This document shows positions 1-64,000 of a stretch of 64,000 bases of DNA, in pieces (the first letter of the stretch is position 1; the number at the start of each line of letters is the position of its first letter). Location of the stretch: the sequence record MZ065353.1. The stretch is one strand, 5' to 3'. The translations under genes and the position numbers were made by a program. This DNA is from Escherichia virus KFS-EC3. The notes beneath the pieces are model-generated. The model searched no databases. It saw nothing but the letters and a program-made list of their open reading frames with translations, and had not been told where the DNA came from.

Positions 1-1
1 A

Positions 2-1240
2 AATATGATTGATGGATTTAAGCCAGTTCAACGATTTGTTATTGCTCGAGCTCTTGATTTGGCACGAGGAAATAAAGATAAGTTTCACAAACTCGCTTCT
101 ATTGCAGGTGGTGTAGCAGACCTTGGATATCATCATGGTGAAAACTCTGCACAAGACGCAGGTGCTTTGATGGCTAATACTTGGAATAATAACTTTCCTC
201 TGTTAGATGGTCAAGGAAACTTTGGTTCTCGTACCGTTCAAAAAGCAGCGGCAAGTCGTTATATTTTTGCTCGTGTAAGTAAAAATTTCTATAACGTATA
301 TAAAGATACTGAATATGCTCCGGTACATCAAGATAAAGAACACATTCCGCCTGCTTTCTATTTGCCTATTATTCCTACTGTTCTTCTTAACGGTGTTTCC
401 GGTATTGCAACTGGTTATGCAACTTACATTCTTCCTCATAGTGTTTCTTCTGTCAAGAAAGCTGTATTACAAGCTCTTCAAGGAAAGAAAGTAACTAAAC
501 CGAAGGTAGAATTCCCAGAATTTCGCGGTGAAGTCGTTGAAATTGACGGTCAATATGAAATTCGTGGAACATATAAGTTTACTTCACGAACTCAAATGCA
601 TATCACTGAGATTCCATATAAGTATGATCGTGAAACTTATGTGAGTAAAATCTTAGACCCGCTTGAAGATAAAGGCTTCATTACGTGGGATGATGCTTGT
701 GGCGAGCATGGTTTTGGCTTCAAGATTAAATTCCGCAAAGAATATTCTTTGAGCGATAATGAAGAAGAACGTCATGCAAAAATTATGAAAGACTTCGGGT
801 TGATTGAGCGTCGTTCTCAGAATATTACGGTTATTAATGAGAAAGGAAAACTACAAGTTTACGATAACGTAGTTGATTTAATTAAAGACTTTGTTGAAGT
901 TCGTAAAACTTATGTCCAAAAACGAATTGATAATAAAATTAAAGAAACTGAGTCAGCTTTTCGTTTAGCTTTTGCCAAGGCACATTTCATTAAGAAAGTA
1001 ATTTCAGGTGAAATTGTTGTGCAGGGTAAAACTCGCAAAGAACTGACCGAAGAACTTTCTAAAATTGATATGTATTCTTCTTATGTTGATAAACTAGTTG
1101 GAATGAATATTTTTCATATGACTTCAGATGAAGCAAAGAAACTTGCTGAAGAAGCTAAAGCCAAAAAAGAAGAAAACGAATATTGGAAAACTACCGATGT
1201 AGTTACAGAATACACCAAAGATTTAGAGGAAATCAAATGA
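2..1240 (+). CDS. 52: DNA topoisomerase II medium subunit gp52, 5'-truncated at window edge
   Basis: Translation matches recalled T4 gp52 from the NMIDGFKPVQRFV motif onward; frame open to window start. Confidence 0.93.
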   Translation, partial: NMIDGFKPVQRFVIARALDLARGNKDKFHKLASIAGGVADLGYHHGENSAQDAGALMANTWNNNFPLLDGQGNFGSRTVQKAAASRYIFARVSKNFYNVYKDTEYAPVHQDKEHIPPAFYLPIIPTVLLNGVSGIATGYATYILPHSVSSVKKAVLQALQGKKVTKPKVEFPEFRGEVVEIDGQYEIRGTYKFTSRTQMHITEIPYKYDRETYVSKILDPLEDKGFITWDDACGEHGFGFKIKFRKEYSLSDNEEERHAKIMKDFGLIERRSQNITVINEKGKLQVYDNVVDLIKDFVEVRKTYVQKRIDNKIKETESAFRLAFAKAHFIKKVISGEIVVQGKTRKELTEELSKIDMYSSYVDKLVGMNIFHMTSDEAKKLAEEAKAKKEENEYWKTTDVVTEYTKDLEEIK

Positions 1241-1386
1241 GTCCATTCATAGGTATTACAAGCGCTGCATTAGTATCTGGTGGCATTTTGCTGGCGGGTT
1301 TAGGCGTTGTTCCAGCCGTAGCAGGAGGTCTTCTTGCGTTCGGAATTCAACGTGTTATCATGACAGTTATCACAGTCATGCAGTAA
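1237..1386 (+). CDS. small hydrophobic membrane peptide (49 aa), motA.1 position
   Basis: ATG overlaps gene 52 stop; Gly/Ala/Leu-rich hydrophobic sequence; followed by hairpin terminator. Confidence 0.5.
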   Translation: MSPFIGITSAALVSGGILLAGLGVVPAVAGGLLAFGIQRVIMTVITVMQ

Positions 1387-1391
1387 TCTTA

Positions 1392-1416
1392 GGGGAGCCT
1401 CGGCTCCCCTTTTTTA
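1392..1416 (+). terminator. intrinsic terminator (GGGGAGC-CUCG-GCUCCCC hairpin + T-run)
   Basis: GC stem-loop directly followed by TTTTTT; seen in sequence. Confidence 0.7.
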
Positions 1417-1440
1417 TTTCAAAAATTTTTTCACAAAACG

Positions 1441-1470
1441 GTTTACAACCAAAGCATTCCATGGTACTAT
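1441..1470 (+). promoter_or_regulatory. T4-type early promoter upstream of motA (GTTTAC -35, TACTAT -10)
   Basis: GTTTAC then about 18 nt spacer then TACTAT; same cassette repeated at 18716. Confidence 0.55.
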
Positions 1471-1511
1471 ACAACTATCAACTACTGATACAGAATTACG
1501 GAGATTAGAAA

Positions 1512-2147
1512 ATGTCTAAAGTAACTTACATCATCAAAGCTTCTAACGATGTTCTGAATGAAAAAACTGCCGCAATTTTAATTACCATTGCTAAGAAAGA
1601 TTTCATTACAGCTGCAGAAGTTCGTGAGGTGCATCCAGATTTAGGTAACGCAGTAGTTAATAGTAATATTGGGGTATTGATTAAAAAAGGCCTGGTGGAG
1701 AAATCTGGTGATGGATTAATCATTACAGGCGAAGCTCAGGATATTATTTCAAATGCGGCAACTTTATATGCACAGGAAAATGCTCCTGAACTACTGAAAA
1801 AACGAGCAACTCGTAAAGCTCGTGAGATTACTTCCGATATGGAAGAAGATAAAGACTTCATGTTAAAACTTTTAGATGAAAATGGATTTGTTCTTAAAAA
1901 GGTTGAAACTTATCGCAGTAACTATCTCGCTATTTTAGAAAAACGCACTCATGGAATTCGTAATTTTGAAATTAACAACAATGGAAATATGCGAATTTTT
2001 GGATACAAAATGATGGAACATCATATTCAGAAATTTACTGACATCGGTATGTCATGCAAAATCGCTAAAAATGGTAATGTGTATCTTGACATTAAACGCT
2101 CAGCAGAAAACATTGAAGCTGTAATCACTGTAGCATCTGAACTGTGA
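1512..2147 (+). CDS. motA: MotA middle-transcription activator
   Basis: 211 aa, matches recalled T4 MotA in sequence and length; RBS present. Confidence 0.95.
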   Translation: MSKVTYIIKASNDVLNEKTAAILITIAKKDFITAAEVREVHPDLGNAVVNSNIGVLIKKGLVEKSGDGLIITGEAQDIISNAATLYAQENAPELLKKRATRKAREITSDMEEDKDFMLKLLDENGFVLKKVETYRSNYLAILEKRTHGIRNFEINNNGNMRIFGYKMMEHHIQKFTDIGMSCKIAKNGNVYLDIKRSAENIEAVITVASEL

Positions 2148-2157
2148 GGAATAAATA

Positions 2158-2487
2158 ATGAACAAGTTAGAAATTGTTAATGAACTTCGTCGTTGTGCAG
2201 AACCTACTCAAGAGGGTTGGGACATCTGGTACCACGGGGCTTATCTTGGAACTATCGTAAAGATTAAGACTGGTAAATACATGATTATTCGTGAAAATAA
2301 AGATGCTCCAGTAGGTATTCGCAATAATTTCATGACAGCGATAAGTTCCTTTACGGATTCAGCTTACGAAATTTACCTTGCTGATTATAAAGAATTCCAG
2401 GAATCTCAACCAGTTATTCGCTCAATTGGTGTTAACAAAGCTCAACAGAAAACTTTGTGGCAGCGTATTAAAGGATGGTTTAAATGA
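2158..2487 (+). CDS. hypothetical protein (arn.x block)
   Basis: 109-aa ORF packed between motA and arn; no recognisable motif. Confidence 0.6.
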
Positions 2488-2945
2488 ACCCATTTATTAA
2501 TCGTTTAAAAATGCTGAATGTGCCTTTATCTCGTGAAACTCCAGAAAGTCTTGTTGAAAAATTTAAAGCACATGGTTATAAATGCACAGAAGAAGATATT
2601 CTTGCAGAAGTTCCTGAAATCTGTTGGCAGACCGCATACTGGGACGAAAACCAAAAGTATCAACGACGAATTGTTTGCGCAGCAAATCGTTTTAAATTAA
2701 AAGATGGACGAACTCTTGTTATTCCAGGTGCTCGTCATTATTCTAAAGATATGGCAGAAGTTTTAGATGTAGTTAAACCTCAATTAGTTACTCAACAAGT
2801 TTGTGATGATGACCAAGGGTTTATTGACCAATATAGTAATTATTGGACCCGTGAAGAAGCAATGATTATTGCAACTTACGCTGGACAAGTACGTATCGAA
2901 CGCGGCGGTAGTGAAAAAGAACTTTACTCTGAGGACCTTTACTAA
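2484..2945 (+). CDS. hypothetical protein (arn.x block)
   Basis: 153-aa ORF, start overlaps upstream stop (ATGA coupling). Confidence 0.6.
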
Positions 2946-3241
2946 TGAATATTAAAAAGTTTCAAATTGATGGAATTACGAATCAAATCCAGGCACTGGA
3001 ATATGCCAATAAAATGATGTCAACTAATTGGGGAATTTATGCCAATGAACCGGGATTTAAGTTCTGTGATATGGAATTCACTAAAAAGCTCGTAGGAAAA
3101 GATTATGTATGTCCATTTAGTTCTATAATAAATGACATGCTAAAACCTGCTTTGCGCGATCTTTATATTGCGATGAACGAAGAAATGATAAAAGAACTAA
3201 AACGTCAACTGAAGGTGATTCAATTTGGCCAGGGAAATTAA
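2945..3241 (+). CDS. hypothetical protein (arn.x block)
   Basis: 98-aa ORF, start overlaps upstream stop. Confidence 0.6.
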   Translation: MNIKKFQIDGITNQIQALEYANKMMSTNWGIYANEPGFKFCDMEFTKKLVGKDYVCPFSSIINDMLKPALRDLYIAMNEEMIKELKRQLKVIQFGQGN

Positions 3242-3525
3242 TTCAAAATCCGATTATTTTAATTCTCTCAACGATAAAGATAAAATCTAATACGGCATTT
3301 TATTGTTGAAATGGGATATATTGATACGCATGATTTAAGAGAACATATATTTGAATGTGGTGTAGCTAAAAAGTTTTCATTCACATGCAAATGTTTAAGA
3401 GAGGTAATTCAGCACTATGAACAATTTAGTCGCAAAGCATAACTTTAATAAAGCTTCTGTTCATAAAGATAAGAAGAAAGCGTTTAAAGAATCCAATCGC
3501 AAACAGAAACATAAGGGGAAGGTCT

Positions 3526-3804
3526 ATGATTATTAATTCTCAGTCTGTGGTTCAATACACAATCAAAATTGATATTCTAGAAAAGCTATATAAGTTTCTA
3601 CCAAATTTATACCACTCGATTGTTAATGAATTAGTTGAAGAACTACATCTCGAGAATAATGATTTCTTGGTTGGAACTTATAAAGACCTCTCAAAAGCAG
3701 GATATTTTTACGTAATTCCAGCTCCAGGAAAAAGTATTGATGATGTATTAAAAACTATAATGATTTATGTTCTTGATTATGAAATTGAAGATTATTTCGA
3801 ATGA
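3526..3804 (+). CDS. arn: Arn-like acidic protein (anti-restriction, McrBC inhibitor candidate)
   Basis: 92 aa, strongly acidic, immediately upstream of asiA as in T4; AGGGGAAGG RBS. Confidence 0.7.
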   Translation: MIINSQSVVQYTIKIDILEKLYKFLPNLYHSIVNELVEELHLENNDFLVGTYKDLSKAGYFYVIPAPGKSIDDVLKTIMIYVLDYEIEDYFE

Positions 3805-3953
3805 GTCATAATCTTGAAAAAGTAATCGAGCATAATGTAGCTCAGGAACGTAAGTCGTTCAAGGAATTCGTAGAAAAAATTTTTGAAGAAAATACCACAG
3901 ACCAGTTTACAAATCAAGCGTCTGATGATATTATAATAAAGTCAACTAATTGA
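3801..3953 (+). CDS. small hypothetical ORF (50 aa) between arn and asiA
   Basis: ATG overlaps arn stop; below ORF-track threshold; contains the asiA promoter. Confidence 0.35.
   Translation: MSHNLEKVIEHNVAQERKSFKEFVEKIFEENTTDQFTNQASDDIIIKSTN
3905..3937 (+). promoter_or_regulatory. putative early promoter for asiA (GTTTAC ... TATTAT/TATAAT)
   Basis: GTTTAC -35 with TA-rich -10 about 18-21 nt downstream, about 30 nt before asiA ATG. Confidence 0.45.
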
Positions 3954-3965
3954 GTGGTATAGTTA

Positions 3966-4238
3966 ATGAATAAAAATATTGATACAGTTCGTGAAATTAT
4001 TACTGTTGCGTCTATTTTGATTAAATTTTCCCGAGAAGATATTGTTGAGAATCGTGCTAATTTTATTGCATTTCTGAATGAGATTGGAGTAACGCATGAA
4101 GGTAGAAAGTTGAATCAGAATTCATTCCGTAAAATTGTTTCTGAATTAACTCAAGAAGATAAGAAAACCCTCATCGACGAATTCAACGAGGGTTTTGAGG
4201 GTGTATATCGATATCTAGAGATGTATACGAACAAATAA
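3966..4238 (+). CDS. asiA: AsiA anti-sigma-70 factor
   Basis: 90 aa; matches recalled T4 AsiA sequence (MNKNIDTVREIITVASILIKF...). Confidence 0.97.
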   Translation: MNKNIDTVREIITVASILIKFSREDIVENRANFIAFLNEIGVTHEGRKLNQNSFRKIVSELTQEDKKTLIDEFNEGFEGVYRYLEMYTNK

Positions 4239-4895
4239 TTATTTAGCCCTTCCTAATATTCTGGCCGCCTGAGCACATATTGATTCAAGGCGGTCATTAC
4301 TTATATGATCATTTCTATACCAGTACATGGTTATTGTTCCAGCATAGATATTATCCAAATTGAAATATGGACAACTGTACATGTAATTTATTTCGGGAGT
4401 AGGCTTTTTAGTCGGTAAAAAAGCAAATTTTGAGTTGGAATAATAATGACGTCCATTTAAATGAACTGCATATTCATCCATAGTTTTATCAACAGGATAT
4501 CCTCCAAGTGATTTTTCACTTATTGTTGAAGGTAATTTTCCTTCATATGCTATAATATCAACAAAATAGTTTAAGTTTTTAGGGCGGAAAGAATACACCG
4601 CACTAAAGTCTGCCTCAGATGATATATGAACTATCTGGAGTTGTTCCAGGGCGACAGATTCAAAGCGTGCATTTCTTTCCTTTTCAATAATTTCACTGTA
4701 TGTTTCATACTTTGATTGCTTATAGTACTCAAAGAAACTATCTCCCCTATACCAAACAATCGCCATTATAAACAAAAGAATTACGACAGCTACCCGGGAA
4801 GCAAGAACTTTCCCGGTAGCGTTATCTTTGAACAAGCGATCTAGAACACCAAACAGAATATCAGAGGGCGAAAATGATATTCTAGGTGCTGCCAT
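4239..4895 (-). CDS. t: holin T
   Basis: 218 aa, N-terminal TM segment, T4 holin length and position; convergent with asiA. Confidence 0.95.
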   Translation of the reverse strand: MAAPRISFSPSDILFGVLDRLFKDNATGKVLASRVAVVILLFIMAIVWYRGDSFFEYYKQSKYETYSEIIEKERNARFESVALEQLQIVHISSEADFSAVYSFRPKNLNYFVDIIAYEGKLPSTISEKSLGGYPVDKTMDEYAVHLNGRHYYSNSKFAFLPTKKPTPEINYMYSCPYFNLDNIYAGTITMYWYRNDHISNDRLESICAQAARILGRAK

Positions 4896-4926
4896 AGACC
4901 CTCCTTTTAAGGATATTTATTCAAAA

Positions 4927-5712
4927 TTATACTCTTGCACCATATATTGTACCAACTTTAGTCCAAGTTGGAGCATTACCAGTAACAGCTTTACCTGCTG
5001 CGCCGCCGTTATATTCTGATCCTTGACCGCGAATATTACATTTACCTCCTGCAGCTCCGGCATCACCACCATTCCCGCCATTATAGATACCGTTGACAGA
5101 CCCTTTACCGGGTGCAGAAATAGTACCAGCGGTAGCACCTTGTTCCATATTAGCAGAACCACCAGCAGCGCCAAATGGACGACCGCCTCCTCCGCCAAAA
5201 GTCAATTTCATTTGTGAAAAAGGAGAGTAGTATCCGCCGCCGCCACCGCCACCGCCTCCTGCGATAACACCATTGTTGTTAATACGTAATCTAGTTCCAA
5301 TTCCGTTATTTATTGCAGTTCCTCCTGCTCCACCGGCAGAGTTATTTCCACCATTCCCGCCGCGACCCCAAACATGCACACCTGAATTGATATTAAGTGT
5401 CACATACGCATTAGTTAACGAGCTAGGAAAATCTAAGCATGGAACACCAGTAGATTGAGAAACAATATTTCCTGTAATAGTAATAACAACAGGAGTGCTT
5501 CCTTGGGCTTTTATCCAATTTATTAGTGTGTCTTTATTATAAGAATTGCTAGCACCAATGCTGTAATATACTTCTTTAGATTGTCCGGCCATTGAGCTCA
5601 TCCAACCAGGAACTGAAACACGAACTGCTTTCATTGCAGCATCCATCCAACGTTGTCCAGTTTCATTCACGGCAGATTCACCAATCCAGCCAGGAACACC
5701 TACAATTGCCAT
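4927..5712 (-). CDS. 38: gp38 tail-fibre tip adhesin, T2-type with poly-glycine linkers
   Basis: 261 aa with several GGGGG runs separating variable segments; position after gene 37. Confidence 0.9.
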   Translation of the reverse strand: MAIVGVPGWIGESAVNETGQRWMDAAMKAVRVSVPGWMSSMAGQSKEVYYSIGASNSYNKDTLINWIKAQGSTPVVITITGNIVSQSTGVPCLDFPSSLTNAYVTLNINSGVHVWGRGGNGGNNSAGGAGGTAINNGIGTRLRINNNGVIAGGGGGGGGGYYSPFSQMKLTFGGGGGRPFGAAGGSANMEQGATAGTISAPGKGSVNGIYNGGNGGDAGAAGGKCNIRGQGSEYNGGAAGKAVTGNAPTWTKVGTIYGARV

Positions 5713-5720
5713 TAAAAATC

Positions 5721-5736
5721 CTTAGAGGGCCGAAGC
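5721..5736 (-). other. C(UUCG)G tetraloop RNA hairpin between genes 37 and 38
   Basis: GAGGGC-UUCG-GCCCUC on minus strand, no strong T-run. Confidence 0.5.
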
Positions 5737-5742
5737 CCTCTT

Positions 5743-8700
5743 TTACATAAGTTTAGATTCAAGTTCTTTTACACGAGAAGAAAGTGTTTTCACAGCTTCA
5801 ACCAGAAGAGCAATCTGGGCTTGAGAAGAAACAGTGAGTATTTTATTACCCTTGCTGTCTTCTGTTTCATGGACAGCTTCTGGTAAAACGTCTTGCAACG
5901 TTTGAGCTATAATACCCGCTTCGGTTTGAACAGGTTCACCGCCTATATATTCAGCTTTGTCATAGATTAAACCATCAAGTTGCTCAACCCTTTCGAGCGC
6001 ATTTTTAATAGGTTTAAAATTAGATTTCAAGCGAACATCAGAACGAATATAAACGTTAGGAGCATTGACGTTTTTCTCGGAATAAACTTCACTTGAGGTG
6101 AATCTAACAACTTTAACGTTGTTCGCCCACGCTTCTAAAAGCCCATCGCCTACTTGTCTAAAACCAGTATCACTATCACCAATTGCAATGGAGTTACCAC
6201 CCCAACCATTTGTTGTATTAATACCAAAAGAGTTAGTCTGTGTTATACCCGAAAGAACAGCAGAGTTAAATGAACATTGGTTACTACCGCCCGGTGAACG
6301 CTGGAAATAAACCAAATAATTTGATTCATCGGCAATTTCAATACGGTTGCCACGTGTGGCATCTCCAGCATGGAATATACTCATGTTTCTTGGATTAGCG
6401 CCAGACTTATTAAAGTGAATATAACCGTTGTTTTTGAGGGCAATATCGTTATAGAACTCTGATATCCCAGAAACACTCATCGAGTTTGAAATAGTTACTT
6501 TACCTGAAGCGATATTGATAGAAAAAGGTCTCAAGCTATTATAAGAACCCGAGGCTTTAGTTTTATCAGTATCGGTATTTTTATCTGTTAATAATATGTG
6601 GAACGTAGTACCATCATTATAAAACAGAGCAGCTGCAGAGCCGCTTTCGTCACCGTTAGATTTGTGACGATATCCTATAGTAGTATTTGCCACAAAAGTT
6701 GCATTTGTAGAAATATTAGAACTACCCGCGTCAAAAACGCCTGAGCTATTATTAAGAAGTTTAAAAACACGACCTTTAACAATATCTACAGGAAGCTCTG
6801 CTACTGGTGATTGCGTAGGCCCATATAATCCATGAACTACCACAGAAGCATTTTCTGAAGTGCTATATTCTATGGTAAGTCTATTTAAATAAGTGCCGCA
6901 ACTAATATAAACATCATACTCATCTCCTGAGGTATTAATATACGCAATATCTTTAATAGCATCTGTTTCACGTTGCCATAAAACACCGTTAATTCCTTTA
7001 GGCGTATTATTACCAGAACGTAATACAATTTCATTAATTGTTGCTTGTTTGAAAATACCAACGTTAAAACCGGAACCGCCTGTTATTTTAAATTGGACTG
7101 TAGCTACACCTTGAGGCATAGTTACTGTTGCCAATTTATACCAACCGCTTACAGAAGAATAGTTAATCCAGCCGGTAGTTACTTTACGGTTTAAAGTCGT
7201 ATCTAAGTTAGAAAAATTACCAGAACCACCGGTAATATTACCAGTTCTATCAAATCTGACTTTGCCTGCTATTAAATCGCGAGGTGAAATAAAATCACCG
7301 TTTTTAATAAATTCCCATCCAAAATCTGCTGTTTGTGGTCCTGAAGAACCGTTATCTCCGCCACCATGATAATGAACCCTGAAGTTACCATTATTAATTA
7401 AAGTTCCTAATGAATAGCAACCATTACCTTGGACATAACGTTGCTTCAAAATAGGAACATAAGTGCTTGTATCGGTTCTATCTATATTCATGTAGAACGG
7501 AGCACGAACGTTTTCATTATTTTGTGAAGCGAACGAACCTGCACCAGCAGGGCGAACAGCATCAGTACATTCTGCATCAATGTACGCAGCCTGACCTAAC
7601 TGCATACGGTAATTAGGAGAAATACGACTATGACTAGTAACAACAACAAGTTTATTATCGTTGTCTACAGTAATCATATTGCCGCCTCTGCCGTCATCGC
7701 CTAACGTGACAGAATGACGCATTTGTACCATACCATTATTAAGGCTGATACTTAGTGGGCGGAGATTACTTATTCCACCACTTTCACCGGCATCTTTAGG
7801 AGTCGGGATAATATGTAATGATGCTTCTGAACGACGGAAAATAGCACCATATTCAGCATTCCAAATTCTTAATGCATCTGCTGTTCCACCAAATTTAGCT
7901 TGTCCATTTACAGATAATCCATTATTTGCAACTAAACTGGATTCAGTAACAATAGAACCAGATGATGTAATACCGCCAGAAGTTAATAATGCTCCGGCAA
8001 CTCTAAATTGAATTGGTCCGACAGTCGAACCTGTTGCTGGAGCTACACGCTGTGCATAAAAATAATATCCCTGCCCGTCAGCCACTTCAAAAACTGTTTC
8101 ACGAGCACGATCGCCAGATGCGTTAAATGAATTACCCCACGCTTTAATAGATACATAACTTTTGTTCTGACCTGCGCGAGTACCACCAGCCCACAGTATA
8201 GTTTTAGTGCCATCTGCTGATGTAGGAGCGTCAAGTTGAATACCGTCAGGTCTAGCACCAGTAAGAACTAATCCGTTATCAAATTTAATTCTTTGTATTG
8301 AAGATACTGTTCCATTAGCATAAAACTGTACGTTATTAGAGCCAGTTACCAATTTCAAAATACCAGGGTTAATTTCCATACCTTCCTGTGTATTAATGTT
8401 GGTTTGGCCTTTACCGCGGAAATAATGGGAAAATTTACCGCCAGAATTATATCCAATGTGGGTTTGACCATCACCTGCATTGTTTGTATCAGCTTGGGTT
8501 TGAACCGATAAAAGCGCGGCGTTGGTTCCAGGCATTGTCCAGGTTCCGCCTTGGTCTTCTGAGCGTCCAAATAATGCTTTACGAGTACTACGGAAACTAT
8601 CCGGGGTAATAGATGCAACGGAATTCCAATTACCTACTAAATCATAAACGCCTTGCTTAATATATTTTAAACCGGTTGCAGCATCACCCAAAGCAATATA

Positions 8701-9639
8701 TCTTTCTCCCATTGGAGTAGGAGAGCCATAATTGTTAGTATTTTCATCAGTGGTAATTGTGCCAATAGCAAGCGAACGACGTAATACCATTGCGCCATCA
8801 TTACGAAGACCCATTAATTTAGTAGTAAGCGAGTTTCCGGTCCACCAAGAAATTTCATCATTCTTACCGGTTTGAGCTGAAGCGATTTCATGGTAAATAG
8901 TTCCACCTGATTTAGCTCGAACTTTACGAAGATAGTTTATACCATTTTCTTCGCCTGTTCCAGGATAAACATATTGAACTAATGATTGCGAATCATATTG
9001 TCCGAATGCTTTTGTATCTAAAATAATATTTTTAGTATTAATTTGAGGTGAAGTAATATTTCCAATAGCTGCAATATTTCCAGATGTAGTTATACTACCT
9101 CCTGATACTGCTAAACCTCCTGTATCAACAACAAATCCACCGTCACGTCGAAACGTCCAATATTTCGAATCGCCAGATTCATTAATATAATGAATCTTCA
9201 ACGAACCTTCAGAAACTAAAGTACCTAATGAAAAAGTTCCATCTTTAAAGCGCTGCTTAATTATAGGATTATATTCAGATGTGGAAAGAGCTGAGCTCAA
9301 ATCTACAAAAATTGGGGCTTTTGCAGCATGTTGACCAGCCCAAGCCCCACTTCCAGTAGTACGATAATTAAACTCAATATATCCACCGCTTGCTACAATT
9401 TGCGGACCAATTAAATTAAATTTTCCAGTCTGTGTATAATCACCGGTTTGAGTGATATTTCCACTGATATTACCGCCAGCAGAAATGCTTAAATCAATGA
9501 TATTTCCTGAATCATCTTTAGTAAAAATTGTTCTATCTTTTAAGTTTATAGCCAATTCACCTTCGGCTAATACTGAAGCAGCAGGACGTGCACCTGCGGT
9601 TTTGCTTCTTTTAAATTGTATTTGTTTTAAAGTAGCCAT
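5743..9639 (-). CDS. 37: gp37 long tail fibre distal subunit
   Basis: 1298 aa, Gly/Ser/Thr/Asn-rich fibrous protein in 34-35-36-37-38 order. Confidence 0.93.
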
Positions 9640-9647
9640 AAGTCCTC

Positions 9648-10313
9648 TTAATAATAGCCGAAATCTTGAACAGAATCCTTAATTACGATTTGGTCAAATC
9701 GCGGAACGTGTGAAGGTTGAGACGCAGGATTCTGCGAGAAAAAGTTTGGTGCGGTTAAGTTTCCTGTCATAGTGTCACCAGATCGTAACACTCTAGAGTT
9801 TGCATTTGCCGTAACAGTATTTATTGCTCCATCAACATAGTCCTTTCTAGTAAGGTCATTTGCTGCTATAGGAGCGGCCGCATCACTTCTTACTTGACCA
9901 GTCGCCGACACAACACCTTTTGTGCTAATATCACCATTACGTGTGTTAATTACCACAGTTCGAGCTGCTGAACCCTGTGATGATTTAAAACCAATACCAT
10001 ACCATGAAACAATATCAATATTTGCTGTAGCAAAAGTAGCTGCATCGCCATTACCTGGATAAATACCGCACGGGTTTGTATTGTTTACAGCATATGGTAC
10101 TTGAACACCAGCATTAAATGTTACCTTTGACGCAAAAGTACCACCATTAGCTTTAGAAACGAAATCGTTATCAACAGCTTGTGGTTTATTATATTCTGAA
10201 TATATTTTAAATGATTTATAGAGTACATCGTCACCGGCTGGATTCAATGGAAAATTTCCTTGATGCCAAATGACAGAGCCTCCAGTTGTTGAACCTACTT
10301 TTAAATCAGCCAT
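9648..10313 (-). CDS. 36: gp36 long tail fibre distal connector
   Basis: 221 aa, T4 gp36 length and synteny. Confidence 0.9.
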
Positions 10314-10336
10314 TGTATGCCCCTTTATTTTAATAG

Positions 10337-10344
10337 TATTTATA
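10337..10344 (-). promoter_or_regulatory. late promoter TATAAATA upstream of gene 36
   Basis: Exact TATAAATA on minus strand 24 nt before gene 36 start. Confidence 0.7.
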
Positions 10345-10346
10345 AA

Positions 10347-10370
10347 GAAAAAGGGAACCCGAAGGCTCCC
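10347..10370 (-). terminator. hairpin (UUCG loop) + T-run after gene 35
   Basis: GGGAGCC-UUCG-GGUUCCC followed by UUUUU on minus strand. Confidence 0.6.
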
Positions 10371-10375
10371 TCAAT

Positions 10376-11491
10376 TTATACTTCTCTAAATTCTTGTCCA
10401 AACACTTTACCAGTTTTAGACGATGCTTGCGTAGGAAGTACCATTATATCCGGAGGTGAAGCAGATTCACAGATATAATTAACACGAATACCATTGACGC
10501 CAAATTCAGCAGGTTTCGAAATACCTCCATTTCTTGACACTTCAGAAAAGCTTAAACTTCTCATGCCACCTTGACCAGCTTGTGCTGTTCTTTGCGCATA
10601 TATCGTAAATCCGACAGCGTTTTCTGGAACAACTACATAATCTTCCTTTAATTCCCAAGACCCAGCTTGCCCGGTAAACTCAGCTTGTGTCGAGGAAATA
10701 TATCCATTCGATGCATTATAAAAACGGATAGATATATTTGTAGTTCCAAGCGCAAGTAAATCGGCATCAGCATATAACTGTGCTTTAAGATAAAGAACAT
10801 CACCAGGGATTAAATTATAGTCAGATAATTTACTTATCGCAGCTGAAGTTGGTAGACGTGCAATTTCGTTATTAGTTCCACCAACCGCTGACATAAATTG
10901 CTCAACGCTTTCATACGTTCTTCTTGGAAACCCGGTAGCTCCAACGTCTTCTAAACTGTCAAATACAACATCTAAAATAGTTTGATAGTCATCTGTGCTT
11001 TTTCTATTACTTAGTTTAACATGCTCTAATGCAATAGCTCTTTTAGAAGAAGTGTAAAAAGCAGCGTATGATACGTCAAATCTTGACAATATAGAATCAG
11101 ACGGAAAAGCAGACGTTCCTGCGGCTCTTAGCCAAGATACTACTTCAGGAGGAAAATTAACCTTTCCGCTAGTTAATATAGCAACAAGTCTGTTATTCGT
11201 CAAAGAATTCATGAAACTAACAAAAGCAGCCGATGTAGTATCATTTGAAGCCGAAAAAGCATATGACTTACTATCAACTAATGCTCCGGTGGAAGGGTCA
11301 AAAACTCTTAAATGAAGTCCTGTGTTAAATGTTTGACTTCCAACAGGATTATCCTGAAATTTAACGTATGGTCCTGCCGTAGAAAGCGGGCAAGAACCCG
11401 CTATACTTATTTTATATCTTACTGAATTACTTTCCGATAAAAATGGCGTTTGGACATATCCTTGTCCAAACTCTGCCATAAATTTTTCCAT
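10376..11491 (-). CDS. 35: gp35 long tail fibre hinge
   Basis: 371 aa, synteny and length. Confidence 0.9.
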   Translation of the reverse strand: MEKFMAEFGQGYVQTPFLSESNSVRYKISIAGSCPLSTAGPYVKFQDNPVGSQTFNTGLHLRVFDPSTGALVDSKSYAFSASNDTTSAAFVSFMNSLTNNRLVAILTSGKVNFPPEVVSWLRAAGTSAFPSDSILSRFDVSYAAFYTSSKRAIALEHVKLSNRKSTDDYQTILDVVFDSLEDVGATGFPRRTYESVEQFMSAVGGTNNEIARLPTSAAISKLSDYNLIPGDVLYLKAQLYADADLLALGTTNISIRFYNASNGYISSTQAEFTGQAGSWELKEDYVVVPENAVGFTIYAQRTAQAGQGGMRSLSFSEVSRNGGISKPAEFGVNGIRVNYICESASPPDIMVLPTQASSKTGKVFGQEFREV

Positions 11492-11499
11492 AATACCTC

Positions 11500-14400
11500 T
11501 TATTCAACCCATTCAAATTTAACCGTTTTATTCACTGGGTCAGGAATAATGCGAACATTACCAATTCGTAAGAAATCACGAATAGTAAGATTCCCCATTG
11601 TAGCATTATCAGATGGTAAAGCACCAATATCAGATGGTTGTGGAGGGTTACCTCCATCAAATACCTGAACAAAACTTGACCAAGAGTTTTTGGTTTTCTG
11701 CCATGTACGCGTCCAACGAGTGGTGCGTGCTTCTGGAGTCGTTGGATAAGTAATCCAATCTTGGTAAAGCGAATCAAGTGTGTTACCAAACTGAGTCAAT
11801 GTACCAGGAGATTTAACTTCTTCGCCACGTTCTAAGTACGGAAGCCCAGTCACTTCATTAGTTTTTTCAACCATTTTAAAATAACCTGGAAACTGGTTAT
11901 AAGTAGCTGAATCATTAATATCGATTGACCAGAATCCTACAGTATCAGATGTTGGCGCACGGGTATATAAGTCAGATGTTTTAGTGCCCTGAGAACGAAT
12001 TCTCGAGTTAACAGTTAAACCACCTGAATTTATAGTAGCACCTTTGGCAATGATTAAGCTTTCACCAATCGTTACTTGACCAGATACATTATTAATAGCT
12101 AAAGGACGTAATCCATTAAATCCGCCAGTCTGATCACCCGATGCAGTAAGCATAAAATAGGTGTTAGCAGCATCATTGCGAATAAAGAATCCATAGTCGC
12201 CATTTATTGCTCTAAAAGCATTTGCAGACTTGCTGATGAATTCACCCTGCGCGGTCACCGAACGACCGAATGTTGCAACGCCATTCACATTCATTAACCC
12301 GGAAGCATTAATATTTATCGGCATTACAGTACCATTAATGCTAAACGCTATATTACCATCTTTATTGCGTTGAGAATAAAAGTGATTAGACGTTTCATCA
12401 CCAACTTCAAATACAGTAGAACGTGTTGTATCTGAACCGCCACCAAACTGATTTCCCCAAACTCTGATAGTCATCGTCTGCACTGGGTTAGTTCCAGTTT
12501 GAGGTCCTTTCTCAAAAATCAGACGAGTTGCCGTTCCAGTATTAGAAATAGTTAATGTGCTGTTTGCCGAAACTGATCCGCCAAACGTAGCAGTACTAGA
12601 TGATACAAGAGGGGCACTCAGATTCGTTTGTTGGGTTAAGGTTAGTGAACCATTAACCGTCTGTGCAATATCCCTACGAATGAATTGAGATGAATCTAGA
12701 CCATCTAATAAATTTGTATCAGCAGCTTTTGCTTTTAACGGCAAATAATTTGCTAATACACGGTTTAATTCATATGGCGATACTGCATAGCTATTTTTCT
12801 CGTATAGCTCTAAGTCCTGCGTAGAACCAGCTGTATCATTACCAACGAATGTAATTGAACCAGATGAAGTTTTAACAAAGCCTCTTATCGCAGTAGTAGC
12901 TGCCCAAGTAGGTTCACTCTGTACAATCCATTTTAAATTTTTTGGAGATACAGCAGTATTTGCTGACGTTCCAGTTACAGTTTCAGACTGAGTTGCAACT
13001 TTAATAACACCTTCCTGCGATTCGGTAGATTTAGTACCTAAAAGCTTTTTAGGAGTTATTAAAACATTATCCAATGTTCCTGCAGCAGCTTCAACCTGTG
13101 TAGCTACACGAAGTGTACCACGTTGTGTCTCATTTGCTTCAAGAATATTAAGGGTATAATGGTCCCAGAGAGTTCCTGATTCAACTAATCCAGATAGAGC
13201 AACAACAGAAGTACGATCAGTACTATTAAATCTAGTTTTAATTTTTAATGGTGTAGAGATACGAGTATCGTCGACGCCTGCGTCGAATTCAACTTGTGTA
13301 GCAATTTCAGCTATACCACTTAAACTTTCAGTTGCTTTACGGTCATTTAAAGTTTTAGGAGTGACTGCACGAGTATAATCAGTTCCTGTATTAACTTCAC
13401 TTTGTGTAGCAATTTCAATTAAACCAATTCTTCCATCAGTTGATGTCTTTTTATGTAACGTTTCTGGCGTTACAACCGCATTTGCCCATCCTTCTTGACT
13501 CTGCCCAGCAATTACTTCACTTTCAACTGCTAAAATTACTGCACCTTGTTGTGTTGGAGTAGCTTTATACTGATCCAGAGCTTTAGGCGAAACAACTAAA
13601 TTATTAGTGTTTTTATTATAAACGTTTGTACCATTTAATTCACGACTAGAAGCTGGAGTAGCTCCTGCGGTAGATACAAAGGTTACAATACCTGATAATG
13701 ATTCAGAACCCTGACGAGCTTGAAGCTTTTTAGGAGTGATGATTGTAGTATCATCAGTACCTGCATTAGTTTCCTGTTGCGTAGCAATTTCGGCAACACC
13801 TCTACGAGTTTCTGTAGCAGTTCTTTCATTCAGCTTTTTAGGAGTGATGATAATATCATCAGCAAAAGAGAATGTAGTATCCTGGTTTACTTGAGCAGTA
13901 GTTGCTATTCTTGCGATACCTCTGCGGGTTTCTGTAGCAGTACGATTAGCTAATGTTTCTGGAGTAATTGCTAATTCTTTTTGAGGTGAATTTTCTAAAT
14001 CAGCATTTGCTTGAGCCTGTGTAGCTAAAGCAATTACACCTAATCTTGCTCTAGTAGAATCATTTAAAGAATCTACTCTTTCAACTGTTGGAACGTTTTG
14101 CTGTACAACCCAGTATTTTCCATCAGAATCTTCTATATAAGCAAGTTGTAAAACTGGAACATAATTAGTTTCACCGTTAAAAACTAATTCTTGGACAGTT
14201 ACCCATTTAGTTTCAGGCGGATATTCTGAACGTTTTGGGAATTGCAATAATTGAACTGAAGAAGCAATTTTATCTTCTGGAGCAGCTTTAATTTTAACTG
14301 TTTGTCCTTTTCTCATGTAATTCATGGAAATTTTAACAGTATCACCAACAGAAATATTAGTTGGAAGCTGAAGCTCAATCGTTTGAGTTGTTCCATTATT

Positions 14401-15369
14401 CGCACCAAATACCATAACTTCTTCGTTTGGACGAATGTTTGAATTAGTCGTTATGATGCGTAAACGTGCTTTACTGTCCCCGTCAAACAATCTCCATAAT
14501 TTCTCATTATCATCAAACATCAAGAAACCGTCAATCGATGTACGGCCTTCAATGGAATGAGTTCCATCTTCTTGTACTGATGTCGTTTCATCATATGTCG
14601 TAACAATTGTATGATAAAGAGGGTTTAATTTATCCAAATCGACGAAATTAATAATATCGCCGTGATTAGCAAATCTCGGAAGTTTAATATTTATCGGTGC
14701 AGCAGAAGTAAATCTACGTACGATAAAGTCGTTGGATTGCGCTTGATAAGTATTCGCTGGTGTTACAACTACAGCTTCTCTACTATAATCAGCAATATAC
14801 ATTTGCCACAGACGATTACTAAAAATTAAAACTATCTGTGATTTTGGATGAGTCATTAGTACTGATCGTACTTGCTGACCTCTAAAATTTACAATGCTTT
14901 GTACTGGAGCTACAATTAAAACTTGATTAACGCCAGGTTTTCCTCCAATATCTTGGAGAACGATAGTATCACCGTCAATTGGTGAAGACGGTAAAGTAAA
15001 TGTAATATCATTACCAGCTGCAGTATTAACAGAAATTGCTTCACCGGATTTTAACTGATAAGAACCAGATGAAACTGTAGTCCAGTTAGCATCAGTACGT
15101 AATGCTCTCCAACGTGCGCTATTAAAAGCTCCTGCTGGTTTTGAAATATCATTTATAGCAGCCCAAAAGCGGTTATCATAAATGATTACAAAATCTTTTA
15201 AATATCCACGAGTTGGATCATATTGTTGAACTGTATTTTCTTGAATTAAGTAATCAACGTTAACACCGTCAGTTCCTACGGTACGATTAGCTAAAGCTAC
15301 GTTGATTATTTTATCGCCACCTGCGTCCAGACCATCTTCTGCTCTGAACTTTCTTTTAATCTCGGCCAT
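11500..15369 (-). CDS. 34: gp34 long tail fibre proximal subunit
   Basis: 1289 aa (same as T4 gp34), repetitive fibrous sequence. Confidence 0.93.
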   Translation of the reverse strand: MAEIKRKFRAEDGLDAGGDKIINVALANRTVGTDGVNVDYLIQENTVQQYDPTRGYLKDFVIIYDNRFWAAINDISKPAGAFNSARWRALRTDANWTTVSSGSYQLKSGEAISVNTAAGNDITFTLPSSPIDGDTIVLQDIGGKPGVNQVLIVAPVQSIVNFRGQQVRSVLMTHPKSQIVLIFSNRLWQMYIADYSREAVVVTPANTYQAQSNDFIVRRFTSAAPINIKLPRFANHGDIINFVDLDKLNPLYHTIVTTYDETTSVQEDGTHSIEGRTSIDGFLMFDDNEKLWRLFDGDSKARLRIITTNSNIRPNEEVMVFGANNGTTQTIELQLPTNISVGDTVKISMNYMRKGQTVKIKAAPEDKIASSVQLLQFPKRSEYPPETKWVTVQELVFNGETNYVPVLQLAYIEDSDGKYWVVQQNVPTVERVDSLNDSTRARLGVIALATQAQANADLENSPQKELAITPETLANRTATETRRGIARIATTAQVNQDTTFSFADDIIITPKKLNERTATETRRGVAEIATQQETNAGTDDTTIITPKKLQARQGSESLSGIVTFVSTAGATPASSRELNGTNVYNKNTNNLVVSPKALDQYKATPTQQGAVILAVESEVIAGQSQEGWANAVVTPETLHKKTSTDGRIGLIEIATQSEVNTGTDYTRAVTPKTLNDRKATESLSGIAEIATQVEFDAGVDDTRISTPLKIKTRFNSTDRTSVVALSGLVESGTLWDHYTLNILEANETQRGTLRVATQVEAAAGTLDNVLITPKKLLGTKSTESQEGVIKVATQSETVTGTSANTAVSPKNLKWIVQSEPTWAATTAIRGFVKTSSGSITFVGNDTAGSTQDLELYEKNSYAVSPYELNRVLANYLPLKAKAADTNLLDGLDSSQFIRRDIAQTVNGSLTLTQQTNLSAPLVSSSTATFGGSVSANSTLTISNTGTATRLIFEKGPQTGTNPVQTMTIRVWGNQFGGGSDTTRSTVFEVGDETSNHFYSQRNKDGNIAFSINGTVMPININASGLMNVNGVATFGRSVTAQGEFISKSANAFRAINGDYGFFIRNDAANTYFMLTASGDQTGGFNGLRPLAINNVSGQVTIGESLIIAKGATINSGGLTVNSRIRSQGTKTSDLYTRAPTSDTVGFWSIDINDSATYNQFPGYFKMVEKTNEVTGLPYLERGEEVKSPGTLTQFGNTLDSLYQDWITYPTTPEARTTRWTRTWQKTKNSWSSFVQVFDGGNPPQPSDIGALPSDNATMGNLTIRDFLRIGNVRIIPDPVNKTVKFEWVE

Positions 15370-15403
15370 TCTCCCGGGCTCCTATTGTGTTTTCAATAAT
15401 AAG

Positions 15404-15411
15404 TATTTATA
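15404..15411 (-). promoter_or_regulatory. late promoter TATAAATA upstream of gene 34
   Basis: Exact TATAAATA on minus strand 35 nt before gene 34 start. Confidence 0.7.
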
Positions 15412-15414
15412 CTT

Positions 15415-15444
15415 GTTTACTTTAAGATTCGGATGGTATATAAT
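15415..15444 (+). promoter_or_regulatory. early promoter for rnh (GTTTAC -35, TATAAT -10), divergent from P34
   Basis: GTTTAC, 18-nt spacer, TATAAT; about 30 nt upstream of rnh ATG. Confidence 0.6.
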
Positions 15445-15473
15445 AGAAATCTCACTAATTGAACGAGGTTCAT

Positions 15474-16391
15474 ATGGATTTAGAAATGATGCTGGATGAA
15501 GATTACAAAGAAGGAATCTGCTTAATTGACTTTAGTCAAATTGCACTTTCAACTGCTTTAGTAAACTTTCCAGATAAAGAAAAAATTAATTTATCAATGG
15601 TTCGTCATTTGATATTGAACTCAATTAAGTTTAATGTCAAAAAAGCAAAAGCTCTTGGATACACTAAAATTGTACTGTGTATTGATAACGCGAAATCTGG
15701 ATACTGGCGTCGTGATTTCGCTTATTATTATAAGAAAAACCGTGGAAAAGCACGAGAAGAATCTACTTGGGACTGGGAAGGTTATTTTGAATCCAGTCAT
15801 AAAGTTATAGATGAATTGAAAGCTTATATGCCATACATCGTTATGGATATTGATAAGTATGAAGCAGATGACCATATTGCTGTTCTTGTTAAAAAGTTCT
15901 CTTTAGAAGGACATAAGATTTTAATCATTTCATCGGATGGTGACTTTACTCAACTTCATAAATATCCAAATGTTAAGCAATGGTCACCGATGCACAAGAA
16001 ATGGGTTAAAATTAAAAGCGGTTCTGCTGAAATTGACTGTATGACTAAAATCCTTAAAGGTGACAAAAAGGATAACGTTGCTTCAGTTAAAGTACGATCT
16101 GACTTTTGGTTTACCAGAGTTGAAGGTGAACGAACTCCTTCAATGAAAACCTCTATTGTTGAAGCTATTGCTAATGACCGCGAGCAAGCTAAGGTGCTTC
16201 TCACTGAATCTGAATATAATCGTTATAAAGAAAATTTAGTTCTAATTGATTTTGATTATATTCCTGATAATATTGCTTCAAACATTGTGAATTACTATAA
16301 TTCATATAAATTACCACCGCGTGGCAAAATTTATTCATATTTTGTAAAAGCGGGTCTTTCTAAATTAACTAATAGCATTAATGAATTTTGA
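15474..16391 (+). CDS. rnh: RNase H (5'-3' exonuclease / flap endonuclease)
   Basis: Matches recalled T4 RNase H from MDLEMMLDEDYKEG; ORF-track start 15459 is a TTG extension. Confidence 0.95.
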   Translation: MDLEMMLDEDYKEGICLIDFSQIALSTALVNFPDKEKINLSMVRHLILNSIKFNVKKAKALGYTKIVLCIDNAKSGYWRRDFAYYYKKNRGKAREESTWDWEGYFESSHKVIDELKAYMPYIVMDIDKYEADDHIAVLVKKFSLEGHKILIISSDGDFTQLHKYPNVKQWSPMHKKWVKIKSGSAEIDCMTKILKGDKKDNVASVKVRSDFWFTRVEGERTPSMKTSIVEAIANDREQAKVLLTESEYNRYKENLVLIDFDYIPDNIASNIVNYYNSYKLPPRGKIYSYFVKAGLSKLTNSINEF

Positions 16392-16399
16392 GGTGAATA

Positions 16400-16669
16400 A
16401 TGGCTAAAAAAGAAATGGTTGAATTTGATGAAGCTATCCATGGCGAAGACTTGGCTAAATTTATTAAAGAAGCATCTGATCATAAACTGAAAATTTCTGG
16501 TTATAATGAATTGATTAAAGATATTCGAATTCGTGCCAAAGATGAACTTGGCGTTGATGGTAAGATGTTTAATCGTCTGTTAGCTTTGTATCATAAAGAT
16601 AACCGTGATGTGTTTGAAGCTGAAACTGAAGAGGTAGTTGAACTTTATGACACAGTTTTCTCTAAATGA
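16400..16669 (+). CDS. dsbA: DsbA dsDNA-binding late transcription enhancer
   Basis: 89 aa, T4 DsbA length and position. Confidence 0.9.
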   Translation: MAKKEMVEFDEAIHGEDLAKFIKEASDHKLKISGYNELIKDIRIRAKDELGVDGKMFNRLLALYHKDNRDVFEAETEEVVELYDTVFSK

Positions 16670-16985
16670 TATTCGTCCGGTCGATGAGACCGGTCTTTCA
16701 GAAAAAGAACTTTCAATTAAGAAAGAAAAGGATGAAATTGCAAAGCTTCTTGACCGCCAAGAAAATGGATTTATTATTGAAAAAATGGTAGAAGAGTTTG
16801 GAATGAGTTATCTTGAAGCAACTACTGCGTTTTTGGAAGAAAATTCAATTCCTGAAACTCAATTTGCTAAATTTATTCCTTCAGGTATAATTGAAAAAAT
16901 TCAGTCAGAAGCTATCGACGAAAATCTTTTACGTCCTTCTGTTGTTCGTTGTGAAAAAACTAATACATTAGATTTTCTACTATGA
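16647..16985 (+). CDS. 33: gp33 late transcription co-activator
   Basis: 112 aa from MTQFSLNDIRP; ORF-track start 16638 is a TTG extension. Confidence 0.92.
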   Translation: MTQFSLNDIRPVDETGLSEKELSIKKEKDEIAKLLDRQENGFIIEKMVEEFGMSYLEATTAFLEENSIPETQFAKFIPSGIIEKIQSEAIDENLLRPSVVRCEKTNTLDFLL

Positions 16986-17635
16986 TTAAACTCCGCATGC
17001 CTGCTGGTGGTGAAAGATACATTGATGGTAAATCAGTTTATAAATTATACTTAATGATAAAACAGCATATGAATGGAAAGTATGATGTAATTAAGTATAA
17101 TTGGTGCATGCGGGTGTCTGATGCCGCTTATCAAAAGCGAAGGGATAAGTATTTTTTCCAGAAGTTATCAGAAAAATATAAATTAAAGGAACTTGCTTTA
17201 ATCTTTATAAGCAATCTGGTTGCTAACCAAGATGCTTGGATTGGTGACATCTCTGACGCTGATGCACTTGTGTTTTATCGTGAATATATCGGACGCTTAA
17301 AGCAAATTAAATTTAAGTTTGAAGAAGATATTCGCAACATTTATTATTTTAGTAAAAAAGTTGAAGTTTCTGCTTTTAAAGAAATCTTTGAGTATAATCC
17401 AAAAGTCCAATCAAGTTATATTTTTAAACTTCTTCAGTCGAATATAATTTCTTTTGAAACATTCATTTTGCTTGATTCGTTTTTAAATATAATTGATAAA
17501 CATGATGAACAAACCGATAATTTGGTTTGGAATAATTATTCTATAAAGTTAAAGGCTTATAGAAAAATTTTAAATATTGATTCACAGAAAGCTAAAAGTG
17601 TTTTTATTGAAACTGTGAAATCTTGTAAGTATTAA
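16982..17635 (+). CDS. 59: gp59 helicase loader
   Basis: 217 aa, matches T4 gp59. Confidence 0.95.
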   Translation: MIKLRMPAGGERYIDGKSVYKLYLMIKQHMNGKYDVIKYNWCMRVSDAAYQKRRDKYFFQKLSEKYKLKELALIFISNLVANQDAWIGDISDADALVFYREYIGRLKQIKFKFEEDIRNIYYFSKKVEVSAFKEIFEYNPKVQSSYIFKLLQSNIISFETFILLDSFLNIIDKHDEQTDNLVWNNYSIKLKAYRKILNIDSQKAKSVFIETVKSCKY

Positions 17636-17643
17636 TTGCTTAT

Positions 17644-17651
17644 TATAAATA
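17644..17651 (+). promoter_or_regulatory. late promoter TATAAATA upstream of gene 32
   Basis: Exact TATAAATA in 59-32 intergenic region. Confidence 0.6.
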
Positions 17652-17668
17652 AATTATAATTATCTCAT

Positions 17669-17735
17669 TGACCAGCTATGAGGTCATACATCGTCATAGC
17701 ACCAACTGTTAAATTAAATTAAAAAGGAAATAAAA
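17669..17735 (+). promoter_or_regulatory. gene 32 translational operator: RNA pseudoknot plus unstructured A/U-rich leader
   Basis: UGACCAGCUAUGAGGUCAUACAUCGUCAUAGC matches the known T4 gene 32 autoregulatory pseudoknot; A/U-rich tract runs to the ATG. Confidence 0.8.
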
Positions 17736-18644
17736 ATGTTTAAACGTAAATCTACTGCTGAACTCGCTGCGCAAATGGCTAAACTGGCTGGAAATAAAGG
17801 TGGTTTTTCTTCTGAAGATAAAGGCGAGTGGAAACTGAAACTCGATAATGCGGGTAACGGTCAAGCAGTAATTCGTTTTCTTCCGTCTAAAAATGATGAA
17901 CAAGCACCATTCGCAATTCTTGTAAATCACGGTTTCAAGAAAAATGGTAAATGGTATATTGAAAATTGTTCATCTACCCACGGTGATTACGATTCTTGCC
18001 CAGTATGTCAGTACATCAGTAAAAATGATCTGTACAATACCGATAATAAAGAATACGGTCTTGTTAAACGTAAAACTTCTTACTGGGCTAATATTCTTGT
18101 TGTAAAAGACCCGGCTGCTCCAGAAAATGAAGGTAAAGTATTTAAATATCGTTTCGGTAAAAAAATCTGGGATAAAATCAATGCAATGATTGCAGTTGAT
18201 GTTGAAATGGGTGAAACTCCGGTTGATGTAACTTGTCCGTGGGAAGGTGCTAACTTTGTATTGAAAGTTAAACAAGTTTCTGGTTTTAGTAACTACGACG
18301 AATCTAAATTCTTGAATCAATCTGCGATTCCAAACATTGATGATGAATCTTTCCAGAAAGAACTGTTCGAACAAATGGTTGATCTTTCTGAAATGACTTC
18401 TAAAGATAAATTCAAATCGTTTGAAGAACTGAATACTAAATTCAGTCAAGTTATGGGAACTGCTGTTATGGGTGGTGCCGCGGCAACTGCCGCTAAGAAA
18501 GCTGATAAAGTTGCTGATGATTTGGATGCATTCAATGTTGATGACTTCAATACAAAAACTGAAGATGATTTTATGAGCTCAAGCTCTGGCAGTTCATCTA
18601 GTGCTGATGACACGGACCTGGATGACCTTTTGAATGACCTTTAA
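17736..18644 (+). CDS. 32: gp32 single-stranded DNA-binding protein
   Basis: 302 aa, matches T4 gp32 including acidic Ser/Asp-rich C-terminus. Confidence 0.97.
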
Positions 18645-18666
18645 TAAATTATATTACTAATTAATT

Positions 18667-18691
18667 GGGGACCCTAGAGGTCCCCTTTTTT
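18667..18691 (+). terminator. intrinsic terminator after gene 32
   Basis: GGGGACC-loop-GGUCCCC followed by TTTTTT; compensatory stem changes relative to the hairpin at 1392. Confidence 0.75.
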
Positions 18692-18715
18692 ATTTCAAAA
18701 TTTTTTCACAAAACG

Positions 18716-18745
18716 GTTTACAAGCATAAAGCTTTATGGTACTAT
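18716..18745 (+). promoter_or_regulatory. early promoter (GTTTAC ... TACTAT), cassette paralogous to 1441-1470
   Basis: Near-identical flanking sequence to the motA promoter cassette. Confidence 0.55.
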
Positions 18746-18788
18746 ACAACTATCGGCAATACTGCTGATGATTAAAGAGGAAAATAAT

Positions 18789-19016
18789 ATGGCTAAAGTT
18801 GATATTGACATCGTTGATTTTGAATATATTGAAGAAATTATTCGTAATCGTTATCCTGAACTTAGTATCACAAGCGTGCAAGATTCTAAGTTTTGGAGTA
18901 TTCAAATCGTTATTGAAGGTCCTCTTGAAGACCTCACCCGCTTTATGGCTAATGAGTATTGTGACGGCATGGATTCTGAAGACGCAGAATTTTACATGGG
19001 ATTGATTGAACAATAA
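18789..19016 (+). CDS. hypothetical acidic protein (frd.3 position)
   Basis: ORF with AAGAGG RBS 8 nt upstream of ATG 18789; track start 18768 also possible. Confidence 0.6.
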
Positions 19017-19060
19017 TTATCAAGGGGCTATTACAGCCCCGTTAAAATGAGGAAAACGTA

Positions 19061-19426
19061 ATGTATAATGGCAAAAAGTATGAGCTTGTTCCAAGACTTA
19101 TTGATACATTTATTAGTTATCGCCCACGTTCTAATTCATCAATAGTTAAAATTATTCAAGAAAATGGCGGATGGTTTGAAGTTAAAGAATCTTTCTTTGC
19201 TGACGGATTTAAAGTAATAAAACACATTGAATGCGCAAATGGAAAGCATTTTTACTTTAACGTCTGCGAAGATGAATTTCATTGTTTTCGTGAGTATAAA
19301 GAACCGACTTCCGAAGAAGATGAAGTCGAAGACAAGGTTTCTGGCGTAACAAAAATTCACTGCATTGTAGACGAAAATAACGTCGACGAAATCATTGAAC
19401 TTTTGCGAAAAACTTTCAAAAAGTAG
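19061..19426 (+). CDS. hypothetical protein (frd.2 position)
   Basis: 121-aa ORF with RBS. Confidence 0.6.
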   Translation: MYNGKKYELVPRLIDTFISYRPRSNSSIVKIIQENGGWFEVKESFFADGFKVIKHIECANGKHFYFNVCEDEFHCFREYKEPTSEEDEVEDKVSGVTKIHCIVDENNVDEIIELLRKTFKK

Positions 19427-19485
19427 TTTACAGTAGGGTAGTAGTGTGATACTATTACCCTATCAAAACTAATGGAGAAAAGAAA

Positions 19486-19554
19486 ATGTTCGCACCTTAT
19501 ATTATGGCAGCAGTTATGTTAGTTTGCTTATACCTTTTGATTAAAGCTTGCTAA
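19486..19554 (+). CDS. 22-aa hydrophobic micro-ORF (MFAPYIMAAVMLVCLYLLIKAC)
   Basis: GGAG RBS about 9 nt upstream; single TM-like helix; below ORF-track threshold. Confidence 0.35.
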   Translation: MFAPYIMAAVMLVCLYLLIKAC

Positions 19555-19564
19555 GGAGAATAAA

Positions 19565-19807
19565 ATGAGATTACAACGCCAGAGCATCAAAGATTCAGAA
19601 GTTAAAGGTAAATGGTATTTTAATATCATCGGTAAAGATTCTGAACTTGTTGAAAAAGCTGAACATCTTTTACGTGACATGGGGTGGGAAGATGAATGTG
19701 ATGGATGCCCTCTTTATGAGGATGGAGAAAGCGCAGGATTCTGGATTTACCATTCTGACGTTGAACAGTTTAAAGCTGATTGGAAAATTGTGAAAAAGTC
19801 TGTCTGA
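19565..19807 (+). CDS. hypothetical protein (frd.1 position)
   Basis: 80-aa ORF with AAGGAG RBS. Confidence 0.6.
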   Translation: MRLQRQSIKDSEVKGKWYFNIIGKDSELVEKAEHLLRDMGWEDECDGCPLYEDGESAGFWIYHSDVEQFKADWKIVKKSV

Positions 19808-19816
19808 GGAAATATA

Positions 19817-20625
<809 letters not shown>

Positions 20626-20644
20626 AATAACACTGGCTGAAAAT

Positions 20645-20992
20645 ATGAATTTTAATTATTACCCTATTCTATTAGAAAAAGACGCGAAACAACCAAAATG
20701 GCAGGGTCCTCAGTTTATTAAAGGCGTCTATCAATTAGTAGTTCCTAAAGACAAAATTTATAGCAGTTGTTTCACTGAATCCGCTTGTAGTATTTTTGGT
20801 AATAGTTCTCCGTATTGGAATTTTGATATAAAACTTGACAGAAATATCGATATTTGGTTGAAAGCTATGGATATCGGCAATATCACGTTTGATGAGAATA
20901 ATTATCATATTATTGGTCGCTTTTCCAAGCGTGGTAAAGAATTATATTTTACGCCTGAAATTGAAAGAAAATTTGATGCTAAACCGTATTAA
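20645..20992 (+). CDS. hypothetical protein inserted between frd and td
   Basis: 115-aa ORF; no recognisable domain; in T4 frd and td are reported to overlap. Confidence 0.55.
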   Translation: MNFNYYPILLEKDAKQPKWQGPQFIKGVYQLVVPKDKIYSSCFTESACSIFGNSSPYWNFDIKLDRNIDIWLKAMDIGNITFDENNYHIIGRFSKRGKELYFTPEIERKFDAKPY

Positions 20993-20995
20993 TTA

Positions 20996-21020
20996 TTAGC
21001 TTCATAAAATGTATTATAAT
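20996..21020 (+). promoter_or_regulatory. putative promoter upstream of td (TATAAT -10 with imperfect MotA-like box)
   Basis: AGCTTCA about 10 nt upstream of TATAAT; weak match to MotA box. Confidence 0.3.
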
Positions 21021-21036
21021 TTATATAAGGTACTAA

Positions 21037-21897
21037 ATGAAACAATACCAAGATTTAATTAAAGACATTTTTGAAAATGGCTATGAAACCGATGACCGAA
21101 CGGGCACAGGAACAATTGCTTTGTTCGGTACTAAATTACGCTGGGATTTAACTAAAGGTTTTCCTGCAGTAACAACTAAGAAGCTCGCCTGGAATGCATG
21201 TATTTCTGAGTTACTATGGTTTCTGTCAGGAAGTACTAACGTAAATGATTTACGTCAACGTACTCATGGATCTTTAATTGCAGGAAAAACAATTTGGGAT
21301 GAAAACTACGAAAACCAGGCCAAAGACTTAGGTTATCATAGCGGTGAACTTGGTCCAATTTACGGAAAACAGTGGCGTGATTTTGGTGGTGTAGACCAAA
21401 TTGTAGAAGTTGTTAATCGTATTAAAACATTTCCCAATGATAGACGTCAAATTGTGTCGGCATGGAATCCAGCTGAACTCAAGCAGATGGCATTACCTCC
21501 TTGTCATATGTTCTATCAGTTTAATGTGCGTAACGGATATCTCGATCTCCAATGGTATCAACGTTCGGTAGATGTTTTCCTCGGTCTTCCATTTAACATC
21601 GCGAGTTATGCTGCTCTTTTACATATTGTTGCTGACATGTGTGAACTAGTTCCGGGCGATTTGGTATTCTCGGGTGGTAATACACACATTTATTCTAATC
21701 ATATTGAGCAATGCAAAGAGATATTAAATAGAACTCCTATGGATCTATGCAAACTCAGTATTAATTGGCCTAATGGATTCAGTCAATGCGATACTGAAAC
21801 TCAGATGTATTGGTTAACTGAATATATGACAGCACGGGATTTCGTTCTCAAAGATTATCAGTCCCACGGTGTCCTGAAAGGAAAGATGGCGGTGTAA
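21037..21897 (+). CDS. td: thymidylate synthase, intron-less
   Basis: 286 aa uninterrupted ORF matching T4 TS (spliced form). Confidence 0.97.
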   Translation: MKQYQDLIKDIFENGYETDDRTGTGTIALFGTKLRWDLTKGFPAVTTKKLAWNACISELLWFLSGSTNVNDLRQRTHGSLIAGKTIWDENYENQAKDLGYHSGELGPIYGKQWRDFGGVDQIVEVVNRIKTFPNDRRQIVSAWNPAELKQMALPPCHMFYQFNVRNGYLDLQWYQRSVDVFLGLPFNIASYAALLHIVADMCELVPGDLVFSGGNTHIYSNHIEQCKEILNRTPMDLCKLSINWPNGFSQCDTETQMYWLTEYMTARDFVLKDYQSHGVLKGKMAV

Positions 21898-21920
21898 TTT
21901 TAATTTAATTGAGAGGATAT

Positions 21921-22184
21921 ATGATTTTACGATTTAAGGATACTTCTGGTGTCGTTCTTTTTACACTTCCTAATCCAAGCGAGTTAGAAGTTCCAGGACC
22001 AGAACAACCTATTATCATTTATGGTAAAAAATATTATACTCATAAAATGACTCGTGAGTATTTTGATAATAAAATTTCTACAGTTAAAACTTCTTCTGAT
22101 TGTTATTATGATATTACTGTTTTAACGGAAAAACAATATGACGAATTATTCCAGCGTGGGCCGTCTATGCCGAGTAGTGAATAA
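21921..22184 (+). CDS. hypothetical protein (nrdA.2 position)
   Basis: ATG at 21921 with GAGAGGA RBS; track start 21909 is TTG. Confidence 0.55.
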
Positions 22185-22464
22185 ATATAAATCCGACTTT
22201 GATGTTAATATTCACCGTGGTACATTTTGGGGAAATTACGTCGGTAAAGATGCTGGCAGCCGGGAGGCTGCCATTGAATTATTCAAAAAAGATTTTATAC
22301 GTCGAATTAAATCCGGAGAAATAACTAAAGCACATTTAGAGCCTTTACGTGGAATGAGGCTAGGATGCACATGTAAACCAAAGCCGTGTCATGGTGATAT
22401 AATAGCTCATATAGTTAACCGATTGTTTAAAGACGATTTTCAAGTTGAGGACTTATGCAATTAA
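22138..22464 (+). CDS. hypothetical protein with Cys/His cluster (nrdA.1 position)
   Basis: 108 aa; C-terminal [12 protein letters not shown] motif suggests metal binding; start uncertain. Confidence 0.5.
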
Positions 22465-24719
22465 TTAATGTTATCAAAAGTAGTGGTGTTTCTCAGAGCT
22501 TTGACCCGCAAAAAATTATTAAAGTTTTATCTTGGGCAGCTGAAGGAACATCTGTAGATCCTTATGAATTATATGAAAATATTAAATCATATCTCCGTGA
22601 TGGAATGACCACTGATGACATTCAAACCATTGTAATTAAGGCTGCTGCGAATTCTATTTCAGTTGAAGAGCCTGATTATCAATATGTAGCTGCACGGTGT
22701 TTAATGTTCGCTCTTCGTAAGCATGTTTACGGGCAGTATGAGCCCCGTTCATTTATTGACCATATTTCTTACTGTGTAAATGAAGGTAAATATGACCCTG
22801 AATTGTTGTCAAAATATTCTGCTGAAGAAATTACATTTTTAGAATCAAAAATTAAGCATGAGCGGGATATGGAATTTACTTATTCCGGGGCGATGCAATT
22901 AAAAGAAAAATATCTAGTTAAAGATAAAACCACTGGTCAAATTTATGAAACTCCACAGTTTGCATTTATGACTATTGGAATGGCATTGCATCAAGATGAA
23001 CCTGTTGATAGATTAAAACACGTTATTCGTTTTTATGAAGCAGTATCTACTCGACAGATTTCATTGCCAACTCCTATTATGGCTGGCTGTCGTACTCCGA
23101 CTCGACAGTTTAGTTCATGCGTTGTTATTGAGGCAGGTGATTCGCTGAAGTCTATCAATAAGGCTTCCGCTTCAATTGTTGAATATATCTCCAAACGCGC
23201 TGGAATTGGTATTAACGTTGGTATGATTCGTGCCGAAGGTTCTAAGATTGGCACAGGTGAAGTACGCCATACTGGTGTTATTCCTTTCTGGAAACATTTT
23301 CAGACTGCTGTTAAATCATGCTCACAGGGTGGAATTCGTGGCGGCGCTGCTACTGCTTATTATCCTATTTGGCATTTGGAAGTTGAAAATCTTCTCGTTT
23401 TGAAAAATAACAAAGGTGTAGAAGAAAACCGTATCCGTCATATGGATTATGGCGTTCAACTGAATGACCTAATGATGGAACGATTCGGAAAGAATGATTA
23501 CATTACTTTGTTCAGTCCGCATGAAATGGGTGGCGAACTTTATTATTCTTATTTTAAAGACCAAGACCGTTTCCGTGAATTGTACGAAGCCGCAGAAAAA
23601 GACCCTAATATTCGTAAAAAGCGTATTAAAGCCCGTGAACTGTTTGAATTGCTCATGACTGAACGCTCAGGAACAGCAAGGATTTATGTACAGTTCATAG
23701 ATAATACGAATAACTATACTCCGTTTATTCGTGAAAAGGCACCTATTCGTCAGAGTAACTTGTGTTGTGAAATTGCTATTCCAACAAATGATGTGAATAG
23801 TCCTGATGCTGAAATTGGATTGTGTACGTTATCTGCATTTGTGTTAGATAACTTTGACTGGCAAGACCAAGATAAAATTAATGAATTGGCAGAAGTCCAA
23901 GTTCGTGCTCTTGATAATCTTTTGGACTACCAAGGATATCCAGTTCCTGAAGCAGAAAAAGCTAAAAAGCGTCGAAACCTTGGTGTAGGTGTTACTAACT
24001 ATGCAGCTTGGCTGGCAAGTAATTTTGCTTCTTATGAAGATGCTAACGATTTAACACATGAACTATTTGAGAGATTACAGTATGGACTCATTAAAGCATC
24101 CATTAAGCTCGCCAAAGAAAAAGGACCTTGCGAATATTATTCAGACACTCGTTGGTCTCGAGGCGAATTACCTATCGACTGGTACAATAAAAAGATTGAC
24201 CAAATCGCAGCTCCAAAATACGTTTGTGACTGGTCGTCGCTGCGGGAAGACCTTAAGCTCTTTGGCATCCGTAATAGCACATTATCAGCACTTATGCCAT
24301 GTGAGTCATCTTCCCAAGTTTCTAACAGTACAAACGGTATCGAGCCTCCACGTGGACCAGTCTCTGTTAAAGAATCAAAAGAGGGCTCCTTTAATCAAGT
24401 CGTGCCCAATATTGAGCATAACATAGACCTGTATGATTATACGTGGAAATTAGCTAAGAAAGGTAATAAACCTTATCTTACGCAAGTAGCTATTATGCTG
24501 AAATGGGTATGTCAATCAGCTTCAGCGAATACATATTATGACCCGCAGATTTTTCCAAAAGGAAAGGTTCCAATGTCAATAATGATTGATGACCTTTTGT
24601 ATTTTTGGTATTTTGGCGGAAAAAATTTCTATTATCATAATACCCGTGATGGTTCTGGTACTGATGATTATGAAATAGAAACTCCAAAAGCTGAAGATTG
24701 TTCATCCTGTAAATTATGA
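22455..24719 (+). CDS. nrdA: aerobic ribonucleotide reductase large subunit
   Basis: 754 aa, T4 NrdA length, ATP-cone N-terminus. Confidence 0.97.
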   Translation: MQLINVIKSSGVSQSFDPQKIIKVLSWAAEGTSVDPYELYENIKSYLRDGMTTDDIQTIVIKAAANSISVEEPDYQYVAARCLMFALRKHVYGQYEPRSFIDHISYCVNEGKYDPELLSKYSAEEITFLESKIKHERDMEFTYSGAMQLKEKYLVKDKTTGQIYETPQFAFMTIGMALHQDEPVDRLKHVIRFYEAVSTRQISLPTPIMAGCRTPTRQFSSCVVIEAGDSLKSINKASASIVEYISKRAGIGINVGMIRAEGSKIGTGEVRHTGVIPFWKHFQTAVKSCSQGGIRGGAATAYYPIWHLEVENLLVLKNNKGVEENRIRHMDYGVQLNDLMMERFGKNDYITLFSPHEMGGELYYSYFKDQDRFRELYEAAEKDPNIRKKRIKARELFELLMTERSGTARIYVQFIDNTNNYTPFIREKAPIRQSNLCCEIAIPTNDVNSPDAEIGLCTLSAFVLDNFDWQDQDKINELAEVQVRALDNLLDYQGYPVPEAEKAKKRRNLGVGVTNYAAWLASNFASYEDANDLTHELFERLQYGLIKASIKLAKEKGPCEYYSDTRWSRGELPIDWYNKKIDQIAAPKYVCDWSSLREDLKLFGIRNSTLSALMPCESSSQVSNSTNGIEPPRGPVSVKESKEGSFNQVVPNIEHNIDLYDYTWKLAKKGNKPYLTQVAIMLKWVCQSASANTYYDPQIFPKGKVPMSIMIDDLLYFWYFGGKNFYYHNTRDGSGTDDYEIETPKAEDCSSCKL

Positions 24720-24770
24720 TATAATTTGACTCACGGACGAGTCACTATCTATTAACTAAGCGGAAAATTT

Positions 24771-25949
24771 ATGAGCACAGTTTTTAATACAAATCCAGTT
24801 GATGTTTTAAAAGAACCTATGTTCTTCGGTTCAGGTCTTGGTATTGCGCGTTATGATATTCAACGTCATAAAGTTTTTGAAGATTTAACCGAAAAGCAAT
24901 TGTCATTTTTCTGGCGTCCTGAAGAAGTAAACTTGATGATGGATGCTGCACAATTTAACAAGCTTCCTCAGTATCAGCAAGATATTTTTACTAATAACCT
25001 GAAGTATCAATCACTTCTAGATAGCATTCAGGGTCGTGCACCTTCTGCTGTACTTATGTCATTAATTTCAGACCCAAGCCTTGATACATGGGTTGCTACA
25101 TGGACTTTTAGTGAAACTATTCACAGCCGTTCATATACTCATATTATGCGGAATCTTTATACTGATCCGTCAAAAGTATTTGATGAGATTGTATTAGATA
25201 AAGCTATAATGAAACGTGCTGAATCTATTGGTCGTTATTATGATGATGTTATTAAGAAAACTAGATATTGGCAGAATGCTAAAGCTGATATTGAGTACCA
25301 AAAAGAAATTAACGCAGACGAAGATGATATTAAAGATGCCATAGAGCATGAAATGTATTGGAAACGTGAACTAATGCGCTCTCTTTACCTCTGCCTGCAC
25401 GTAATCAACGCACTGGAAGCTATTCGTTTTTACGTATCTTTCGCATGTACCTTTAACTTCCATAAAAACATGGAAATCATGGAAGGTAATGCCAAGATTA
25501 TGAAGTTCATTGCACGTGATGAACAGCTTCACCTTAAAGGCACCCAATATATTATTCGTCAACTTCAACTTGGCACTGATGGTGATGAATGGGTTAAAAT
25601 CGCCCAAGAGTGTGAACAAGAAGCAGTTGATATTTTCATGGAAGTTAACCGTCAAGAAAAAGACTGGGCAGTTCATTTATTTAAAGATGGCGATGTTCCT
25701 GGATTAAATACAAATAGCATGTGGAGCTTTATTGATTACTTAACTGTATCTCGTATGAAACAGTGCGGTCTTCCATGCCCAATTACCGATGCTCCGGTTA
25801 AACATCCGTATCCTTGGATTCGTGAATATCTTAATTCTGATAATGTTCAATCCGCGCCGCAAGAAGTAGAACTGTCATCTTATCTTGTAGCACAGATTGA
25901 TAATGATGTTGATGATAAAGTTATGATGAGTTTTAAAAAATATTTTTAA
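24771..25949 (+). CDS. nrdB: ribonucleotide reductase small subunit, intron-less
   Basis: 392 aa uninterrupted; only 51 nt after nrdA. Confidence 0.97.
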   Translation: MSTVFNTNPVDVLKEPMFFGSGLGIARYDIQRHKVFEDLTEKQLSFFWRPEEVNLMMDAAQFNKLPQYQQDIFTNNLKYQSLLDSIQGRAPSAVLMSLISDPSLDTWVATWTFSETIHSRSYTHIMRNLYTDPSKVFDEIVLDKAIMKRAESIGRYYDDVIKKTRYWQNAKADIEYQKEINADEDDIKDAIEHEMYWKRELMRSLYLCLHVINALEAIRFYVSFACTFNFHKNMEIMEGNAKIMKFIARDEQLHLKGTQYIIRQLQLGTDGDEWVKIAQECEQEAVDIFMEVNRQEKDWAVHLFKDGDVPGLNTNSMWSFIDYLTVSRMKQCGLPCPITDAPVKHPYPWIREYLNSDNVQSAPQEVELSSYLVAQIDNDVDDKVMMSFKKYF

Positions 25950-25953
25950 GGAG

Positions 25954-25976
25954 TGGGCCGCAAGGCCCATTTTATT
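25954..25976 (+). promoter_or_regulatory. hairpin (GCAA loop) + T-tract between nrdB stop and denA start
   Basis: UGGGCC-GCAA-GGCCCA lies between AAGGAG and the denA ATG; may act as terminator and/or bring the SD close to the start. Confidence 0.45.
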
Positions 25977-27564
<1,588 letters not shown>

Positions 27565-27567
27565 GCT

Positions 27568-27620
27568 GTTTACAAGTCCCTCGTGTTGTGTTATAGTAAT
27601 CTTACTGATATAACATGAGG
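27568..27620 (+). promoter_or_regulatory. early promoter (GTTTAC ... TATAGT) within 53-bp repeat, copy 1, upstream of alc
   Basis: 52 of 53 nt identical to 43198-43250; embedded imperfect hairpin whose 3' arm contains the SD. Confidence 0.55.
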
Positions 27621-27625
27621 ACTTT

Positions 27626-28132
27626 ATGATGGATTTGCAGCTTATTACTACTGAGATGGTCGTTGAAGCATACGGTGATACTACAGATGGGATTTCTGTA
27701 TTTAAAGGAAATCGTCGAGTTGGATATATCACCGATCTTAAGAAAGATTTAGCTAAACAAGTCAAGCGGAAAACGACCATTAAAGAATATCGAAATCGTC
27801 GTCTTGAGCAAGCTCGTGATATGCTTCCTGATGCGGTTGAGGAGATGAAAGTCTTTTTAGAAAATCAGCTTGCGAAATATGATTGTGATGTGTTCATTAA
27901 TCAGACTCAACCTAATGTTCATATTAACAACTGTAAATGCTATATCATCGTTAATCCTTTAACTGGAAAACATCGTCTTGGAATTAGTAATCCAAATCGT
28001 AGCGCATCGGATATGGCAGAAGATGTTGAGGCATGCTTTAAAATTTCTAAATCTCCTGCTGAACATCATATTTTAATTAACGGTCTTTCTCAAGACGATA
28101 TTATAGAGGTTATTAAAACTTTATGCAATTAA
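27626..28132 (+). CDS. alc: Alc (blocks transcription of cytosine-containing DNA)
   Basis: 168 aa (T4 Alc about 167 aa) between rnlA and pseT; start may be second ATG at 27629. Confidence 0.8.
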   Translation: MMDLQLITTEMVVEAYGDTTDGISVFKGNRRVGYITDLKKDLAKQVKRKTTIKEYRNRRLEQARDMLPDAVEEMKVFLENQLAKYDCDVFINQTQPNVHINNCKCYIIVNPLTGKHRLGISNPNRSASDMAEDVEACFKISKSPAEHHILINGLSQDDIIEVIKTLCN

Positions 28133-28476
28133 GTAATACGACAGCAGGCTTGCTATTAATTGTAATTGCATTGGGCGGAACTTCTTTAATTTTAAAAAAT
28201 AAAATTGAAAGATTAGAAACGTCTGTTGTAGAAATTACAAAAACGGCCAATGAAAACGCTTTAGCATTAAATAATTTGCGAATTCAGTATAATTATATTG
28301 ATGCGATGAATAATAAAAATCGTGAGGCAATTGCTGCTATTGAGCGTGAAAATGAAAAACTGCGCAAAGACGCAAAGAAGGCGGATGTGGTGGCTCATAA
28401 GCCAGGATTGGTTGAAAAACAAATCAACAACTCCTTCAACAAGTTTGCAGAAGACATCCAGGACCTTTCTAAATGA
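28123..28476 (+). CDS. i-spanin (Rz-like; pseT.3 position)
   Basis: N-terminal TM helix followed by coiled-coil-like charged region; paired with downstream lipoprotein. Confidence 0.7.
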   Translation: MQLSNTTAGLLLIVIALGGTSLILKNKIERLETSVVEITKTANENALALNNLRIQYNYIDAMNNKNREAIAAIERENEKLRKDAKKADVVAHKPGLVEKQINNSFNKFAEDIQDLSK

Positions 28477-28772
28477 TTAAACTATCAGCAGTAATATTAT
28501 CTATTGGTCTTCTAGTTGGTTGTTCGACAAAGCCTCTAGAAGTAAAGAAAGAAACAGTTCATCCTAATTGGCCAGTACAAATAAAGTCATATGATGAAGC
28601 TAAACTATCCTGGCAAGTTAAAGTTATTGATGGTAAAGCTTGGGTCGGTATGCCATTCGAAGATTCCCAGGAATTTCGTATTTGGCTTAATGATGTAAAA
28701 CGATATGTACATGATCAGAAAACTATGATATGTTATTATCGCCAAGAGTTAAAAGAGGATAAATGCAAATGA
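28473..28772 (+). CDS. o-spanin lipoprotein (Rz1-like; pseT.2 position)
   Basis: Signal peptide with lipobox LVGC at residues 14-17. Confidence 0.7.
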   Translation: MIKLSAVILSIGLLVGCSTKPLEVKKETVHPNWPVQIKSYDEAKLSWQVKVIDGKAWVGMPFEDSQEFRIWLNDVKRYVHDQKTMICYYRQELKEDKCK

Positions 28773-28993
28773 TTTCATGGCATCAATTTGAACATCTCAA
28801 AGGATTGATTTATGAATCCGAGATGGCTGCAATGATTTACGGACGCCAGATTCAGCGGTTAGAATCTTTACCTCCAACTAATGATGTTTTATTAGCTCAA
28901 TCACGTGCTAATCTTAAAAATGAATACCAAAATAAGTGGGGTAAAGCATCTAAAGACTTGCATGATTATATTCAATCATTGGTTGAGAAATAA
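28763..28993 (+). CDS. hypothetical protein
   Basis: 76-aa ORF. Confidence 0.55.
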   Translation: MQMISWHQFEHLKGLIYESEMAAMIYGRQIQRLESLPPTNDVLLAQSRANLKNEYQNKWGKASKDLHDYIQSLVEK

Positions 28994-28996
28994 TAA

Positions 28997-30221
<1,225 letters not shown>

Positions 30222-30222
<1 letters not shown>

Positions 30223-30419
30223 TGGCGTGGCATCATGAAACTTGGTCTATTGTTATTGTAAATAGTGGTTTAGTTGGTACTAGTAATGGGCAATTTTGTG
30301 TATTCACTAGTGAAATCAGAGCTTGGGAGGAATGTCTTAAATTAAGAGAAAAGAATCCTGATGTTGAACTAACAGTAAAGAAAACTAAACTACCTTTACC
30401 ATGGAAAACTTATGAATAA
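30222..30419 (+). CDS. hypothetical protein (cd.x block)
   Basis: ATG overlaps pseT stop; 65 aa. Confidence 0.5.
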
Positions 30420-30612
30420 CATAGAAAAGATTTATCGACTTTGTGATAGAATTGAAAAAGAAAAGAAATATCTATTTTGTTTATGGCCTATTGTTGATGG
30501 AAGAGTAGGCTTAGATGTTCTTGATTATGAAACAGAAGACAAAGTAGATGGTTCAACTTTTGATAATGCGTTGGATGTTATTGATTGGCTTGAAGAAAAT
30601 TATGTGAGGTAA
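30412..30612 (+). CDS. hypothetical protein (cd.x block)
   Basis: 66-aa ORF. Confidence 0.55.
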   Translation: MNNIEKIYRLCDRIEKEKKYLFCLWPIVDGRVGLDVLDYETEDKVDGSTFDNALDVIDWLEENYVR

Positions 30613-30614
30613 AT

Positions 30615-30890
30615 ATGTTTCCAACTTACTCTAAAATCGTAGAAGTAGTGTTTAGCCAAATTATCGCTAATAATATGTTTGAAAAGCTTGATAACGCAGC
30701 TGAGCTTCGAATTCATGCTCAAGTGACTCATGTATTGAACACTTTGCTTCCAGACCAGGTGGATTCTATTGCCATTACGCTGTATCCAAGTTCAGCACAT
30801 ATCATTGTCGTATTTGGTCTTGATGCTGAGCTAGTCATCAAAGGCGATATTCGTTTTGAATCGCAGACATCAGAATTCAAAGCAATTTAA
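30615..30890 (+). CDS. hypothetical protein (cd.x block)
   Basis: 91-aa ORF. Confidence 0.55.
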   Translation: MFPTYSKIVEVVFSQIIANNMFEKLDNAAELRIHAQVTHVLNTLLPDQVDSIAITLYPSSAHIIVVFGLDAELVIKGDIRFESQTSEFKAI

Positions 30891-30952
30891 TAGTTTACTT
30901 TACGGTAGAGTTGTGATATTATAGCTCTACCAAAATAAATGAGGAAATTGAA

Positions 30953-31480
30953 ATGAGCGAATGGTTTGAAGAAGATAAGGTTTATCGCTTTAAAGCTGGA
31001 TATAAAGATATTTTTAATGAAACTTGTGGGGCTAATAAACGAATTGCTCAGTTTATTGGGGAAAATTCATTTAAAGTAAAAATAGATCCTGCGAAAAATG
31101 TTATTAGCATTAAACGCGAAATTGACGATTGCTGGTATAAAGCTGTTGATGTAATGGGCGAATCCTATAAAGTTAGCCCGTTATTTTCAATTGCTTATAT
31201 GTTAGAATATTCTTTTTTCGAAGAAGTTCAAAAAGATGATTCTGTCAGTAAATTTGAAATTAAAACTGATAAAGAAATTAAGTGGAAAGTAGTAGGTATT
31301 ACTGGTTGTATGTTTTATATCTATGCTCAAACTGATACGAAGGAAGAAGCTAAAAAGAAAGCTCTAGAATATCTTGAAGAGTATGAAGAAGGCCCGGTAA
31401 TGATTACCCAAGATGCCGAATTAGTTTCTGTCAAATTAGTTAAAAACGTTGAAAGTAAGGAGCTAGGATCAACATGCTAA
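30953..31480 (+). CDS. hypothetical protein (cd.x block)
   Basis: 175-aa ORF with RBS. Confidence 0.6.
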   Translation: MSEWFEEDKVYRFKAGYKDIFNETCGANKRIAQFIGENSFKVKIDPAKNVISIKREIDDCWYKAVDVMGESYKVSPLFSIAYMLEYSFFEEVQKDDSVSKFEIKTDKEIKWKVVGITGCMFYIYAQTDTKEEAKKKALEYLEEYEEGPVMITQDAELVSVKLVKNVESKELGSTC

Positions 31481-31710
31481 GCGAAAAACCAATTATTGTT
31501 AAAGAATTCCAAGAAAAAGTTAAACTATTTGCTCAGGAATTGGTAAATAAGGTTTCTGAACGATTTCCAGAAACATCGGTTCGTGTTATTACCGAAACTC
31601 CTCGTTCAGTATTAGTAATTGTGAATCCAGGTGATGGTGATCAAATAACACATCTCAAATTGGATTTTGATGGATTAGTTGAAGCACAAAGGGTGTATGG
31701 CGTACTATGA
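31474..31710 (+). CDS. hypothetical protein (cd.x block)
   Basis: 78-aa ORF. Confidence 0.55.
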   Translation: MLSEKPIIVKEFQEKVKLFAQELVNKVSERFPETSVRVITETPRSVLVIVNPGDGDQITHLKLDFDGLVEAQRVYGVL

Positions 31711-32045
31711 TGAATTTAACTGATATAATTGATAATTGTCTTGAAAATGATACTGGCGATCATAGAGCGCTTGACTCTGAAACAGCACAGTTCATTAGAA
31801 TAACTTTAATGAATGATACTCTAGTGAATAGTATTCATCCTTCTGTGTATGATGCTATTATTGTGACGAAGTATCCGGTTGAGCTTCACAAAAAGATGGC
31901 TGGTGCAATTTTTATTGATAAGAAAAACCGCTTTAAAGATGGGCAGAATATAATTAGTTCTGTTATTAAAAGTATAACTAAACTTCGTCACGAAATTTAT
32001 CGTGGTGAAACTGCTAAATCTGCTTATCTGGTGATTATGAAATGA
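31707..32045 (+). CDS. hypothetical protein (cd.x block)
   Basis: 112-aa ORF. Confidence 0.55.
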   Translation: MMNLTDIIDNCLENDTGDHRALDSETAQFIRITLMNDTLVNSIHPSVYDAIIVTKYPVELHKKMAGAIFIDKKNRFKDGQNIISSVIKSITKLRHEIYRGETAKSAYLVIMK

Positions 32046-32623
32046 AAGCGAGTACAGTACTTCAAATTGCATATTTAGTATCACAAGAATCAAAATGTTG
32101 CTCCTGGAAGGTAGGAGCAGTAATTGAAAAGAATGGACGTATTATTTCTACCGGATATAATGGTTCACCTGCCGGGGGTGTGAACTGCTGCGATTATGCT
32201 GCTGAGCAAGGTTGGTTGCTGAATAAGCCTAAACATACTATCATTCAAGGTCATAAGCCTGAATGTGTATCGTTTGGTTCAACTGATCGTTTTGTCTTGG
32301 CGAAAGAACACCGTAGCGCTCACTCTGAATGGTCGTCTAAAAATGAAATTCATGCTGAACTAAATGCGATTTTGTTTGCTGCACGAAACGGTTCTTCAAT
32401 TGAAGGTGCTACTATGTATGTAACACTTTCTCCTTGTCCGGATTGTGCAAAAGCCATAGCTCAATCTGGAATTAAAAAACTGGTTTATTGCGAAACATAC
32501 GATAAGAATAAACCTGGCTGGGATGATATTCTGCGAAATGCAGGTATTGAAGTGTTTAATGTTCCTAAGAAAAACTTGAATAAGTTAAATTGGGAAAATA
32601 TCAACGAATTCTGTGGTGAATAA
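32042..32623 (+). CDS. cd: dCMP deaminase
   Basis: 193 aa; zinc-binding deaminase motifs (HAELNA ... PCPDC). Confidence 0.95.
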   Translation: MKASTVLQIAYLVSQESKCCSWKVGAVIEKNGRIISTGYNGSPAGGVNCCDYAAEQGWLLNKPKHTIIQGHKPECVSFGSTDRFVLAKEHRSAHSEWSSKNEIHAELNAILFAARNGSSIEGATMYVTLSPCPDCAKAIAQSGIKKLVYCETYDKNKPGWDDILRNAGIEVFNVPKKNLNKLNWENINEFCGE

Positions 32624-32859
32624 TGAAATTTCGTTTGGTACAGCTCACAGCAATTAGTTCTTATTCTAACGAGAACATTTCATTTGCTGTAGAGTATAAG
32701 AAGTATTTTTTCTCTAAATGGAAACAGTATTATAAGTCAGAATGGGTTTGTATTGATAGGCCGTATAGTTGGAAATCTGATTTAGAAAAATGCCAAAAGT
32801 TGCTTTCCACTCTTAAAGAACGTGGAACAACCCATATTAAAACTGTAATAGGTAAATAA
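32623..32859 (+). CDS. hypothetical protein (31.2 position)
   Basis: 78-aa ORF. Confidence 0.55.
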   Translation: MKFRLVQLTAISSYSNENISFAVEYKKYFFSKWKQYYKSEWVCIDRPYSWKSDLEKCQKLLSTLKERGTTHIKTVIGK

Positions 32860-33168
32860 ATGAAATTGACAACTGAACAGAAAGTAGCAATTCGTGAAAT
32901 TTTGAAAACTAAATTGTCCATGGGTATTTCAAACGTGGTTTTTGAAAAGTCTGATGGTACTATTCGTACCATGAAAGGCACTCGTGATGCAGACTTTATG
33001 CCAACCATGCAAACTGGTAAATTGACTGAATCTGCTCGGAAAGAATCTACTGATATGATTCCGGTATTTGATGTTGAACTCGGTGCATGGCGAGGTTTTT
33101 CTATTGACAAATTGATTTCCGTTAATGGCATGAAAGTTGAGCATTTGCTTCAATTTATTGGTAAATAA
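32860..33168 (+). CDS. hypothetical protein (31.1 position)
   Basis: 102-aa ORF. Confidence 0.55.
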   Translation: MKLTTEQKVAIREILKTKLSMGISNVVFEKSDGTIRTMKGTRDADFMPTMQTGKLTESARKESTDMIPVFDVELGAWRGFSIDKLISVNGMKVEHLLQFIGK

Positions 33169-33195
33169 ATGCTTTAAGAATTATTTGTTATTATT
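33167..33195 (+). promoter_or_regulatory. MotA-dependent middle promoter upstream of gene 31
   Basis: AAATGCTTTA matches the MotA box consensus, followed about 12 nt later by a TAnnnT -10. Confidence 0.5.
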
Positions 33196-33224
33196 AATTC
33201 ATCTGTTAACAAAAAGGAAAAACG

Positions 33225-33560
33225 ATGTCTGAAGTACAACAGCTACCAATTCGTGCTGTCGGTGAATATGTTATTTTAGTTTCTGAACCTGCGCAAGCCG
33301 GTGATGAAGAAGTTACAGAATCAGGACTTATTATTGGTAAACGTGTCCAAGGTGAAGTTCCTGAACTGTGTGTAGTTCACTCTGTTGGTCCTGATGTTCC
33401 TGAAGGTTTCTGCGAAGTTGGTGATTTGACTTCTCTTCCAGTTGGTCAAATTCGAAACGTTCCTCATCCTTTTGTAGCTCTGGGTCTTAAGCAGCCAAAA
33501 GAAATTAAGCAAAAATTCGTTACCTGTCACTATAAAGCTATTCCGTGTCTTTATAAGTGA
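33225..33560 (+). CDS. 31: gp31 co-chaperonin (GroES-like)
   Basis: 111 aa, T4 gp31 length and sequence. Confidence 0.93.
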
Positions 33561-33568
33561 TATAAATA
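33561..33568 (+). promoter_or_regulatory. late promoter TATAAATA upstream of rIII
   Basis: Exact TATAAATA immediately after gene 31 stop. Confidence 0.6.
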
Positions 33569-33707
33569 ATAATATGAATTGGGTGTCGGAATAATAAGTT
33601 AACCGAACAATTCTACGTGGTAGTCTACAACTGAGAGATCTGTCGAAAGAAGATGAAATTCAGAAGAACGTGACTACCGAGTTTTAATCTCTAACGAGAA
33701 TTTTTAA

Positions 33708-33956
33708 ATGATTAAACAATTACAACACGCTCTTGAACTGCAACGAAACGCATGGAATAATGGTCACGAAAACTATGGCGCATCTATTGATGTTGAAGCC
33801 GAAGCTCTTGAAATCCTGCGTTATTTCAAACATCTGAATCCTGCTCAAACTGCATTAGCTGCTGAGCTTCAGGAAAAAGATGAACTTAAATATGCTAAGC
33901 CTCTGGCTTCTGCCGCACGAAAAGCAGTTCGTCACTTTGTGGTAACACTGAAGTAA
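33708..33956 (+). CDS. rIII: rIII lysis-inhibition accessory protein
   Basis: 82 aa, T4 rIII length and position after gene 31. Confidence 0.9.
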   Translation: MIKQLQHALELQRNAWNNGHENYGASIDVEAEALEILRYFKHLNPAQTALAAELQEKDELKYAKPLASAARKAVRHFVVTLK

Positions 33957-34150
33957 TTTATTGGAGAGTCACTGCCTTAGTGTGAAGTTAAAACGAGGAG
34001 CCGTCGAACTTTGTTTTACGGTGTACCTCTTGAATGTTGACGAGGTTTATGGTTATCCTGTCGGTAAATATTCAAAACCTAAGTACCCCTTGAGGGCTTT
34101 CGCAGGCAATGCCAATAAGTCCTGCATTTTCATTTAAAAGAGAATTTATA

Positions 34151-34327
34151 ATGGCAAAACAAGCTAAAGCAAAGAAAGCAGTTGAAAAGAAAGTTGGTGA
34201 TTCTAAACGCGCTGGTTACAAGCGTGGGTCGAACTCTCGTATCAATCAAACTGTTGAGAAGATCATGCGCCGAGCACGTGCGGTTCTTCGAGATGATGCT
34301 TCTCGTTTTGGTAAGCAGAAAGCATAA
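34151..34327 (+). CDS. small basic hypothetical protein (58 aa; 30.9 position)
   Basis: Lys/Arg-rich ORF from MAKQAK; track start 34109 is an extension. Confidence 0.5.
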   Translation: MAKQAKAKKAVEKKVGDSKRAGYKRGSNSRINQTVEKIMRRARAVLRDDASRFGKQKA

Positions 34328-34332
34328 GTTAA

Positions 34333-34356
34333 GGACTCCTTCGGGAGTCCTTTTTT
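34333..34356 (+). terminator. intrinsic terminator (GGACUCC-UUCG-GGAGUCC + T-run)
   Basis: Perfect 7-bp stem with UUCG tetraloop followed by TTTTTT. Confidence 0.75.
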
Positions 34357-34380
34357 ATTTTCCAAAGATTGCACAAAGTT

Positions 34381-34413
34381 GTTTACAGTATGGCTCCTTT
34401 GTGATAGTATTAT
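34381..34413 (+). promoter_or_regulatory. early promoter (GTTTAC ... TAGTAT/TATTAT)
   Basis: Third copy of the terminator-then-GTTTAC cassette architecture. Confidence 0.5.
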
Positions 34414-34437
34414 CTTACACAAACAAAGGAGAATAAA

Positions 34438-34806
34438 ATGAAAATCAATCTTAACTCATACATCAAAGGTAAAGATCACGACGGCTATAAAGCTATCGAA
34501 ACTAAAGAACTTCAGTGGCATTTATATAAAGAACAATTTGAATTCGTAGATTGTATGACTCCTGAAGGTCCTTCTGATGATTTCTCTTGGAAAATAATGT
34601 TAACTAACTTTTTTACTGGAGATACATACGAATTAAAAACTTTGATTCTTGGTAAAATTCGCTGTGAGACTTATGAAGATAAAGAAACTGGTTACTCTGA
34701 AGATGTTACGTGGTATCAAAATGGTCGTATTACCGCTGACCTCTTGATTGAAAAAATGAAAGCTAAAGGTGAATTAAATTTAGATAATTGGATTAAAGTT
34801 GCATAA
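34438..34806 (+). CDS. hypothetical protein (30.x block)
   Basis: 122-aa ORF with AAGGAG RBS. Confidence 0.6.
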   Translation: MKINLNSYIKGKDHDGYKAIETKELQWHLYKEQFEFVDCMTPEGPSDDFSWKIMLTNFFTGDTYELKTLILGKIRCETYEDKETGYSEDVTWYQNGRITADLLIEKMKAKGELNLDNWIKVA

Positions 34807-34876
34807 AATAGTTTACTTTGGTACAGGATATGATATTATATACCTGTACCGCAATTAAACATCTCGGAGAATAAAA

Positions 34877-35242
34877 ATGAATTACATCAACTTTGAACGT
34901 AAATATGTTTCTAACGGTATTGCAGGTTCTATTGATACTATCTGCCTTTGGAAACATCAAAATGGATCAGTATGCGAAATTGAACAGTATATGACTCCTA
35001 ACTACGTTTATATGCGATTTGAAAATGGCATCACGGTTTCAATCACGAAAGAAGGTTCTTCTTTTAAAATCGCATTGGATGATGATTTTCGTCAACGCGA
35101 TTTAGGGACTCATCCTTGCTGGAATGGCGTTAATCGCAAGCTTCTGGTTAAAACTTGGATTCGTCATATTCTGAGTAACAGAGCTAAACCTGAGCATCTT
35201 GAAGCAATCTTTGATGTAGTTCTTAACGAATTTGATATTTAA
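34877..35242 (+). CDS. hypothetical protein (30.x block)
   Basis: 121-aa ORF with GGAG RBS. Confidence 0.6.
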   Translation: MNYINFERKYVSNGIAGSIDTICLWKHQNGSVCEIEQYMTPNYVYMRFENGITVSITKEGSSFKIALDDDFRQRDLGTHPCWNGVNRKLLVKTWIRHILSNRAKPEHLEAIFDVVLNEFDI

Positions 35243-35251
35243 ATAAAATGA

Positions 35252-35265
35252 GGGGCTTCGGCCCC
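35252..35265 (+). other. C(UUCG)G tetraloop RNA hairpin without T-run
   Basis: GGGGC-UUCG-GCCCC about 17 nt before the next ATG. Confidence 0.5.
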
Positions 35266-35282
35266 TTACTGAGGAAAATACT

Positions 35283-35570
35283 ATGTTTATGACTACTTAT
35301 TTTGATACCCGCAAAAATTTCTGTGAAGTGGTTTTCTCTAAGGCACCTAAAGACCTTCCTGCTCATTTGCAGCCTACTAGTGAATCGATTAAAAACTATG
35401 TTAATGTAGTCTGCCCTTTAGAGTTCCGTACTGTAAATGGCCGCGATACTTTAGCTATCACTAAACTTAATCGTGAAATTGACATTGACCCTTCAATTGC
35501 GCGTGAAATTAATATTTCTGATATTGGCGGCGGTAATGTTAAATCACACGGTTTTCAGATGAGATTTTAA
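35283..35570 (+). CDS. hypothetical protein (30.x block)
   Basis: 95-aa ORF. Confidence 0.55.
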   Translation: MFMTTYFDTRKNFCEVVFSKAPKDLPAHLQPTSESIKNYVNVVCPLEFRTVNGRDTLAITKLNREIDIDPSIAREINISDIGGGNVKSHGFQMRF

Positions 35571-35574
35571 TAAA

Positions 35575-35790
35575 ATGTTTAAGAAATTAATCCAGAAATT
35601 ACTGGGCACGGAAATGGTCGAAGTTACTTATCGTGTGACTGATGTCTCTCCGCTCACTGAAGACCATTTAGAGCCATATATTATGACAATTAAAATGCTT
35701 AAACATGATGGCGGATTATCTATTGAAGACCGTTTACCAAGTTATGGTCATTGGGCTGATATTGAAATTATAAGTATTAAAGATGTCTGA
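35575..35790 (+). CDS. hypothetical protein (30.x block)
   Basis: 71-aa ORF. Confidence 0.5.
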   Translation: MFKKLIQKLLGTEMVEVTYRVTDVSPLTEDHLEPYIMTIKMLKHDGGLSIEDRLPSYGHWADIEIISIKDV

Positions 35791-36241
35791 GTTAGAGATT
35801 AGAAGCAATTTTAGATGGCCATCATGTGCATTAAGTAATTTCGCCCAATGGCCTTTTGTTATGGACGGTATCCAATTTGGAGGTCTCGAAGGATTCCTCC
35901 AAGGATGCAAGGTGAAAAATGTTGAACAACAGCGTCGTATATTTGGGTTATCCGGGCTTGCCGCCCAACAAGCTGGACGAGCTTATGCTAGAGCTCAGGA
36001 CCGTGGCACGTTGTTCTGGCTTGGAACTCCGTTTTCAAGATATTCCGAAGCATGGAAAGAATTATACACAAATGCATATTTTGAAGCAGCGTTCCAAAAC
36101 AAGGGCTTTCGCGATGCATTACAAGCCTCGAAAGGAAAAGTTTTGAAGCACAGCATGGCTAGTGGTCTAACAAAAGATGATACAATACTAACCGAAGCTG
36201 AATTTATTGATGTGTTAAACCTATTAAGAGACTCTCTATGA
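35783..36241 (+). CDS. NADAR / YbiA-like domain protein (candidate ADP-ribose-processing hydrolase)
   Basis: 152 aa; motif ALSNFAQWPFVMDG followed by LEGFLQGCK resembles the FSNF...W-P...DG and E-x-x-x-Q signatures of the YbiA/DUF1768 (NADAR) family. Confidence 0.65.
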   Translation: MSELEIRSNFRWPSCALSNFAQWPFVMDGIQFGGLEGFLQGCKVKNVEQQRRIFGLSGLAAQQAGRAYARAQDRGTLFWLGTPFSRYSEAWKELYTNAYFEAAFQNKGFRDALQASKGKVLKHSMASGLTKDDTILTEAEFIDVLNLLRDSL

Positions 36242-37077
36242 AGCCAACTATTTTGACTGATATTGATGGAGTATGTTTAAGCTGGCAATCAGGCCTTCCT
36301 TATTTTGCTCAGAAATATAATCTTCCGTTAGAACATATTTTAAAAATGATCCAAGATGAGAAATTTATTTCTCCAGGTAAACTCTTTAATTGTGATGAAG
36401 AACTTGGTGTCAAGTTAATTGAAAAATACAATCGTTCAGATTTTATTCGTTATTTGTCTCCGTATAAAGATGCCCTGTGTGTAATTAACAAATTAAAAGA
36501 AGATTATAATTTTGTAGCTGTTACAGCATTGGGTGATTCTATTGACGCTCTGTTGAATCGTCAATTTAATTTGAATGCTCTTTTTCCTGGTGCCTTCTCA
36601 GAAGTAATGATGTGTGGTCATGATTCTTCAAAAGAAGAGTTATTCAAAAAGGCAAAAGAGAAATATAACGTAATTTGTTATATTGACGATCTTGCTCACC
36701 ACTGCGATCATGCGAGTGAAATATTAAATGTTCCTGTTTATTGGATGGCTCGAGGAGAGCGTGATAATATTCCAAAAACTGCGCAGCGAGTTTATACATG
36801 GAATGATGTAGAAAATAAGCTTTTTTCGCCGAAGGAAAATAAAGAAAGTTTTGATAGTGAAAAAGCTATAAAAGATTTAATTGAGAAGATGGTTAAAAAC
36901 GATTCTTTTCCTTGGAACACTACCTGGAGAACGCCTGGATTTAATCCTTATAATCATCTATATCATCCATATCAGACACATCCGTTTCAGACATGGAACT
37001 ATATTAAACCTGGTGGCATAGAGTATTTGTATAATAGACCTACTTGTGGTGATAATATTTTCCAAGGAGCATTCTAA
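36238..37077 (+). CDS. HAD-superfamily phosphatase, 5'(3')-deoxyribonucleotidase-like
   Basis: 279 aa; motif I ILTDIDGV, motif II VAVTAL, motif IV CYIDDL. Confidence 0.65.
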   Translation: MKPTILTDIDGVCLSWQSGLPYFAQKYNLPLEHILKMIQDEKFISPGKLFNCDEELGVKLIEKYNRSDFIRYLSPYKDALCVINKLKEDYNFVAVTALGDSIDALLNRQFNLNALFPGAFSEVMMCGHDSSKEELFKKAKEKYNVICYIDDLAHHCDHASEILNVPVYWMARGERDNIPKTAQRVYTWNDVENKLFSPKENKESFDSEKAIKDLIEKMVKNDSFPWNTTWRTPGFNPYNHLYHPYQTHPFQTWNYIKPGGIEYLYNRPTCGDNIFQGAF

Positions 37078-37346
37078 TGTTTGTTGTTCACACTATTTAT
37101 GAAAATGAAGGTAATACTACACGTGATTACGGTCACGTAAATCAATTTTTTAGATGCAATCCAGAATTCCGAGCTCAAAAAGACGAACGAATTTTTAAAA
37201 AATGTGTAGAGCAAGGTTTCATTTATATCAAGCACTGGATGCAAGGAAATAAAGTTAGAACTACATATCATAGGTCTTTAACTGAGCTTAATGATGAATT
37301 GATTTATAATAGAGCTGTAAATCAAACTCTGAAGGATGAACAATGA
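37077..37346 (+). CDS. hypothetical protein (30.1 position)
   Basis: 89-aa ORF, translationally coupled to neighbours. Confidence 0.55.
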   Translation: MFVVHTIYENEGNTTRDYGHVNQFFRCNPEFRAQKDERIFKKCVEQGFIYIKHWMQGNKVRTTYHRSLTELNDELIYNRAVNQTLKDEQ

Positions 37347-38806
37347 TTCTTAAAATTCTGAATGAAATAGCATCTATTGGATCAACTAAGCAGAAGCAAG
37401 CAATTCTTGAAAAGAATAAAGATAATGAATTGCTTAAACGAGTATATCGTCTAACTTATTCTCGTGGGTTACAGTATTATATCAAGAAATGGCCTAAACC
37501 TGGTATTGCTACCCAGAGTTTTGGAATGCTGACTATTACCGATATGCTTGACTTCATTGAATTCACGTTAGCTACTCGGAAATTGACCGGAAATGCTGCA
37601 ATTGAGGAATTGACTGGATATATCACCGATGGTAAAAAGGATGATGTTGAAGTTTTGCGTCGAGTTATGATGCGAGACCTTGAATGCGGTGCTTCAGTAT
37701 CTATTGCAAACAAAGTTTGGCCAGGTTTAATTCCTGAACAACCTCAAATGCTGGCAAGTTCTTATGATGAAAAAGGCATTAGTAAGAATATCAAGTTTCC
37801 AGCTTTTGCGCAGTTAAAAGCAGATGGAGCTCGGTGTTTTGCTGAAGTCCGAGGTGATGAATTAGATGATGTTCGTCTTTTATCACGAGCTGGTAATGAA
37901 TATCTAGGATTAGATCTTCTTAAGGAAGAATTAATCAAAATGACTGCTGAAGCCCGCCAGATTCATCCAGAAGGTGTGTTAATTGATGGCGAATTGGTAT
38001 ACCATGAGCAAGTTAAAAAGGAACCAGAAGGCCTAGATTTTCTTTTTGATGCTTATCCTGAAATTAGTAAAGCTAAAGAATTCGCCGAAGTAGCGGAATC
38101 TCGTACTACTTCTAATGGAATCGCCAATAAATCCTTAAAAGGAACCATTTCTGAAAAAGAAGCTCAATGCATGAAGTTTCAGGTCTGGGATTATGTCCCG
38201 TTGGTAGAAATATACGGTCTTCCGGCGTTTCGTTTAAAATATGATGTACGTTTTTCTAAACTAGAACAAATGACATCAGGATATGATAAAGTAATTTTAA
38301 TTGAAAACCAGGTAGTAAATAACCTAGATGAAGCTAAGGTAATTTATAAAAAGTATATTGACCAAGGTCTTGAAGGTATTATTCTCAAAAATACCGATGG
38401 ATTGTGGGAAAATGCTCGTTCAAAAAATCTCTATAAATTTAAAGAAGTAATTGATGTTGATTTAAAAATTGTAGGAATTTATCCTCACCGTAAAGACCCT
38501 ACTAAAGCAGGTGGATTTATTCTTGAATCAGAGTGTGGAAAAATTAAAGTAAATGCTGGTTCAGGCTTAAAAGATAAAGCCGGTGTAAAATCACATGAAC
38601 TTGACCGTACTCGCATTATGGAAAACCAAAATTATTATATTGGAAAAATTCTAGAGTGCGAATGCAACGGTTGGCTAAAATCTGATGGCCGCACTGATTA
38701 CGTTAAATTATTTCTTCCGATTGCGATTCGTTTACGTGAAGATAAAACTAAAGCTAATACATTCGAGGATGTATTTGGTGATTTTCATGAGGTAACTGGT
38801 CTATGA
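37343..38806 (+). CDS. 30: ATP-dependent DNA ligase
   Basis: 487 aa, T4 ligase length; adenylation motif KADGAR. Confidence 0.97.
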   Translation: MILKILNEIASIGSTKQKQAILEKNKDNELLKRVYRLTYSRGLQYYIKKWPKPGIATQSFGMLTITDMLDFIEFTLATRKLTGNAAIEELTGYITDGKKDDVEVLRRVMMRDLECGASVSIANKVWPGLIPEQPQMLASSYDEKGISKNIKFPAFAQLKADGARCFAEVRGDELDDVRLLSRAGNEYLGLDLLKEELIKMTAEARQIHPEGVLIDGELVYHEQVKKEPEGLDFLFDAYPEISKAKEFAEVAESRTTSNGIANKSLKGTISEKEAQCMKFQVWDYVPLVEIYGLPAFRLKYDVRFSKLEQMTSGYDKVILIENQVVNNLDEAKVIYKKYIDQGLEGIILKNTDGLWENARSKNLYKFKEVIDVDLKIVGIYPHRKDPTKAGGFILESECGKIKVNAGSGLKDKAGVKSHELDRTRIMENQNYYIGKILECECNGWLKSDGRTDYVKLFLPIAIRLREDKTKANTFEDVFGDFHEVTGL

Positions 38807-38991
38807 AAGCTTACTTAGAAACAATTGTCGTTGCTCAAAAAGAAGGTGGAGATGTTTCTACTTCTGTATCACAAATCGTTCTCGAATTTGTAGATGCATA
38901 TGCTTATAATAAATTTACAGAAACATTTGATGCCTACGAAAAAGGTCCAAAGTTTGAAATATATCGTACTCTCTTACCACTAGATTATTAA
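38803..38991 (+). CDS. hypothetical protein
   Basis: 62-aa ORF, start overlaps ligase stop. Confidence 0.5.
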   Translation: MKAYLETIVVAQKEGGDVSTSVSQIVLEFVDAYAYNKFTETFDAYEKGPKFEIYRTLLPLDY

Positions 38992-39012
38992 AGGCCTTCG
39001 GGCCTTTAATTT
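38992..39012 (+). terminator. hairpin (AGGCC-UUCG-GGCCU) + U-rich tail
   Basis: UUCG tetraloop hairpin followed by TTAATTTT. Confidence 0.5.
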
Positions 39013-39020
39013 TATAAATA
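39013..39020 (+). promoter_or_regulatory. late promoter TATAAATA upstream of alt
   Basis: Exact TATAAATA 24 nt before the alt ATG. Confidence 0.7.
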
Positions 39021-39043
39021 GAATAAACACTAGAGAGGATATG

Positions 39044-41137
39044 ATGGAACTCATTACAGAATTATTTGACGAAGATACTACTCTTCCGATTACAAACTTA
39101 AATCCAAAGAAGAAAATACCACAAATTTTTTCAGTTCATGTTGATGACGCAATTGAACAACCAGGCTTTCGTTTATGTACCTATACATCTGGAGGTGATA
39201 CTAATCGCGATTTAAAAATGGGCGATAAAATGATGCATATTGTTCCTTTTACATTAACTGCTAAAGGTTCAATTGCTAAATTAAAAGGTCTCGGTCCAAG
39301 CCCAATTAATTACATCAATTCAGTTTTTACTGTTGCGATGCAGACGATGCGTCAGTATAAAATTGATGCCTGTATGCTTCGTATTCTTAAGTCTAAAACT
39401 GCTGGTCAAGCTCGACAAATTCAAGTTATTGCTGATAGACTTATCCGCAGTCGTTCAGGTGGCAGATACGTCCTTCTTAAGAAACTCTGGGATTACGATA
39501 AAAAGTATGCATATATTCTTATACATCGCAAAAATGTATCACTAGAAGACATTCCAGGAGTTCCGGAAATTAGCACCGAGCTCTTTACTAAAGTTGAATC
39601 GAAGGTCGGTGATGTTTATATCAATAAAGATACTGGAGCTCAAGTAACTAAAAATGAGGCAATTGCTGCATCTATTGCGCAAGAAAATGATAAACGTTCT
39701 GACCAAGCTGTAATCGTTAAAGTTAAAATTTCCCGTAGAGCAATTGCACAAAGTCAGTCATTAGAATCTTCTAGATTTGAAAGCGAATTATTCCAGAAGT
39801 ATGAATCTACCGCAGCTAATTTCAATAAACCTGCTACCGCTCCTTTAATTCCCGAAGCAGAAGAAATGAAACTTGGAATTAATTCATTAGCTTCTAAAAC
39901 TAAGGCAGCAAAAATTATTGCCGAAGGAACCACAGATGAACTTCATTATGACTATAAATTCTTTTCAAAAAGTGAGGTTAATGAAGTTTCTGAAAAAATT
40001 AAAGACGTAATTTTTAACGCGATCAAAAATGAACCGACTACTTCAATAAAATGTTTAGAGAAGTATGCAGCAGCTATTAATAAATTCTTTGAAGAATATA
40101 AAGATAATTGGCTTGATAAACATAATAAAACCCGTAAAGGACAGCCAGATGAAGTCTGGGAAGAAATGACTAAAAATTCCTGGAACGCAGCAAAAACTAA
40201 ATTCCTCAAAAGAATGATTTATAGTTTTTCTGGAATTGGTGCAGGTCCAATGATTGATATTACTATTGCCCGTGATGGTTCTAAATATACTCCATCACAA
40301 AAGCGCGGCATTAGAGAGTATTGCGGTTCAGGATATACTGACATCAATAATCTTCTTTTAGGACGCTACAATCCAGAACGATATGATGTAATGAGTGAAA
40401 AAGAAATTGAATCTGCTATAAATAACTTAGATTCAGCTTTTGAAAATGGTGACCGTATACCAGAAGGCATTACAGTTTATCGTGCTCAAAGTATGACTGC
40501 TCCTATATACGAAGCACTAGTTAAAAATAAAGTGTTCTATTTCAGAAATTTTGTATCTACTTCTTTAACTCCTATCATTTTTGGACGTTTTGGAATTACA
40601 CATGCTGGTATTGGTCTTTTAGAACCAGAAGCTCGTAATGAACTGACAGTTGATAAAAATGAAGAAGGAATAACTATTAATCCAAACGAAATAAGAGCGT
40701 ATAAAGAAAATCCTGAATACGTTAAAGTTCAAATAGGATGGGCAATTGATGGAGCTCATAAAGTTAATGTTGTATATCCAGGAAGTCTCGGAATAGCAAC
40801 AGAAGCTGAAGTTATTCTACCACGCGGATTGATGGTCAAAGTTAATAAAATAACTGATGCTTCTAATAATGACGGAACAACATCTAATAATACAAAACTC
40901 ATTCAAGCTGAAGTTATGACTACGGAAGAACTCACCGAATCAGTAATTTATGACGGTGATCGTCTAATGGAAACTGGTGAAGTAGTTGCAATGACAGGTG
41001 ATATTGAAATAGAAGACAGAGTTGACTTTGCATCATTTGTTTCATCAAATGTTAAACAAAAAGTAGAATCATCTCTTGGAATTATTGCGTCTTGCATAGA
41101 TATTACAAACATGCCTTACAAGTTCGTTCAAGGATAA
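39044..41137 (+). CDS. alt: Alt ADP-ribosyltransferase (packaged, injected)
   Basis: 697 aa; N-terminus MELITELFDEDTTLPITNLNPKKKIPQIF matches recalled T4 Alt; C-terminal R / STS / ExE motifs (YRAQ, FVSTSL, EAEVILPRG). Confidence 0.85.
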   Translation: MELITELFDEDTTLPITNLNPKKKIPQIFSVHVDDAIEQPGFRLCTYTSGGDTNRDLKMGDKMMHIVPFTLTAKGSIAKLKGLGPSPINYINSVFTVAMQTMRQYKIDACMLRILKSKTAGQARQIQVIADRLIRSRSGGRYVLLKKLWDYDKKYAYILIHRKNVSLEDIPGVPEISTELFTKVESKVGDVYINKDTGAQVTKNEAIAASIAQENDKRSDQAVIVKVKISRRAIAQSQSLESSRFESELFQKYESTAANFNKPATAPLIPEAEEMKLGINSLASKTKAAKIIAEGTTDELHYDYKFFSKSEVNEVSEKIKDVIFNAIKNEPTTSIKCLEKYAAAINKFFEEYKDNWLDKHNKTRKGQPDEVWEEMTKNSWNAAKTKFLKRMIYSFSGIGAGPMIDITIARDGSKYTPSQKRGIREYCGSGYTDINNLLLGRYNPERYDVMSEKEIESAINNLDSAFENGDRIPEGITVYRAQSMTAPIYEALVKNKVFYFRNFVSTSLTPIIFGRFGITHAGIGLLEPEARNELTVDKNEEGITINPNEIRAYKENPEYVKVQIGWAIDGAHKVNVVYPGSLGIATEAEVILPRGLMVKVNKITDASNNDGTTSNNTKLIQAEVMTTEELTESVIYDGDRLMETGEVVAMTGDIEIEDRVDFASFVSSNVKQKVESSLGIIASCIDITNMPYKFVQG

Positions 41138-41140
41138 ATC

Positions 41141-43198
41141 ATGGAACTTATTACAGAATTATTTGACGGCGCTTCGGCGCCGGTTGTTAACTTAAATCCT
41201 AAGCATAAAATACCTCAAATTTTTGCTATTCAAGCCGGTGAAGAAAGCGTGCTTCCTGGATTTAGATTTTGTACATACACCTCTGGCGGTGATACAAATA
41301 AAAACGTTAAGCCAGGCGATAAAATGATGCATATCGTAATGATAGGTGTCAATGAGAAACTATCATTAGTTAAACTTAAAAACTTGGGTGGAAATCCAAT
41401 TGGTGTCATTAATGCGGTTTTTGATACTGCTCTTCAAACAATGAAACAGTATAAAATTGATGCATGCCTATTCCGCGTACTAAAAAGTAAAACAAATGGC
41501 GCAGCTCGTCAAATGCAAGTTATTGCTGACCGTTTAGTACGTACTAAAGGAGCAGGTCGATATGTTCTTTTAAAGGAAATCTGGGATTATGATAAAAAGT
41601 ATGCATATATTATGGTTTACCGTAAAAATGCCAATTTAAAAGACATTCCAGGTGTACCTCCTATTTCAACTGAGTTATTCACAAAAGTTGAATCAAAGGT
41701 TGGTGATGTTTATGTAGATGTTAAAACAGGTAATGCTGTTCCTAAAGCTGTTGCTGTTGCTGCTTCTATTGCTTTAGAAAATGATAAGCGCACGGATCAA
41801 GCTGTTATTCAGAAAACTAAAATTAGTCGTCGATTGGCAGCACAAGCTCAATATTCTACTGTCGATGCTTCGCTTCAGGGTGATAGCTTCGCTGCCAAGA
41901 AATATCAAGAGTTTGAATCTAAAGTTCCGGTATATAAAGCAGAAGGACCAATGAACTCTGGTGTTATTCAGATTGGTTCAAACTTCGGCAAAGGAGCTAT
42001 CGGTGGTATGAGAAGTGCTTCTCGTTTTAAATCTAACGATTATGAACTAGAAAGCTTCCGAAATCATATTGCATTGGCCCATGCACGTTTACGTGATCCG
42101 TCTATCAGACTGCAGAGCGATATAACACATCAAGGTTCTCAAGAATATTTAAAGAATAAAGAATTTTTTGATTATAAAACCGATAAAATTTTGAGCGATC
42201 TCGCTGACATTAATATTTCTAATAGCTTTGATGTTATTAAGAAAATTATCAATGATTTAGTTAAAGGTTCTAAAGCCACACCAGACGAAAAGGTAGCTAT
42301 TATTCAATTTGTCATGAATGGCATTTATAAATTGATTAATGAATCTGCTGCTCAGGCATATGAATACGCAAGCACCGAAGTAACTCCAAAAGGACTGACT
42401 CAGGCTGAGTCTGATGTAATTGAAGATTATTGTGCAGATTCATATGTTGAAATGAACTCGTTCCTCTTGGGTAAACCAGATTCTACCCGTGAAGAATATA
42501 TGGAACGAGCTATTAAACACATCGAGACGCTGGATTCTGCCTTTGCCAAAGGTTCAGTTCTTCCTCCAGGAACTACGCTTTATCGTGGACAAGAAGTTAC
42601 TTTTAAAACTTTACGCCATAATATTGAAAATAAAATGTTCTATTTCAAGAACTTCGTATCAACATCGCTTAAACCAAATATCTTCGGTGAGCATGGTAAA
42701 AACTATATGGCTCTAGATGATTCCGGCGCAGTATTTTCTGGTGAAGGAGAAGGTTCTGTTGATGCTGAAGATTTAATGCATATGGGCAGTCATTCTGCTT
42801 ATGCGAATGAAGATGCTGAAACTAGCGTAGGTATGGTAATAAAAGGAGCTGAGCGAATTAAAGTTATCGTTCCAGGTCATTTATCGGGATTTCCATCAGA
42901 AGCTGAAGTTATTCTACCGCGTGGAATTTTGTTGAAGATTAATAAAGTAAGCACGTACATGATGAAAGAAACTGCTTATAACAAGTATCTAATCGAAGGC
43001 ACAATCGTTCCTCCTTCTGAACAATTAGAAGAATCGGTATATGATGGCGATCATCTAATGGAAACTGGTGAAGTTCGTCCAATGGCTGGGTTTAATCAAT
43101 TCCTTGTAGAAGAATCAAAAGAAGAGGAAAACGAAGTTTCTCAAATCTTGGCTTCTTTGGTTAACATCAACGGAATGTCTAAAAAGTTCAAGATGTAG
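41141..43198 (+). CDS. second Alt-like ADP-ribosyltransferase paralog
   Basis: 685 aa; conserved N-terminus and C-terminal ART motifs (YRGQ, FVSTSL, EAEVILPRG), divergent central region; starts 3 nt after alt stop. Confidence 0.8.
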   Translation: MELITELFDGASAPVVNLNPKHKIPQIFAIQAGEESVLPGFRFCTYTSGGDTNKNVKPGDKMMHIVMIGVNEKLSLVKLKNLGGNPIGVINAVFDTALQTMKQYKIDACLFRVLKSKTNGAARQMQVIADRLVRTKGAGRYVLLKEIWDYDKKYAYIMVYRKNANLKDIPGVPPISTELFTKVESKVGDVYVDVKTGNAVPKAVAVAASIALENDKRTDQAVIQKTKISRRLAAQAQYSTVDASLQGDSFAAKKYQEFESKVPVYKAEGPMNSGVIQIGSNFGKGAIGGMRSASRFKSNDYELESFRNHIALAHARLRDPSIRLQSDITHQGSQEYLKNKEFFDYKTDKILSDLADINISNSFDVIKKIINDLVKGSKATPDEKVAIIQFVMNGIYKLINESAAQAYEYASTEVTPKGLTQAESDVIEDYCADSYVEMNSFLLGKPDSTREEYMERAIKHIETLDSAFAKGSVLPPGTTLYRGQEVTFKTLRHNIENKMFYFKNFVSTSLKPNIFGEHGKNYMALDDSGAVFSGEGEGSVDAEDLMHMGSHSAYANEDAETSVGMVIKGAERIKVIVPGHLSGFPSEAEVILPRGILLKINKVSTYMMKETAYNKYLIEGTIVPPSEQLEESVYDGDHLMETGEVRPMAGFNQFLVEESKEEENEVSQILASLVNINGMSKKFKM

Positions 43199-43250
43199 TT
43201 TACAAGTCCCTCGTGTTGTGTTATAGTAATCTTACTGACATAACATGAGG
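43198..43250 (+). promoter_or_regulatory. early promoter within 53-bp repeat, copy 2
   Basis: Differs from copy 1 (27568-27620) at one position; GTTTAC begins at the last nt of the alt-paralog stop codon. Confidence 0.55.
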
Positions 43251-43258
43251 AACACAAA

Positions 43259-43549
43259 ATGAAATCTTCTTTACGCTTTTTAGGTCAAGAACTTGTAGTT
43301 GAAGGCGTTATTCCTGCTGATAACGCTTTTAATGAAGCAGTTTATGATGAATTTATCAAAATTTTTGGAACAGATAAAAAGTTCGGAATTTTTCCTTCTG
43401 AAAATTTTTCAAAGCCAGAACAGACTGAAAGCATTTTCCAAGGTGTAGTAACAGGTAAATTTGAGTCAGAAGCTCCGGTAAAAATTGAAGTTTATATTGA
43501 AGACAGTTTAGTTGCTTCAGTTGCTGCTTTCATTTCATTCCGTAAATAA
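43259..43549 (+). CDS. hypothetical protein
   Basis: 96-aa ORF with GAGGA RBS downstream of repeat copy 2. Confidence 0.55.
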   Translation: MKSSLRFLGQELVVEGVIPADNAFNEAVYDEFIKIFGTDKKFGIFPSENFSKPEQTESIFQGVVTGKFESEAPVKIEVYIEDSLVASVAAFISFRK

Positions 43550-43573
43550 AAATATGGGGACCTTTCGGTCCCC
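43545..43573 (-). terminator. hairpin terminator after gene 54 (GGGGACC-UUUC-GGUCCCC)
   Basis: Stem-loop followed by U-rich tract on the minus strand. Confidence 0.55.
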
Positions 43574-43577
43574 ATTG

Positions 43578-44543
43578 TTATATTGCTCCTAATATTTTAC
43601 TTTGCGAATTGACAATTCCTGTCATAGTATTAATGTTTGAAATGCTTCCAGCAGTTCCCCCTAATCTACTAAGTCGTGAAAGCGAATTAGATAATCCAGT
43701 AACACCTCCACTATTTCCGAGAACGCTTTGAATGCCATTTATAGCAGCAGATTCAAGCCACTCAAGCGCAGCTTGTCTATCAACCGACCCGGCCTGCATG
43801 ACTCTATACGCAAAAGTAACATCAAATGTAGTTATTTGGTTATCTCCATCATATGATAACTCAGGAGCGCTCACTGACACTGGAATGCATCCGGTGAACA
43901 TCACCGCAGTATGAGGTAATCCATTACGAGCATGAAGATTAACCTGAATATCTGCCTCGACATCTTGCGGCAAAGCACGCAGTCCAGTTACTGGGTCTTG
44001 AACAGCGTTAACCCAGTCTTGCATTGCACGATAGTTACAAGCTTCTGAATCCATTCTAAATGAAATAACCAAAGGGTCTAATTCTCTCCCAGTTATACGA
44101 ATATTAGGAGAGTTATAATTCCAGTCAGTTTCATAGGATAATCTATTCTCTGGCATTTTTACAGAATATATCATCAATCCAGATGAGTTATATGCCATAT
44201 TAAAGAAGTCAATTAAATATGTACCAACTGTAAATGAGCCCAATAAACTTTGAACTGTACGTTGACTCATGGCACCAATAAGATATTTACTAACCCCTGA
44301 TTTTCTTATCAGTTTTTGTGTGCCAGCAGTAATTAGCGTGGTAATTCCCTGATTAATATCGCCTTGAGACAATCCTAACCAGTCTGAATTTAGACCCAAG
44401 TTATTATAAGAAAAGTTGCTAATTGAACTTATCAACGAAGAGCTTTTAGTTGATGGAGTTGTCGCAAAAACGCAGCTAAACATATTATTACGCTGGAAAT
44501 CTGCGTTTATTGCTTGATTATTAAATTCCTCTAAAGAATACAT
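43578..44543 (-). CDS. 54: gp54 baseplate tail-tube initiator
   Basis: 321 aa, synteny 54-48-29-28-27-51. Confidence 0.9.
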   Translation of the reverse strand: MYSLEEFNNQAINADFQRNNMFSCVFATTPSTKSSSLISSISNFSYNNLGLNSDWLGLSQGDINQGITTLITAGTQKLIRKSGVSKYLIGAMSQRTVQSLLGSFTVGTYLIDFFNMAYNSSGLMIYSVKMPENRLSYETDWNYNSPNIRITGRELDPLVISFRMDSEACNYRAMQDWVNAVQDPVTGLRALPQDVEADIQVNLHARNGLPHTAVMFTGCIPVSVSAPELSYDGDNQITTFDVTFAYRVMQAGSVDRQAALEWLESAAINGIQSVLGNSGGVTGLSNSLSRLSRLGGTAGSISNINTMTGIVNSQSKILGAI

Positions 44544-45637
44544 TAAAAAGTCCCCGCATATAAAGAAGCACGGTTTAACGTGATAATTTCTCTCATAGTA
44601 ATCTCAAGAGTAAATGTACTAGGGAGGTTTGGAGCAATAGCTAATCCGTTAAAGTTACCATTAGGTGTTTTATCAAATCTGATGCTCTGTATTTGACATG
44701 GGCCAAATATTTCCGTTTTTCCATCAAACTTAGATGTTGCACCAAAGTTTTTCACCATCCAAATTGTTGGGTTTGAAACTACTAGAACGTTAGTTAAACT
44801 CGATGTCATTTTCTCAAATAGTGTTTTATTTTTAGCTGCGTCTTCCGGAGATAAAGGTTCAATTAACGTAGAACGATACCAATCATCTAAATACCCCTTT
44901 ATTTCAGCAGCATATTGAGATTTGCCCGTTTCACCATAAGAAAAATAGTTAAAATATTGATAGATATTGATAATAGCCATCAAATCTTCTGTTGAACGTG
45001 GAGTCAAATCCCATGTAAACACTTTAGTTCTATTCTCAGCACCGCCATACATACTTCTGGCTGTCGTATAAATCTGTTCATTATTATCAGCCATTATACC
45101 TTGTGTTATACTTTCCAGTGCCCCAAATACTGCAGTTGAAGCAATATTACTTAACACACCAGTAGCAGTACCTCCGCCTCTGCTGATAAGACTTTCTTGA
45201 ACATCATTAAATCTATGTGATGATGTATCAACGTCAGATTTAGATCTCGGTAAAAGAATGTTTGCGACAGGAGCTTTACTTATTGTTCCTGAATTATTGT
45301 TTGATATTAATCCATTTGATAGTTTTGATACTGTACTACTAATAGTGTTTCTAGCTGTACTTAAAATACTCGAAGATGAAGAAGAGTAGTTAGATCTCAT
45401 CGATCTAAGACTTCCAGAATCCCTAGATGACATATTGTATGCAGTAAATAATAATCCATTCTTATATAGATCTGTTACCTGGAAGTCCCCTGTAGTGTCA
45501 TTACCACTAGCACGCCCAGTTGGAAACTGGGCAGTGTATGTTTTAGTTGCTACTTCTGATTTAGTACTCTGTCCGGCTGAAATTTTCTCACCGGACTTTT
45601 TAATTAAATCAGCAGTTATTTCTTTAACAATTGCCAT
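44543..45637 (-). CDS. 48: gp48 baseplate tail-tube cap
   Basis: 364 aa, T4 gp48 length. Confidence 0.9.
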   Translation of the reverse strand: MAIVKEITADLIKKSGEKISAGQSTKSEVATKTYTAQFPTGRASGNDTTGDFQVTDLYKNGLLFTAYNMSSRDSGSLRSMRSNYSSSSSSILSTARNTISSTVSKLSNGLISNNNSGTISKAPVANILLPRSKSDVDTSSHRFNDVQESLISRGGGTATGVLSNIASTAVFGALESITQGIMADNNEQIYTTARSMYGGAENRTKVFTWDLTPRSTEDLMAIINIYQYFNYFSYGETGKSQYAAEIKGYLDDWYRSTLIEPLSPEDAAKNKTLFEKMTSSLTNVLVVSNPTIWMVKNFGATSKFDGKTEIFGPCQIQSIRFDKTPNGNFNGLAIAPNLPSTFTLEITMREIITLNRASLYAGTF

Positions 45638-45645
45638 ATTATTCC

Positions 45646-47418
45646 TTAATTAACTCCAGTCGCATCAAATACACCAGGAGCAGTCGTGCTCGTTACAGGT
45701 GTCATATTATGAACGACAGTATTTTTCTTAATAACATTATTAGTATTATTGATCGAAGGAGATGCTTGTTGAACAGGAGCTTGCTGTGCTTTGTTCTTTT
45801 CTATTACCTGGACTTGTTTTGCTTCTGGCGATTTAGCAGAAGTTTCAGGTTTGGCATTAGGCTGATTTTTCTTGAGCTCTTGATAAGTAGCATCAATTTT
45901 AGAAAATCTAGCAGCAAGTTCTTTTTTAACTGCCGGTGAATTATTTAAATCCGGGTCATCCATTCGTTTTTTAAGGTCTTCATAGGCAGCTTCAACTGAT
46001 TTAACCGTTGAGTCTTTACTCATATCAGCCGAATCAGCGTATTTTTCAAAACGAATCATCGCGGCACGAGCTTCATTAGCTTTCATTAAAGCATTTTTTC
46101 TTTCTTCAGGTGAAAGTTGCTTTAATTTTTCTTCTTCTGCTGCGCGTTCTTCATCGGTTGTCAATGCTTCTTTATTATCAACGCCACGAATCCAGTTAGA
46201 TGCACGGGTTTTCCAATTAGCAATTTTATCTAATCCTTTTGCTATTGGACCAAGATCGTCATTCATTCGTTTATCTTGATAATTTGCTACTTTTTCTTGG
46301 TCTTCTTTATTGAGAGATGCTCCAGTAGAATTTTGGAAATTTTCCAGCGCTCTTCCTTCTACTTCATCAGCGGTATCCTTCATACCAGGAATAACTCGAA
46401 GAATTGCTGCTGATAATTTAGCCATTCCAAGCTGAATAAGTTCTCCTAAATTATAAAGAACCTTTCCAAGCCCTTCTACAATAGCTACCGTCAAACCGCC
46501 CCAATCTCCCTCTTCCCAGAATTTTTTAATTTCATCAATAGAACTAAAGATGCTCTGTAATAAAGGACCCCATGTTCCGGTTTCGCTAGAGAATTTAGTA
46601 AAGTTTGAACTAAACAAATCCCAAGCCTGCGAAAATTTATCTGACCAATATTTAAAGTGAACCATCAGCAAATCTATTCCAACAACAACAGCCAATATCA
46701 TTGCAGTCATTTTAGCAGCTTCAATAGCAGCACTGACAGTATACTTAAATAGCATGCTTGATATTTTATCAGTAATTGAAATAGATTTCTTAAATCCGAA
46801 ATCAACAGTCTTTGTTAATTTATCTAAAGCTTGAGATAATTTTAAGTTAAATGCGTCTTTTTTCTGTTTTTCTTCTGGCGATTCTTGTTTGGGTTCAACT
46901 GGCTGAGGGGTAGGGAAAAAATCAGCATCAGGATCATTATTAACTGCTTCAGGAGCCGGTAATAAAGGACCCACGGATTCAGCTGTATCGTCCTCAACAA
47001 CTTTAACAGGAATAGCGCTTTCAACCGTAGCTAAACTAGTTCCTGTTTGTTGAATTCCGGCTGTCTGGATTTTTTGCTCTAGTAAACTCGTTAATTTATC
47101 TAATTTACTTCCGAGCGATTCGCCAATTTCTTTATTAATATTGTTGCCAATTTCGACAGTTTCAGCAATTAACTCAGAACCAGCAGTAGTATCACTCACT
47201 GCGTTTTCTACGTTGTCAATTGCTCCAATTATTTCATTCGATTTTTCTTCGACAGTTTGAGCAATTAATTCAGAAGCAGCTTGAGCATCATCCAATTTCG
47301 TAGATATATCGTTAAGTCCAGATAGAGTATTGGAAGCGGATTTAGCCGCTTCCTGTGTTGGTTTATTATCTGAAATAACTTTTCTACGCATCGTTTGCAT
47401 TTCTTGTGGCTTTTTCAT
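45646..47418 (-). CDS. 29: gp29 baseplate hub / tail length determinator
   Basis: 590 aa, T4 gp29 length. Confidence 0.9.
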   Translation of the reverse strand: MKKPQEMQTMRRKVISDNKPTQEAAKSASNTLSGLNDISTKLDDAQAASELIAQTVEEKSNEIIGAIDNVENAVSDTTAGSELIAETVEIGNNINKEIGESLGSKLDKLTSLLEQKIQTAGIQQTGTSLATVESAIPVKVVEDDTAESVGPLLPAPEAVNNDPDADFFPTPQPVEPKQESPEEKQKKDAFNLKLSQALDKLTKTVDFGFKKSISITDKISSMLFKYTVSAAIEAAKMTAMILAVVVGIDLLMVHFKYWSDKFSQAWDLFSSNFTKFSSETGTWGPLLQSIFSSIDEIKKFWEEGDWGGLTVAIVEGLGKVLYNLGELIQLGMAKLSAAILRVIPGMKDTADEVEGRALENFQNSTGASLNKEDQEKVANYQDKRMNDDLGPIAKGLDKIANWKTRASNWIRGVDNKEALTTDEERAAEEEKLKQLSPEERKNALMKANEARAAMIRFEKYADSADMSKDSTVKSVEAAYEDLKKRMDDPDLNNSPAVKKELAARFSKIDATYQELKKNQPNAKPETSAKSPEAKQVQVIEKNKAQQAPVQQASPSINNTNNVIKKNTVVHNMTPVTSTTAPGVFDATGVN

Positions 47419-47948
47419 TCAAATAATCCAATAATATTGCCAATTCCGGTTATTGGACCATTAGGGCCAGGAATTGCTAAAGTTGTAAAAATATCATTTG
47501 CCCATTTTAAAACGAATGCTGGCATCTCAAGAAAATTAATTTCTTTAACTTCATCATTGACCTTAAGCAAGCATTTGGATAACATATCGCTCACCGTTAA
47601 AAATTGTTCAAATTTTCCAGGAGGTCTAAAATAAAATGTATTTCCTTGGTATTGAAATTCCAATCTTTGGCATACATAAACATCATTAATGTCATAAGTA
47701 TAACCATCTATTTCTTTACGAGATTTAATCTTTCCATTAAATTCCAATAGATGAATAGAAACGAAATCAACTTCTGCCGGTGATAAATTCGGACAAATAG
47801 AATCAATAAGAAGTTTTAAATTTTCATCAGGACCTTTAACATCTTTTAAAATGTTATAATGTTTAAGACCCATTTTAGGAATAGAAACTTCTTTATTGCT
47901 TATTGGAAGAACTACTTTCTTCAGTGGTAGTATCAGATTTAAATTCAT
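47415..47948 (-). CDS. 28: gp28 baseplate hub distal subunit
   Basis: 177 aa; start overlaps gp27 3' end by 56 nt in the track. Confidence 0.85.
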
Positions 47949-49068
47949 TTTTAACCTTAACTGGGTCTATTGTTTCCAGTTTCGTTGCATTAGTGAACAT
48001 ATATAGATGAGTTACTGAATTATTATTGGATAATTCATGGATAACTTCATCAACGTAAAATTCTGTTTTAAATTGGTTTTTACTATCATTAAAAATAATT
48101 TTAACGCCAGGAGTCAAGTTAAAATTACCGACAGTAGAACATTTAGCATAACCATCGTATTGTGCCATAGTTTGAAGACGAATAGCTTCTTCATATCCAT
48201 TCCTATAAGTCATTTCAGAATAAGCACCTGACCTTGATACTACAATAGAGTTTTCTCCCTTTCCTGTAGTAATCATTGGCAATGAAGAATCCAAAAACGA
48301 ATGCGCATAGATAGTAGCGTTTTTCATTGGGTCACGTTTGTGAGGATTCGATTTAGTCAACCAAACGAAATCATATGCCAATGGATATTTTAATTCTTGG
48401 ATGAATTGACCTATTAAAGATGGCTCACCGACAATCATTGGATATGGTTCTTGATTTATCATCATATCATAGTCCATCATGTTAACTCCCATGATGTCTT
48501 GCCACACAAATACAAATTTGTCACTTCCTACAGCTAGAGCAACTTCTCTGACATATGACAAATAGTTTTCAAATGTACTAGTCCACGGAATATCAGGAAC
48601 ATAAGCATTTATTGCATTTATTGCTGGAGTTAATAACGTGCGATCCTGATAAATGACACCAAGCATTTCCTTTATAGATTCACCTGCATCAGAGAAAAAC
48701 GGTCTGCCAAATTTAAGATTTTCTATAGAATGAATAGTTCCCAATTCAATAGCAATGATGTTATCACCCTTTGAATCTACAGATACAGAAAAATGCTTAC
48801 ATCCATAAATTCGTGTTTTAACATTATTAATATCGTTTGCATTAGCTACAGAAATCTGAATTATTTCATTTCCATCCATTTTTGTATGGATATTTTTAGA
48901 ATCATAAAACTGCAGCATTCCTTCATTTCGGCCATAAAGAGAATCCCGCATAGTTAATGTGGTAATAGTAGCAGCTAATTCAACAAATCTATTATTACTC
49001 CAAGCGTCGTAGCTATCAAATAATTTAACGCTGAGATTTGGATATCCTGGGCGTTGCAACATACTCAT
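47893..49068 (-). CDS. 27: gp27 baseplate hub subunit
   Basis: 391 aa, T4 gp27 length. Confidence 0.9.
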
Positions 49069-49817
49069 TATTGTTTATCCTTCTCAATCAGTTTTAATAC
49101 GAATCCGCGCTCGGCAGGAATCATTTTCATTATTGAATTTAAGCTATAATTACTTTTTACGAGTGTGTGATTAATTTGATAAAAAGTAAATATCTCATCT
49201 GGGTTAACTAATAGCTTAAACACATCTACTATATCAGTGTATTTTTTTACATACTTATTACAACATGACATATGCAATGTTAAATTAATAGGATTCATTG
49301 CATCGAGAATTTTTTCTAATGTTTCTATCTCGATGGCATCAACAAGTTCTATTTGACTTGATTCGCTAATTTCATTCCAATCATACCACATTTCATCTAC
49401 TTGAACGGAATGAATATTTTCAGTAATCATCTTTGCTTTATTTTCATAAAACTCAGAAGGAAACTTTAATTTAATTTTAACATTAGCTACATCAAAAACA
49501 GGTTCCTTTAATTCTTTTTGATATATTTCAAATGGAACTGTCTTTTCTTTTTTACATTTTGGACATACAAATGTGACCGGTACTTTAGTTTTACCTATTG
49601 ACCCTACAAATACCTGCAAAAATATAAATGGTTGCCAAGTCTTCGGATAGTCTCCAAAATAATCGGCAATTAAATCAGCAATTATTTCTTTTTGTTCTTG
49701 TGGTGACCGATGTTCTATATCGTTTCGAACTAACAAAAAATCTCGATAATCTTCTACCGTAAATGGTTTAAAACGATGAACACCATCTGGTAATTTACAA
49801 CGAATAATGTTTGCCAT
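49068..49817 (-). CDS. 51: gp51 baseplate hub assembly catalyst
   Basis: 249 aa, T4 gp51 length. Confidence 0.88.
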
Positions 49818-49834
49818 AGATGCTCCTTTTATTC

Positions 49835-49842
49835 TATTTATA
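49835..49842 (-). promoter_or_regulatory. late promoter TATAAATA for gene 51
   Basis: Part of the TATTTATAAATA element shared with the divergent gene 26 promoter. Confidence 0.65.
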
Positions 49843-49846
49843 AATA
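49839..49846 (+). promoter_or_regulatory. late promoter TATAAATA for gene 26
   Basis: Overlaps the minus-strand late promoter by 4 nt. Confidence 0.65.
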
Positions 49847-49867
49847 TGATAAATAAAGGAGCTAAAT

Positions 49868-50494
49868 ATGTATGAATACAAATTTGATGTGAGAGTTGGT
49901 TCTAAAATAATCAACTGTCGCGCATTTACTCTTAAAGAATATCTAGAACTTATTACTGCTAAAAAGAACGGTTCAGTAGAAGAGATCGTTAAAAAGCTAA
50001 TTAAAGACTGCACAAATGCAAAAGATTTAAACCGCCAAGAATCAGAACTACTGTTGATTCATTTATGGGCGCATTCTCTTGGAGAAGTTAATCACGAAAA
50101 CTCCTGGAAGTGCACCTGTGGAACTGAAATACCAACCCATATAAATCTATTACATACACAAATAGATGCACCAGAAGACCTCTGGTATACACTGGGTGAC
50201 ATTAAAATTAAGTTCCATTACCCTAAAATTTTTGATGATAAAAATATAGCCCACATGATAGTATCATGTATAGAAACGATTCATGCTAACGGTGAAAGCA
50301 TTCCAATTGAAGACTTAAATGAAAAAGAGTTGGAAGATTTATATTCTATCATCACAGAGTCAGATATTGTAGCTATAAAAGATATGCTTTTAAAGCCTAC
50401 TGTTTATTTGGCTGTTCCAATTAAGTGTCCAGAGTGTGGAAAAACTCACGCTCATGTAATAAGAGGACTCAAAGAATTCTTTGAGCTATTGTAA
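49868..50494 (+). CDS. 26: gp26 baseplate hub subunit
   Basis: 208 aa, T4 gp26 length. Confidence 0.88.
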
Positions 50495-50892
50495 TGGCAA
50501 ATATTAATAAGCTTTATTCTGACATTGACCCAGAAATGAAAATGGATTGGGACAAAGACGTTTCCAGATCTCTTGGATTAAGGTCAATTAAAAATAGCCT
50601 TTTAGGAATTATTACAACCAGGAAAGGGTCAAGGCCATTTGACCCAGAATTTGGATGCGATTTATCTGATCAGCTTTTTGAGAATATGACTCCTCTTACT
50701 GCTGATACTGTTGAGCGTAACATTGAAAGCGCAGTAAGAAACTACGAGCCACGTATTGATAAATTAGCAGTTAATGTAATACCGGTTTATGATGATTATA
50801 CTCTGATAGTAGAAATACGCTTTTCGGTCATCGATAATCCTGATGATATTGAGCAGATAAAACTACAACTGGCTTCCAGTAATAGAGTATAA
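50494..50892 (+). CDS. 25: gp25 baseplate wedge subunit
   Basis: 132 aa, T4 gp25 length. Confidence 0.9.
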   Translation: MANINKLYSDIDPEMKMDWDKDVSRSLGLRSIKNSLLGIITTRKGSRPFDPEFGCDLSDQLFENMTPLTADTVERNIESAVRNYEPRIDKLAVNVIPVYDDYTLIVEIRFSVIDNPDDIEQIKLQLASSNRV

Positions 50893-50918
50893 TGCTTCAC
50901 GTATAAACGTGGTATAAT
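50890..50918 (+). promoter_or_regulatory. MotA-dependent middle promoter for uvsY
   Basis: TAATGCTTCA matches the MotA box consensus, 13 nt spacer, TATAAT. Confidence 0.65.
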
Positions 50919-50958
50919 GAATCTAAGTCCATCCAATAACAATTGAATAGAGAACAAT

Positions 50959-51372
50959 ATGAAATTAGAAGATCTTCAAGAAGAATTGAAGAAAGATGTG
51001 TTTATAGATTCGACTAAATTACAGTATGAAGCAGCTAATAATGTGATGTTATATAGTAAATGGCTCAATAAGCATTCAAGTATTAAAAAGGAAATGCTTA
51101 GAATTGACGCACAGAAAAAAGTTGCTCTTAAAGCTAAATTAGACTACTACTCGGGACGAGGAGATGGTGATGAATTTAGTATGGACCGTTATGAGAAATC
51201 AGAAATGAAGACAGTTCTATCAGCTGATAAGGATGTTTTAAAAGTTGATACTTCATTACAGTATTGGGGAATTTTATTGGATTTCTGTAGCGGAGCTCTT
51301 GATGCTATTAAATCACGCGGATTTGCTATTAAGCATATTCAAGACATGCGAGCATTTGAGGCTGGAAAATAA
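50959..51372 (+). CDS. uvsY: UvsY recombination mediator
   Basis: 137 aa, T4 UvsY length and sequence. Confidence 0.95.
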   Translation: MKLEDLQEELKKDVFIDSTKLQYEAANNVMLYSKWLNKHSSIKKEMLRIDAQKKVALKAKLDYYSGRGDGDEFSMDRYEKSEMKTVLSADKDVLKVDTSLQYWGILLDFCSGALDAIKSRGFAIKHIQDMRAFEAGK

Positions 51373-51593
51373 TGAAAAGCATTGATGATGCTTTTAATTA
51401 TGAAGAAGAATTTGAAACGGAAATTCAATTCTTAATGAAAAAGTATAATCTCAAGCGTCAGGATATTCGTATCCTGGCTGACCATCCATGCGGTGAAGAT
51501 GTACTTTATATTAAAGGAAAATTTGCCGGATATCTTGATGAATATTTTTATTCTAAAGATATGGGCATTGATATGCATATGAGAGTTATATAA
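51372..51593 (+). CDS. hypothetical protein (uvsY.-1 position)
   Basis: 73-aa ORF, ATG overlaps uvsY stop. Confidence 0.6.
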   Translation: MKSIDDAFNYEEEFETEIQFLMKKYNLKRQDIRILADHPCGEDVLYIKGKFAGYLDEYFYSKDMGIDMHMRVI

Positions 51594-51621
51594 ATAGATA
51601 TATAATTTAGAGGAGACAATC

Positions 51622-51789
51622 ATGTCAGATAAGATTTGTGTTGTCTGTAAAACTCCAATCGATTCTGCATTGGTTGTTGAAACAGACAAAGGTCCTGTAC
51701 ATCCTGGGCCTTGTTATAATTACATTAAAGAACTACCAGTTTCAGAAAGTTCGGAAGAACAATTAAATGAAACACAACTTTTGCTATAG
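51622..51789 (+). CDS. small Cys-containing protein (55 aa; uvsY.-2 position)
   Basis: AGGAGA RBS; CVVC ... PGPC suggests a zinc ribbon; below ORF-track threshold. Confidence 0.45.
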   Translation: MSDKICVVCKTPIDSALVVETDKGPVHPGPCYNYIKELPVSESSEEQLNETQLLL

Positions 51790-51812
51790 TGTGACCTTTA
51801 GTCTATAGTTTT

Positions 51813-51842
51813 GGCCCTTCCTTTTTGGTTGGGCCTTTTTTA
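51813..51842 (+). terminator. intrinsic terminator ending the uvsY operon
   Basis: GGCCC ... GGGCC stem followed by TTTTTT. Confidence 0.6.
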
Positions 51843-51844
51843 AT

Positions 51845-52075
51845 TTAAAAGCTTTCTTCTACTTCATCGTCTGAATCTTCTAATTCAGCTCTTTTTCCTG
51901 CCAAAGCATCTCTCACAGAGATGTCATCAGTATCTTTTAATTCAGTTTCTTTAACTCTTTTCTTATAATAAGCTTCAAGTTCTTCTAGACCTTCTAATGT
52001 TTGGCAAGAGGCAATTTTACCCATAAATTCATCAATAGAAGCTTCATAAAGAAATTGTTTAAATTCTAGTAACAT
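51845..52075 (-). CDS. uvsW.1: UvsW.1
   Basis: 76 aa from the ATG with GGAG RBS (T4 UvsW.1 is 76 aa); track start 52087 is a TTG extension. Confidence 0.7.
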   Translation of the reverse strand: MLLEFKQFLYEASIDEFMGKIASCQTLEGLEELEAYYKKRVKETELKDTDDISVRDALAGKRAELEDSDDEVEESF

Positions 52076-52087
52076 CTTTTTCTCCAA

Positions 52088-52099
52088 AGGGCCGAAGCC
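52088..52099 (-). other. C(UUCG)G tetraloop hairpin between HNH gene and uvsW.1
   Basis: GGGC-UUCG-GCCC on minus strand just upstream of the uvsW.1 RBS. Confidence 0.5.
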
Positions 52100-52100
52100 C

Positions 52101-52793
52101 TTATAAATTAACTGTTTTTCTAAGTATTCTTAGTTTGTACATTGATAATCCAGTAGCTTTAGAAGCATCTTTCATACATTTATACTTAACACCATTTACT
52201 TCTATAGGTTTAGCAGCTGGGTTATTAGCTCCTGAATTATCTGGCATATTATCTTTAATTTTCTGAATAGATTTAGCGGAATGTTTCCTTCCATACATGC
52301 CATTATTTTTACCTGATTGATTGATAGAATGCAATCTTTTAGCTTCTTCAGTCCATTTTGTTGGGTTCATTCTTTTAGTTTTACTAATTTTACTTCCCCA
52401 TGTAATTGGACGATTTTTCATGAGTTTTGACATATATTGTTTATGTTCTTCCGTATGGTGTTTTCCGTAAAATGGATTACCTTCACCTGATTGAAGTTCT
52501 GCCATTTTACGACGTTCCCAGGCGTAAGATTTATTAACGTGTCTTTCATGAGTCTTTGAATTCATCCCCATACATATAACGGCTTTAATTATACCGTAAT
52601 GGTTTGGATGAATTTTAGCTAAAAGTTTATGAGCTATAAAATGCTCTTCAGCTGTTAGTTCTACCAAATTACACTTATCATCTGTACCGCCCATACATCT
52701 AGGAATTATATGATGAGTTTCAGTGTATCCATTAAGGCGAGCCCGATTCTGGGCTCTATTAATTAAATTATCGTATATTAATTTATAATTCAA
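52101..52793 (-). CDS. HNH homing endonuclease (free-standing) with TTG start
   Basis: 230 aa; HHIIPRCMGG ... NLVELTAEEHFIAHK HNH motif; repeated G-x-N-x-x-Y/F-G-K/R motifs; start codon TTG overlaps uvsW stop with AAGAGG SD upstream. Confidence 0.85.
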   Translation of the reverse strand: MNYKLIYDNLINRAQNRARLNGYTETHHIIPRCMGGTDDKCNLVELTAEEHFIAHKLLAKIHPNHYGIIKAVICMGMNSKTHERHVNKSYAWERRKMAELQSGEGNPFYGKHHTEEHKQYMSKLMKNRPITWGSKISKTKRMNPTKWTEEAKRLHSINQSGKNNGMYGRKHSAKSIQKIKDNMPDNSGANNPAAKPIEVNGVKYKCMKDASKATGLSMYKLRILRKTVNL

Positions 52794-54298
52794 AGTTTAA
52801 CCTCTTTCATCACATAATTAAACTTCTCATCAGCATAACGCTGAATACGATCAAGTCCATGTTTTAAAAGATAGTTTAAATGCGAGTATTTTTTAGAAGA
52901 TGTTTTTGATTTAGAAACTACGCCCGCGTCATCTATGAGGTCCCAGACCGTTGCGATTGTTTTAGAACCATGCTTACGTAATACGCGACCTATTGTTTGC
53001 AATACAATAATTTTAGATTTAACACCGTGTGCTAAAACAACGTGATGCAGATTTTTAACTGAAATGCCAGTAGAAAATACACCATAACTAGCTACTATAA
53101 TTATTCCTTTACCGTTTTCAGCTAAGGTTTTCATTATATTGCGGGTTTCGGTATCAACTTCCCCTGATACGTAATAAACTTTATCGTATTCATTTTTAAT
53201 TAAATCGAAAATAGCTTTACCATGTGATACATGCTTAAACATGACAAAAGCGTTTTCATCTTTTTGCGCAAGCTTAATAGCTAATTTAGCGATCCATTTA
53301 TTTCTTTTACTGAGTCCAGTAATAATTTTTATTTCTTCTTGGTAAGTTTTTCCCTTTAATTTAGTAGTGAACTCATCGGGATAGCGAAGAAAAATACTAT
53401 TAATTTTTAACTCAGTTACTTGTCCATCTTCCATTAATTTAGAAGTCGTTACTGGCTTAAATATTTCACCGAACATTCCAACATACTGCATGATATTAGC
53501 TTTGCCATCACGTAATGAACCAGACAAACCGAATTTGAACATGCAGTTATTTAAACCTGATATGATAGATGAAATACTTTTTCCTGTGGCAAGATGGCAT
53601 TCATCATTCATCATCATTCCAAACTGTGAGAACCATTCTTTCGGTTGTTTTACTACAGTTTGCCATGTACCAACAACGACTGGTGCATCATTTTTATATT
53701 TATCATCTTTTGATGCTCCACCGCCGATTTTCTTTATCATTGCATGACTGAATAAACGATAGTCAACAAAGTCATCAGCCATCTGAGTTGTCAGAGCAGT
53801 TGTTGGAACAATGATAAGAATTTTACCTTCATAATTTTCCAAATAATAACGTGCAAGCAAAGCTTGAATTAAGGATTTACCTGCAGATGTTGGAAGATTA
53901 AGAATTCTACGACGATTAACTAATCCTTCGAACACTGCATCTTTTTGATACCAATGCGGTTCAATTCTTTTATTTCCTGAATAGATTTCTAATTTAGAAA
54001 GCCATTCATCAAAATCTTTTCTTGATAATTCTTCTTTTTCGTTAATCTGTGGGTCAATCCAGGCTTTATAGCCAAAGTTATCACAGAACTTTTTAATTTG
54101 CCCGACTAAGCCGAATGGAAGAAGACGATTATAATCTAAAAGACGGATTCGTCCATCCCAGTTGCCATATCTGAAGCGAGGATTAAACCTATATCCATCG
54201 GCCTCAAACGAAAAGAAATCTCTTAATTCGTGGAACGTGCTCTCTTCACAATCGATGCGTACATGACTGAAGTCGTGAAAATGTACTTTAATATCCAT
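52790..54298 (-). CDS. uvsW: UvsW DNA/RNA helicase
   Basis: 502 aa; Walker A PTSAGKS and DECH box. Confidence 0.95.
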   Translation of the reverse strand: MDIKVHFHDFSHVRIDCEESTFHELRDFFSFEADGYRFNPRFRYGNWDGRIRLLDYNRLLPFGLVGQIKKFCDNFGYKAWIDPQINEKEELSRKDFDEWLSKLEIYSGNKRIEPHWYQKDAVFEGLVNRRRILNLPTSAGKSLIQALLARYYLENYEGKILIIVPTTALTTQMADDFVDYRLFSHAMIKKIGGGASKDDKYKNDAPVVVGTWQTVVKQPKEWFSQFGMMMNDECHLATGKSISSIISGLNNCMFKFGLSGSLRDGKANIMQYVGMFGEIFKPVTTSKLMEDGQVTELKINSIFLRYPDEFTTKLKGKTYQEEIKIITGLSKRNKWIAKLAIKLAQKDENAFVMFKHVSHGKAIFDLIKNEYDKVYYVSGEVDTETRNIMKTLAENGKGIIIVASYGVFSTGISVKNLHHVVLAHGVKSKIIVLQTIGRVLRKHGSKTIATVWDLIDDAGVVSKSKTSSKKYSHLNYLLKHGLDRIQRYADEKFNYVMKEVKL

Positions 54299-54300
54299 AA

Positions 54301-54918
54301 TTATGCCTTACTAAATTTGCCTTTAGAATCTCTTTTCATGAGACGACCTTTAATAAATCCGTCGGGAATAATACCGTCTGGTTGTATTAATTTATTTATT
54401 GCGCCATTATTGACCCAAAAAGTTCCTGTTGTAGTCGGTTTGACTTTACATCCTTTTCTGGACTTTCTATTAGGATGAACCATCCCTTTTACAAATCCTT
54501 CTGGAACAAGTTCTCCAGGCTTAATAAAAATATTTTTAGTTCCATTAGTGTAACAAGTTGTACCTAATACCGTGCCCGGTGAGTTTTCAAATCTCTTAGC
54601 GGAAGATTCTTTCATCTTTGCTATAACCTCTGTAGTCATAACAATTCCACCAATTCCACCAGGTTTCATATTATAATAATTTTTGCTTTTTATCAGTTCA
54701 GGAGTTATAATTTCTTCTTCATACATGTACGCTTCTTCGGAAGTTTTAAACTCTTTTAGTATTTTTCTAGAGAAATTGTTTTCACCATATTTCTTTATAG
54801 CCTGCTGAATTGCCTTACCGGAACCAAGGTAGCCATCATTCAGGTCGTCAGTAGAGTGCTTTCCTATATACTTTTTACCATTTATTAGATTTGTTGTTTC
54901 GTATACAAAGTGGTACAT
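54301..54918 (-). CDS. segE: GIY-YIG homing endonuclease, SegE-like
   Basis: 205 aa; N-terminal YHFVYETTNLINGKKYIGK GIY-YIG motif; position between uvsW and inh as recalled for T4 segE. Confidence 0.8.
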   Translation of the reverse strand: MYHFVYETTNLINGKKYIGKHSTDDLNDGYLGSGKAIQQAIKKYGENNFSRKILKEFKTSEEAYMYEEEIITPELIKSKNYYNMKPGGIGGIVMTTEVIAKMKESSAKRFENSPGTVLGTTCYTNGTKNIFIKPGELVPEGFVKGMVHPNRKSRKGCKVKPTTTGTFWVNNGAINKLIQPDGIIPDGFIKGRLMKRDSKGKFSKA

Positions 54919-54946
54919 ACTATTTTCCGAGTAATAAATATATCTA

Positions 54947-54954
54947 TATTTATA
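54947..54954 (-). promoter_or_regulatory. late promoter TATAAATA upstream of the Seg-like gene
   Basis: Exact TATAAATA on minus strand 29 nt before the start. Confidence 0.6.
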
Positions 54955-54967
54955 CTGAGGAAATATT

Positions 54968-55648
54968 ATGATAGATAAAGATTATATTGCAGAGCTGAAG
55001 GCTCTTGATGATAATAAAGAAGCTAAAGCTAAATTAGCTGAATATGCTGAACAGTTTGGTATAAAGGTCAAAAAGAATAAATCTTTTGATAATATCGTTA
55101 ATGATATTGAAGAAGCCCTCCAGAAGCTCGCTAGTGAACCTATGCCAGAGACTGATGGGTTATCTATTAAAGACTTAATTGATGCTGCTGATGCTGCAGA
55201 CGGATTAAAATATGACGATGAAGAAGTCAATCCAGAGGCAGCACTTCTGATTGATTCTCCGGTTAAATCTGACATTAAAATTGAAGTAGTAGAAACGGAT
55301 AAAATTCCTGAAAATACCGATGTTTTGATTGAAGATACTCCTTTTGTTGAAGAAAAATTCGAGCAGGCTGTAGCTGAGATTATTGAATCTGAAAAGCCGT
55401 CTGTATTTACTCTTCCGGAAAACTTTAGTCCGAATCTTCAGCTGATTGGAAAAAATCCAGGATTCTGCACCGTTCCTTGGTGGATTTACCAGTGGATTGC
55501 TGAAACTCCGGATTGGAAATCTCACCCAACTAGTTTTGAACACGCGTCAGCACACCAAACTTTATTTAGCTTAATTTACTACATTAATCGTGACGGATCA
55601 GTTCTAATTCGTGAAACACGTAATTCTTCTTTCGTAACATTAAAATAA
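54968..55648 (+). CDS. inh: Inh, inhibitor of prohead protease gp21
   Basis: 226 aa, acidic, position upstream of hoc. Confidence 0.8.
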   Translation: MIDKDYIAELKALDDNKEAKAKLAEYAEQFGIKVKKNKSFDNIVNDIEEALQKLASEPMPETDGLSIKDLIDAADAADGLKYDDEEVNPEAALLIDSPVKSDIKIEVVETDKIPENTDVLIEDTPFVEEKFEQAVAEIIESEKPSVFTLPENFSPNLQLIGKNPGFCTVPWWIYQWIAETPDWKSHPTSFEHASAHQTLFSLIYYINRDGSVLIRETRNSSFVTLK

Positions 55649-55657
55649 GGATAACTT

Positions 55658-57076
55658 ATGGCTTTTACAGTTGATATAACTCCTAAAACACCTACTGGAG
55701 TTATAGATCAGACTCAGCAGTTTACTGCTACACCCAGTGGTCAAACTGGAGATGGACCTATTACATATGCTTGGACTGTAGATGATGTTCCACAAGATGG
55801 AGCTGAAGCAACTTTTAGTTATGTACTAAAAGGACCTGCCGGTCAAAAGACTATTAAAGTAGTTGCAACAAACACAGTTCCAGATACTGATGCTGAAACG
55901 GCAGAAGCTACTACAACTATCACAGTTCAAAATAAGACACAGACAACTACCTTAGCTGTAACTCCTAATAGTCCTCCAGAAGGAGTAATCGGAACAGCTG
56001 TTGAATTTACTGCTGCCTTAGCTTCACAGCCATCGGGCGCATCTGCTACGTATCAATGGTACGTAGACGGTTCTCCTGTGGGCGAAGCAACTTCTGCTAC
56101 ATTCAATTACACTCCTTCCACAAGCGGAGTTAAAACAATTAAGTGTGTAGCTCAAGTAACCGCGACAGATTATGATGCAAAGGAAGTTACTTCTAATGAA
56201 GTGTCACTGACTGTTAATAAAAAGACGCAGACAACTACCTTGACAGTAACTCCTGATAGTCCTCCAGCAGGAGTTATTGGAACCCCAGTTCAATTTACTG
56301 CTACCTTGGCTTCTCAACCTGATGGAGCGTCTGCCACGTATCAGTGGTATGTAGATGATTCACAAGTTGGTGGAGAAACTAACTCTACATTTAACTATAC
56401 TCCAACTACAAGTGGAGTAAAAAGAATTAAATGCGTAGCTCAAGTAACAGCGACAGATTACGATACAAAAGAAGTTACTTCTAATGAAGTGTCATTGACA
56501 GTTAATAAGAAAACAATGAATCCACAGGTTACATTGACTCCTCCTTCTATTAATGTTCAGCAAGATGCTTCGGCTACATTTACTGCTAACGTTACGGATG
56601 CTCCGGAAGAAGCGCAAATTACTTATTCATGGAAGAAAGATTCTTCTCCTGTAGAAGGGTCAACTAATGTATACACTGTTGATACATCATCTATTGGAAG
56701 TCAAACTATTGAAGTTACTGCAACTATTACTGCAACTGATTACGATAGCAAAACTATTACAGCAGAAGGTCAAGTTCAGGTAACTGATAAAGTTGCTCCA
56801 GAACCAGAAGGTGAACTACCTTATGTTCATCCTCTTCCACATCGTACTTCAGCTTACATCTGGTGCGGATGGTGGGTTATGGATGAAATCCAAAAAATGA
56901 CTGAAGAAGGTAAAGATTGGAAAACTGAAGATCCAGATAGTAAATACTACCTGCATCGTTACACTCTTCAGAAGATGATGAAAGACTATCCAGAAGTTGA
57001 TGTTCAAGAATCGCGTAATGGATACATCATTCATAAAACTGCTTTAGAAACTGGTATTATCTATACCTATCCATAA
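55658..57076 (+). CDS. hoc: Hoc outer capsid decoration protein with four Ig-like domains
   Basis: 472 aa; repeated about 96-aa Ig-like modules plus C-terminal capsid-binding region. Confidence 0.9.
   Translation: MAFTVDITPKTPTGVIDQTQQFTATPSGQTGDGPITYAWTVDDVPQDGAEATFSYVLKGPAGQKTIKVVATNTVPDTDAETAEATTTITVQNKTQTTTLAVTPNSPPEGVIGTAVEFTAALASQPSGASATYQWYVDGSPVGEATSATFNYTPSTSGVKTIKCVAQVTATDYDAKEVTSNEVSLTVNKKTQTTTLTVTPDSPPAGVIGTPVQFTATLASQPDGASATYQWYVDDSQVGGETNSTFNYTPTTSGVKRIKCVAQVTATDYDTKEVTSNEVSLTVNKKTMNPQVTLTPPSINVQQDASATFTANVTDAPEEAQITYSWKKDSSPVEGSTNVYTVDTSSIGSQTIEVTATITATDYDSKTITAEGQVQVTDKVAPEPEGELPYVHPLPHRTSAYIWCGWWVMDEIQKMTEEGKDWKTEDPDSKYYLHRYTLQKMMKDYPEVDVQESRNGYIIHKTALETGIIYTYP
55934..56509 (+). 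repeat. tandem duplication of a 288-bp Ig-like domain unit within hoc
   Basis: Two consecutive 96-aa units differ at about 16 of 96 residues by eye. Confidence 0.85.
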
Positions 57077-57081
57077 TCATA

Positions 57082-57107
57082 GGGGCTTCGGCCCCTTTCT
57101 TCATTTT
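57082..57107 (+). terminator. intrinsic terminator after hoc (GGGGC-UUCG-GCCCC + T-rich)
   Basis: UUCG tetraloop hairpin followed by TTTCTTCATTTT. Confidence 0.65.
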
Positions 57108-57164
57108 GAAAGCACACAAAACACAATCGGAAAACGATGTATATAATGGCACCAACTCGATAAC

Positions 57165-57380
57165 ATGAGATTGATTATGAGAACTGAGGTTGTGGTGTTT
57201 ACACTCCATGAGTCTGGAAAGTCATTCATTGAAATTGCTCGTGAATTGAACTTACAGGCAAAGGAAGTGGCTGTATTATGGGCTCGAGCTATGACTGCTA
57301 AGAATAAATTTGAGACTCGAGAAAAAGTTGTCTATAGAAAAAGACATATTAATAAAAAGGTGAAAAATGGAACAGTATGA
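57165..57380 (+). CDS. hypothetical small protein with helix-turn-helix-like segment (24.3 position)
   Basis: 71 aa; SFIEIARELNLQAKEV resembles an HTH. Confidence 0.5.
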   Translation: MRLIMRTEVVVFTLHESGKSFIEIARELNLQAKEVAVLWARAMTAKNKFETREKVVYRKRHINKKVKNGTV

Positions 57381-57645
57381 TCTTTATGAAAATGAATCTT
57401 TTGCTAATCGATTACGCGAAAAAGCACTTAAAAGTAAACAGTTTAAGCTAGAGTGTTTTATTAAAGATTTTTCGGAACTTGCTAATAAAGCAGCTGAACA
57501 AGGTAAAACATATTTTAGTTATTATTGTACTGCTCGCGATAAATTGATTACTGAAGAAATTGGTGATTGGCTGAGAAAAGAAGGATTTAGCTTTAAAGTC
57601 AATAGTGATCAGCGTGATGGTGATTGGTTAGAAATTACATTTTGA
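57367..57645 (+). CDS. hypothetical protein (24.2 position)
   Basis: 92-aa ORF. Confidence 0.55.
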   Translation: MEQYDLYENESFANRLREKALKSKQFKLECFIKDFSELANKAAEQGKTYFSYYCTARDKLITEEIGDWLRKEGFSFKVNSDQRDGDWLEITF

Positions 57646-57654
57646 GGATTAATT

Positions 57655-58659
57655 ATGTTTAAAAAGTATAGCAGTCTTGAAAATCATTACAACTCTAAAT
57701 TTATTGAAAAACTTTACAGTTTAGGATTGACTGGCGGCGAATGGGTAGCTCGTGAAAAGATTCATGGCACAAATTTCTCACTGATTATTGAACGCGATAA
57801 AGCAACTTGTGCTAAACGTACTGGACCGATTCTTCCTGCTGAAGATTTCTTTGGGTATGAAATTATTCTAAAGAATTATGCTGATTCCATTAAAGCAGTA
57901 CAAGATATTATGGAAACTTCAGCGGTTGTATCTTATCAAGTCTTTGGCGAATTCGCTGGACCTGGCATTCAGAAGAATGTCGATTATGGCGATAAAGATT
58001 TTTATGTATTTGACATTATTGTTACTACCGAAAGTGGTGATGTGACTTATGTCGATGATTATATGATGGAATCATTCTGTAATACATTTAAATTTAAAAT
58101 GGCTCCACTTTTAGGTCGCGGTAAATTTGAAGAGCTTATTAAATTGCCAAACGATTTAGATTCTGTCGTTCAAGATTATAATTTTACAGTAGACCATGCT
58201 GGATTAGTTGATGCAAATAAATGCGTTTGGAATGCCGAAGCAAAAGGCGAAGTATTTACCGCTGAAGGTTATGTATTGAAACCTTGCTATCCTTCTTGGA
58301 TGCCTAATGGCAATCGCGTAGCGATTAAATGCAAGAACTCTAAATTTAGTGAAAAGAAAAAGTCTGATAAGCCTATTAAAGCTAAAGTTGAACTGTCAGA
58401 AGCTGATAACAAATTGGTGGGAATTTTAGCTTGTTACGTTACACTGAACCGAGTAAATAACGTTATTTCTAAAATTGGCGAAATTGGTCCGAAGGATTTT
58501 GGAAAGGTGATGGGACTAACTGTTCAAGATATTTTGGAAGAAACTTCTCGTGAAGGTATTACTCTAACTCAAGCGGATAATCCTTCTTTGATTAAAAAGG
58601 AATTAGTTAAAATGGTACAAGATGTACTTCGTCCAGCTTGGATTGAATTGGTAAGTTAA
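57655..58659 (+). CDS. rnlB: RNA ligase 2
   Basis: 334 aa; adenylation lysine motif EKIHGTN; T4 Rnl2 length. Confidence 0.95.
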
Positions 58660-58666
58660 ATAAAAA

Positions 58667-58692
58667 GGGACCTTTCGGTCCCTTTGTTTTAT
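58667..58692. terminator. bidirectional hairpin terminator between rnlB and gene 24
   Basis: GGGACC-UUUC-GGUCCC flanked by T-run on + and A-run (T-run on minus). Confidence 0.65.
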
Positions 58693-59972
58693 TCATCAAC
58701 GATAATTTTTGGTAGCTTAACGCCTAATAAAACAGACAAATCTGAACGACCCGCCATTTTATCCATGTCTCCACCATCAATTATTCTTGCTTCTTTTTCG
58801 TCTTTTGCTACAGTGTAAGGATTTGCAGATAAAGCATATCTAACCAATAAACCGATAGATGGCTGCAAACTTTCTGGATCAACTACAACTTTAAATGCAC
58901 CTACATGTTCAGGGTCATCTAAGTCAAGACCTTCTGTATACGGAGCATAGAAAATTGATCCGACAATTTCTTTTTCGCCAATATTTTCTACCACGCCAAC
59001 GATTACATAATCTAATGGGCTGTTAGTATCGCAATAAAGCGGTAAACCATTAGCTAAGAACCCATAGGCATTTTGTGAAAGATATTTATCATCTTCTGGT
59101 TTATGTTTTAACCAACCTGATGCAGCAAGAATCGCAGCGGCACGAGCTGAAGCAACACAGAACGTTGCTGTATAAGTTGATTCTTTTTGGATATGCGAAA
59201 CCATTTCACACACCATTCGGTATAATGAACGACCAGCTTCAGGTGCAGATGCATAACTCAAATCAATGAATCCAGTATCAGTAATTCCTGTAACTTTATA
59301 GCGTTTTGACACTGTAATCAAAGACTGTAGAATATCTTTATTGATTTCATCCGCCATTTCAGTTGCAAGCAAATCTTCCAAGAAATTAGGAGCATCGAAT
59401 CCATTTGCTTCTAAATCTTGTGCTAATTCAACTGTAATGCCAGTTTTAAGTTTACGAGATTTAACTGCGGTTTGCCATTTATTAATCTGGAATCTAGCAT
59501 CAGCAATTTCGCTATCAGAGCTTTCAAATTTGCTCGTTGACGCTGCGTCAGAAAATAGACGAACCTTTAAAAGAACAATTGCAATCTGAAGAGCTAGTTC
59601 TAAATCGCTTTCTTCAATGGTAGCAAATGGTGTATCTTCTAATACTTTATAAACGATATTATTATATTTGAATAAATCGCCTTTATTGAGAGTTAATTTA
59701 GACTCTTCTGTTAATTCTGTGATTTGTTCTCGGTCTACATACCCAGCTTCGCCAGCGTAAGTAGCACCAGTTTTAAATGTAAATTCATTATCTGGGTTAA
59801 GGTATTTGATACCATAAAAAGCAGCAACAGGTTGATTAGTTCTTTGCGTTGCTACAATGTCAGAATATATTAATTTAGTGGTAGCGCGAGTCAAAGCAAC
59901 GAGATTTGGGCGACCGATTGAGTTGCTATTCGTTGTGGTTGATTCGCGCAGAAGTTCGTTGATTTTAGCCAT
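58689..59972 (-). CDS. 24: gp24 head vertex protein
   Basis: 427 aa, paralog of gp23. Confidence 0.95.
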   Translation of the reverse strand: MAKINELLRESTTTNSNSIGRPNLVALTRATTKLIYSDIVATQRTNQPVAAFYGIKYLNPDNEFTFKTGATYAGEAGYVDREQITELTEESKLTLNKGDLFKYNNIVYKVLEDTPFATIEESDLELALQIAIVLLKVRLFSDAASTSKFESSDSEIADARFQINKWQTAVKSRKLKTGITVELAQDLEANGFDAPNFLEDLLATEMADEINKDILQSLITVSKRYKVTGITDTGFIDLSYASAPEAGRSLYRMVCEMVSHIQKESTYTATFCVASARAAAILAASGWLKHKPEDDKYLSQNAYGFLANGLPLYCDTNSPLDYVIVGVVENIGEKEIVGSIFYAPYTEGLDLDDPEHVGAFKVVVDPESLQPSIGLLVRYALSANPYTVAKDEKEARIIDGGDMDKMAGRSDLSVLLGVKLPKIIVDE

Positions 59973-59999
59973 TGCGCTTTCCTTTTGGTTTATATGATT

Positions 60000-60007
60000 T
60001 ATTTATA
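60000..60007 (-). promoter_or_regulatory. late promoter TATAAATA upstream of gene 24
   Basis: Exact TATAAATA 28 nt before the gene 24 start. Confidence 0.65.
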
Positions 60008-60010
60008 CCA

Positions 60011-60040
60011 TAAAAACAACTAAAGGGACCCGAAGGTCCC
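60011..60040 (-). terminator. hairpin terminator after gene 23 (GGGACC-UUCG-GGUCCC)
   Basis: UUCG tetraloop hairpin followed by U-rich tract on minus strand. Confidence 0.6.
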
Positions 60041-60055
60041 TTAAATCGTCAAAGA

Positions 60056-61621
60056 TTAGATACCTTTAACATATACACGGCGGAAGTAAGCGTTTTTACC
60101 AAGGCTATTCAGAATAGAAGGCATACCGCTCTGGATGCGAGAAGCCGGAGCCTGAGCAGCGGATTCTGCAAATGGGTTGATACCGATACCGTAACGAGTT
60201 TTGAATCCCATTACTGGTTGGAAGTTCTTCGGATCGGAACCACGCAGCGGAGTCAGAGCTACATATGGAGCATAGTAAATACCAGCATCCATTTCGTTCG
60301 GACCTTTATAACCTACAGTGAAATAATCCTGTTTAGCATACTGGTCGATATATACACGGTATTTACCACCCAGAACACCAGCAAATACTGACTTGGTAGT
60401 ATCAGTGTTAAAGCCGGTAGCCAGACCTTGTGCAGCATAAGAAATGCCAGTATCAACTGAAGCCAGAACGTTAACTACGTTACGGGAAGCGATAATGAAG
60501 TTACCTTCACCACGACCGGTCTGACGAGCAATTTCAACTGCTTCTTTGTCAATCTGGAACAACAGAGCTTTAAAGGATTCACCCGCCCAGCGAGCACCAC
60601 GAATATCAATCGGATCCTGGAAGTCAAATACACCAGCTTTAGAACCCGGAGTCAGGGTCATACCAGATTTACCAACCTGAGCTGAGTAGTTAATCCAATC
60701 AACAACTTCACGGTTGATTTCCAGCATGATTTCGGTAGCCAGAATACCAGACAGTTCAGCATCAGCATCCATACCGTGAACAGCGCGGAGGTCTTGTGCT
60801 AATTCGATAGAGTAAGCAGCTTTCAGCTGACGAGATTTAGCTTCGATAACTTGTTTATCGATACGGAAGCCCATTTCATTCCATGGGTTATCGGTAGAAC
60901 CGTTGAAACTTTCCTGAAGTTCAGCGATAGAAGTAGCCATACCTTCAGCGATTTCTACCAGTGCACCAGCTTCCATTTGTTTCTTAATTTCAGCATCTAA
61001 TTTAGCTGCATCAGTTGCGCCAGCATCGATTGTTACTACAGCAGAAGCCTGCAGATACACAGTACCAGTGTCCTGGAAGAAGTGAGTATAGATATCACCC
61101 ACAACGGTTTGTGTACTAGCAGCCAGAGCTGGGAATTTCTTAGCAGCACCCTGACCAGAGAACATTGCATCTGGACCATACATTGGGTGGAATGCTTCTT
61201 TAGCACCGGCAGCGATTGGGTCTTTACCATATACTGCGCGCAGTGCAAATACCTGACCAGTCGGGCTGTTCATCGGCTGAACACCACAAATATCGAAAGC
61301 AATCAGGTTAGGAATAGCACGACGTACCATACCCATAACAGCTGGGCCAATCTGAGTTACTGCGCCAGAAGTCTGACCAGCAGCGATGTTAGTAGCATTG
61401 TAACCGTGGTCACCGCCGATTTCAGCTTCTGTTAAGAAAGAACCAAATGCCTGAGCAATTTTTTCGTCTTTGTACTCTGGAGCTGTCTGGAAATCTTTTT
61501 CCTGGTTTTCAAAGATTTTAGCGATAATCGCTTGTTTGCTATTAGCAATTTCCGGTAAACCTTCACCTTCCAGTAATGGCTTCCATTTGTTCAAAAGTTC
61601 AGCTTTAGTTTTGATAGTCAT
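60056..61621 (-). CDS. 23: gp23 major capsid protein
   Basis: 521 aa, matches T4 gp23. Confidence 0.98.
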   Translation of the reverse strand: MTIKTKAELLNKWKPLLEGEGLPEIANSKQAIIAKIFENQEKDFQTAPEYKDEKIAQAFGSFLTEAEIGGDHGYNATNIAAGQTSGAVTQIGPAVMGMVRRAIPNLIAFDICGVQPMNSPTGQVFALRAVYGKDPIAAGAKEAFHPMYGPDAMFSGQGAAKKFPALAASTQTVVGDIYTHFFQDTGTVYLQASAVVTIDAGATDAAKLDAEIKKQMEAGALVEIAEGMATSIAELQESFNGSTDNPWNEMGFRIDKQVIEAKSRQLKAAYSIELAQDLRAVHGMDADAELSGILATEIMLEINREVVDWINYSAQVGKSGMTLTPGSKAGVFDFQDPIDIRGARWAGESFKALLFQIDKEAVEIARQTGRGEGNFIIASRNVVNVLASVDTGISYAAQGLATGFNTDTTKSVFAGVLGGKYRVYIDQYAKQDYFTVGYKGPNEMDAGIYYAPYVALTPLRGSDPKNFQPVMGFKTRYGIGINPFAESAAQAPASRIQSGMPSILNSLGKNAYFRRVYVKGI

Positions 61622-61639
61622 TTGTGTTAACCTTTAAAA

Positions 61640-62449
61640 TTAGAAACGAGATGCGACTTTCGCATATACACTTACAATATCTTCTGCACCAGGTGCAGCT
61701 TTATCTTCTACAGCTTCAGTGACGAAATTCAGTCCGGCTGCTTCAGTATCAGGAGTATTTATACCCTCAGTAATAGTGCTTTCATCTTTATTAGACTTCT
61801 TCACCATTTCTACGATGGCACTCAATTTACTTGAGAATGCATCTGAATAATCCATACCTTCGACCAGAGCAGAGACTTTTTCTTTTTGAGACTCAGTCAG
61901 ATCTTTAGTACTTTCGCTCAATGCCACTTCACGCTGCACATAATTGATATATGCGTCGCGCATATTGAGTTCTTCGAACAGACGAGCTGATTCTTCTTTA
62001 TGTTCTTGCAGCTCTTCTTCCATTTCAGCTACAACATCAACTGATTCTTCTGGAACAACAACGTTGTGTTCAACAAAGAGCTCTTTTAATCCACCAAGCA
62101 TGGATTCAAACAGTTCGGCTTTGATGCCTTTATCAACTGCTAATTTATTTTCAGCGAGCCATTCTTTCGCAAGATGGTCGATGAATTTAGAAGCTTGCTC
62201 AGCGATTTTCTTCTCAGCTTTTTCTTCGGCTTCTTCTTTATTTTTTTCTACTTCTTCTTCTGCTTTTTCAGCAATTTTAGCGATATGAGATTCAGCTAAT
62301 TTAACGGCGTGCTGCTTGACGGTAGCTTCGAATACAGTGCCGAAAGTTTCTTTTGCTTCCGGAGAAATATTAACTGATTCGAAAATACTATCAAGAGCAA
62401 CGGAAGCATCAATTTTTTGCGCTTCAGCAATCAGTTGTTCTTTAAGCAT
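61640..62449 (-). CDS. 22: gp22 prohead core scaffold protein
   Basis: 269 aa, Glu/Lys-rich coiled-coil. Confidence 0.93.
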   Translation of the reverse strand: MLKEQLIAEAQKIDASVALDSIFESVNISPEAKETFGTVFEATVKQHAVKLAESHIAKIAEKAEEEVEKNKEEAEEKAEKKIAEQASKFIDHLAKEWLAENKLAVDKGIKAELFESMLGGLKELFVEHNVVVPEESVDVVAEMEEELQEHKEESARLFEELNMRDAYINYVQREVALSESTKDLTESQKEKVSALVEGMDYSDAFSSKLSAIVEMVKKSNKDESTITEGINTPDTEAAGLNFVTEAVEDKAAPGAEDIVSVYAKVASRF

Positions 62450-62475
62450 TTTGTAGTCCTGTTGTTTAGATAATA

Positions 62476-62484
62476 ATATTTATA
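62476..62484 (-). promoter_or_regulatory. late promoter TATAAATA upstream of gene 22
   Basis: TATAAATA on minus strand about 27 nt before the gene 22 start. Confidence 0.6.
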
Positions 62485-63118
62485 ACGCTTTTTTCATGGC
62501 CTCTGCGAGAGCCATATAGGCGTCATCGGCACTTGTATCGGCTTCCGCCGTCTGTGATTCGGTAATTTCCTTAGGAGTTACCCATGCATCTGGAGCACTT
62601 GGACCCCATACTGCATCAACACCTACAGTTAATTTGAATCCTTCGTTTACGATACGATAACCTTTATTTGTGTCAGTCAATGAACCTAATCCACGAGAAG
62701 AAACTCCTGGAATCCATCCGGCACGAATATTAGCTGCTAATTTATCTCCAGGACCATGGTCACCTTCAATAACACGAGCTCGTCCGTATACGTCATTTCC
62801 TTTCCACCACATATCTTCTATAATGATAGCGGCTTGCATCGGGTCAACATTAGCGCGTGGAGGATGATTTAATTCTCCGAGAGCTTGTTTAGTTAAAACT
62901 TGCTCATTGATATAGTCTTTTACCGCTTTTTCTAATATGCGTTTTGGATAAAGACGTTTATTTCTATTGACGACTTCCGCTTGCATGAATATTCCTTCGA
63001 TGTATAAACCGGGTTTTAAACCTAGGTCTTTTCCATCATGAGATTCAAGCATTGGCACGCCATCAATAATTTCGCCAGGTTGACCCCAAGTTTCAATTAG
63101 TAATTGGGGTTCATTCAT
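62480..63118 (-). CDS. 21: gp21 prohead core protease
   Basis: 212 aa, T4 gp21 length. Confidence 0.95.
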   Translation of the reverse strand: MNEPQLLIETWGQPGEIIDGVPMLESHDGKDLGLKPGLYIEGIFMQAEVVNRNKRLYPKRILEKAVKDYINEQVLTKQALGELNHPPRANVDPMQAAIIIEDMWWKGNDVYGRARVIEGDHGPGDKLAANIRAGWIPGVSSRGLGSLTDTNKGYRIVNEGFKLTVGVDAVWGPSAPDAWVTPKEITESQTAEADTSADDAYMALAEAMKKAL

Positions 63119-63543
63119 TAGCTTAATCCTAATGCTTTACGGCGTTTAAGAGCTTTTTTACGCTTACGCTGAGCACGAGATTGACCTGCTGGATTGGCAA
63201 TCTTCGTTTTGGTAGCTTTGCGAGCAATTTGTCTACGTTTTGCTTTAGACAGCCCGGTGGTTTGAAATGCATTACGTTCACGCGTCTTGCGGTCTTTAGT
63301 ACGTGTAATTTCACCACGAGCAGAAACATGTTTAACGATGAATTCATTTAGCGGCATATCTTCATTAATAGAAGCTAATGCAATTGCTAAATCAGTTTCA
63401 TCATCAAGCATATTCTCGACAATTGTATTTATATCGTCTTTATTTAAAGCAGAAGACAATTCGTCAAAGCGACCCTGTGCTTCAGGAATAAGTGCTTCGA
63501 CATTCTCGAGAACTAATTCATGAGTTTCAGGGATCAGAAGCAT
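63118..63543 (-). CDS. 68: gp68 prohead core protein
   Basis: 141 aa, position between 67 and 21. Confidence 0.85.
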
Positions 63544-63784
63544 TATTCATCATCCTCGTCTTCGTCAGAGTCTTTGTCTTTTTTGTCGTCTTTATCATCG
63601 CTATCTTCGTCATCATCCTCGTCTTCGTCATCATCAGGTTCTTCACCTTCGATTAAGAAATTACGAGCGATAGCGATTTTTTCTTCTTTAATTAAATCAA
63701 TCGTTCTTGCAGCCATGGCTTCAGCAAATAATTTACGAGCGGCTACGAGGTCGTTTGATTTAATAGCTTCAATTAAACCTTCCA

Positions 63785-63785
<1 letters not shown>
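63543..63785 (-). CDS. 67: gp67 prohead core protein with acidic tail
   Basis: 80 aa with poly-Asp/Glu C-terminus. Confidence 0.85.

Positions 63786-64000
<215 letters not shown>

Follow-up and report, generated by a model that had tools for sequence, protein, structure and literature searches.

Two near-identical early-promoter units upstream of alc and alt.-3 in a T4-like phage, and a predicted hairpin that may mask their ribosome-binding sites on read-through RNA

Why should two intergenic stretches of a phage genome, separated by more than 15 kb of coding DNA, be the same at nearly every base? The question arises from a 64,000-nt stretch of Escherichia virus KFS-EC3 (MZ065353.1), which is referred to as the window throughout and which belongs to a Tequatrovirus 98–99% identical to phages such as pSs-1 and HY01. 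The first-pass annotation of this DNA had described a 53-bp direct repeat with one mismatch, its copies about 15.6 kb apart, one upstream of alc and the other downstream of the second alt-like gene, and had suggested that such identity is unexpected unless it is maintained by selection or gene conversion. The gene map agrees with this placement (Table 1), and the distance from copy 1 to copy 2 was measured as 15,630 bp. A pattern search allowing up to three mismatches returned exactly two matches, both on the + strand, with none expected by chance according to 100 shuffles, and the same pair was recovered by an independent repeat finder as family D7. Upon realignment the identity stays high, and the single mismatch is as described (T at 27609 in copy 1, C at 43239 in copy 2), but the unit is 54 nt long rather than 53, giving 53/54 identity, which breaks off sharply at both borders. 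Ten GTTTAC promoters lie on the + strand of the window, and the other 44 pairs among them agree at 24.7 of 54 positions on average and at no more than 39; thus the early-promoter consensus does not explain 53/54. Based on the shuffles and on this comparison of promoter pairs, chance and promoter consensus were both rejected as the cause of the identity.

Copy 1 lies 3 nt after the stop codon of rnlA, in a conserved neighbourhood, while the first base of copy 2 is overlapped by the stop codon of alt.-2 (TAG, 43196–43198). The alc reading frame has a second ATG at 27629, which has the better spacing from the Shine-Dalgarno (SD) sequence and is the start annotated in T4. Downstream of alt.-3, a terminator is followed by gene 54 on the opposite strand. 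The window also carries tandem full-length alt paralogs (39041–41137 and 41141–43198), whereas T4 has just short remnants of the second, known as alt.-1 and alt.-2.

Table 1. Coordinates of the two repeat copies, their elements and the neighbouring features in the window.
Feature	Position	Strand	Remark
rnlA (gene 63)	26440–27564	+	stop codon 27562–27564; transcripts predicted to read into copy 1
Copy 1 of the 54-nt cassette (promoter, leader, SD)	27568–27621	+	upstream of alc
Copy 1, −35 TTTACA	27569–27574	+	
Copy 1, hairpin 5' arm (repeat positions 12–31)	27579–27598	+	anti-SD CCUC, rest of the spacer, −10
Copy 1, −10 TATAGT	27592–27597	+	preceded by TG
Copy 1, hairpin 3' arm (repeat positions 36–53)	27603–27620	+	leader, ending in GAGG of the SD
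Copy 1, SD GAGGA	27617–27621	+	
alc	27626–28132	+	inhibitor of host transcription
Late-promoter motif TATAAATA	39013–39020	+	21 nt upstream of alt
alt.-2	41141–43198	+	full-length Alt-like ADP-ribosyltransferase, 685 aa
Copy 2 of the 54-nt cassette	43198–43251	+	upstream of alt.-3
Copy 2, −35 TTTACA	43199–43204	+	
Copy 2, hairpin 5' arm	43209–43228	+	
Copy 2, −10 TATAGT	43222–43227	+	preceded by TG
Copy 2, hairpin 3' arm	43233–43250	+	includes GAGG of the SD
alt.-3	43259–43549	+	96 aa, phrog_1739
Bidirectional terminator-like hairpin after alt.-3	43554–43575		first such + strand site downstream of the alt late promoter

Each copy had been proposed to carry an early promoter and to end in a GAGGA SD, and both elements were recovered. 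The two copies score as sigma-70 promoters (TTTACA-17-TATAGT, matching 10 of 12 consensus positions, with a TG-extended −10), and GAGGA stands at the end of each, 4–7 nt 5' of the start codon. In the place of an A/T-rich UP element, upstream of the −35 and outside the repeat, the sequence is the A/T-rich 3' end of rnlA at copy 1 and is less A/T-rich at copy 2. Copy 2 is annotated as a predicted early promoter in one GenBank record. Transcription is predicted to start around repeat position 37, some 7 nt beyond the −10; no genome-wide map of T4 start sites was found in our literature search. In a T4 time course, alc and alt.-3 are early at both the RNA and the protein level, while rnlA has early RNA and late protein, alt.-1 and alt.-2 have middle RNA, and alt is late (PMC9697503). 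The temporal class in T4 switches exactly at both cassettes, as expected if both promoters are active early.

Several other features were observed in or around these promoter regions. An ATG within the SD block (ATGAGGA) opens a mini-ORF of 4–5 codons at both copies (27615–27629 and 43245–43262), the TGA of which overlaps the start of the gene (ATGA); the same layout occurs in phage VR5, in L030, L048 and L040 of our comparative set and at 30893 of the window, and the arrangement may be due to chance. Ahead of rnlA (26388–26416), a MotA-box-like TGCTTC located 12 nt upstream of TACTAT resembles a middle promoter; the published table of identified T4 middle promoters has no entry for an rnlA promoter (PMC2988021).

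Read as sense RNA, the unit folds back on itself. Repeat positions 12–25 pair with 40–53 and positions 28–31 with 36–39, making 18 bp in total, with A26 and T27, which are part of the −10, left as an unpaired bulge. In this fold the CCUC at the start of the 5' arm, which belongs to the promoter spacer, pairs with the GAGG of the SD. The predicted free energy of the 54-mer is −20.1 kcal/mol (z −5.5; none of 200 shuffled sequences folds as well), and the folds reach −25.5 and −26.0 kcal/mol in their sequence context. The sense RNA is also far more stable than the antisense RNA (−22.5 vs. −11.4 kcal/mol), with 3–4 G.U pairs in the sense stem. The earlier suggestion that the identity requires selection or gene conversion holds as stated, but it missed the cause, namely that the whole unit is one RNA hairpin. 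No description of this hairpin was found in the literature that we searched; most of the older T4 literature lies outside that search, and an earlier description is possible. Rfam covariance models gave no match at either copy at E values up to 1. Elsewhere in the window, a weak match to Atu_C8 at 34283–34366 (32.5 bits, gathering score 50) covers a terminator-like hairpin before the promoter at 34381 and is most likely spurious.

The consequences of the predicted fold differ between two kinds of transcript. RNA that begins at the predicted start lacks the 5' arm, which at copy 1 lies upstream of that start, and is unstructured (−4 kcal/mol, z +0.8), while RNA that reads through from upstream contains both arms. 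The cost of opening the region from the SD to the AUG is 9.8 and 11.6 kcal/mol on read-through RNA, vs. 2.2 and 1.9 kcal/mol on RNA from the cassettes' own promoters, and this gap of 8–10 kcal/mol is the largest among the ten early promoters in the window. Read-through into both copies is plausible: on the + strand, the scan for terminators called none from rnlA to copy 1 or from alt to copy 2, and a late-promoter motif upstream of alt is the likely source of late transcripts that pass through alt and alt.-2 into copy 2.

Two other roles for the stem were considered and set aside. It is not an intrinsic terminator, as it is followed by no U run but by CUUUAUGAUGG in copy 1 or AACACAAAAUG in copy 2, and the terminator scan calls neither. 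Translational coupling, in which ribosomes halting at the upstream stop codon would open the hairpin, is unlikely on geometry alone: the anti-SD begins about 15 and about 11 nt downstream of the two stop codons, beyond the roughly +11 to +13 nt that a terminating ribosome unwinds.

Taken together, we consider it reasonably probable that each copy is a self-contained early expression cassette with a hairpin that masks the SD on read-through RNA, and that copy 2 is derived from an alc-type cassette. In the proposed mechanism, sigma-70 RNA polymerase would start at TTTACA-17-TGtTATAGT and produce a short, unstructured leader with a free GAGGA, from which alc (copy 1) and alt.-3 (copy 2) would be translated straight after infection. 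Polymerases arriving from upstream, that is, from rnlA and the operon preceding it for copy 1 and from the alt late promoter for copy 2, would transcribe the whole cassette, and their RNA would then contain both arms and, provided that it folds in vivo as the energies predict, form a hairpin of 18–22 bp with the CCUC of the spacer on the GAGG of the SD. With the SD so buried, we infer that the downstream gene would not be translated from read-through messages, and synthesis of Alc and Alt.-3 would be tied to the early promoter alone. Nearly every base of such a unit would serve as promoter element, pairing partner or SD, and drift would be tolerated only at loop, bulge and wobble-tolerant positions, so that the near-identity of the copies probably reflects mainly these stacked constraints.

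The variation seen within Tequatrovirus can be compared with this expectation. Essentially all of about 499 related records have the two places (995 places in 499 records); public scans with gp30.7 comprised 14 and 9 loci only. T4 itself carries the two copies, near coordinates 136,284–136,337 and 123,040–123,093 of its genome, and they differ at one position; the copies are identical at 54 of 54 positions within several genomes (ECP2301, Sf25, and FL33/34). The T at 27609 is private to the window, as 0 of 495 records carry T at copy 1. Variants in the genus, read from copies located by tblastn anchoring, are found in the loop or bulge (positions 27, 32, and 33) or keep pairing (positions 15, 16, 40, and 42), and only two break a pair, at positions 12 and 29, the change at 29 giving TATAAT. 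One variant of copy 2 (11T, 15T, 16A) forms a perfect helix that extends into the flank specific to copy 2. The share of stem changes that keep pairing, 4 of 6, is near the expectation from transitions alone, and there were no double compensatory changes within Tequatrovirus, where shuffles equal the observed covariation value and the test has no power.

Two observations from these searches stand on their own. A 32-kb record named Staphylococcus phage SAJK-IND (MG010123.1) matches copy 2 and its flanks at 94 of 94 positions and is probably a mislabelled or mixed record, with T4-like DNA under a Staphylococcus label. The window also contains a 288-nt tandem duplication with 80% identity at 55922–56497.

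Our comparative set comprised the regions upstream of alc from 29 IMG/VR T4-like contigs and those upstream of alt.-3 from 15. In most genera, the region upstream of alc has the same layout, consisting of GTTTACA, a spacer complementary to the leader and SD, and a −10 in the loop; the carriers include Dhakaviruses of the JS98/QL01/VR5 type, STML-198-like and phiP4-3-like phages, and several contigs of 162–178 kb. The sequences of the arms vary between genera yet stay complementary, for example TCTCCGTTTAG with CCAAACGGAGA, ATCCTCATTTTGTTG with CAACAAAATGAGGAT, and CCCTCTCGTTTTT with AAAAACGAGAGG. Since a plain MAFFT alignment across genera left the 3' arms out of register, alignment-free arm swapping and a covariance model were used instead. 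Cognate arms form duplexes with a mean of −19.1 kcal/mol, vs. −10.6 kcal/mol when arms are swapped between lineages; the cognate arm is the best partner in 12 of 14 rows, and none of 200,000 permutations reaches the observed cognate pairing sum. A covariance model built from Tequatrovirus copies only (n = 12) detects the alc cassettes of other genera with E values from 7.6e-4 to 0.2. In the resulting alignment, which is biased towards structure, 92.6% of cells pair and both sides have changed in 14 of 18 pairs, compared with 36–60% paired in slid controls and at most 85% in whole-arm swaps. In 26 alc contigs, opening the SD–AUG region costs a median of 8.25 kcal/mol more on read-through RNA than on own-promoter RNA, and the difference is 6 kcal/mol or more in 22 of them; the SD is left unburied in four alc lineages (L034, L049, L040, and L037). 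Judged by these comparisons of sequence, several T4-like genera have kept the hairpin design ahead of alc, with compensatory changes. The situation at alt.-3 is different, as the extra opening cost there is 8.9–12.4 kcal/mol in Tequatrovirus vs. 1.0–3.2 kcal/mol in other genera, which have a different promoter at this place, so that the SD-burying design at alt.-3 is restricted to Tequatrovirus.

Stems in the other genera are nearly all Watson-Crick, and hence give no clue as to whether the structure forms in RNA or in DNA, or on which strand. It could be supposed that the selected structure is an inverted repeat in the DNA, which would be extruded as a cruciform or hairpin and present the −10 as a single strand or tune the strength of the promoter. 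The equal stability of those stems on both strands would suit such a structure, as would the position of the −10, which is in or beside a loop or bulge in all lineages. The Tequatrovirus stem fits it poorly, however: it contains 3–4 G.U pairs, and when the repeat is folded as DNA its two strands reach just −5.7 and −3.4 kcal/mol (z −2.1 and −0.75). Moreover, the pairing extends exactly to the SD, which would be meaningless in DNA. We regard a structure acting at the DNA level as extremely improbable.

A different function in RNA deserves more weight. A hairpin that spans the −10 is found in 6 of the 10 GTTTAC promoters of the window. The + strand early promoters at 19426, 30893, 34381, and 34811 lie inside such hairpins, with z from −3.0 to −4.7; among these four, only the one at 34381 buries its SD (CTCCTTTGTG against CACAAACAAAGGAG). 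Because the hairpins at 19426, 30893, and 34811 stop short of the SD, promoter-spanning hairpins may have a more general role than SD masking, for example in processing or stability. Accordingly, the cassette hairpin on read-through RNA might be a processing or stability element, either an RNase III-type site that separates cistrons or a protector of the 3' end of the rnlA or alt.-2 message after endonucleolytic cleavage. In favour of such an element, the hairpin is predicted for RNA that reads through and not for the cassettes' own transcripts, and it stands right at the border between two cistrons. An element of this kind would not need the SD, in agreement with the three promoter hairpins and the four alc lineages in which the SD is free. 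Nevertheless, 22 of the 26 alc contigs cover the SD or strongly raise its opening cost, which would be needless for a stabiliser, and several genera have stems of just 13–16 bp with loops of 14–20 nt. An E. coli RNase III substrate needs about two helical turns, and these stems are short for that enzyme. We therefore consider a processing or stability element to be fairly unlikely as the main explanation.

Masking of the SD would explain why the sequence is constrained, and the history of the two copies is a further matter. The blocks GTTTACA and CATGAGGA are common to all alc and alt.-3 promoters compared. Since the design is ancestral at alc and present at alt.-3 only in Tequatrovirus, copy 2 has a transplanted look and, on this distribution, is best interpreted as a cassette of the alc type that was set into the promoter of alt.-3. 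This would have happened in an ancestor of Tequatrovirus, and the borders of the patch would probably have been the two consensus blocks. As to later exchange, position 32 is polymorphic for A and G at both loci in a correlated manner (AA in 6 genomes, GG in 5, GA in 4, and AG in 0). Occasional conversion would account for this correlation, but so would repeated mutation at a position that is among the few free to vary. It is plausible that the copies underwent ectopic conversion from time to time after the original copying. In the Dhakavirus VR5 (L038 on the alc side and L059 on the alt.-3 side), the alc cassette has a 3' half that matches the alt.-3 leader of the same phage perfectly over 32 nt including ATGAA, which is not so in its sisters JS98 and QL01; the VR5 alt.-3 leader also matches Klebsiella phages. 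Taken at face value, the VR5 patch suggests that these two loci have exchanged sequence independently in a second genus.

It might be argued that duplication and gene conversion are sufficient by themselves, i.e., that these are two strong early promoters kept alike by exchange, and that the hairpin is incidental. About 50 bp of homology suffices for recombination in T4 according to Singer (1982), as cited in PMC2839356, and both the correlated polymorphism at position 32 and the 32-nt patch common to the two VR5 loci are consistent with exchange. However, an incidental hairpin would hardly fold so far better than shuffles, nor would it be kept upstream of alc despite quite different sequence, with both sides changed in most pairs. 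Duplication and conversion also do not predict variants that spare pairing, or the extension of the copy 2 helix into its local flank. Based on these considerations, exchange as the sole cause is quite unlikely.

A role in exchange has also been proposed for the repeat. The first-pass annotation had proposed that the pair provides a substrate for recombination that would delete or duplicate the intervening alc-to-alt block, and a related idea is that it is a mobile regulatory cassette like the PeSLs, the main role of which is to shuffle, delete or duplicate the DNA in between through homologous exchange. In T4-type phages, recombination takes place at PeSLs, which are repeats that contain a promoter, and PST and T4 are one such pair of phages (PMC2839356; PMC4122927). 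PeSLs typically adjoin indels or replacements in hyperplastic regions. The transplanted look of copy 2 would agree with a mobile cassette, as would the variability of the adjoining alt.-2 region, in which alt.-2 is full length in the window and truncated in T4. Yet the predicted deletion or duplication junction between the copies was in none of about 499 related phage records, and the interval holds genes 30 and 31, which argues against the proposed deletion or duplication of the block. Both genes are essential in T4, and a duplication of 15.6 kb would exceed the capacity of a T4 headful. In addition, the truncation of alt.-2 in T4 ends about 20 nt upstream of copy 2, outside the cassette, and neither copy is preceded by the terminator stem-loop by which PeSLs are defined. 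We conclude that a main role in recombination is very unlikely.

A unit with the published PeSL layout does occur elsewhere in the window. It is an 88-nt sequence found at 1392–1479 and 18667–18754, 17.3 kb apart and 78% identical, with a partial third copy at 34349–34387, and in it a G/C-rich terminator hairpin comes first, followed by a T run, an A/T-rich stretch and, last, the GTTTAC early promoter.

The best-supported account is that the repeat is an early-gene variant of the T4 device in which a promoter sits inside a hairpin that masks the ribosome-binding site (RBS), conserved at alc and copied to alt.-3, although the direction and mechanism of copying are, like the start site, what we infer. 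If the hairpin works as proposed, synthesis of Alc, a host-transcription terminator, and of Alt.-3 would be tied to the firing of the early promoter, whatever later transcription crosses their genes. It would also explain in concrete terms why two intergenic stretches so far apart are nearly identical in hundreds of genomes, and provide a compact, portable insulator design with promoter, anti-SD and SD in 54 nt. More tentatively, there may be a general promoter-in-hairpin device in the Tevenvirinae, by which translation of early genes such as alc would be confined to their own immediate-early transcripts, with none from the abundant read-through, middle and late RNAs, and which was portable enough to be copied from alc to alt.-3 in the ancestor of Tequatrovirus; we see this wider generalization as possible but doubtful. 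T4 serves as the reference for the timing of phage gene expression, and how it shuts off early protein synthesis so rapidly has been accounted for only in part (PMC2988021; PMC3014915); a general device, if true, would add an unrecognised post-transcriptional layer to that shut-off. Because both copies are present in T4 itself, the idea is directly testable with standard mutants.

How does the cassette compare with known systems? It resembles other T4 early promoters (Pe; reviewed by Hinton 2010, PMC2988021) in its GTTTAC-type −35, 17-bp spacer, TGn-extended −10 and early downstream gene. However, the consensus alone accounts for about 25 of 54 shared bases, compared with 53–54 between cassette copies, and in the cassette base pairing gives the spacer and leader a further layer of information. 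Like a PeSL (promoter-early stem-loop; Arbiol 2010, PMC2839356; Comeau 2014, PMC4122927), the cassette is a short repeated unit with an early sigma-70-type promoter and with an SD and start codon at its end; it is copied from one intergenic place to another and could plausibly be a target of homologous exchange. By contrast, a PeSL has as its stem-loop a G/C-rich terminator on the 5' side of the −35, preceded by an AT-rich tract, whereas nothing upstream of the −35 is repeated in the cassette, the stem-loop of which encloses the −10 and ends in the SD.

The closest parallel is found in the hairpins of T4-type phages that sequester the RBS and contain an internal promoter, which are known for e, soc, 49, 25/26, I-TevI, I-TevII, I-TevIII, segB, and mobE of Aeh1 (PMC2988022). 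The principle was established with these cases, all of which are late genes as stated in the same review (PMC2988022). In both systems, a stable hairpin buries the SD on RNA started upstream, and the RNA from the internal promoter lacks the 5' arm and is translatable, with the fold and the start being predictions in the case of the cassette. The difference lies in timing. In the known cases, a late (or middle) internal promoter is carried on early or middle polycistronic RNA, whereas the internal promoter of the cassette is a sigma-70 early promoter and the messages to be masked would be the later, read-through ones. The time logic would thus be reversed, and the cassette, if it functions in this way, would mirror the strategy known from late genes.

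Follow-up and report, generated by a model that had tools for sequence, protein, structure and literature searches.

Do two overlapping genes that lie just upstream of a phage DNA ligase gene, one resembling the NADAR enzymes of ADP-ribose metabolism and the other the HAD-family nucleotidases, work together, or are they neighbours by accident of a compact genome? The question arises from a locus of Escherichia virus KFS-EC3 (sequence record MZ065353.1), of which we analysed a stretch of 64,000 nucleotides, hereafter the window. An earlier note, made from the sequence alone, had read the first gene as a NADAR protein with a plausible part in counter-defence or DNA repair, and had suggested a functional link with the nucleotidase-like gene to which it appeared to be translationally coupled. 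For the activity of AdfN, its DarTG1 phenotype and the neutrality of gene 30.2 we rely on published work; the identity with T4 AdfN, the folds, the catalytic residues, the HAD motifs and the synteny come from our own analysis.

The locus in a T4-like genome

The 2 kb surrounding the gene pair are 96-97% identical in DNA sequence to many Tequatrovirus records, and the window is a T4-like (Tequatrovirus) genome. Its gene order is that of T4: 31, rIII, 30.9, 30.8, 30.7, 30.6, 30.4, 30.3, 30.2, 30.1, 30 (ligase), alt.1 and alt. Compared with T4, the window lacks gene 30.5 and its upstream 30.4 allele is RB69-like, the encoded protein being 72% identical to gp30.4 of RB69 and 49% identical to that of T4. 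The features around the pair are as follows.

33708-33956: rIII
35575..35790, + strand: gene 30.4-like ORF, 71 aa, overlapping the adfN start by 8 nt
35783..36241, + strand: gene 30.3 = adfN, 152 aa, full length (from the ORF, Pfam, T4 comparison and fold)
36238..37077, + strand: gene 30.2, 279 aa (from the ORF, phrog_420, HAD motifs and fold)
37077-37346, + strand: gene 30.1 (DUF3045; from the ORF and Pfam)
37343-38806, + strand: gene 30, ATP-dependent DNA ligase, 487 aa (from the ORF and Pfam)

Both ORFs were found where the earlier note had placed them, between rIII and the ligase gene, together with all the peptides it had quoted: ALSNFAQWPFVMDG at aa 16-29 and LEGFLQGCK at aa 35-43 of the 152-aa product, and DIDGV at aa 8-12, VAVTAL at aa 93-98 and YIDDL at aa 148-152 of the 279-aa product. 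Its description of the surroundings as a block of unannotated ORFs has to be corrected: the block corresponds to T4 genes 30.9 to 30.1, several of which have Pfam families of their own. The 152-aa protein matches Pfam PF08010 (Phage_30_3) with E=1.5e-68 and the 279-aa protein matches phrog_420 with E=6.7e-93, both far beyond what chance would give. In single-sequence searches (Pfam at E<=1, NCBIfam at E<=10 and phmmer against PDB sequences) these were the only family labels obtained for the two proteins, gp30.2 by itself matching nothing in Pfam or NCBIfam.

The 152-residue protein as a NADAR

The 152-aa ORF can be assigned as the ortholog of T4 gene 30.3 (adfN), within the gp30.3/AdfN clade of NADARs. 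Aligned over the whole length, 147 of its 152 residues (97%) are identical to those of T4 gp30.3, and the five substitutions (A67/S, T82/V, E89/P, F104/I and M125/I, window/T4) all fall outside the catalytic residues.

Does this protein belong to the NADAR superfamily? As a single sequence it did not match the Pfam NADAR model (PF08719) at E<=1, and phmmer against PDB sequences returned no match. Since searches of this kind were uninformative, we turned to profiles, to scans of the whole family and to structure prediction. At the level of the family, PF08719 was matched by 26 of the 69 gp30.3-family (PF08010) relatives, with a best E-value of 1.5e-7, and a profile of the gp30.3 family retrieved E. 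coli YbiA (E=0.0052) over the SNF...E-x-x-F-Q-x-x-K core. The AlphaFold2 model of the window protein (pLDDT 93.1) has a NADAR fold. A Foldseek comparison of this model with the PDB gave as its top three matches YbiA (2b3w), PnNADAR of Phytophthora bound to ADP-ribose (8bau) and the NADAR of Geobacter lovleyi (8bat), with probabilities of 0.99-1.00; beyond these three solved NADARs, the next match had an E-value of 3.8. YbiA was the best PDB match, and the E-x-F-x-Q-x-x-K motif aligns to that of YbiA. The NADAR reading, for which an HMM search and a structural comparison with YbiA had been proposed, is thus upheld by the fold, by the relatives and by the family profile, while the HMM search itself was negative for the single sequence. 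On these profile and model grounds we consider membership of the superfamily to be solid.

The NADAR motifs occur in the right order, with ALSNF at aa 16-20 followed by E36-G-F-L-Q-G-C-K43. Three codons stand out.

35888..35890, + strand: GAA, E36, catalytic glutamate, invariant in 69 family members
35909..35911, + strand: AAG, K43, catalytic lysine of E-x-F-x-Q-x-x-K, conserved in at least 90% of 69 family members
36149..36151, + strand: CAC, H123, replacing the Glu/Asp of other NADARs, invariant in the 69-member family alignment

In the model, H123 comes directly after the last strand (E120-122), and a C-terminal helix is present at aa 138-151. Gene 30.3 measures 459 nt in the window and 414 nt in RB69.

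The function of adfN was solved in 2024-2025. Johannesman et al. (Nat Commun 2025) traced the resistance of T-even phages to DarTG1 back to gene 30.3, which they renamed adfN (PMC11825919). Purified T4 AdfN strips ADP-ribose from DarT1-modified DNA in vitro, the E36A mutant being inactive under these conditions, and deletion of adfN sensitises to DarTG1 both wild-type T4 and T4-GT7, a strain with unmodified DNA (PMC11825919). In rescue assays with RB69, the E36A and K43A mutants of AdfN(T4) each rescue only partially (PMC11825919). RB69 itself carries a truncated 30.3 allele and is sensitive to DarTG1 because a frameshift deletes the last 15 residues of its gp30.3; AdfN(T4) cut at the position of the RB69 frameshift stop has reduced activity (PMC11825919). 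In an independent study, it is from guanine, and not from thymidine, that gp30.3 takes off ADP-ribose (PMC11125620). The phage gp30.3 subclass is recognised by a His where other NADARs have Glu/Asp (PMC11125620; PMC11825919). Outside T-even infection, full activity of AdfN is reported to require a further T-even factor (PMC11825919), and in uninfected cells the protein reportedly does not rescue from DarT1 toxicity (PMC11825919; PMC11125620).

The counter-defence role put forward for the window gene is therefore correct, but it had already been published for the T4 protein, which is 97% identical (AdfN; PMC11825919). The NADAR/counter-defence identity of the 152-aa gene being already known, the window copy adds only the confirmation of an intact, probably active allele. 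We consider this allele most likely active, because it is full length with its C-terminal helix and its substitutions avoid the catalytic residues. Given an identity of 97%, we would expect it to behave like that of T4.

Could the protein instead act mainly as YbiA would, on soluble ADP-ribose derivatives or riboflavin-pathway intermediates and not on DNA? Its closest solved structure is indeed that of YbiA. However, the phage clade has His where YbiA has Glu, and the T4 protein de-ADP-ribosylates DNA in vitro, with phenotypes specific to DarTG1. These published T4 assays largely refute a soluble substrate as the main target, and we give that view next to no credence.

Gene 30.2 and the HAD fold

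The earlier note had identified the 279-aa protein as a HAD phosphatase resembling 5'(3')-deoxyribonucleotidases. All four HAD motifs are present in the following region.

36238..36822, + strand: catalytic part of gene 30.2, aa 1-195, C1-capped HAD, with motif I D8-x-D10-x-V, motif II T96, motif III K132 and motif IV D150-D151

In an alignment of 64 homologs, D8, D10 and K132 are invariant and T96, D150 and D151 are conserved in at least 90%; W16 is also invariant. The AlphaFold2 model is confident for aa 1-195, with a core at pLDDT >90, and shows motifs I and II separated by a helical cap. Foldseek returned 101 PDB matches for this model at E<=1e-3; among the matches listed, the top ones are HAD-fold enzymes, which include the cytosolic and mitochondrial 5'(3')-deoxyribonucleotidases. 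At the level of the superfamily the earlier assignment stands, and we regard gp30.2 as a HAD-superfamily phosphatase with a C1-capped fold, an identification that motifs and predicted structure make secure.

The narrower label fares less well. A profile of gp30.2 against the PDB gave a single and weak match, to the cytosolic deoxyribonucleotidase cdN (2jao, E=0.047), and Pfam NT5C (PF06941) was matched by 11 of the 64 relatives and not by gp30.2 itself. In the alignment with 2jao, W16 of gp30.2 stands opposite the Phe located eight residues after the nucleophile, and an SGL motif is identical in the two proteins. In cdN and in its mitochondrial counterpart mdN, this Phe stacks on the base of the nucleoside. 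These signals are consistent with one another and point weakly to a deoxyribonucleotidase-like enzyme, and the label amounts to a reasonable but unproven guess. A search of the literature for the function of 30.2 or gp30.2 retrieved nothing relevant. The gene is non-essential on E. coli K-12, where transposon insertions were recovered at 72/72 sites.

A chain of overlapping genes

As previously noted, the stop codon of the 152-aa ORF overlaps the start codon of the 279-aa ORF. The overlap covers four nucleotides.

36238..36241, + strand: ATGA stop/start overlap of 30.3 and 30.2, in the context cTATGAag

Just ahead of it stands AAGAGA, which weakly resembles a Shine-Dalgarno sequence. The overlap is kept in T4 and in 12 of 12 close IMG/VR loci, and Tequatrovirus- and Mosigvirus-like loci strictly retain it together with the upstream AGAGA. 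It is also one of five consecutive overlaps: 8 nt between 30.4 and 30.3, 4 nt between 30.3 and 30.2, 1 nt between 30.2 and 30.1, 4 nt between 30.1 and 30, and 4 nt between 30 and alt.1. Overlapping is a general style of this gene cluster and is not specific to 30.3/30.2.

We found no match to a MotA-box middle promoter ahead of the gene pair in the 33.2-41.9 kb interval, and a scan with the sigma-70 consensus returned 25 promoter-like sites, fewer than in shuffled sequence (mean of 30). With no MotA box and sigma-70 sites below the shuffled level, the extent of the transcription unit, and hence the co-transcription of the cluster, is something that we infer.

Is the 30.3-30.2 pairing functional?

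One may imagine a two-step system, in which AdfN would free ADP-ribose and gp30.2 would process either ADP-ribose or its breakdown products, or else would potentiate AdfN as the T-even factor, translational coupling fixing the ratio of the two proteins. Several observations would fit such a scheme. Close relatives retain the ATGA overlap, and the sets of phage records in which 30.3 and 30.2 occur, about 1,450-1,500 in number, are nearly identical. The reported need of AdfN for another T-even factor might conceivably be served by the neighbouring gene, and RB69, in which ectopic AdfN works fully, carries 30.2. There is also a bacterial precedent, as ADP-ribosylglycohydrolase genes are found coupled to phosphatase genes, one of them encoding a HAD 5'-nucleotidase (PMC9503650).

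The genetic data speak against it. In the published HIDEN-SEQ experiment, a preprint in which a T4 transposon library was passed on a darTG1 host and whose DarTG1 table apparently comes from one library pair, insertions in 30.3 were lost (log2FC -7.25, padj 0) and insertions in 30.2 were neutral (71 insertion sites, log2FC -0.12, p 0.61), the only two significant genes being 30.3 and 30.4 (log2FC -1.79, padj 0.014). In a screen of this kind, a small contribution of 30.2 could be hidden by redundant phosphatases, for example NudE.

Is the association of the two genes at least preserved across phages? We compared 80 gp30.3-family loci and 80 gp30.2-family loci from IMG/VR. A gp30.2-family HAD gene lies within 4 kb of only 24 of the 80 gp30.3-family loci, and it abuts the NADAR gene only in Tequatrovirus- and Mosigvirus-like contigs plus one other. 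Seen from the HAD side, the NADAR gene is abutting in 16 of 80 loci and 47-1228 nt upstream in 22, with no NADAR gene within 4 kb in the remaining 42. On several complete T4-like contigs, about 55 kb separate the two genes; loci L051 and L160, which share a contig of 167,773 bp, are an example. The relocated NADAR gene of such a T4-like phage adjoins the anti-CBASS gene acb1 and a dNMP kinase gene; no phosphatase or Nudix gene was present beside the relocated NADARs in the two loci inspected. Likewise, no NADAR-HAD fusion protein was found among about 200 homologs. From these comparisons, adjacency of 30.3 and 30.2 is lineage-specific.

The functional link between the NADAR and the HAD protein thus finds no support, owing to the generic overlaps, the broken synteny and the transposon genetics, and we hold a two-step system to be very unlikely. 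The useful outcome here is a negative one: the idea of the HAD protein as a partner of AdfN is contradicted both by transposon data and by comparative genomics.

A possible connection of gp30.2 with DNA ligase

A different neighbour is far more constant. A DNA ligase gene lies downstream of the HAD gene, directly and on the same strand, in 72 of the 80 HAD loci, and this across distant T4-like phages. This ligase-proximal position is the strongest contextual clue to the role of gp30.2, which may be functionally tied to DNA ligase or replication, as an NT5C-like nucleotidase trimming the nucleotide pool or a by-product near the fork and tethered there by its tail. The lone PDB profile match to a 5'(3')-deoxyribonucleotidase, with its aligned W16/Phe pair and identical SGL, and the relatives matching NT5C would agree with an enzyme of this type. 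However, gene order beside an essential core gene may be mere inherited synteny, and 30.2 is dispensable on K-12. On balance we find a tie of gp30.2 to ligase or replication unlikely.

The tail invoked in this scheme corresponds to the last third of the protein.

36823..37077, + strand: C-terminal tail of gene 30.2, aa 196-279, mostly of low model confidence and variable between phages
37018-37032, + strand: codons for IEYLY, within the GIEYLYNRPT motif of the tail (aa 259-268)

Rich in aromatic residues and proline, the tail has one predicted helix (205-220) and pLDDT <50 at aa 226-232 and 239-279, so that the model suggests a disordered chain beyond about residue 225. A motif of the form GIEY[LWY]xx(Q/R)PT is kept between the window protein and homologs that are about 47-66% identical, in tails that are otherwise unalignable, an observation in favour of the replication scheme. 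Against this scheme, many homologs are 196-220 aa long and have no tail, and some carry a different motif, the short tail motifs being conserved within subgroups.

In the T4 genome, gp43 ends with SLDFLFG and gp55 with SLDFLYEAND. The IEYLY of gp30.2 resembles these clamp-binding SLDFL(F/Y) ends; this is a lead noticed after the fact and involving five residues, which makes it a weak argument for recruitment to the replication machinery. The tail peptide PGGIEYLYNRPT is a candidate binder of the gp45 clamp or of the gp30 ligase.

Taken in its full form, the proposal that gp30.2 is a replication-associated NT5C-like nucleotidase, with DNA ligase as its partner and the GIEYLY tail motif as its means of recruitment, is quite improbable. 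If true, it would mean that a new accessory activity operates at the replication fork of T4. Still less likely is that gp30.2 is the T-even factor potentiating AdfN, with its effect masked by redundancy in the transposon screen.

Two probably independent enzymes in a packed cluster

Considering all of the above, the best explanation overall is very probably that of a stand-alone AdfN and an independent HAD phosphatase, gp30.2, which abut through the packing of their cluster. AdfN would be a NADAR-fold glycohydrolase acting on its own and produced early in infection. It would cleave the N-glycosidic bond between guanine and ADP-ribose on the single-stranded DNA of the phage, and erasing the marks written by DarT1 in this way would allow replication to go on in hosts that carry DarTG1. 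The residues used in catalysis would be the Glu and Lys of the E-x-F-x-Q-x-x-K motif, E36 and K43, together with the phage-specific H123; full activity would need the C-terminal helix, which is intact in the window.

For its part, gp30.2 would work independently, as a HAD phosphatase that depends on Mg and ends in a variable, disordered tail. Since its C1 cap is helical, its substrate is most probably a small phosphorylated molecule, for instance a (deoxy)nucleoside monophosphate. The two genes would abut because the whole cluster from 30.4 to alt.1 is tightly packed and polycistronic, and not because their products form a two-enzyme system.

Comparison with known systems

With the NT5C enzymes cdN and mdN (2jao, 2i7d and 1q92; 3bwv in S. 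epidermidis), gp30.2 shares the DxDxV nucleophile motif, the Thr, Lys and DD motifs and the SGL motif, as well as a C1 cap made of helices and, eight positions after the nucleophile, an aromatic residue (W16 in place of Phe). It differs from them by an extra disordered tail of 80 residues, and identity is only 14-21%.

On the NADAR side, E. coli YbiA (2b3w), a housekeeping N-glycosidase of the riboflavin pathway, is the best structural match of AdfN (E=2.7e-5, TM 0.67) and shares with it the SNF...E-x-x-F-Q-x-x-K core, although the two proteins are only 19% identical and H123 is replaced by Glu in YbiA. This third catalytic position distinguishes three types, with His in phage gp30.3, Asp in the DarG1 type and Glu in YbiA. 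The NADAR antitoxins of the DarG1/DarT1-linked kind (G. lovleyi, 8bat) and PnNADAR (8bau) have in common with the phage protein their fold and the de-ADP-ribosylation of guanine in DNA, an activity published for T4 gp30.3. Unlike the DarG1/DarT1-linked NADARs, the window AdfN has no N-terminal extension and no adjoining DarT toxin, and is thus an orphan gene. Its closest counterpart is T4 AdfN itself (gp30.3). Five non-catalytic substitutions separate the two proteins and nothing points to a different function; they agree in length, in the location of their genes between 30.4 and 30.2, in the E36, K43 and H123 residues and in having an intact C-terminal helix.

The 30.x genes around adfN

The gene of the NADAR-family protein AdfN (gp30.3) is preceded by a 30.4 homolog and contains an open frame equivalent to 30.3' of T4:

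35575-35790 (+), 30.4 homolog, directly 5' of adfN and overlapping it
35919-36146 (+), 30.3'-equivalent internal ORF of 75 aa, in another frame inside adfN

The 30.4 homolog has 72% identity to gp30.4 of RB69 but only 49% to that of T4, and, like RB69, this phage has no counterpart of T4 30.5; the 30.x cluster is thus mosaic. The published T4 transposon screen gave just one significant gene besides adfN that is conditional on DarTG1, the defence system countered by T4 AdfN: 30.4 (log2FC -1.79, padj 0.014). This signal could reflect polarity on the overlapping adfN or, alternatively, a genuine contribution of 30.4.

The T4 annotation describes 30.3' as 'internal translation in a different reading frame'. 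This frame is open over 53-75 aa in T4 and in the 12 IMG/VR loci that we compared, all close relatives (AdfN protein identity of 84-97%).

Many truncated or fused gp30.3 variants are present in public data (proteins P0104-P0118, P0155 and P0206). The truncated ones are 83-126 aa long, while the fused ones bear Pfam domains of gp30.7, gp30.8 or PF11097. Together with the known frameshift allele of RB69 30.3 (L162, 8268-8681), these variants suggest that loss or rearrangement of adfN may be common in nature. Deletions may also cluster in the 30.x block as a hot spot.

ADP-ribose genes and genomic context

An Alt homolog lies on the same strand as adfN, and several candidate signals were found around the genes from 30.8 to alt.1:

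34331-34352 (+), strong terminator-like hairpin, 9 bp followed by a T-run, 3' of a 30.9-like ORF
34382-34410 (+), promoter-like site with extended -10 TG, 3' of this hairpin
38990-39012 (+), GC-rich hairpin AAAGGCCTTCGGGCCTTT, between alt.1 and alt
39041-41137 (+), Alt ADP-ribosyltransferase homolog, 698 aa, 2.8 kb 3' of adfN

A single block thus holds a phage ADP-ribose writer and a DNA ADP-ribose eraser, an arrangement already remarked in T4-like phages (PMC9503650). The two hairpins and the promoter-like site may be the bounds of a putative 30.8-to-alt.1 transcription unit.

NADAR genes that are not near ligase have different neighbours. One, on a T4-like contig of 167.8 kb (L051, 2731-4453), lies about 0.8 kb 3' of the anti-CBASS gene Acb1 and near a dNMP kinase gene, in what looks like an anti-defence neighbourhood; another, on a 254-kb contig (L020, 13-4495), immediately follows nrdD/nrdG-like genes.

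The HAD gene, DNA ligase and the gp30.2 tail

The HAD phosphatase gene (gp30.2) is followed by the ligase gene:

36238-38806 (+), HAD gene through ligase gene
36823-37077 (+), gp30.2 tail, aa 196-279
37018-37032 (+), IEYLY motif of the tail

Of the 80 gp30.2-family loci (IMG/VR L082-L161), 72 have a same-strand ligase gene 3' of the HAD gene. These 72 include T4-like phages of Acinetobacter, Aeromonas and Vibrio type, where 30.1, 30.3 and the other 30.x genes are absent or have moved.

The aromatic- and proline-rich tail is mostly of low confidence or disordered in the predicted model, where pLDDT falls below 50 at about aa 226. It is absent from many homologs (forms of 196-220 aa). Its short conserved motifs differ by phage group: GIEY[LWY]xx(Q/R)PT, LRAYY, VPDYVLLNK..NDS and ALLGM. 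The IEYLY of our tail is similar to the clamp-binding SLDFL(F/Y) of T4 gp43 and gp55.

Follow-up and report, generated by a model that had tools for sequence, protein, structure and literature searches.

Two adjacent genes resembling phage T4 alt lie side by side in the genome of Escherichia virus KFS-EC3, raising the question of whether the second encodes an ADP-ribosyltransferase with a role of its own. We analyzed this locus within a window of 64,000 nucleotides, the whole stretch of DNA considered here (sequence record MZ065353.1). The alt pair is real and likely functional, and it quite probably represents a late operon of a Tequatrovirus phage in which two genes encode paralogous mono-ADP-ribosyltransferases that are packaged in the head. 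An earlier note on this DNA had described two adjacent open reading frames of 697 and 685 amino acids separated by 3 nt and had interpreted them as virion-delivered enzymes. The observation is confirmed, the stop codon of copy 1 occupying positions 41135-41137, while the interpretation is partly supported. Gene order at the locus is ligase (gene 30), alt.1, the alt pair, alt.-3, gp54 and gp48. T4 alt occupies the same position as the pair, flanked by gene 30/alt.1 and alt.-3/gene 54 and preceded by a late promoter. The two co-oriented genes and their control elements are as follows.

38990..39007, + strand: GC-rich terminator-like hairpin AAAGGCC-TTCG-GGCCTTT, 3' of alt.1, closing the upstream gene 30/alt.1 unit
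39013..39020, + strand: TATAAATA late-promoter box of the alt operon, at a position kept in 10 Tequatrovirus loci including T4
39033..39039, + strand: putative Shine-Dalgarno sequence GAGAGGA of copy 1, from sequence inspection
39044..41137, + strand: copy 1, alt (T2-type allele, 697 amino acids), assigned by homology, PF03496 and phrog_802
41130..41134, + strand: putative Shine-Dalgarno sequence AAGGA of copy 2, within the last codons of copy 1, identical in all loci and in T4 preceding alt.-1
41141..43198, + strand: copy 2, a full-length Alt paralogue (685 amino acids), the intact form of T4 alt.-1/alt.-2
43199..43227, + strand: T4-early-type promoter (GTTTACA, 17 nt, TG-TATAGT) for alt.-3, from the promoter scan; the same place is labelled 'predicted early promoter' in fPS-65

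The late-promoter box proposed upstream of copy 1 is present. The TATAAATA box is located directly 3' of the hairpin and 23 nt before the ATG at 39044, and hairpin, box and GAGG are kept in all Tequatrovirus loci examined including T4, where alt is a late gene (PMC9697503). The weight of the box rests on this position and not on the occurrence of the octamer, whose 14 matches in the window compared to 9 ± 3 expected are not significant alone and represent no overall enrichment. The hairpin carries a terminator annotation in phages Ge15 and fPS-65 and was missed by the consensus terminator scan because its T-run is interrupted. Spacing from the Shine-Dalgarno sequence favors ATG 39044, the T4 annotation, as the start of copy 1 over an alternative in-frame ATG 3 nt upstream at 39041 that would result in a protein of 698 amino acids. 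The AAGGA of copy 2 is embedded in the end of copy 1, which points to coupled translation of the two genes. An internal TATAAATA at 40417-40424 in copy 1, 724 nt upstream of copy 2, was considered as a copy 2 promoter and treated as coincidental because it encodes the conserved A-I-N-N of ESAINNLDSAF. Scanning for sigma-70 promoters and terminators gave counts no higher than the shuffled expectation. The only meaningful elements from these scans are the early-type promoter before alt.-3, which marks the 3' limit of the late operon's coding content, and a bidirectional terminator after alt.-3.

Both genes encode Alt-family R-S-E ADP-ribosyltransferases. Copy 1 and copy 2 match PF03496 at E = 1.8e-37 (129 bits) and E = 3.1e-20 (72.8 bits), respectively, with a cut-off of 23.4 bits, and phrog_802 at E = 5e-272 and E = 3e-255. 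Copy 1 is 98.3% identical to T2 alt. Over the full length, identity to T4 Alt amounts to 69.5% for copy 1 and 41% for copy 2. Domain landmarks, all on the + strand, are listed below.

Copy 1, N-terminal and central parts: N-propeptide MELITE; alpha/beta domain ending near residue 238; central region 239-412, helical
Copy 1, ART domain: R480 (40481-40483), S505-T-S507 (40556-40564), E587-A-E589 (40802-40810)
Copy 1, C-terminal part: candidate gp21 site LTE630-632 (40931-40939); C-propeptide 633-697 (40940-41134)
Copy 2, N-terminal and central parts: N-propeptide MELITE; N-terminal domain ending near residue 238; central region 239-415 (41855-42385), helical and unrelated to that of Alt
Copy 2, ART domain: R482 (42584-42586), S507-T-S509 (42659-42667), E587-A-E589 (42899-42907)
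Copy 2, C-terminal part: candidate gp21 site LEE629-631 (43025-43033); C-propeptide 632-685 (43034-43195)

The R / S-T-S / E-x-E signature and all of the shared N- and C-terminal motifs quoted in the earlier note are found in both copies. Arg, Ser-Thr-Ser and Glu-x-Glu follow one another in the correct order in an alignment with CDTa, BECa and a C3-like enzyme. Among toxins of solved structure, the C3-like and BECa proteins place their catalytic Arg and (E/Q)-x-E opposite Arg and E-A-E of the family profile. Loss of the catalytic Glu-x-Glu from copy 2, which would have spoken against the proposal, is contradicted by the retention of E587-A-E589. Residues R482, S507, S509, E587, E589, E6 and E631 of copy 2 do not vary among 22 homologues, the most distant of which is 42% identical. 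A search of PDB chains with the copy 2 sequence returned no matches; the family profile and copy 1 did yield ART matches. The suggested structure prediction, an AF2 model made for copy 2 only (pLDDT 75), has a predicted ART fold: Foldseek matched it to Vis, C3bot, CDTa, iota Ia and VIP2 at E-values of 6e-8 to 1e-4, the best match being Vis (E = 6e-8, target TM 0.66-0.70).

The alignment of copy 1 with copy 2 covers both proteins from end to end, with 41% of residues identical (E = 5e-156). Strong divergence had been attributed to the central roughly 300 residues. The divergence holds, but the stretch without recognizable similarity extends over only about 180 residues (roughly 239-415), and an insert of about 50 residues within the ART domain forms a second variable part. 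By hhalign, the central regions of T2-type and T4-type alt alleles are homologous (99.3%), whereas that of copy 2 scores below 1% against either allele, corresponding to no detectable similarity. The residues preceding E-x-E are SLGIAT in copy 1 and LSGFPS in copy 2. Different targets for the two enzymes, raised earlier as a possibility, are plausible since the central domains are unrelated at the profile level.

T4 Alt is cut by gp21 at ITE-6 and LTE-619 to give a 68.2 kDa protein, as established by mass spectrometry (PMC5694885), and the calculated mass of residues 7-619 (68.2 kDa) agrees with this value. The ITE at residues 4-6, previously read as a gp21 site, equals the published site. Both copies retain ITE-6 and an L-x-E before SV.YDGD, about 55-65 residues from the C-terminus, at conserved positions, and cleavage at these homologous sites would yield calculated masses of 70.2 kDa (copy 1) and 69.1 kDa (copy 2). 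Each protein contains 7-9 L/I-x-E triplets, so that the motif by itself says little, and the argument for processing is based on the positional match to sites mapped in T4 Alt. With the L-x-E site before SV.YDGD kept, YDGD[RH]LMETGEV, formerly assigned to the catalytic module, would be part of the C-terminal propeptide that is removed from T4 Alt. No virion proteome entry for copy 2 was found; in the fD1 table (PMC8309999 supplement), alt rows are expected between g189 and g203, a part that is illegible. We infer the expression, packaging, cleavage, enzymatic activity and distinct targets of copy 2 from its sequence, with conserved motifs as the sole basis for virion delivery and activity.

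T4 has one intact alt only, in line with the single gene mentioned in the earlier note, accompanied by the fragments alt.-1 and alt.-2 (NP_049810, NP_049809). The DNA of these fragments is 96% identical to the first 348 nt of copy 2, the intact gene, which matches their PHROG families at 2e-40 and 3e-38. T4 DNA follows the window up to 41488 and resumes at 43179, these positions falling at a direct repeat.

41480..41488, + strand: left copy of the 9-bp direct repeat CTAAAAAGT, left end of the T4 deletion
43179..43187, + strand: right copy of the 9-bp direct repeat CTAAAAAGT, right end of the 1,699-bp T4 deletion

T4 lost 1,699 bp between the two CTAAAAAGT repeats, and an additional 1-nt deletion splits the frame. 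Sequence comparison shows alt.-1/alt.-2 to be the deletion remnant of a full-length gene. The T4 GenBank record, which mentions Alt paralogy, treats them as the initial portion of alt, duplicated long ago. An incipient partial duplication in T4 is ruled out by full-length copy 2 orthologues in a Dhakavirus-like phage, and the breakpoint at a 9-bp repeat found at both ends in intact genes also argues against it.

The alt pair is the annotated majority state in Tequatrovirus and not an unusual arrangement. The possibility that it is the annotated norm with both genes characterized is thus borne out for relatives of T4 in its first part; for copy 2, no paper describing a characterization, biochemical or otherwise, was found in the literature. 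Adjacent full or partial alt duplications in T4-related genomes had already been noted (Nolan et al. 2006, PMC1524935). In GenBank phage records, the source of our distribution counts (an IMG/VR scan gave just 5 loci), copy 2 is present at 90% identity or more in about 400 records, T2 and RB33 included. The T4 deletion junction is shared by 91 records. About 80% of records contain an intact copy 2 and about 18% the one shared deletion, in all four combinations with two alt alleles; in the phage collection, about 317 records hold the T2-type alt allele (90% or more) and 214 the T4-type (60-80%). As natural isolates are among the roughly 18% of related records without copy 2, the gene is dispensable, at least on some hosts. 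The duplication is old, since a Dhakavirus-like phage contains positional orthologues of both genes, each copy having its own. Purifying selection on copy 2 is strong, with a median dN/dS of 0.04 (dS up to 0.25) and values below 0.08 in all regions, including 0.02 for the N-terminal 238 residues and 0.03 for the ART domain. The dN/dS of copy 1 is 0.066. The copy 2 reading frame is intact over 685 codons in 8 of the 8 loci compared, and public data contain a few truncated protein clusters (415-624 amino acids, 98% identical).

In the proposed mechanism, one TATAAATA late promoter past the alt.1 terminator would drive alt and the translationally coupled full-length copy 2. The shared N-terminal alpha/beta module (about 235 residues) and an acidic C-terminal tail would direct both proteins into the prohead core, where gp21 would remove the first six residues, cutting after I-T-E, and the final 54-65, cutting after the L-x-E before SV.YDGD. 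Trimming would produce mature enzymes that are basic, have a mass of about 69-70 kDa, are injected along with the DNA and transfer ADP-ribose from NAD+ onto arginines of host proteins. Arginine modification is expected of each copy because each has an R / S-T-S / E-x-E domain of the C3/VIP2/iota class, and different sets of host targets are expected because the central helical region and the loop before E-x-E differ completely. T4 lost copy 2 through the deletion between the 9-bp repeats.

Copy 2 could instead be a redundant duplicate, packaged and active on the targets of Alt (RNA polymerase alpha Arg265 and others) as an extra dose or backup. Its architecture, operon and catalytic motifs, including the E-x-E associated with arginine specificity, are like those of Alt, no phenotype is known for its loss from T4 and 90 other records, and Alt itself is non-essential with many substrates (PMC9026906, PMC8120803). 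We regard redundancy as unlikely, given that the paralogues have been separate since before the Tequatrovirus/Dhakavirus split and both are under strong purifying selection, that redundant duplicates seldom last so long in phage genomes, and that the central region of about 180 residues and the SLGIAT and LSGFPS loops set the two proteins apart. The missing proteomic evidence and a capsid with space for only about 40 Alt copies (PMC9026906) would fit a copy 2 that is made late, remains unpackaged and acts in the cell that made it, with host or phage proteins as its targets while assembly proceeds, for instance. This is improbable considering the very low dN/dS of the N-terminal 238 residues and the retention of MELITE and the L-x-E/SV.YDGD..METGE tail with invariant E6 and E631, features whose sole known use in T4 Alt is prohead incorporation and gp21 processing. 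Hardly credible is a decaying or catalytically dead copy 2, serving only as a structural core component or becoming a pseudogene as in T4: the remnants in T4 and 90 other records and the few truncated clusters are outweighed by the intact frame at every locus compared, the constrained ART domain, the invariant catalytic R, S, S, E and E, and a predicted ART fold with confident matches. Two packaged enzymes with different targets remain our preferred reading.

Nearly all knowledge on phage-injected ADP-ribosylation derives from T4, and reviews count three T4 ADP-ribosyltransferases. The locus shows T4 to be the exception in its genus: most relatives, T2 included, encode a second, strongly conserved Alt-type enzyme with a putative target-recognition region unrelated to that of Alt. 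Because T4 deleted copy 2, the classical picture of Alt, ModA and ModB omits an enzyme encoded by most of the genus. More tentatively, and with slightly less than even confidence, we propose that copy 2 is a fourth T-even ADP-ribosyltransferase, unstudied because T4 deleted it, that is injected and acts on a target set unlike that of Alt, for example a defence or translation factor and not RNA polymerase, its presence/absence polymorphism reflecting host-dependent costs and benefits. If true, the recurring polymorphism could mirror evasion or triggering of particular defence systems. The gene pair has already been deposited and annotated hundreds of times, and our result is a pointer to a neglected gene and not a discovery.

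Compared to known systems, copy 1 is the positional orthologue of T4 Alt (gpAlt, NP_049811 / P12726) between alt.1 and gene 54, with the same promoter and hairpin and both gp21 motifs kept. Identity is about 100% over the N-terminal 235 residues and 72-90% at the C-terminus, whereas it falls to just 8-30% in the central region and to 60-70% in the ART domain, the latter with a 13-residue insert in copy 1. Modification of RNA polymerase alpha Arg265 is known for T4 Alt only (PMC8120803). In T2, RB33, fPS-65 and hundreds of other Tequatrovirus genomes, both proteins of the pair are 97-99.9% identical to those of KFS-EC3 and the spacer is likewise 3 nt; the genes are often labelled 'Alt-like RNA polymerase ADP-ribosyltransferase (x2)' or 'alt.-2'. 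The pair described here does not differ materially and is another instance. Adjacent alt duplications in Aeromonas phage 44RR and phage RB49 (Nolan et al. 2006, PMC1524935) belong to more distant genera. T4 ModA and ModB, which belong to the same phage group, are likewise arginine mono-ADP-ribosyltransferases of the R-S-E type (PMC5512222, PMC8120803), but are described as unpackaged early proteins of about 200 residues without N-terminal module and propeptides. The PF03496 enzymes C3, VIP2, iota Ia, CDTa and Vis share the catalytic fold and R / S-T-S / (E/Q)-x-E with the alt pair at just 13-21% sequence identity. These bacterial toxins lack the Alt N-terminal module and gp21 propeptides and are delivered by secretion or binary-toxin pores instead of a phage head.

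Two adjacent genes in the window encode ADP-ribosyltransferases (ARTs) of the Alt family. The tandem pair described in the earlier note is real and lies on the + strand among genes in T4-type order (gp30, alt.1, copy 1, copy 2, alt.-3). Copy 1 is alt, present as the T2-type allele, and copy 2, its downstream tandem paralogue, also belongs to the Alt family.

Features of the alt locus in the window
37343-38806, + strand, DNA ligase gp30
38803-38991, + strand, alt.1 (62 aa)
38990-39007, GC-rich hairpin AAAGGCC-TTCG-GGCCTTT upstream of copy 1
39013-39020, late-promoter box octamer TATAAATA upstream of copy 1
39033-39039, Shine-Dalgarno sequence GAGAGGA upstream of copy 1
39044-41137, + strand, copy 1 (697 aa, or one Met more if started at the in-frame ATG at 39041)
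41141-43198, + strand, copy 2 (685 aa)
43259-43549, + strand, alt.-3 (96 aa)
after alt.-3, - strand, gp54 and gp48

Both proteins pass the Pfam cut-off of 23.4 bits for PF03496 (ADPrib_exo_Tox), with 129 bits for copy 1 and 72.8 bits for copy 2, match PHROG 802 ('Alt-like RNA polymerase ADP-ribosyltransferase') and carry the R / S-T-S / E-x-E signature recognized in the earlier note. The signature residues are R480 / S505-T-S507 / E587-A-E589 in copy 1 and R482 / S507-T-S509 / E587-A-E589 in copy 2, which thus retains the E-x-E motif on which the earlier reading had been made to depend. The catalytic residues of copy 1 and of the family profile align with the Arg and (E/Q)-x-E of CDTa, BECa/CPILE-a and a C3-like enzyme, and R482, S507, S509, E587 and E589 of copy 2 are invariant in 22 homologues, down to 42% identity. 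An E577A variant of T4 Alt is catalytically dead (PMC11404850); numbered from the upstream ATG, E577 corresponds to the second E of E-x-E. An AlphaFold2 model of copy 2 (mean pLDDT 75) comprises an N-terminal alpha/beta domain (12-238), a helical region (ca. 250-470), an ART domain (480-625) and a low-confidence tail (629-685), and its Foldseek matches are Vis toxin (E = 6e-8), C3bot, CDTa, iota Ia, VIP2 and Certhrax. Protein alignment of the two copies gives 41% identity end to end (E = 5e-156), distributed as 55-78% over residues 1-235, 8-20% across ca. 240-415, 28-48% in the ART domain, which contains a poorly aligned insert at ca. 520-575, and 30-45% in the C-terminal tail.

The layout of hairpin, box, Shine-Dalgarno sequence and ATG is kept in all ten Tequatrovirus loci compared, T4 included, and T4 alt is a late gene (PMC9697503). 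The octamer by itself is no proof of a promoter, as the window contains 14 copies where 9 +/- 3 are expected. A second TATAAATA, within copy 1 (40417-40424), is probably there by chance and codes for A-I-N-N, a conserved part of ESAINNLDSAF. Between the copy 1 stop and the copy 2 ATG lie 3 nt; AAGGA is found 6 nt 5' of that ATG, and a terminator scan found no terminator-like site between the two genes. Between TATAAATA and the Shine-Dalgarno sequence upstream of alt, the T4 locus (L001) carries a 5-bp tandem duplication, AGAAT-AGAAT, absent from the window (39020-39030) and from all other loci. Copy 1 begins with two consecutive in-frame ATGs (ATGATGGAA, 39041-39046) that are kept in all loci, which is probably why the literature numbering of Alt is inconsistent (a propeptide of six or seven residues; E577 or E576).

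The flanking genes have features of their own. Upstream, alt.1 overlaps the ligase stop by 4 nt and its product matches Pfam PF24647 'Phage_blade' (E = 1e-29). Downstream, alt.-3 belongs to DUF5498 (PF17602) and has its own T4-early-type promoter (43199-43227) directly past the copy 2 stop. Mutants of T4 Alt.-3 with an extended C-terminus evade the CmdTAC defence system (PMC11618068), so the variable alt locus has an anti-defence-linked gene as its neighbour. The interval between alt.-3 and gene 54, which converge, contains a hairpin with a perfect 9-bp stem, ATGGGGACC-TTTC-GGTCCCCAT (43554-43575), that scores as a terminator on both strands; fPS-65 has terminators annotated here on both strands and Ge15 has a single one.

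Predicted processing sites for the prohead protease gp21 are found at homologous positions in both proteins. Mass spectrometry has shown T4 Alt to be trimmed by six residues at the N-terminus (ITE-6) and by 63 at the C-terminus (LTE-619), and the mature 68.2 kDa protein is present at ca. 40 copies per head (PMC5694885, PMC9026906). The computed mass of T4 Alt residues 7-619 is also 68.2 kDa, confirming the numbering. The corresponding sites are MELITE|L and EELTE|SVIYDGD in copy 1 and MELITE|L and EQLEE|SVYDGD in copy 2, with E6 and E631 invariant across the family. YDGD[RH]LMETGEV, previously assigned to the catalytic module, consequently sits in the C-terminal propeptide. Predicted mature forms have masses of 70.2 kDa (copy 1) and 69.1 kDa (copy 2) and a pI of 8.1-8.5, and the predicted removed tails are acidic (pI 4.2-4.6). 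These conserved site features suggest that copy 2, too, would be packaged and cut; no record of copy 2 in virions was found in the published proteome data searched.

The single alt gene of T4 results from loss. T4 (NC_000866) has the order alt (682 aa), alt.-1 (61 aa), alt.-2 (67 aa) and alt.-3, and its record explains alt.-1/alt.-2 by an old duplication that took in the first part of alt. Between the end of copy 1 and 41488, T4 DNA is 96-97% identical to the window; the match picks up again at 43179, with a 9-bp repeat, CTAAAAAGT, at both breakpoints (41480-41488 and 43179-43187) and 1,699 bp of copy 2 missing. A 1-nt deletion in an A-run splits the T4 remnant into alt.-1 and alt.-2, whose PHROG families fit copy 2 (2e-40) much more closely than copy 1 (1e-21). 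The repeat at the breakpoints and the preference of the fragments for copy 2 indicate that the T4 state is derived and that copy 2 represents the intact ancestor of alt.-1/alt.-2.

To judge from database matches, the intact pair is widespread and old. Megablast with the 5-kb locus matched 544 phage records, 356 of them with one match covering at least 80% of the query (97-98.5% identity among the matches listed), and many carry the annotation 'Alt-like RNA polymerase ADP-ribosyltransferase (x2)'. In tblastn, 401 records match copy 2 at 90% identity or more, RB3, RB33, RB68 and T2 among the carriers, and nearly all others at less than 60%, which marks a tightly conserved, discrete orthologous group. 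The T4 deletion junction occurs in 91 records, including the natural isolates RB55, RB59, HY03, ACG-C40 and slur phages. Shortened forms of copy 2 in public assemblies (98% identical; clusters of 624 aa, 36 member sequences, P0006; 528 aa, 7 members, P0008; 415 aa, 12 members, P0010) may reflect other routes of pseudogenisation or errors of gene calling. The same tandem pair occurs in the Dhakavirus-like phage vB_EcoM_CUA3 (694 and 707 aa, 3-nt spacer): gene 1 is nearest copy 1 (57%) and gene 2 nearest copy 2 (48%, vs 32% to copy 1), the latter matching the 707-aa Alt protein of the Dhakavirus member JS10 in length and identity to copy 2. These paired orthologues indicate that the duplication is older than the divergence of these genera. 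Nei-Gojobori analysis gave a median dN/dS of 0.04 for eight copy 2 sequences (dS up to 0.25; 0.02 in the N-terminal domain, 0.08 in the central region, 0.03 in the ART domain and 0.01 in the C-terminal tail) and 0.066 for seven T2-type copy 1 sequences; the copy 2 values mark a maintained gene rather than a decaying duplicate.

Position 1 of the pair is dimorphic, with the T2-type allele of the window at 90% identity or more in ca. 317 records and the T4-type allele forming a 60-80% band of 214 records. The two alleles and the two states of copy 2 occur in all four combinations, for example the T2-type allele with the deletion (L006) and the T4-type allele with intact copy 2 (L003, L008). The gene is mosaic between phages: copy 1 (39044-41137) and T4 Alt (L001 5455-7503, - strand) are ca. 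100% identical at residues 1-235, fall sharply to 8-30% across ca. 260-420 and return to 72-90% at the C-terminus, a pattern that resembles the exchange, between two alleles, of a cassette comprising the central and ART part. The central region of the Dhakavirus-like orthologue is nearer the T2-type than the T4-type allele (65% vs 39%).

Central regions of the two alt alleles are homologous in profile-profile comparison (hhalign 99.3%, 27% identity), and that of copy 2 (residues 236-418) scores below 1% probability against either. The stretch preceding E-x-E is where C3-like enzymes have their ARTT loop; it reads SLGIAT-EAE in copy 1, LSGFPS-EAE in copy 2 and SLAPSN-EME in T4. Unrelated central regions and differing residues before E-x-E make different targets for the two copies likely. 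The acceptor is predicted to be arginine for both, which have E-x-E and not Q-x-E (PMC8120803). T4 Alt itself modifies RNA polymerase alpha, EF-Tu and MazF among at least 27 proteins (PMC8120803).

The mechanistic reading of the earlier note was largely right, although the pair was already known at the level of sequence and annotation. A 2006 paper (PMC1524935) and the T4 record had both remarked on Alt paralogy, and copy 2 is annotated as Alt-type in many records and as 'hypothetical protein' in others, including T2 and RB33. Our literature search found no paper with experiments on the full-length copy 2 paralogue. Reviews still count three T4 ARTs (PMC8120803), and a conserved enzyme, probably injected, has gone unnoticed owing to its absence from T4.

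Follow-up and report, generated by a model that had tools for sequence, protein, structure and literature searches.

The window analysed here, a 64,000-nucleotide stretch of Escherichia virus KFS-EC3 (MZ065353.1), carries on its minus strand what is probably a functional homing endonuclease gene (HEG), free-standing and of the MobE family, which sits within the final four codons of the helicase gene uvsW. We hold this reading, together with the mode of expression and action proposed below, with good confidence. Judged by its sequence, the gene is an ordinary member of the known T4 MobE family, with HNH and NUMOD3 domains. GenBank already annotates it as a homing endonuclease, and our literature search found no description of an element at the uvsW site. 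The element is a well-resolved natural addition to the T-even homing endonuclease model system. Its features are collected in Table 1.

Table 1. Features of the uvsW–uvsW.1 region of the window, in window coordinates.
Feature	Position	Strand	Details and basis
Homing endonuclease gene (HEG), free-standing, MobE-like HNH	52101..52793	minus	230 aa, TTG start, TAA stop; ORF listing and sequence
HNH (His-Me finger) catalytic core	52626..52715	minus	Residues 27-56, HHIIPRCMGGTDDKCNLVELTAEEHFIAHK; invariant residues and profile matches
First NUMOD3 module	52428..52514	minus	Residues 94-122; Pfam PF07460, 7.7e-14, 2 stretches
Second NUMOD3 module and I-TevI-like C-terminal DNA-binding region (predicted)	52146..52325	minus	Residues 157-216; profile matches
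GC-rich hairpin	52739..52756	minus	GAGCCCagaaucGGGCUC, HEG codons 13-19; T4 mobE has its internal terminator hairpin at the corresponding position
TTGA overlap	52790..52793	minus	HEG TTG 52793-52791, uvsW TGA 52792-52790; sequence
Shine-Dalgarno sequence AAGAGG	52801..52806	minus	7 nt before the TTG, inside the surrogate uvsW tail; sequence
5′ uvsW tail copy, foreign type	52790..52807	minus	AAA GAG GTT AAA CTT TGA (K-E-V-K-L-stop); alignment with T4/LH2 and PM2
3′ uvsW tail copy, native Tequatrovirus type	52101..52118	minus	AAA ACA GTT AAT TTA TAA (K-T-V-N-L-stop); identical to the LH2/T4 uvsW end
Insert proper	52116..52804	minus	689 bp missing from HEG-less Tequatroviruses; pairwise and multiple alignments with T4 and LH2
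Carrier-specific uvsW 3′ tract	52811..52919	minus	109 bp, 28 fixed differences, travels with the HEG; 11 carriers vs 5 non-carriers
uvsW helicase gene, its end occupied by the HEG	52790..54298	minus	502 aa; Pfam UvsW_N, ResIII, Helicase_C
uvsW.1	51845..52075	minus	76 aa from its own ATG; Pfam UvsW-1, 1.7e-30
TATAAATA exact match, upstream of segE	54947..54954	minus	Pattern scan of 51500-55600; sole match on the minus strand

Identity and domains of the encoded protein

An earlier note on this DNA had described a 230-aa ORF with an HNH motif, and the description held up. The frame runs without an internal stop to its TAA at 52103-52101, the product contains NUMOD3, and it matches PHROG 655 ("homing endonuclease") at E = 1.6e-61, which is far beyond chance. 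BLASTP against T4 MobE gave 52% identity over amino acids 1-106 (E = 5e-33).

Profile searches placed NUMOD3 (PF07460) well above its threshold, at 51.8 bits against a cut-off of 20.4, in the stretches G103-K118 and G161-I179. The HNH domain of the single protein scored below threshold with Pfam PF01844 (16.8 bits against a gathering score of 21.4, E = 0.0079), the motif region being short. At the level of the family, Pfam HNH matches 8 of 11 members (best 6e-6), and a profile of the 11-sequence family alignment matches the HNH cores of McrA (6ghc, E = 1.7e-4) and Cas8f-HNH (8e-4). The motif residues HH(27-28), N42, H51 and H55 are all invariant across the same alignment. This family-level evidence compensates for the sub-threshold score of the window protein. 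Residues 157-216 align with the DNA-binding domain of I-TevI (PDB 1i3j, E = 0.006), and Pfam I-TevI_DNA-bd reaches E = 0.03 on the C-terminal region. TIGR01453 matches the NUMOD3/DNA-binding part at 5e-7, its 30 bits lying below the cut-off of 56.

Anatomy of the insertion

The gene had been thought to lie exactly between uvsW and uvsW.1. Pfam confirmed both neighbours, the uvsW product matching UvsW_N at 8e-44, but the left edge of the insertion actually falls within the last four codons of uvsW. Outside its 3′ tract the window uvsW is 95-100% identical to that of T4. HEG-less phages, LH2 and RB27 for example, have just 25 nt between uvsW and uvsW.1, and the exact position of the insert junction is ambiguous by a 4-nt GAAA microhomology.

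The insert is bordered by two versions of the uvsW tail. The 5′ copy (KEVKL*) now terminates UvsW, where T4 and LH2 have KTVNL* and PM2 has AAAGAGGTTAAATTGTGA; the insertion thus re-codes the tail from TVNL to EVKL. The 3′ copy (KTVNL*) now supplies the HEG with its C-terminus and stop, and the orthologous Roth16 protein ends in LRNL* without the KTVNL tail. Because the insert supplies a surrogate tail, UvsW remains in one piece. Neither the Shine-Dalgarno sequence of uvsW.1 (GGAG, 52085-52082) nor the UUCG hairpin upstream of it (52100-52089) is affected, and both are the same as in the HEG-less junction. A selfish gene can evidently occupy the end of an important repair helicase gene harmlessly if it brings a substitute tail and a copy of the neighbour's ribosome site.

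Upstream of the insert, a map of fixed differences between 11 carriers (the window included) and 5 non-carriers placed all 28 differences in 52919-52811, on the 5′ side of the HEG, and none downstream. The carrier tract changes UvsW from ...VKPKSANTKKKYVH... to ...VVSKSKTSSKKYSH...; records matching it at 95% identity or better number exactly 48, as do the HEG carriers. Among the six genera compared it is unique, the other HEG-bearing genera retaining conserved uvsW sequence there. A donor for its first 81 nt was sought in Bp7, JS10, SP18, Roth16, NM4.3 and PM2, none of which was a better match than T4 (54-64%). Together, these alignments show a putative mobile unit of about 0.8 kb, made up of the re-coded 109-bp uvsW tract and the 689-bp insert.

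In SP18 and PM2 the HEG is flanked by direct repeats of 19-22 nt whose score was reached by 0 of 300 shuffles. We had considered the 3′ junction to be an illegitimate join at the GAAA microhomology and dropped this idea on finding these true uvsW-tail repeats. The right-hand crossover is more simply read as homologous pairing between the 3′ tail copy of the cassette and the uvsW tail of the recipient. The two tail copies of the window have diverged too far to be detected as a direct repeat (202 of 300 shuffles scored as well), so the case for duplication there rests on the homology of each copy to uvsW tails elsewhere. The idea that the uvsW/uvsW.1 split is itself an ancient HEG scar found no support: among the fairly close relatives reached by a UvsW.1 search, each of the 75 matches was a separate protein of about 75 aa, and none was a UvsW-UvsW.1 fusion.

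Start codon and ribosome site

The sequence bears out the earlier proposal that translation starts at a TTG overlapping the uvsW stop as TTGA. The AAGAGG reported upstream is also present, at a spacing of 7 nt and not the approximately 8 nt given before. An in-frame TAA at 52799-52797, two codons 5′ of the TTG, excludes a start further upstream, and the next ATG is residue 34 (PRC-M-GG), past the catalytic histidine pair H27/H28. The TTG is therefore the sole canonical start that retains the HNH motif, as had been suggested. All 10 aligned carriers keep it, and across the 48 carrier records identity over the 61-nt junction never falls below 96.7%.

In alignments, this TTG falls on the ATG of T4 mobE and of Roth16 (the Klebsiella-phage ortholog) and on the GTG of NM4.3 and PM2. 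Every start of the same-site relatives in five other genera lies within an NTGA overlap; counting the window, the six genera use TTG three times, GTG twice and ATG once. The HEG-less phage JS10 has a uvsW-ATGA-uvsW.1 overlap at the position homologous to TTGA. GAGG is missing from the uvsW tails of HEG-less Tequatroviruses, which read ACAG, and is found in the Bp7 and PM2 junctions; the Shine-Dalgarno sequence of the HEG is part of the insert and not of native uvsW. In two genera (SP18 and PM2), the flanking repeat shows that the HEG ribosome site duplicates that of uvsW.1. The HEG start signal, as HEG-less and HEG-bearing relatives together show, is a duplicate of the uvsW-tail/uvsW.1 "SD-N7-ATGA" junction. 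In most lineages TTG or GTG has replaced its ATG, by decay or by tuning.

Distribution and mobility

Of 499 matching phage records, 48 contain the HEG, which corresponds to about a tenth of T4-like coliphages. It is found in classical phage T6 but not in T4, so the gene is far from universal at this site, and the presence/absence polymorphism anticipated by the earlier note is real. HEG-less junctions were read in T4, LH2, RB27, HP3, slur08 and teqskov. Orthologs occupy the same site in Dhaka-, Gapriver-, Moon- and Bragavirus and in Klebsiella phages. LH2 is a HEG-less recombinant with its crossover within the carrier tract, and the BF15 copy of the HEG carries a 4-bp frameshift. The patchy carriers, the linked tract, the frameshifted copy and the HEG-less recombinants support mobility of the gene, as read from these comparisons.

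The window copy has none of the internal stops or frameshifts that would mark a pseudogene. The dN/dS ratio among carriers is 0.00-0.12, with 10 of 10 aligned carriers intact, and the gene is, by this measure, under purifying selection. This selection could also reflect a domesticated function, and the linked tract may simply have hitch-hiked from a donor outside the sample and not serve target immunity.

Proposed expression and mode of action

No TATAAATA occurs on the minus strand between the match upstream of segE and the HEG in our pattern scan. We take this octamer to be the T4 late-promoter consensus, and the site at 54947..54954 is the likely source of a late segE-uvsW-HEG-uvsW.1 transcript. 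A scan for sigma-70 promoters and terminators gave fewer promoter-like matches than shuffled sequence, and none relevant on the minus strand near the HEG. The start of the HEG overlaps the stop of uvsW with no promoter consensus between the two genes. The HEG would thus have no promoter of its own and would be read from the late segE-uvsW transcript.

Ribosomes ending at the uvsW TGA, or binding the embedded Shine-Dalgarno sequence, would then initiate at the weak UUG, so that only a small amount of nuclease would be made. Coupling to, and throttling by, the upstream gene has been proposed for T4 mobE in the Edgell review (PMC2988022), and it is a reasonable inference that HEG translation may likewise be coupled to and throttled by uvsW. 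When folded, the sequences of the window, T6, Roth16, Bp7 and T4 mobE each show a hairpin roughly equally far 3′ of the start, with stems of differing sequence. The mobE internal hairpin is a weak terminator by experiment (PMC2790892). The window hairpin has no real U-tract and so may not terminate transcription; as a homolog of the mobE attenuator in the 5′ coding region it may lower HEG expression further. A non-AUG start in a stop/start overlap combined with a MobE-type 5′ hairpin would make the gene an example of how such genes hold down their own expression. Sequestration of the ribosome site by RNA structure, as in I-TevI and Aeh1 mobE, found no support in the folds, where only a weak 4-bp pairing covers the Shine-Dalgarno sequence.

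Homology to MobE suggests that the HEG protein cleaves DNA at a target site and that its gene is inherited in a super-Mendelian fashion. During mixed infection the enzyme would nick or cut the HEG-less uvsW/uvsW.1 region of a related phage, and recombinational repair would then copy the HEG cassette into the recipient. The carrier would be protected because its own target site is interrupted, re-coded or both. Three predictions follow: markers around uvsW should be excluded, the target should lie in the uvsW 3′ end or junction, and expression should be limited by the UUG. As T6 has the HEG and T4 and T2-like phages do not, these predictions are directly testable by standard crosses.

More tentatively, and with less than even confidence, we suggest that the element may be a self-contained "coupling cassette". 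It would have entered at a uvsW-ATGA-uvsW.1 junction by duplicating the uvsW tail and the uvsW.1 ribosome site, so that translation would pass from uvsW to the HEG to uvsW.1 with neither host gene harmed. The start, down-tuned to UUG or GUG in five of six genera, would be an evolved throttle, and in Tequatrovirus the re-coding of the 109-bp uvsW segment (VKPKSANTKKKYVH to VVSKSKTSSKKYSH) would remove the nuclease's own target. If so, LH2-type phages would be HEG-less but immune alleles.

Alternative explanations

The TTG might instead be used by ordinary Shine-Dalgarno-directed initiation independent of uvsW, with the TTGA a by-product of the duplicated junction and the weak start codon alone limiting output. 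We think this somewhat unlikely. A strong AAGAGG at the optimal 7-nt spacing, with only weak 4-bp pairing over it in the minimum-free-energy fold, does mean that HEG initiation could be independent of uvsW termination and not coupled to it. However, NTGA is retained in all six genera, even where a good Shine-Dalgarno sequence is not visible, as in Roth16 (GAAGACTGTAAATTTATGA), and HEG-less relatives join uvsW and uvsW.1 by the same architecture. A start at ATG-34, yielding a 197-aa product without the first catalytic histidines that would be a DNA-binding protein and not a nuclease, is very improbable. The protein sequence of residues 1-33 is conserved between the HEG and MobE, and three of the four carrier changes in codons 2-33 are at third positions (the remaining one is G22E in T6). 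No Shine-Dalgarno sequence precedes ATG-34, and most annotations, RefSeq T6 included, use the TTG, although the shorter ORF is annotated in two GenBank records (W143, and SP18 at a similar downstream ATG) and ATG is the stronger start codon. We give next to no credence to a UvsW-HNH fusion by programmed frameshifting, or to a spliced-out insertion of the intron or intein type. In their favour, the HEG is read in the -1 frame of uvsW, CUU-UGA is reminiscent of the prfB shift site, and some records bear the label "group I intron endonuclease". We reject fusion since a +1 shift at CUU-UGA would meet a stop after 2 codons, and a -1 shift, given the TAA two codons upstream in that frame, could occur only at ACU/CUU, which is not slippery. 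As for splicing, UvsW and UvsW.1 are already complete ORFs without it, and an Rfam scan of 51500-53300 at E<=1 returned no RNA family or intron, so that we reject the intron/intein reading.

The Tequatrovirus gene might also have ceased to be an active homing element and be a nuclease or DNA-binding protein that is domesticated or simply persists, passed on vertically and spread by ordinary recombination. A low dN/dS would fit whatever function is selected. All sampled carriers have an identical left boundary of the linked tract, as one ancient entry predicts, and one copy (BF15) is decaying. Against this, carriers are scattered over mosaic Tequatrovirus backgrounds, and non-carriers share flanking SNPs up to the edges of the cassette. 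One HEG family also sits at one site in six genera with its catalytic residues intact, and its close homolog MobE is mobile by experiment (PMC2790892). We regard loss of homing as improbable, and favour a functional homing endonuclease gene.

Comparison with known systems

T4 MobE is a free-standing HNH homing endonuclease encoded between nrdA and nrdB, and it nicks nrdB of T2 (Wilson & Edgell 2009, PMC2790892). Its gene lacks a promoter and is transcribed together with nrdA, whose stop it overlaps, and inside it lies a weak terminator hairpin (PMC2790892; PMC2988022). The window HEG shares with it the N-terminal HNH domain (52% identity), a start at the homologous position overlapping the stop of the upstream host gene (UAAUGA in mobE, UUGA in the window), the lack of its own promoter, and presence/absence polymorphism among T-even phages. 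Both have a GC-rich hairpin in homologous 5′ codons, that of the window without the U-tract of mobE. They differ in site, the window HEG lying in the uvsW tail and mobE at nrdA/nrdB, and in start codon, the window HEG using TTG with a strong Shine-Dalgarno sequence and mobE using ATG. The window protein is also longer (230 aa against 141 aa) and contains two NUMOD3 modules plus a C-terminal region resembling I-TevI, and unlike mobE its gene reads out through a residual host-gene tail.

HEGs within coding regions are known from Aeh1 mobE in nrdA, T4 mobA in gene 39/60 and seg43 of phage 25 (PMC2988022). Like these, the window HEG lies inside a host coding sequence and not in an intergenic spacer, in an arrangement that preserves host function. 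Those insertions split the host gene into two polypeptides, whereas the window insertion displaces only the last four codons. With I-TevI the window protein shares NUMOD3 modules and the match of residues 157-216 to its DNA-binding domain; I-TevI itself is a GIY-YIG enzyme encoded in an intron, and the window gene encodes an HNH protein and is free-standing. There is a further likeness to integrative elements at gene 3′ ends, such as those in tRNA genes, in that two terminal copies of approximately 16-22 nt flank the element and the element-borne copy completes the host gene. Unlike those elements, the window element has no integrase, its movement presumably being by break-induced homologous repair, and its second tail copy is translated as the tail of its own protein.

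The same gene is annotated at the same site in T6 (YP_010067330, "homing endonuclease"), in ACG-C40 ("homing endonuclease MobE") and in Yersinia phage PST ("mobD"). The three proteins are 95-99% identical to that of the window, most annotations give the TTG start, and there is no biological difference between these genes and the window HEG. The labels attached to the gene are inconsistent, ranging over mobD, mobE, "group I intron endonuclease", "GIY-YIG", hypothetical protein and a truncated version starting at ATG-34. The T4 RefSeq record still displays uvsW and uvsW.1 as fused.

Results

The gene between uvsW and uvsW.1

A 230-aa ORF without internal stops lies between uvsW and uvsW.1, each of which was confirmed by Pfam. 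Every element of the earlier note's observation is present, namely the ORF, its TTG start overlapping the uvsW stop as TTGA, AAGAGG upstream and the next ATG at codon 34, past the catalytic His pair. The sole correction is the strand, which the note did not give and which is minus. Because an in-frame TAA sits two codons upstream of the TTG, an earlier start is impossible.

Features of the uvsW-uvsW.1 region in window coordinates
Feature	Position	Strand	Details
Late-promoter match TATAAATA	54954-54947	minus	upstream of segE
segE	54301-54918	minus	GIY-YIG homing endonuclease gene; Pfam SegE_GIY-YIG
uvsW	54298..52790	minus	502 aa; Pfam UvsW_N 8e-44, ResIII, Helicase_C
Carrier-specific uvsW tract	52919-52811	minus	just 5' of insert
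Shine-Dalgarno (SD) AAGAGG	52806-52801	minus	7 nt before HEG TTG
Insert	52804-52116	minus	689 bases
TAA in HEG frame	52799-52797	minus	two codons upstream of TTG
Homing endonuclease gene (HEG) ORF	52793..52101	minus	230 aa
HEG start TTG	52793-52791	minus	
uvsW stop TGA	52792-52790	minus	
TATAAAT(T)	52781-52787	minus	HEG codons 3-5
GC-rich hairpin	52756-52739	minus	HEG codons 13-19; folding
HEG stop TAA	52103-52101	minus	
GGGCUUCGGCCC hairpin, UUCG tetraloop	52089-52100	minus	between HEG (formerly uvsW) stop and uvsW.1 SD
uvsW.1	52075..51845	minus	from its ATG; Pfam 1.7e-30

The HEG behaves like a free-standing HNH homing endonuclease gene of the MobE family, and its sequence places it there, a membership that we regard as established. 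Its protein falls in phrog_655 ('homing endonuclease', 1.6e-61; PHROGs), and T4 MobE is 52% identical to it across residues 1-106 (E=5e-33). Pfam yielded two NUMOD3 modules (51.8 bits against a cut-off of 20.4), a sub-threshold HNH match (16.8 versus 21.4 bits) and a weak match to the I-TevI DNA-binding domain, which residues 157-216 also resemble (1i3j, E=0.006). Across an alignment of the protein and ten relatives, taken from phage genomes or viral contigs, H27, H28, N42, H51 and H55 were invariant; 8 of the 11 sequences matched Pfam HNH, and the alignment profile matched PDB entries for McrA and Cas8f-HNH at their HNH cores. The HNH identity proposed earlier is supported by the MobE match, the NUMOD3 modules, the PHROG and the invariant HH-N-H-H. 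The predicted order is an N-terminal MobE-type HNH domain, two NUMOD3 modules and a C-terminal helix-turn-helix-like region. An RNA family search around the HEG found none, and therefore no detectable group I intron. What sets the HEG apart from T4 MobE is the site that it occupies, a longer DNA-binding part, a start other than AUG and the tail-duplication design.

Distribution and annotation

A megablast search of 50,697 phage records with positions 51800-53100 matched the flanks of the HEG in 499, of which 48 covered the whole query. Carriers include phage T6 (annotated in RefSeq as 'homing endonuclease' with the TTG start), ACG-C40 ('MobE'), HY03, Yersinia PST ('mobD') and others; T4 has no such ORF. 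The T4 RefSeq entry retains old errors in the sequence by which uvsW and uvsW.1 are fused, errors that Nolan et al. 2006 (PMC1524935) pointed out, and the two are annotated there as one 587-aa uvsW ORF (L003, NC_000866.4, 2678-4441). Its junction reads AATTTAATAA-GCTTCGG versus AATTTATAAGGGCTTCGG in HEG-less LH2 and RB27, a difference that is the known historical sequencing error. The true junction was read in LH2 (GTAATGAAAACAGTTAATTTATAAGGGCTTCGGCCCTTTGGAGAAAAAGATG).

The gene is annotated in dozens of GenBank records under inconsistent labels, including 'GIY-YIG homing endonuclease' (Nispero and Metamorpho) and 'group I intron endonuclease' (several Escherichia phages). Literature searches found no paper describing this HEG; it is a new, uncharacterized member within the known MobE kind. 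In Klebsiella phage Roth16 (L004, 1002-2504), uvsW itself carries the label 'U3 small nucleolar RNA-associated SSU processome protein 25'.

Anatomy and origin of the junction

Relative to T4 and LH2, the insert can be placed except for an ambiguity of GAAA where it joins uvsW. On the left it begins within uvsW, four codons ahead of the stop, and it opens GAG GTT AAA CTT TGA, so that UvsW ends in KEVKL, formerly KTVNL. Both the GAGG of the Shine-Dalgarno and the TTGA are insert-borne. On the right, the reading frame of the HEG continues into the native uvsW tail, AAA ACA GTT AAT TTA TAA, giving a C-terminus of LRKTVNL versus LRNL in the Klebsiella-phage ortholog. The insertion leaves intact both the ribosome site of uvsW.1 and the UUCG hairpin preceding it. 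That hairpin is native to HEG-less Tequatroviruses, and the 81 nt around it fold no better than shuffled sequence (z=-0.36).

Same-site orthologs occur in five further lineages, and in each the start overlaps the uvsW TGA. The overlap is TTGA (TTG start) in Dhakavirus Bp7 and Gaprivervirus SP18, as in the Tequatrovirus window, GTGA (GTG start) in Moonvirus NM4.3 and Bragavirus PM2, and ATGA (ATG start) in the Klebsiella Roth16 type. ATG is the start codon of T4 mobE and of all eight of the more distant paralogs, which come from viral contigs. Among T4 free-standing HEGs only mobA has a non-AUG start, and the overlap of the mobE AUG with the nrdA stop suggests translational coupling that limits expression (PMC2988022).

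In SP18 and PM2, a 19-22 nt direct repeat of the uvsW tail flanks the HEG (score reached in 0 of 300 shuffles), its 5' copy ending in the HEG start and its 3' copy in the uvsW.1 start. HEG-less JS10 reads uvsW-ATGA-uvsW.1, with the SD within the uvsW tail. The HEG initiation region is therefore a duplicated uvsW.1 initiation region. The window's 5' tail copy (AAAGAGGTTAAACTTTGA) belongs to the foreign type found in PM2 and Bp7; its 3' copy is native. We consider both the conservation and the origin of the NTGA start to be demonstrated.

The Bp7 HEG (L086, 1530-2312) has the site, junction, TTG start and HNH domain in common with ours, but the C-terminal two-thirds of its 260-aa protein are unrelated and lack NUMOD3. 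PSD2002 and ESCO10 combine a Bp7-type junction with a NUMOD3-type HEG, a pattern that resembles the replacement of a domain or cassette at a single site. In Bp7, the uvsW annotation is split in two (30-242 and 553-1533, ~310 nt apart), suggesting another interruption or frameshift. T4 nrdA/mobE (L089) and PM2 uvsW/HEG (L102) have similar junctions (TAAATTGTAATGAATTATCAAAAAAT versus TAAATTGTGAATTATCAAAAAAT), and both host genes end K-L-stop; the resemblance may have arisen by chance, the DNA being AT-rich, or may hint at how the HEG family finds new sites.

Conservation, decay and the linked uvsW tract

The TTG and an uninterrupted frame are kept in 10/10 aligned carriers, and comparisons with the window gave dS values reaching 0.17 and dN/dS ratios of 0.00-0.12, showing purifying selection. 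In BF15 (L088), a 4-bp deletion at window positions 52325-52322 frameshifts the HEG, leaving a truncated ORF annotated as 195 aa, by its sequence a decaying copy. Such a mixture, mostly constrained intact copies and now and then a decaying one, is in keeping with the usual HEG life cycle.

The 7 kb around the site are 95-100% identical to T4, except for ~200 bp of uvsW directly 5' of the insert; 3' of it, identity returns at once. A 136-nt tract probe, 75% identical to T4, matched at >=95% in exactly 48 records, at 90-95% in 4 and at <=90% in the rest. An alignment of 11 carriers and 5 non-carriers, together with LH2, gave 28 fixed carrier/non-carrier differences, all within the tract and 0 downstream of the insert; polymorphisms beyond this block are shared in a mosaic between carriers and non-carriers. 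HEG-less LH2 shares the alleles of carriers between 52919 and 52883 and those of non-carriers from 52877 onward, and is therefore a recombinant with its crossover, between those two positions, in a conserved island. The first ~40 nt of the tract occur in LH2 (L085, 2001-2151) and in the 4 records of the 90-95% class; such HEG-less recombinants may be nuclease-resistant alleles. Polymorphism, linked tract, recombinants and decaying copy together support the earlier note's view of a mobile insertion.

The tract changes UvsW from VKPKSANTKKKYVH to VVSKSKTSSKKYSH, a variant absent from the other genera examined, both HEG-bearing and HEG-less. The tract may remove the nuclease's own target, or it may be hitch-hiking DNA of an unsampled donor.

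Transcription signals and proposed mechanism

In a pattern scan of 51500-55600, the sole minus-strand TATAAATA, which we take to be the T4 late-promoter consensus, fell upstream of segE, and promoter scans gave no promoter-like site from uvsW to the HEG. The HEG is therefore likely to be transcribed late, on one message with segE, uvsW and uvsW.1, much as T4 mobE depends on nrdA promoters (PMC2790892). TATAAAT(T) within the HEG matches TATAAATA at 7/8 positions; a transcript from it would lack the TTG. Hairpins with other stem sequences lie at about the same distance past the start as our GC-rich hairpin in T6, Roth16, Bp7 and T4 mobE; experiments have verified the T4 mobE hairpin as a weak terminator (PMC2790892). 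Ours has no U-tract, so its role is uncertain.

We propose that the HEG would be co-transcribed late with uvsW, and that ribosomes either terminating or bound at the SD would initiate at UUG, so that little protein is made. The nuclease would then nick or cut HEG-less alleles, leading to recombinational copying of the ~0.8-kb cassette, and carriers would be immune through an interrupted and/or re-coded target.

The segE gene (97-100% identical to T4) adjoins uvsW upstream, so in this phage uvsW has a homing endonuclease gene on either side, each from a different family. In carrier W143, segE is missing and inh adjoins uvsW.

Follow-up and report, generated by a model that had tools for sequence, protein, structure and literature searches.

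Hoc, the capsid decoration fiber protein of phage T4, belongs to a family in which a string of Ig-like domains is mounted on a conserved anchor. Fokine et al. (2023) documented such strings in 650 homologues, the number reaching 10 in Serratia phage Muldoon (PMC10385173), and the number of domains is known to differ greatly among Hoc proteins (PMC13435897). A Hoc variant lacking one domain was described by Fu et al. (2024), and the tripeptide S-L-T in domain 2 of the Hoc from phage ΦPNJ-9 was reported as a MUC2-binding site (mucin fucose) (PMC11853027). In the capsid-binding domain, an E-S-R-N-G motif has been named (PMC10385173).

Here we analyze the hoc gene of Escherichia virus KFS-EC3, contained in a window of 64,000 nucleotides (the whole stretch under study, from record MZ065353.1), to whose first letter all coordinates refer. 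The textbook counterpart, T4 Hoc (PDB 5vf3 and 8t1x; PMC10385173), is encoded by the same gene at the same locus, and its domain 2 is the orthologue of the second of two tandem units found in KFS-EC3 (91% nucleotide identity). However, T4 Hoc is devoid of the first ("alpha") unit and has three Ig-like domains as opposed to four, the extra 96 aa of KFS-EC3 lying between domain 1 and domain 2. The initial annotation of this DNA had attributed the extra domain to a recent tandem duplication. We argue instead that the hoc gene of the window is very probably a four-Ig-domain allele of the T4 type with an inherited, old alpha–beta pair, the copy number being set by in-register recombination. A literature search returned no explicit account of the 472-aa form of Tequatrovirus, of the unit lineages, of their fixed order or of contraction chimeras. 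The variable number of Ig domains in Hoc is already published; lineages, order and chimeras are thus a modest refinement.

The hoc Gene of KFS-EC3

The gene, its parts and two adjacent elements are arranged as follows:

55658..57076, + strand: hoc coding sequence, 472 aa plus stop, capsid decoration fiber protein (ORF and match to T4 Hoc)
55658..55933, + strand: Ig-like domain 1 (D1), aa 1–92, aligning with T4 Hoc 1–92; predicted β-sandwich (AlphaFold2 pLDDT about 84–93)
55934..56221, + strand: unit U1, "alpha" lineage of the domain-2 family, aa 93–188; block absent from T4
56222..56509, + strand: unit U2, "beta" lineage, orthologue of T4 Hoc domain 2, aa 189–284
56510..56797, + strand: Ig-like domain 3 in T4 numbering (D3), aa 285–380, aligning with T4 189–284; confident AlphaFold2 β-sandwich
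56798..57073, + strand: C-terminal capsid-binding domain, aa 381–472, near-identical to T4 285–376
54968..55648, + strand: inh (prohead protease inhibitor), upstream neighbor of hoc
57081..57096, + strand: GC hairpin with a subsequent T run, resembling a terminator, 5 nt past the hoc stop codon

A phmmer search of solved structures matched the 472-aa product to T4 Hoc (5vf3_Z, 376 aa; E 9e-219). The alignment fell into two stretches, residues 1–109 matching T4 1–109 and residues 189–472 matching T4 93–376, which identifies the gene as hoc with one block of 96 residues beyond T4. The C-terminal domain is homologous to T4 Hoc 281–376 (phmmer domain E 5.5e-171, for query 189–472) and is almost invariant across a 35-sequence alignment; the ESRNG motif, at aa 451–455, is invariant in that alignment. 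The N-terminal portion is a string of Ig-like (PKD/I-set-like) β-sandwich domains, as recognized by Pfam, the AlphaFold2 model and Foldseek. Among the Pfam matches of the protein, PKD scored 38.5 bits against a cut-off of 23.5, BiPBP_C and PKD_3 were also over their cut-offs, and Ig_3 and I-set matched weakly at residues 289–373, in D3. The location is likewise that of a hoc gene, the order inh-hoc-24.3-24.2-rnlB being the same as in T4, on the opposite strand. Over its whole length, the gene is up to 96.5% identical in nucleotides to deposited and annotated hoc genes.

In vB_EcoM_SA20RB, the annotation places a rho-independent terminator at the site equivalent to the 57081–57096 hairpin. A promoter scan returned fewer sigma-70-like sites than in shuffled sequences, and the sole exact late-promoter match, TATAAATA, was found not at hoc but on the minus strand, upstream of a segE-like ORF and uvsW. 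Consequently, we claim no promoter for hoc.

A Tandem Pair of Ig-like Units

The repeat search found two copies of a 288-nt repeat in hoc (80% identity, spacing 288), along with a 24-nt similarity between the units and D3. On the same gene, TRF reported a period of 288 with 2.1 copies, 80% matches, 0% indels and a score of 773, far beyond chance. Placed in codon register, U1 (55934–56221) and U2 (56222–56509) are adjacent, in frame and 288 nt (96 aa) each. Differences occur at 16 of their 96 residues and at 56 of their 288 nucleotides; third codon positions hold 37 of the 56 nucleotide differences, and the change is synonymous in 32 of the codons affected. Their longest exact match is 24 nt.

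In global alignments, U1 and U2 share 83% of their residues, as against 31–44% in any pairing with D1 or D3. The internal alignment of hoc, set beforehand as a possible refutation of the duplication, therefore showed that the units are not merely as alike as other Ig domains. On these points the initial annotation was accurate: it had given Hoc 472 aa compared with about 376 aa in T4 (the lengths of the ORF and of T4 Hoc agree), had placed two 96-aa units at 55934–56509 with about 16 differences between them (the coordinates match exactly in codon register), and had judged the units far more similar to each other than to the flanking Ig-like domains.

Age of the Pair

Comparison of U1 with U2 by the Nei–Gojobori method gave pS = 0.51, dS = 0.86 and dN = 0.094 (dN/dS about 0.11). 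In the center of the unit (nt 94–213) pS was 0.77, that is, saturated, and at the unit ends dS was 0.46. For comparison, dS between the window and 20 other phages was 0.05–0.5 in orthologous parts of hoc (D1, D3, the C-terminal domain and the units).

We also compared all 288-nt units in hoc DNA from 20 further sources. U1 proved 97% identical in nucleotides to unit 1 of SA20RB, 94% to unit 1 of IME340 and 81% to U2; against the first units of all other multi-unit genes compared, the values were 83–91%. U2 was 93% identical to unit 2 of SA20RB, 92% to unit 2 of teqskov and 91% to the one unit that T4 has. A recent duplication should have left copies that are near-identical at synonymous sites and resemble each other more than they resemble any orthologue; instead, the identity was 81% between copies and 91–97% between orthologues. 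Nor is the pair absent from the closest relatives, being present in SA20RB, Pu-Krd-SF1/2/5/6/7, VEc74, IME340 and many more. In neighbor-joining trees the first units formed an alpha clade with 100% bootstrap support (95% from the central region only), and a sister grouping of U1 and U2 occurred in 0% of the replicates. The high dS, the closer orthologues elsewhere and the lack of sister support together point to both units being old paralogues inherited by KFS-EC3 and under purifying selection. Of the original claim, then, a tandem paralogous domain beyond those of T4 stands, whereas the word "recent" does not. The dS value dates the sequence divergence of the units, not necessarily the time when they became tandem.

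Alpha and beta units are told apart at 24 sites, all but one within nt 96–213, and U2 is beta-type at 24 of 24. Because the unit ends (nt 1–93 and 214–288) lack fixed alpha/beta differences and the units are mosaic, one old duplication, taken as a single clean history, is an idealization. We found no general signal of homogenization within genes when alpha–beta identity was compared within and between them (within vs between: 5′ end, 81.9 vs 82.6%; center, 71.7 vs 71.4%; 3′ end, 81.9 vs 81.8%). The 3′ ends of U1 and U2 of the window are nevertheless unusually alike (90.7%, vs a mean of about 82%), and this is the only such pair; the within-gene dN of the window pair is 0.094, vs 0.12–0.17 in the pairs of other phages. 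The likeness of the 3′ ends partly explains why the 16 amino acid differences are fewer than in those pairs.

Copy Number among Related Phages

The hoc gene matches at least 654 phage records. Its length was surveyed in a sample of 60 of these, taken at even steps down the ranking of matching records, and in the 120 best protein clusters. In the sample, hoc measured 1129–1137 nt in 29 records, 1419–1425 nt in 23 (about 38%) and 843–849 nt in 2, the remaining 6 being partial or odd matches. Among the 120 best clusters, Hoc had 376 aa in 79, 472 aa in 29 and 567–570 aa in 9, with single cases of 361, 372 and 468 aa. Identity of at least 90% over the central 120 nt was seen in 149 records for U1 and in 372 for U2. 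The 472-aa form of this well-known protein is widespread, and it had already been sequenced and annotated.

Comparing lengths across relatives, a check that the initial annotation had suggested, gave a regular series in steps of 96 aa: related hoc genes differ by whole in-register units, with 280, 376, 472 and 568 aa corresponding to 0, 1, 2 and 3 units. A single unit is present in T4 and many others, two in the window and three in UGKSEcP1 and others. The 472-aa proteins of SA20RB (OL960581), Pu-Krd-SF5/6/7, IME340, teqskov, HP3 and AR1 have the same length as that of KFS-EC3 and the same arrangement, alpha followed by a second unit. Between them there are differences of content: the 3′ end of U2 encodes TATDYDTKE in KFS-EC3 but AENYNEKE in SA20RB and IME340, an allelic difference, and HP3 is alpha–gamma where KFS-EC3 is alpha–beta. 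In the 568–570-aa proteins (UGKSEcP1/2 and metagenome contigs), the same unit family and the same flanks are found with three units, making five Ig domains. The 280–283-aa proteins (F2, AV111 and ΦPNJ-9; PMC11853027) belong to the same series and have two Ig domains, with no unit or with a unit/D3 fusion. In F2 (280 aa) D1 is joined straight to D3, the unit being absent, and in AV111 (282 aa) a beta unit is fused to the end of D3 at a VTATDYD stretch common to the unit and D3, to which the 24-nt similarity of the repeat search corresponds. In length, the AV111 protein comes close to a published ΦPNJ-9 variant of 283 aa that is said to be "lacking Domain 3" (PMC11853027).

Over 12 kb around hoc, Pu-Krd-SF6 is 97.4% identical to the window and encodes a 472-aa Hoc, whereas Salmonella phage pSe_SNUABM_01, at 97.3%, encodes one of 376 aa. 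In the latter, D1, D3 and the C-terminal domain are 97–98% identical to those of the window, and the single unit is of a different type. The number and the type of units thus vary among near neighbors, as a cassette between conserved flanks.

Some other variations were observed. In AR1 and IMGVR_UViG_2974742932, an acidic loop close to where D1 ends carries in-frame 2-aa insertions (…PESESEPETAE… and …EAEAEAETAE…); such insertions give 474-, 378- and 570-aa variants, a second and minor length polymorphism of hoc. The 567-aa Hoc of P0047, a metagenome cluster with 24 members, is 54% identical overall to that of the window and is mosaic, with T4-type D1, alpha unit and C-terminal anchor, and with two following units and a D3 that are only distantly related; its composition suggests recombination with a hoc lineage of far greater divergence. 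Four phages labeled Mosigvirus in the taxonomy (FL18, mar005P1, Shf125875 and AV111) have a T4-type hoc about 85–91% identical in nucleotides to that of the window, which suggests either that hoc has been exchanged across genera or that the genus labels are applied loosely.

Outside this group, the Hoc proteins of the T4-like Klebsiella phages Marfa and PMBT63 (PMC13435897) and of Muldoon share with KFS-EC3 the Ig-like string, in variable number, and the conserved anchor, at about 46–50% amino acid identity. Self-BLASTP on these outgroup proteins returned the diagonal only, and internal repeats were found by an offset identity scan in its place. Marfa Hoc has a tandem Ig pair of its own, which begins near aa 187, has an offset of 94 aa and shows 81% amino acid identity. 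Since the duplicated domain is a different one from that of KFS-EC3, this was an independent event. The T4-like Klebsiella phages also show a parallel series of hoc lengths, with match spans of 1358–1416, 1076–1134 and 794 nt.

Neighboring Homing Endonucleases

On the minus strand, a 205-aa GIY-YIG (SegE-like) homing endonuclease ORF (54301–54918) adjoins inh and hoc. It is absent in some relatives with a 472- or 568-aa Hoc (SA20RB and UGKSEcP1), so its presence is polymorphic right beside the variable hoc cassette. Farther away lie the uvsW helicase ORF (52790–54298, minus strand, 502 aa), an 80-aa ORF downstream of it (51845–52087) and, between the two, a 230-aa ORF (52101–52793). In close relatives the 230-aa ORF is annotated as a homing endonuclease and both flanking pieces as "DNA helicase"; the arrangement looks like a homing-endonuclease insertion in the uvsW/uvsW.1 region.

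Unit Lineages and Traces of Recombination

Besides alpha and beta, three further lineages of units were distinguished:

gamma lineage: UGKSEcP1 unit 3, HP3 unit 2 and the unit of NIC06P2
delta lineage: P0008 unit 2 and Pu-Krd-SF3 unit 1
epsilon lineage: P0008 unit 3, Pu-Krd-SF3 unit 2 and, roughly, UGKSEcP1 unit 2

Between lineages inside one gene, dS ranged from 0.66 to 1.2. For the order of the units, we applied a coarse three-residue key to 120 cluster representatives and, in addition, to the window and T4. By this key, single-unit genes were alpha (68), epsilon (6) or beta (4); two-unit genes were alpha–beta (20), alpha–epsilon (2), alpha–gamma (2) or alpha–alpha (1); and three-unit genes were alpha–beta–gamma (3), alpha–epsilon–gamma (2) or alpha–beta–epsilon (2). 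Alpha comes first in all the multi-unit genes typed, and the order is conserved across two- and three-unit genes.

Chimeric units of the sort expected from unequal recombination in an array do occur. The single unit of NIC06P2 equals HP3 unit 1 over nt 1–92 (3 mismatches) and HP3 unit 2 over nt 110–288 (2 mismatches), and it is the product expected of an in-register deletion of 288 bp. The single unit of IMGVR_L004 is alpha-type over nt 1–60 and beta-type after that. HP3 unit 2 is itself a patchwork of UGKSEcP1 units 2 and 3.

The single unit of T4 is mosaic as well, being beta-type over nt 1–225 and alpha-type at its 3′ end. We considered whether it could be a deletion chimera with an alpha 5′ part and a beta 3′ part, and rejected this possibility: T4 is beta-type at 22 of 24 diagnostic sites, and the confinement of alpha-type sequence to the 3′ end (nt 226–288, TDYDALS) is of opposite polarity to a simple deletion product.

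The initial annotation had also seen in the repeat a substrate for further expansion or contraction, an idea that the natural contraction chimeras support. No exact run between U1 and U2 exceeds 24 nt, however. Given the homology requirements of recombination in T4, copy-number events here should be much rarer than in a fresh duplication, the repeat being a weaker substrate.

Origin of the Alpha–Beta Pair

A recent in situ duplication within KFS-EC3's own lineage would readily account for two units that are adjacent, in frame, equal in length and without indels, and for a pair somewhat more alike (16 amino acid differences, 3′ ends 90.7% vs about 82% identical) than those of other phages. Yet the 56 nucleotide differences and the dS of 0.86, the 97 and 94% identity of U1 to the first units of SA20RB and IME340, the 93% identity of U2 to unit 2 of SA20RB, the failure of U1 and U2 to group as sisters in any bootstrap replicate and the occurrence of the architecture in about 38% of the sampled records make it highly improbable. 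The other 472-aa genes cannot be recent horizontal copies of KFS-EC3's, as they diverge by up to 12%. An artefact of assembly or annotation, in which a repeat was collapsed or expanded, deserves even less credence. Repeats of 288 nt can indeed be mis-assembled from short reads; here, however, 56 differing positions make the copies uniquely assemblable, the reading frame is intact, and hundreds of independent genome records and metagenome contigs share the structure.

A somewhat more plausible, though still unlikely, origin is out-of-register recombination between alpha-only and beta-only alleles in a mixed infection, which would make the array younger than the alpha/beta divergence and older than this phage lineage. 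Alpha-type, beta-type and other single-unit genes do exist (Shf125875, IMGVR_L005, T4 and mar005P1), neighbors with about 97% identical flanks carry differing unit cassettes, and the mosaic units attest to frequent exchange among units and alleles. On the other hand, the constant first place of alpha and the conserved order in two- and three-unit genes fit descent from one array better, and several single units are contraction chimeras, so that some single-unit genes derive from arrays. Going further back, the starting point may have been either a multi-unit array that later lost units or a single unit to which others were added.

According to the inherited-pair explanation that we prefer, Hoc of KFS-EC3 is made up of D1, alpha (U1), beta (U2) and D3, followed by the C-terminal capsid anchor, which is conserved. 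The alpha–beta pair would have been inherited rather than newly made, its unit lineages being spread over hundreds of Tequatrovirus-type hoc genes. Copy number would change through in-register homologous recombination, acting between units or, in mixed infections, between hoc alleles; chimeric and mosaic units would arise in this way too. The resulting Hoc would present two copies of a surface module implicated in mucin-glycan adhesion.

Predicted Structure and Possible Function

Structure prediction, another check proposed at the outset for what was taken to be a four-domain protein, returned four β-sandwich domains plus the C-terminal capsid anchor. The AlphaFold2 model, built from the 35-sequence alignment, had a mean pLDDT of 83, with four all-β domains over aa 1–378 (block means mostly 88–95) and a C-terminal domain of low confidence (pLDDT below 50 at residues 380–403), as might be expected of a domain whose folding takes place against the capsid. 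In the PDB, the best Foldseek matches were four-Ig arrays, namely, Dscam1 Ig1–4, Sidekick-2 Ig1–4, ICAM-5 D1–D4 and the MpAFP tandem Ig-like region (E about 1e-13).

Of the 16 residues at which U1 and U2 differ, 11 lie outside the predicted strands, even though strands make up 55% of the unit, and the differences cluster at unit positions 46–55. Between phages, dN/dS is about 0.2–0.3 in the Ig domains vs about 0–0.04 in the C-terminal anchor (anchor dN about 0–0.018), in agreement with the published picture of a conserved anchor and variable Ig-like domains (PMC10385173).

Hoc of the T4 type is bound as a single copy in the middle of each gp23 hexamer and is not needed for infectivity. By analogy with T4, Hoc of KFS-EC3 would sit at the center of the gp23 hexamers through its C-terminal domain, and its fiber would be one Ig domain longer than the 180 Å fiber of T4. 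Dividing 180 Å by four domains, the increment would be about 45 Å. The tripeptide reported to bind MUC2 occurs in both units:

56204..56212, + strand: S183-L184-T185, first copy of the putative MUC2-binding motif, in U1 (role suggested by ΦPNJ-9)
56492..56500, + strand: S279-L280-T281, second copy of the putative MUC2-binding motif, in U2 (role suggested in the same way)

Through its second S-L-T, the additional unit could add to the valency of mucin-glycan binding.

Implications

At the level of the phage population, our results are compatible with a broader picture, which we put forward as tentative, its chances being slightly short of even. The domain-2 region of T4-type hoc would be a cassette array drawn from at least four old lineages (alpha, beta/epsilon, gamma and delta), kept in a fixed order at 0–3 copies and reshuffled by unequal recombination and patchy conversion. 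In this picture, hoc alleles may cross genus labels (Tequatrovirus/Mosigvirus), and the textbook three-Ig Hoc of T4 would be a minority, possibly derived, beta-only allele. If this picture is true, phages could tune the length of the fiber and its glycan-binding valency.

T4 nanoparticle vaccines use Hoc as their display scaffold, and the phage-adherence-to-mucus model rests on this protein. T4 carries just one of several natural Hoc architectures, and many coliphages that are therapeutic candidates carry a lengthened Hoc with two or three domain-2 modules. The architecture of Hoc therefore matters for the design of antigen display, for immunogenicity and for comparisons of mucus adherence between phages.
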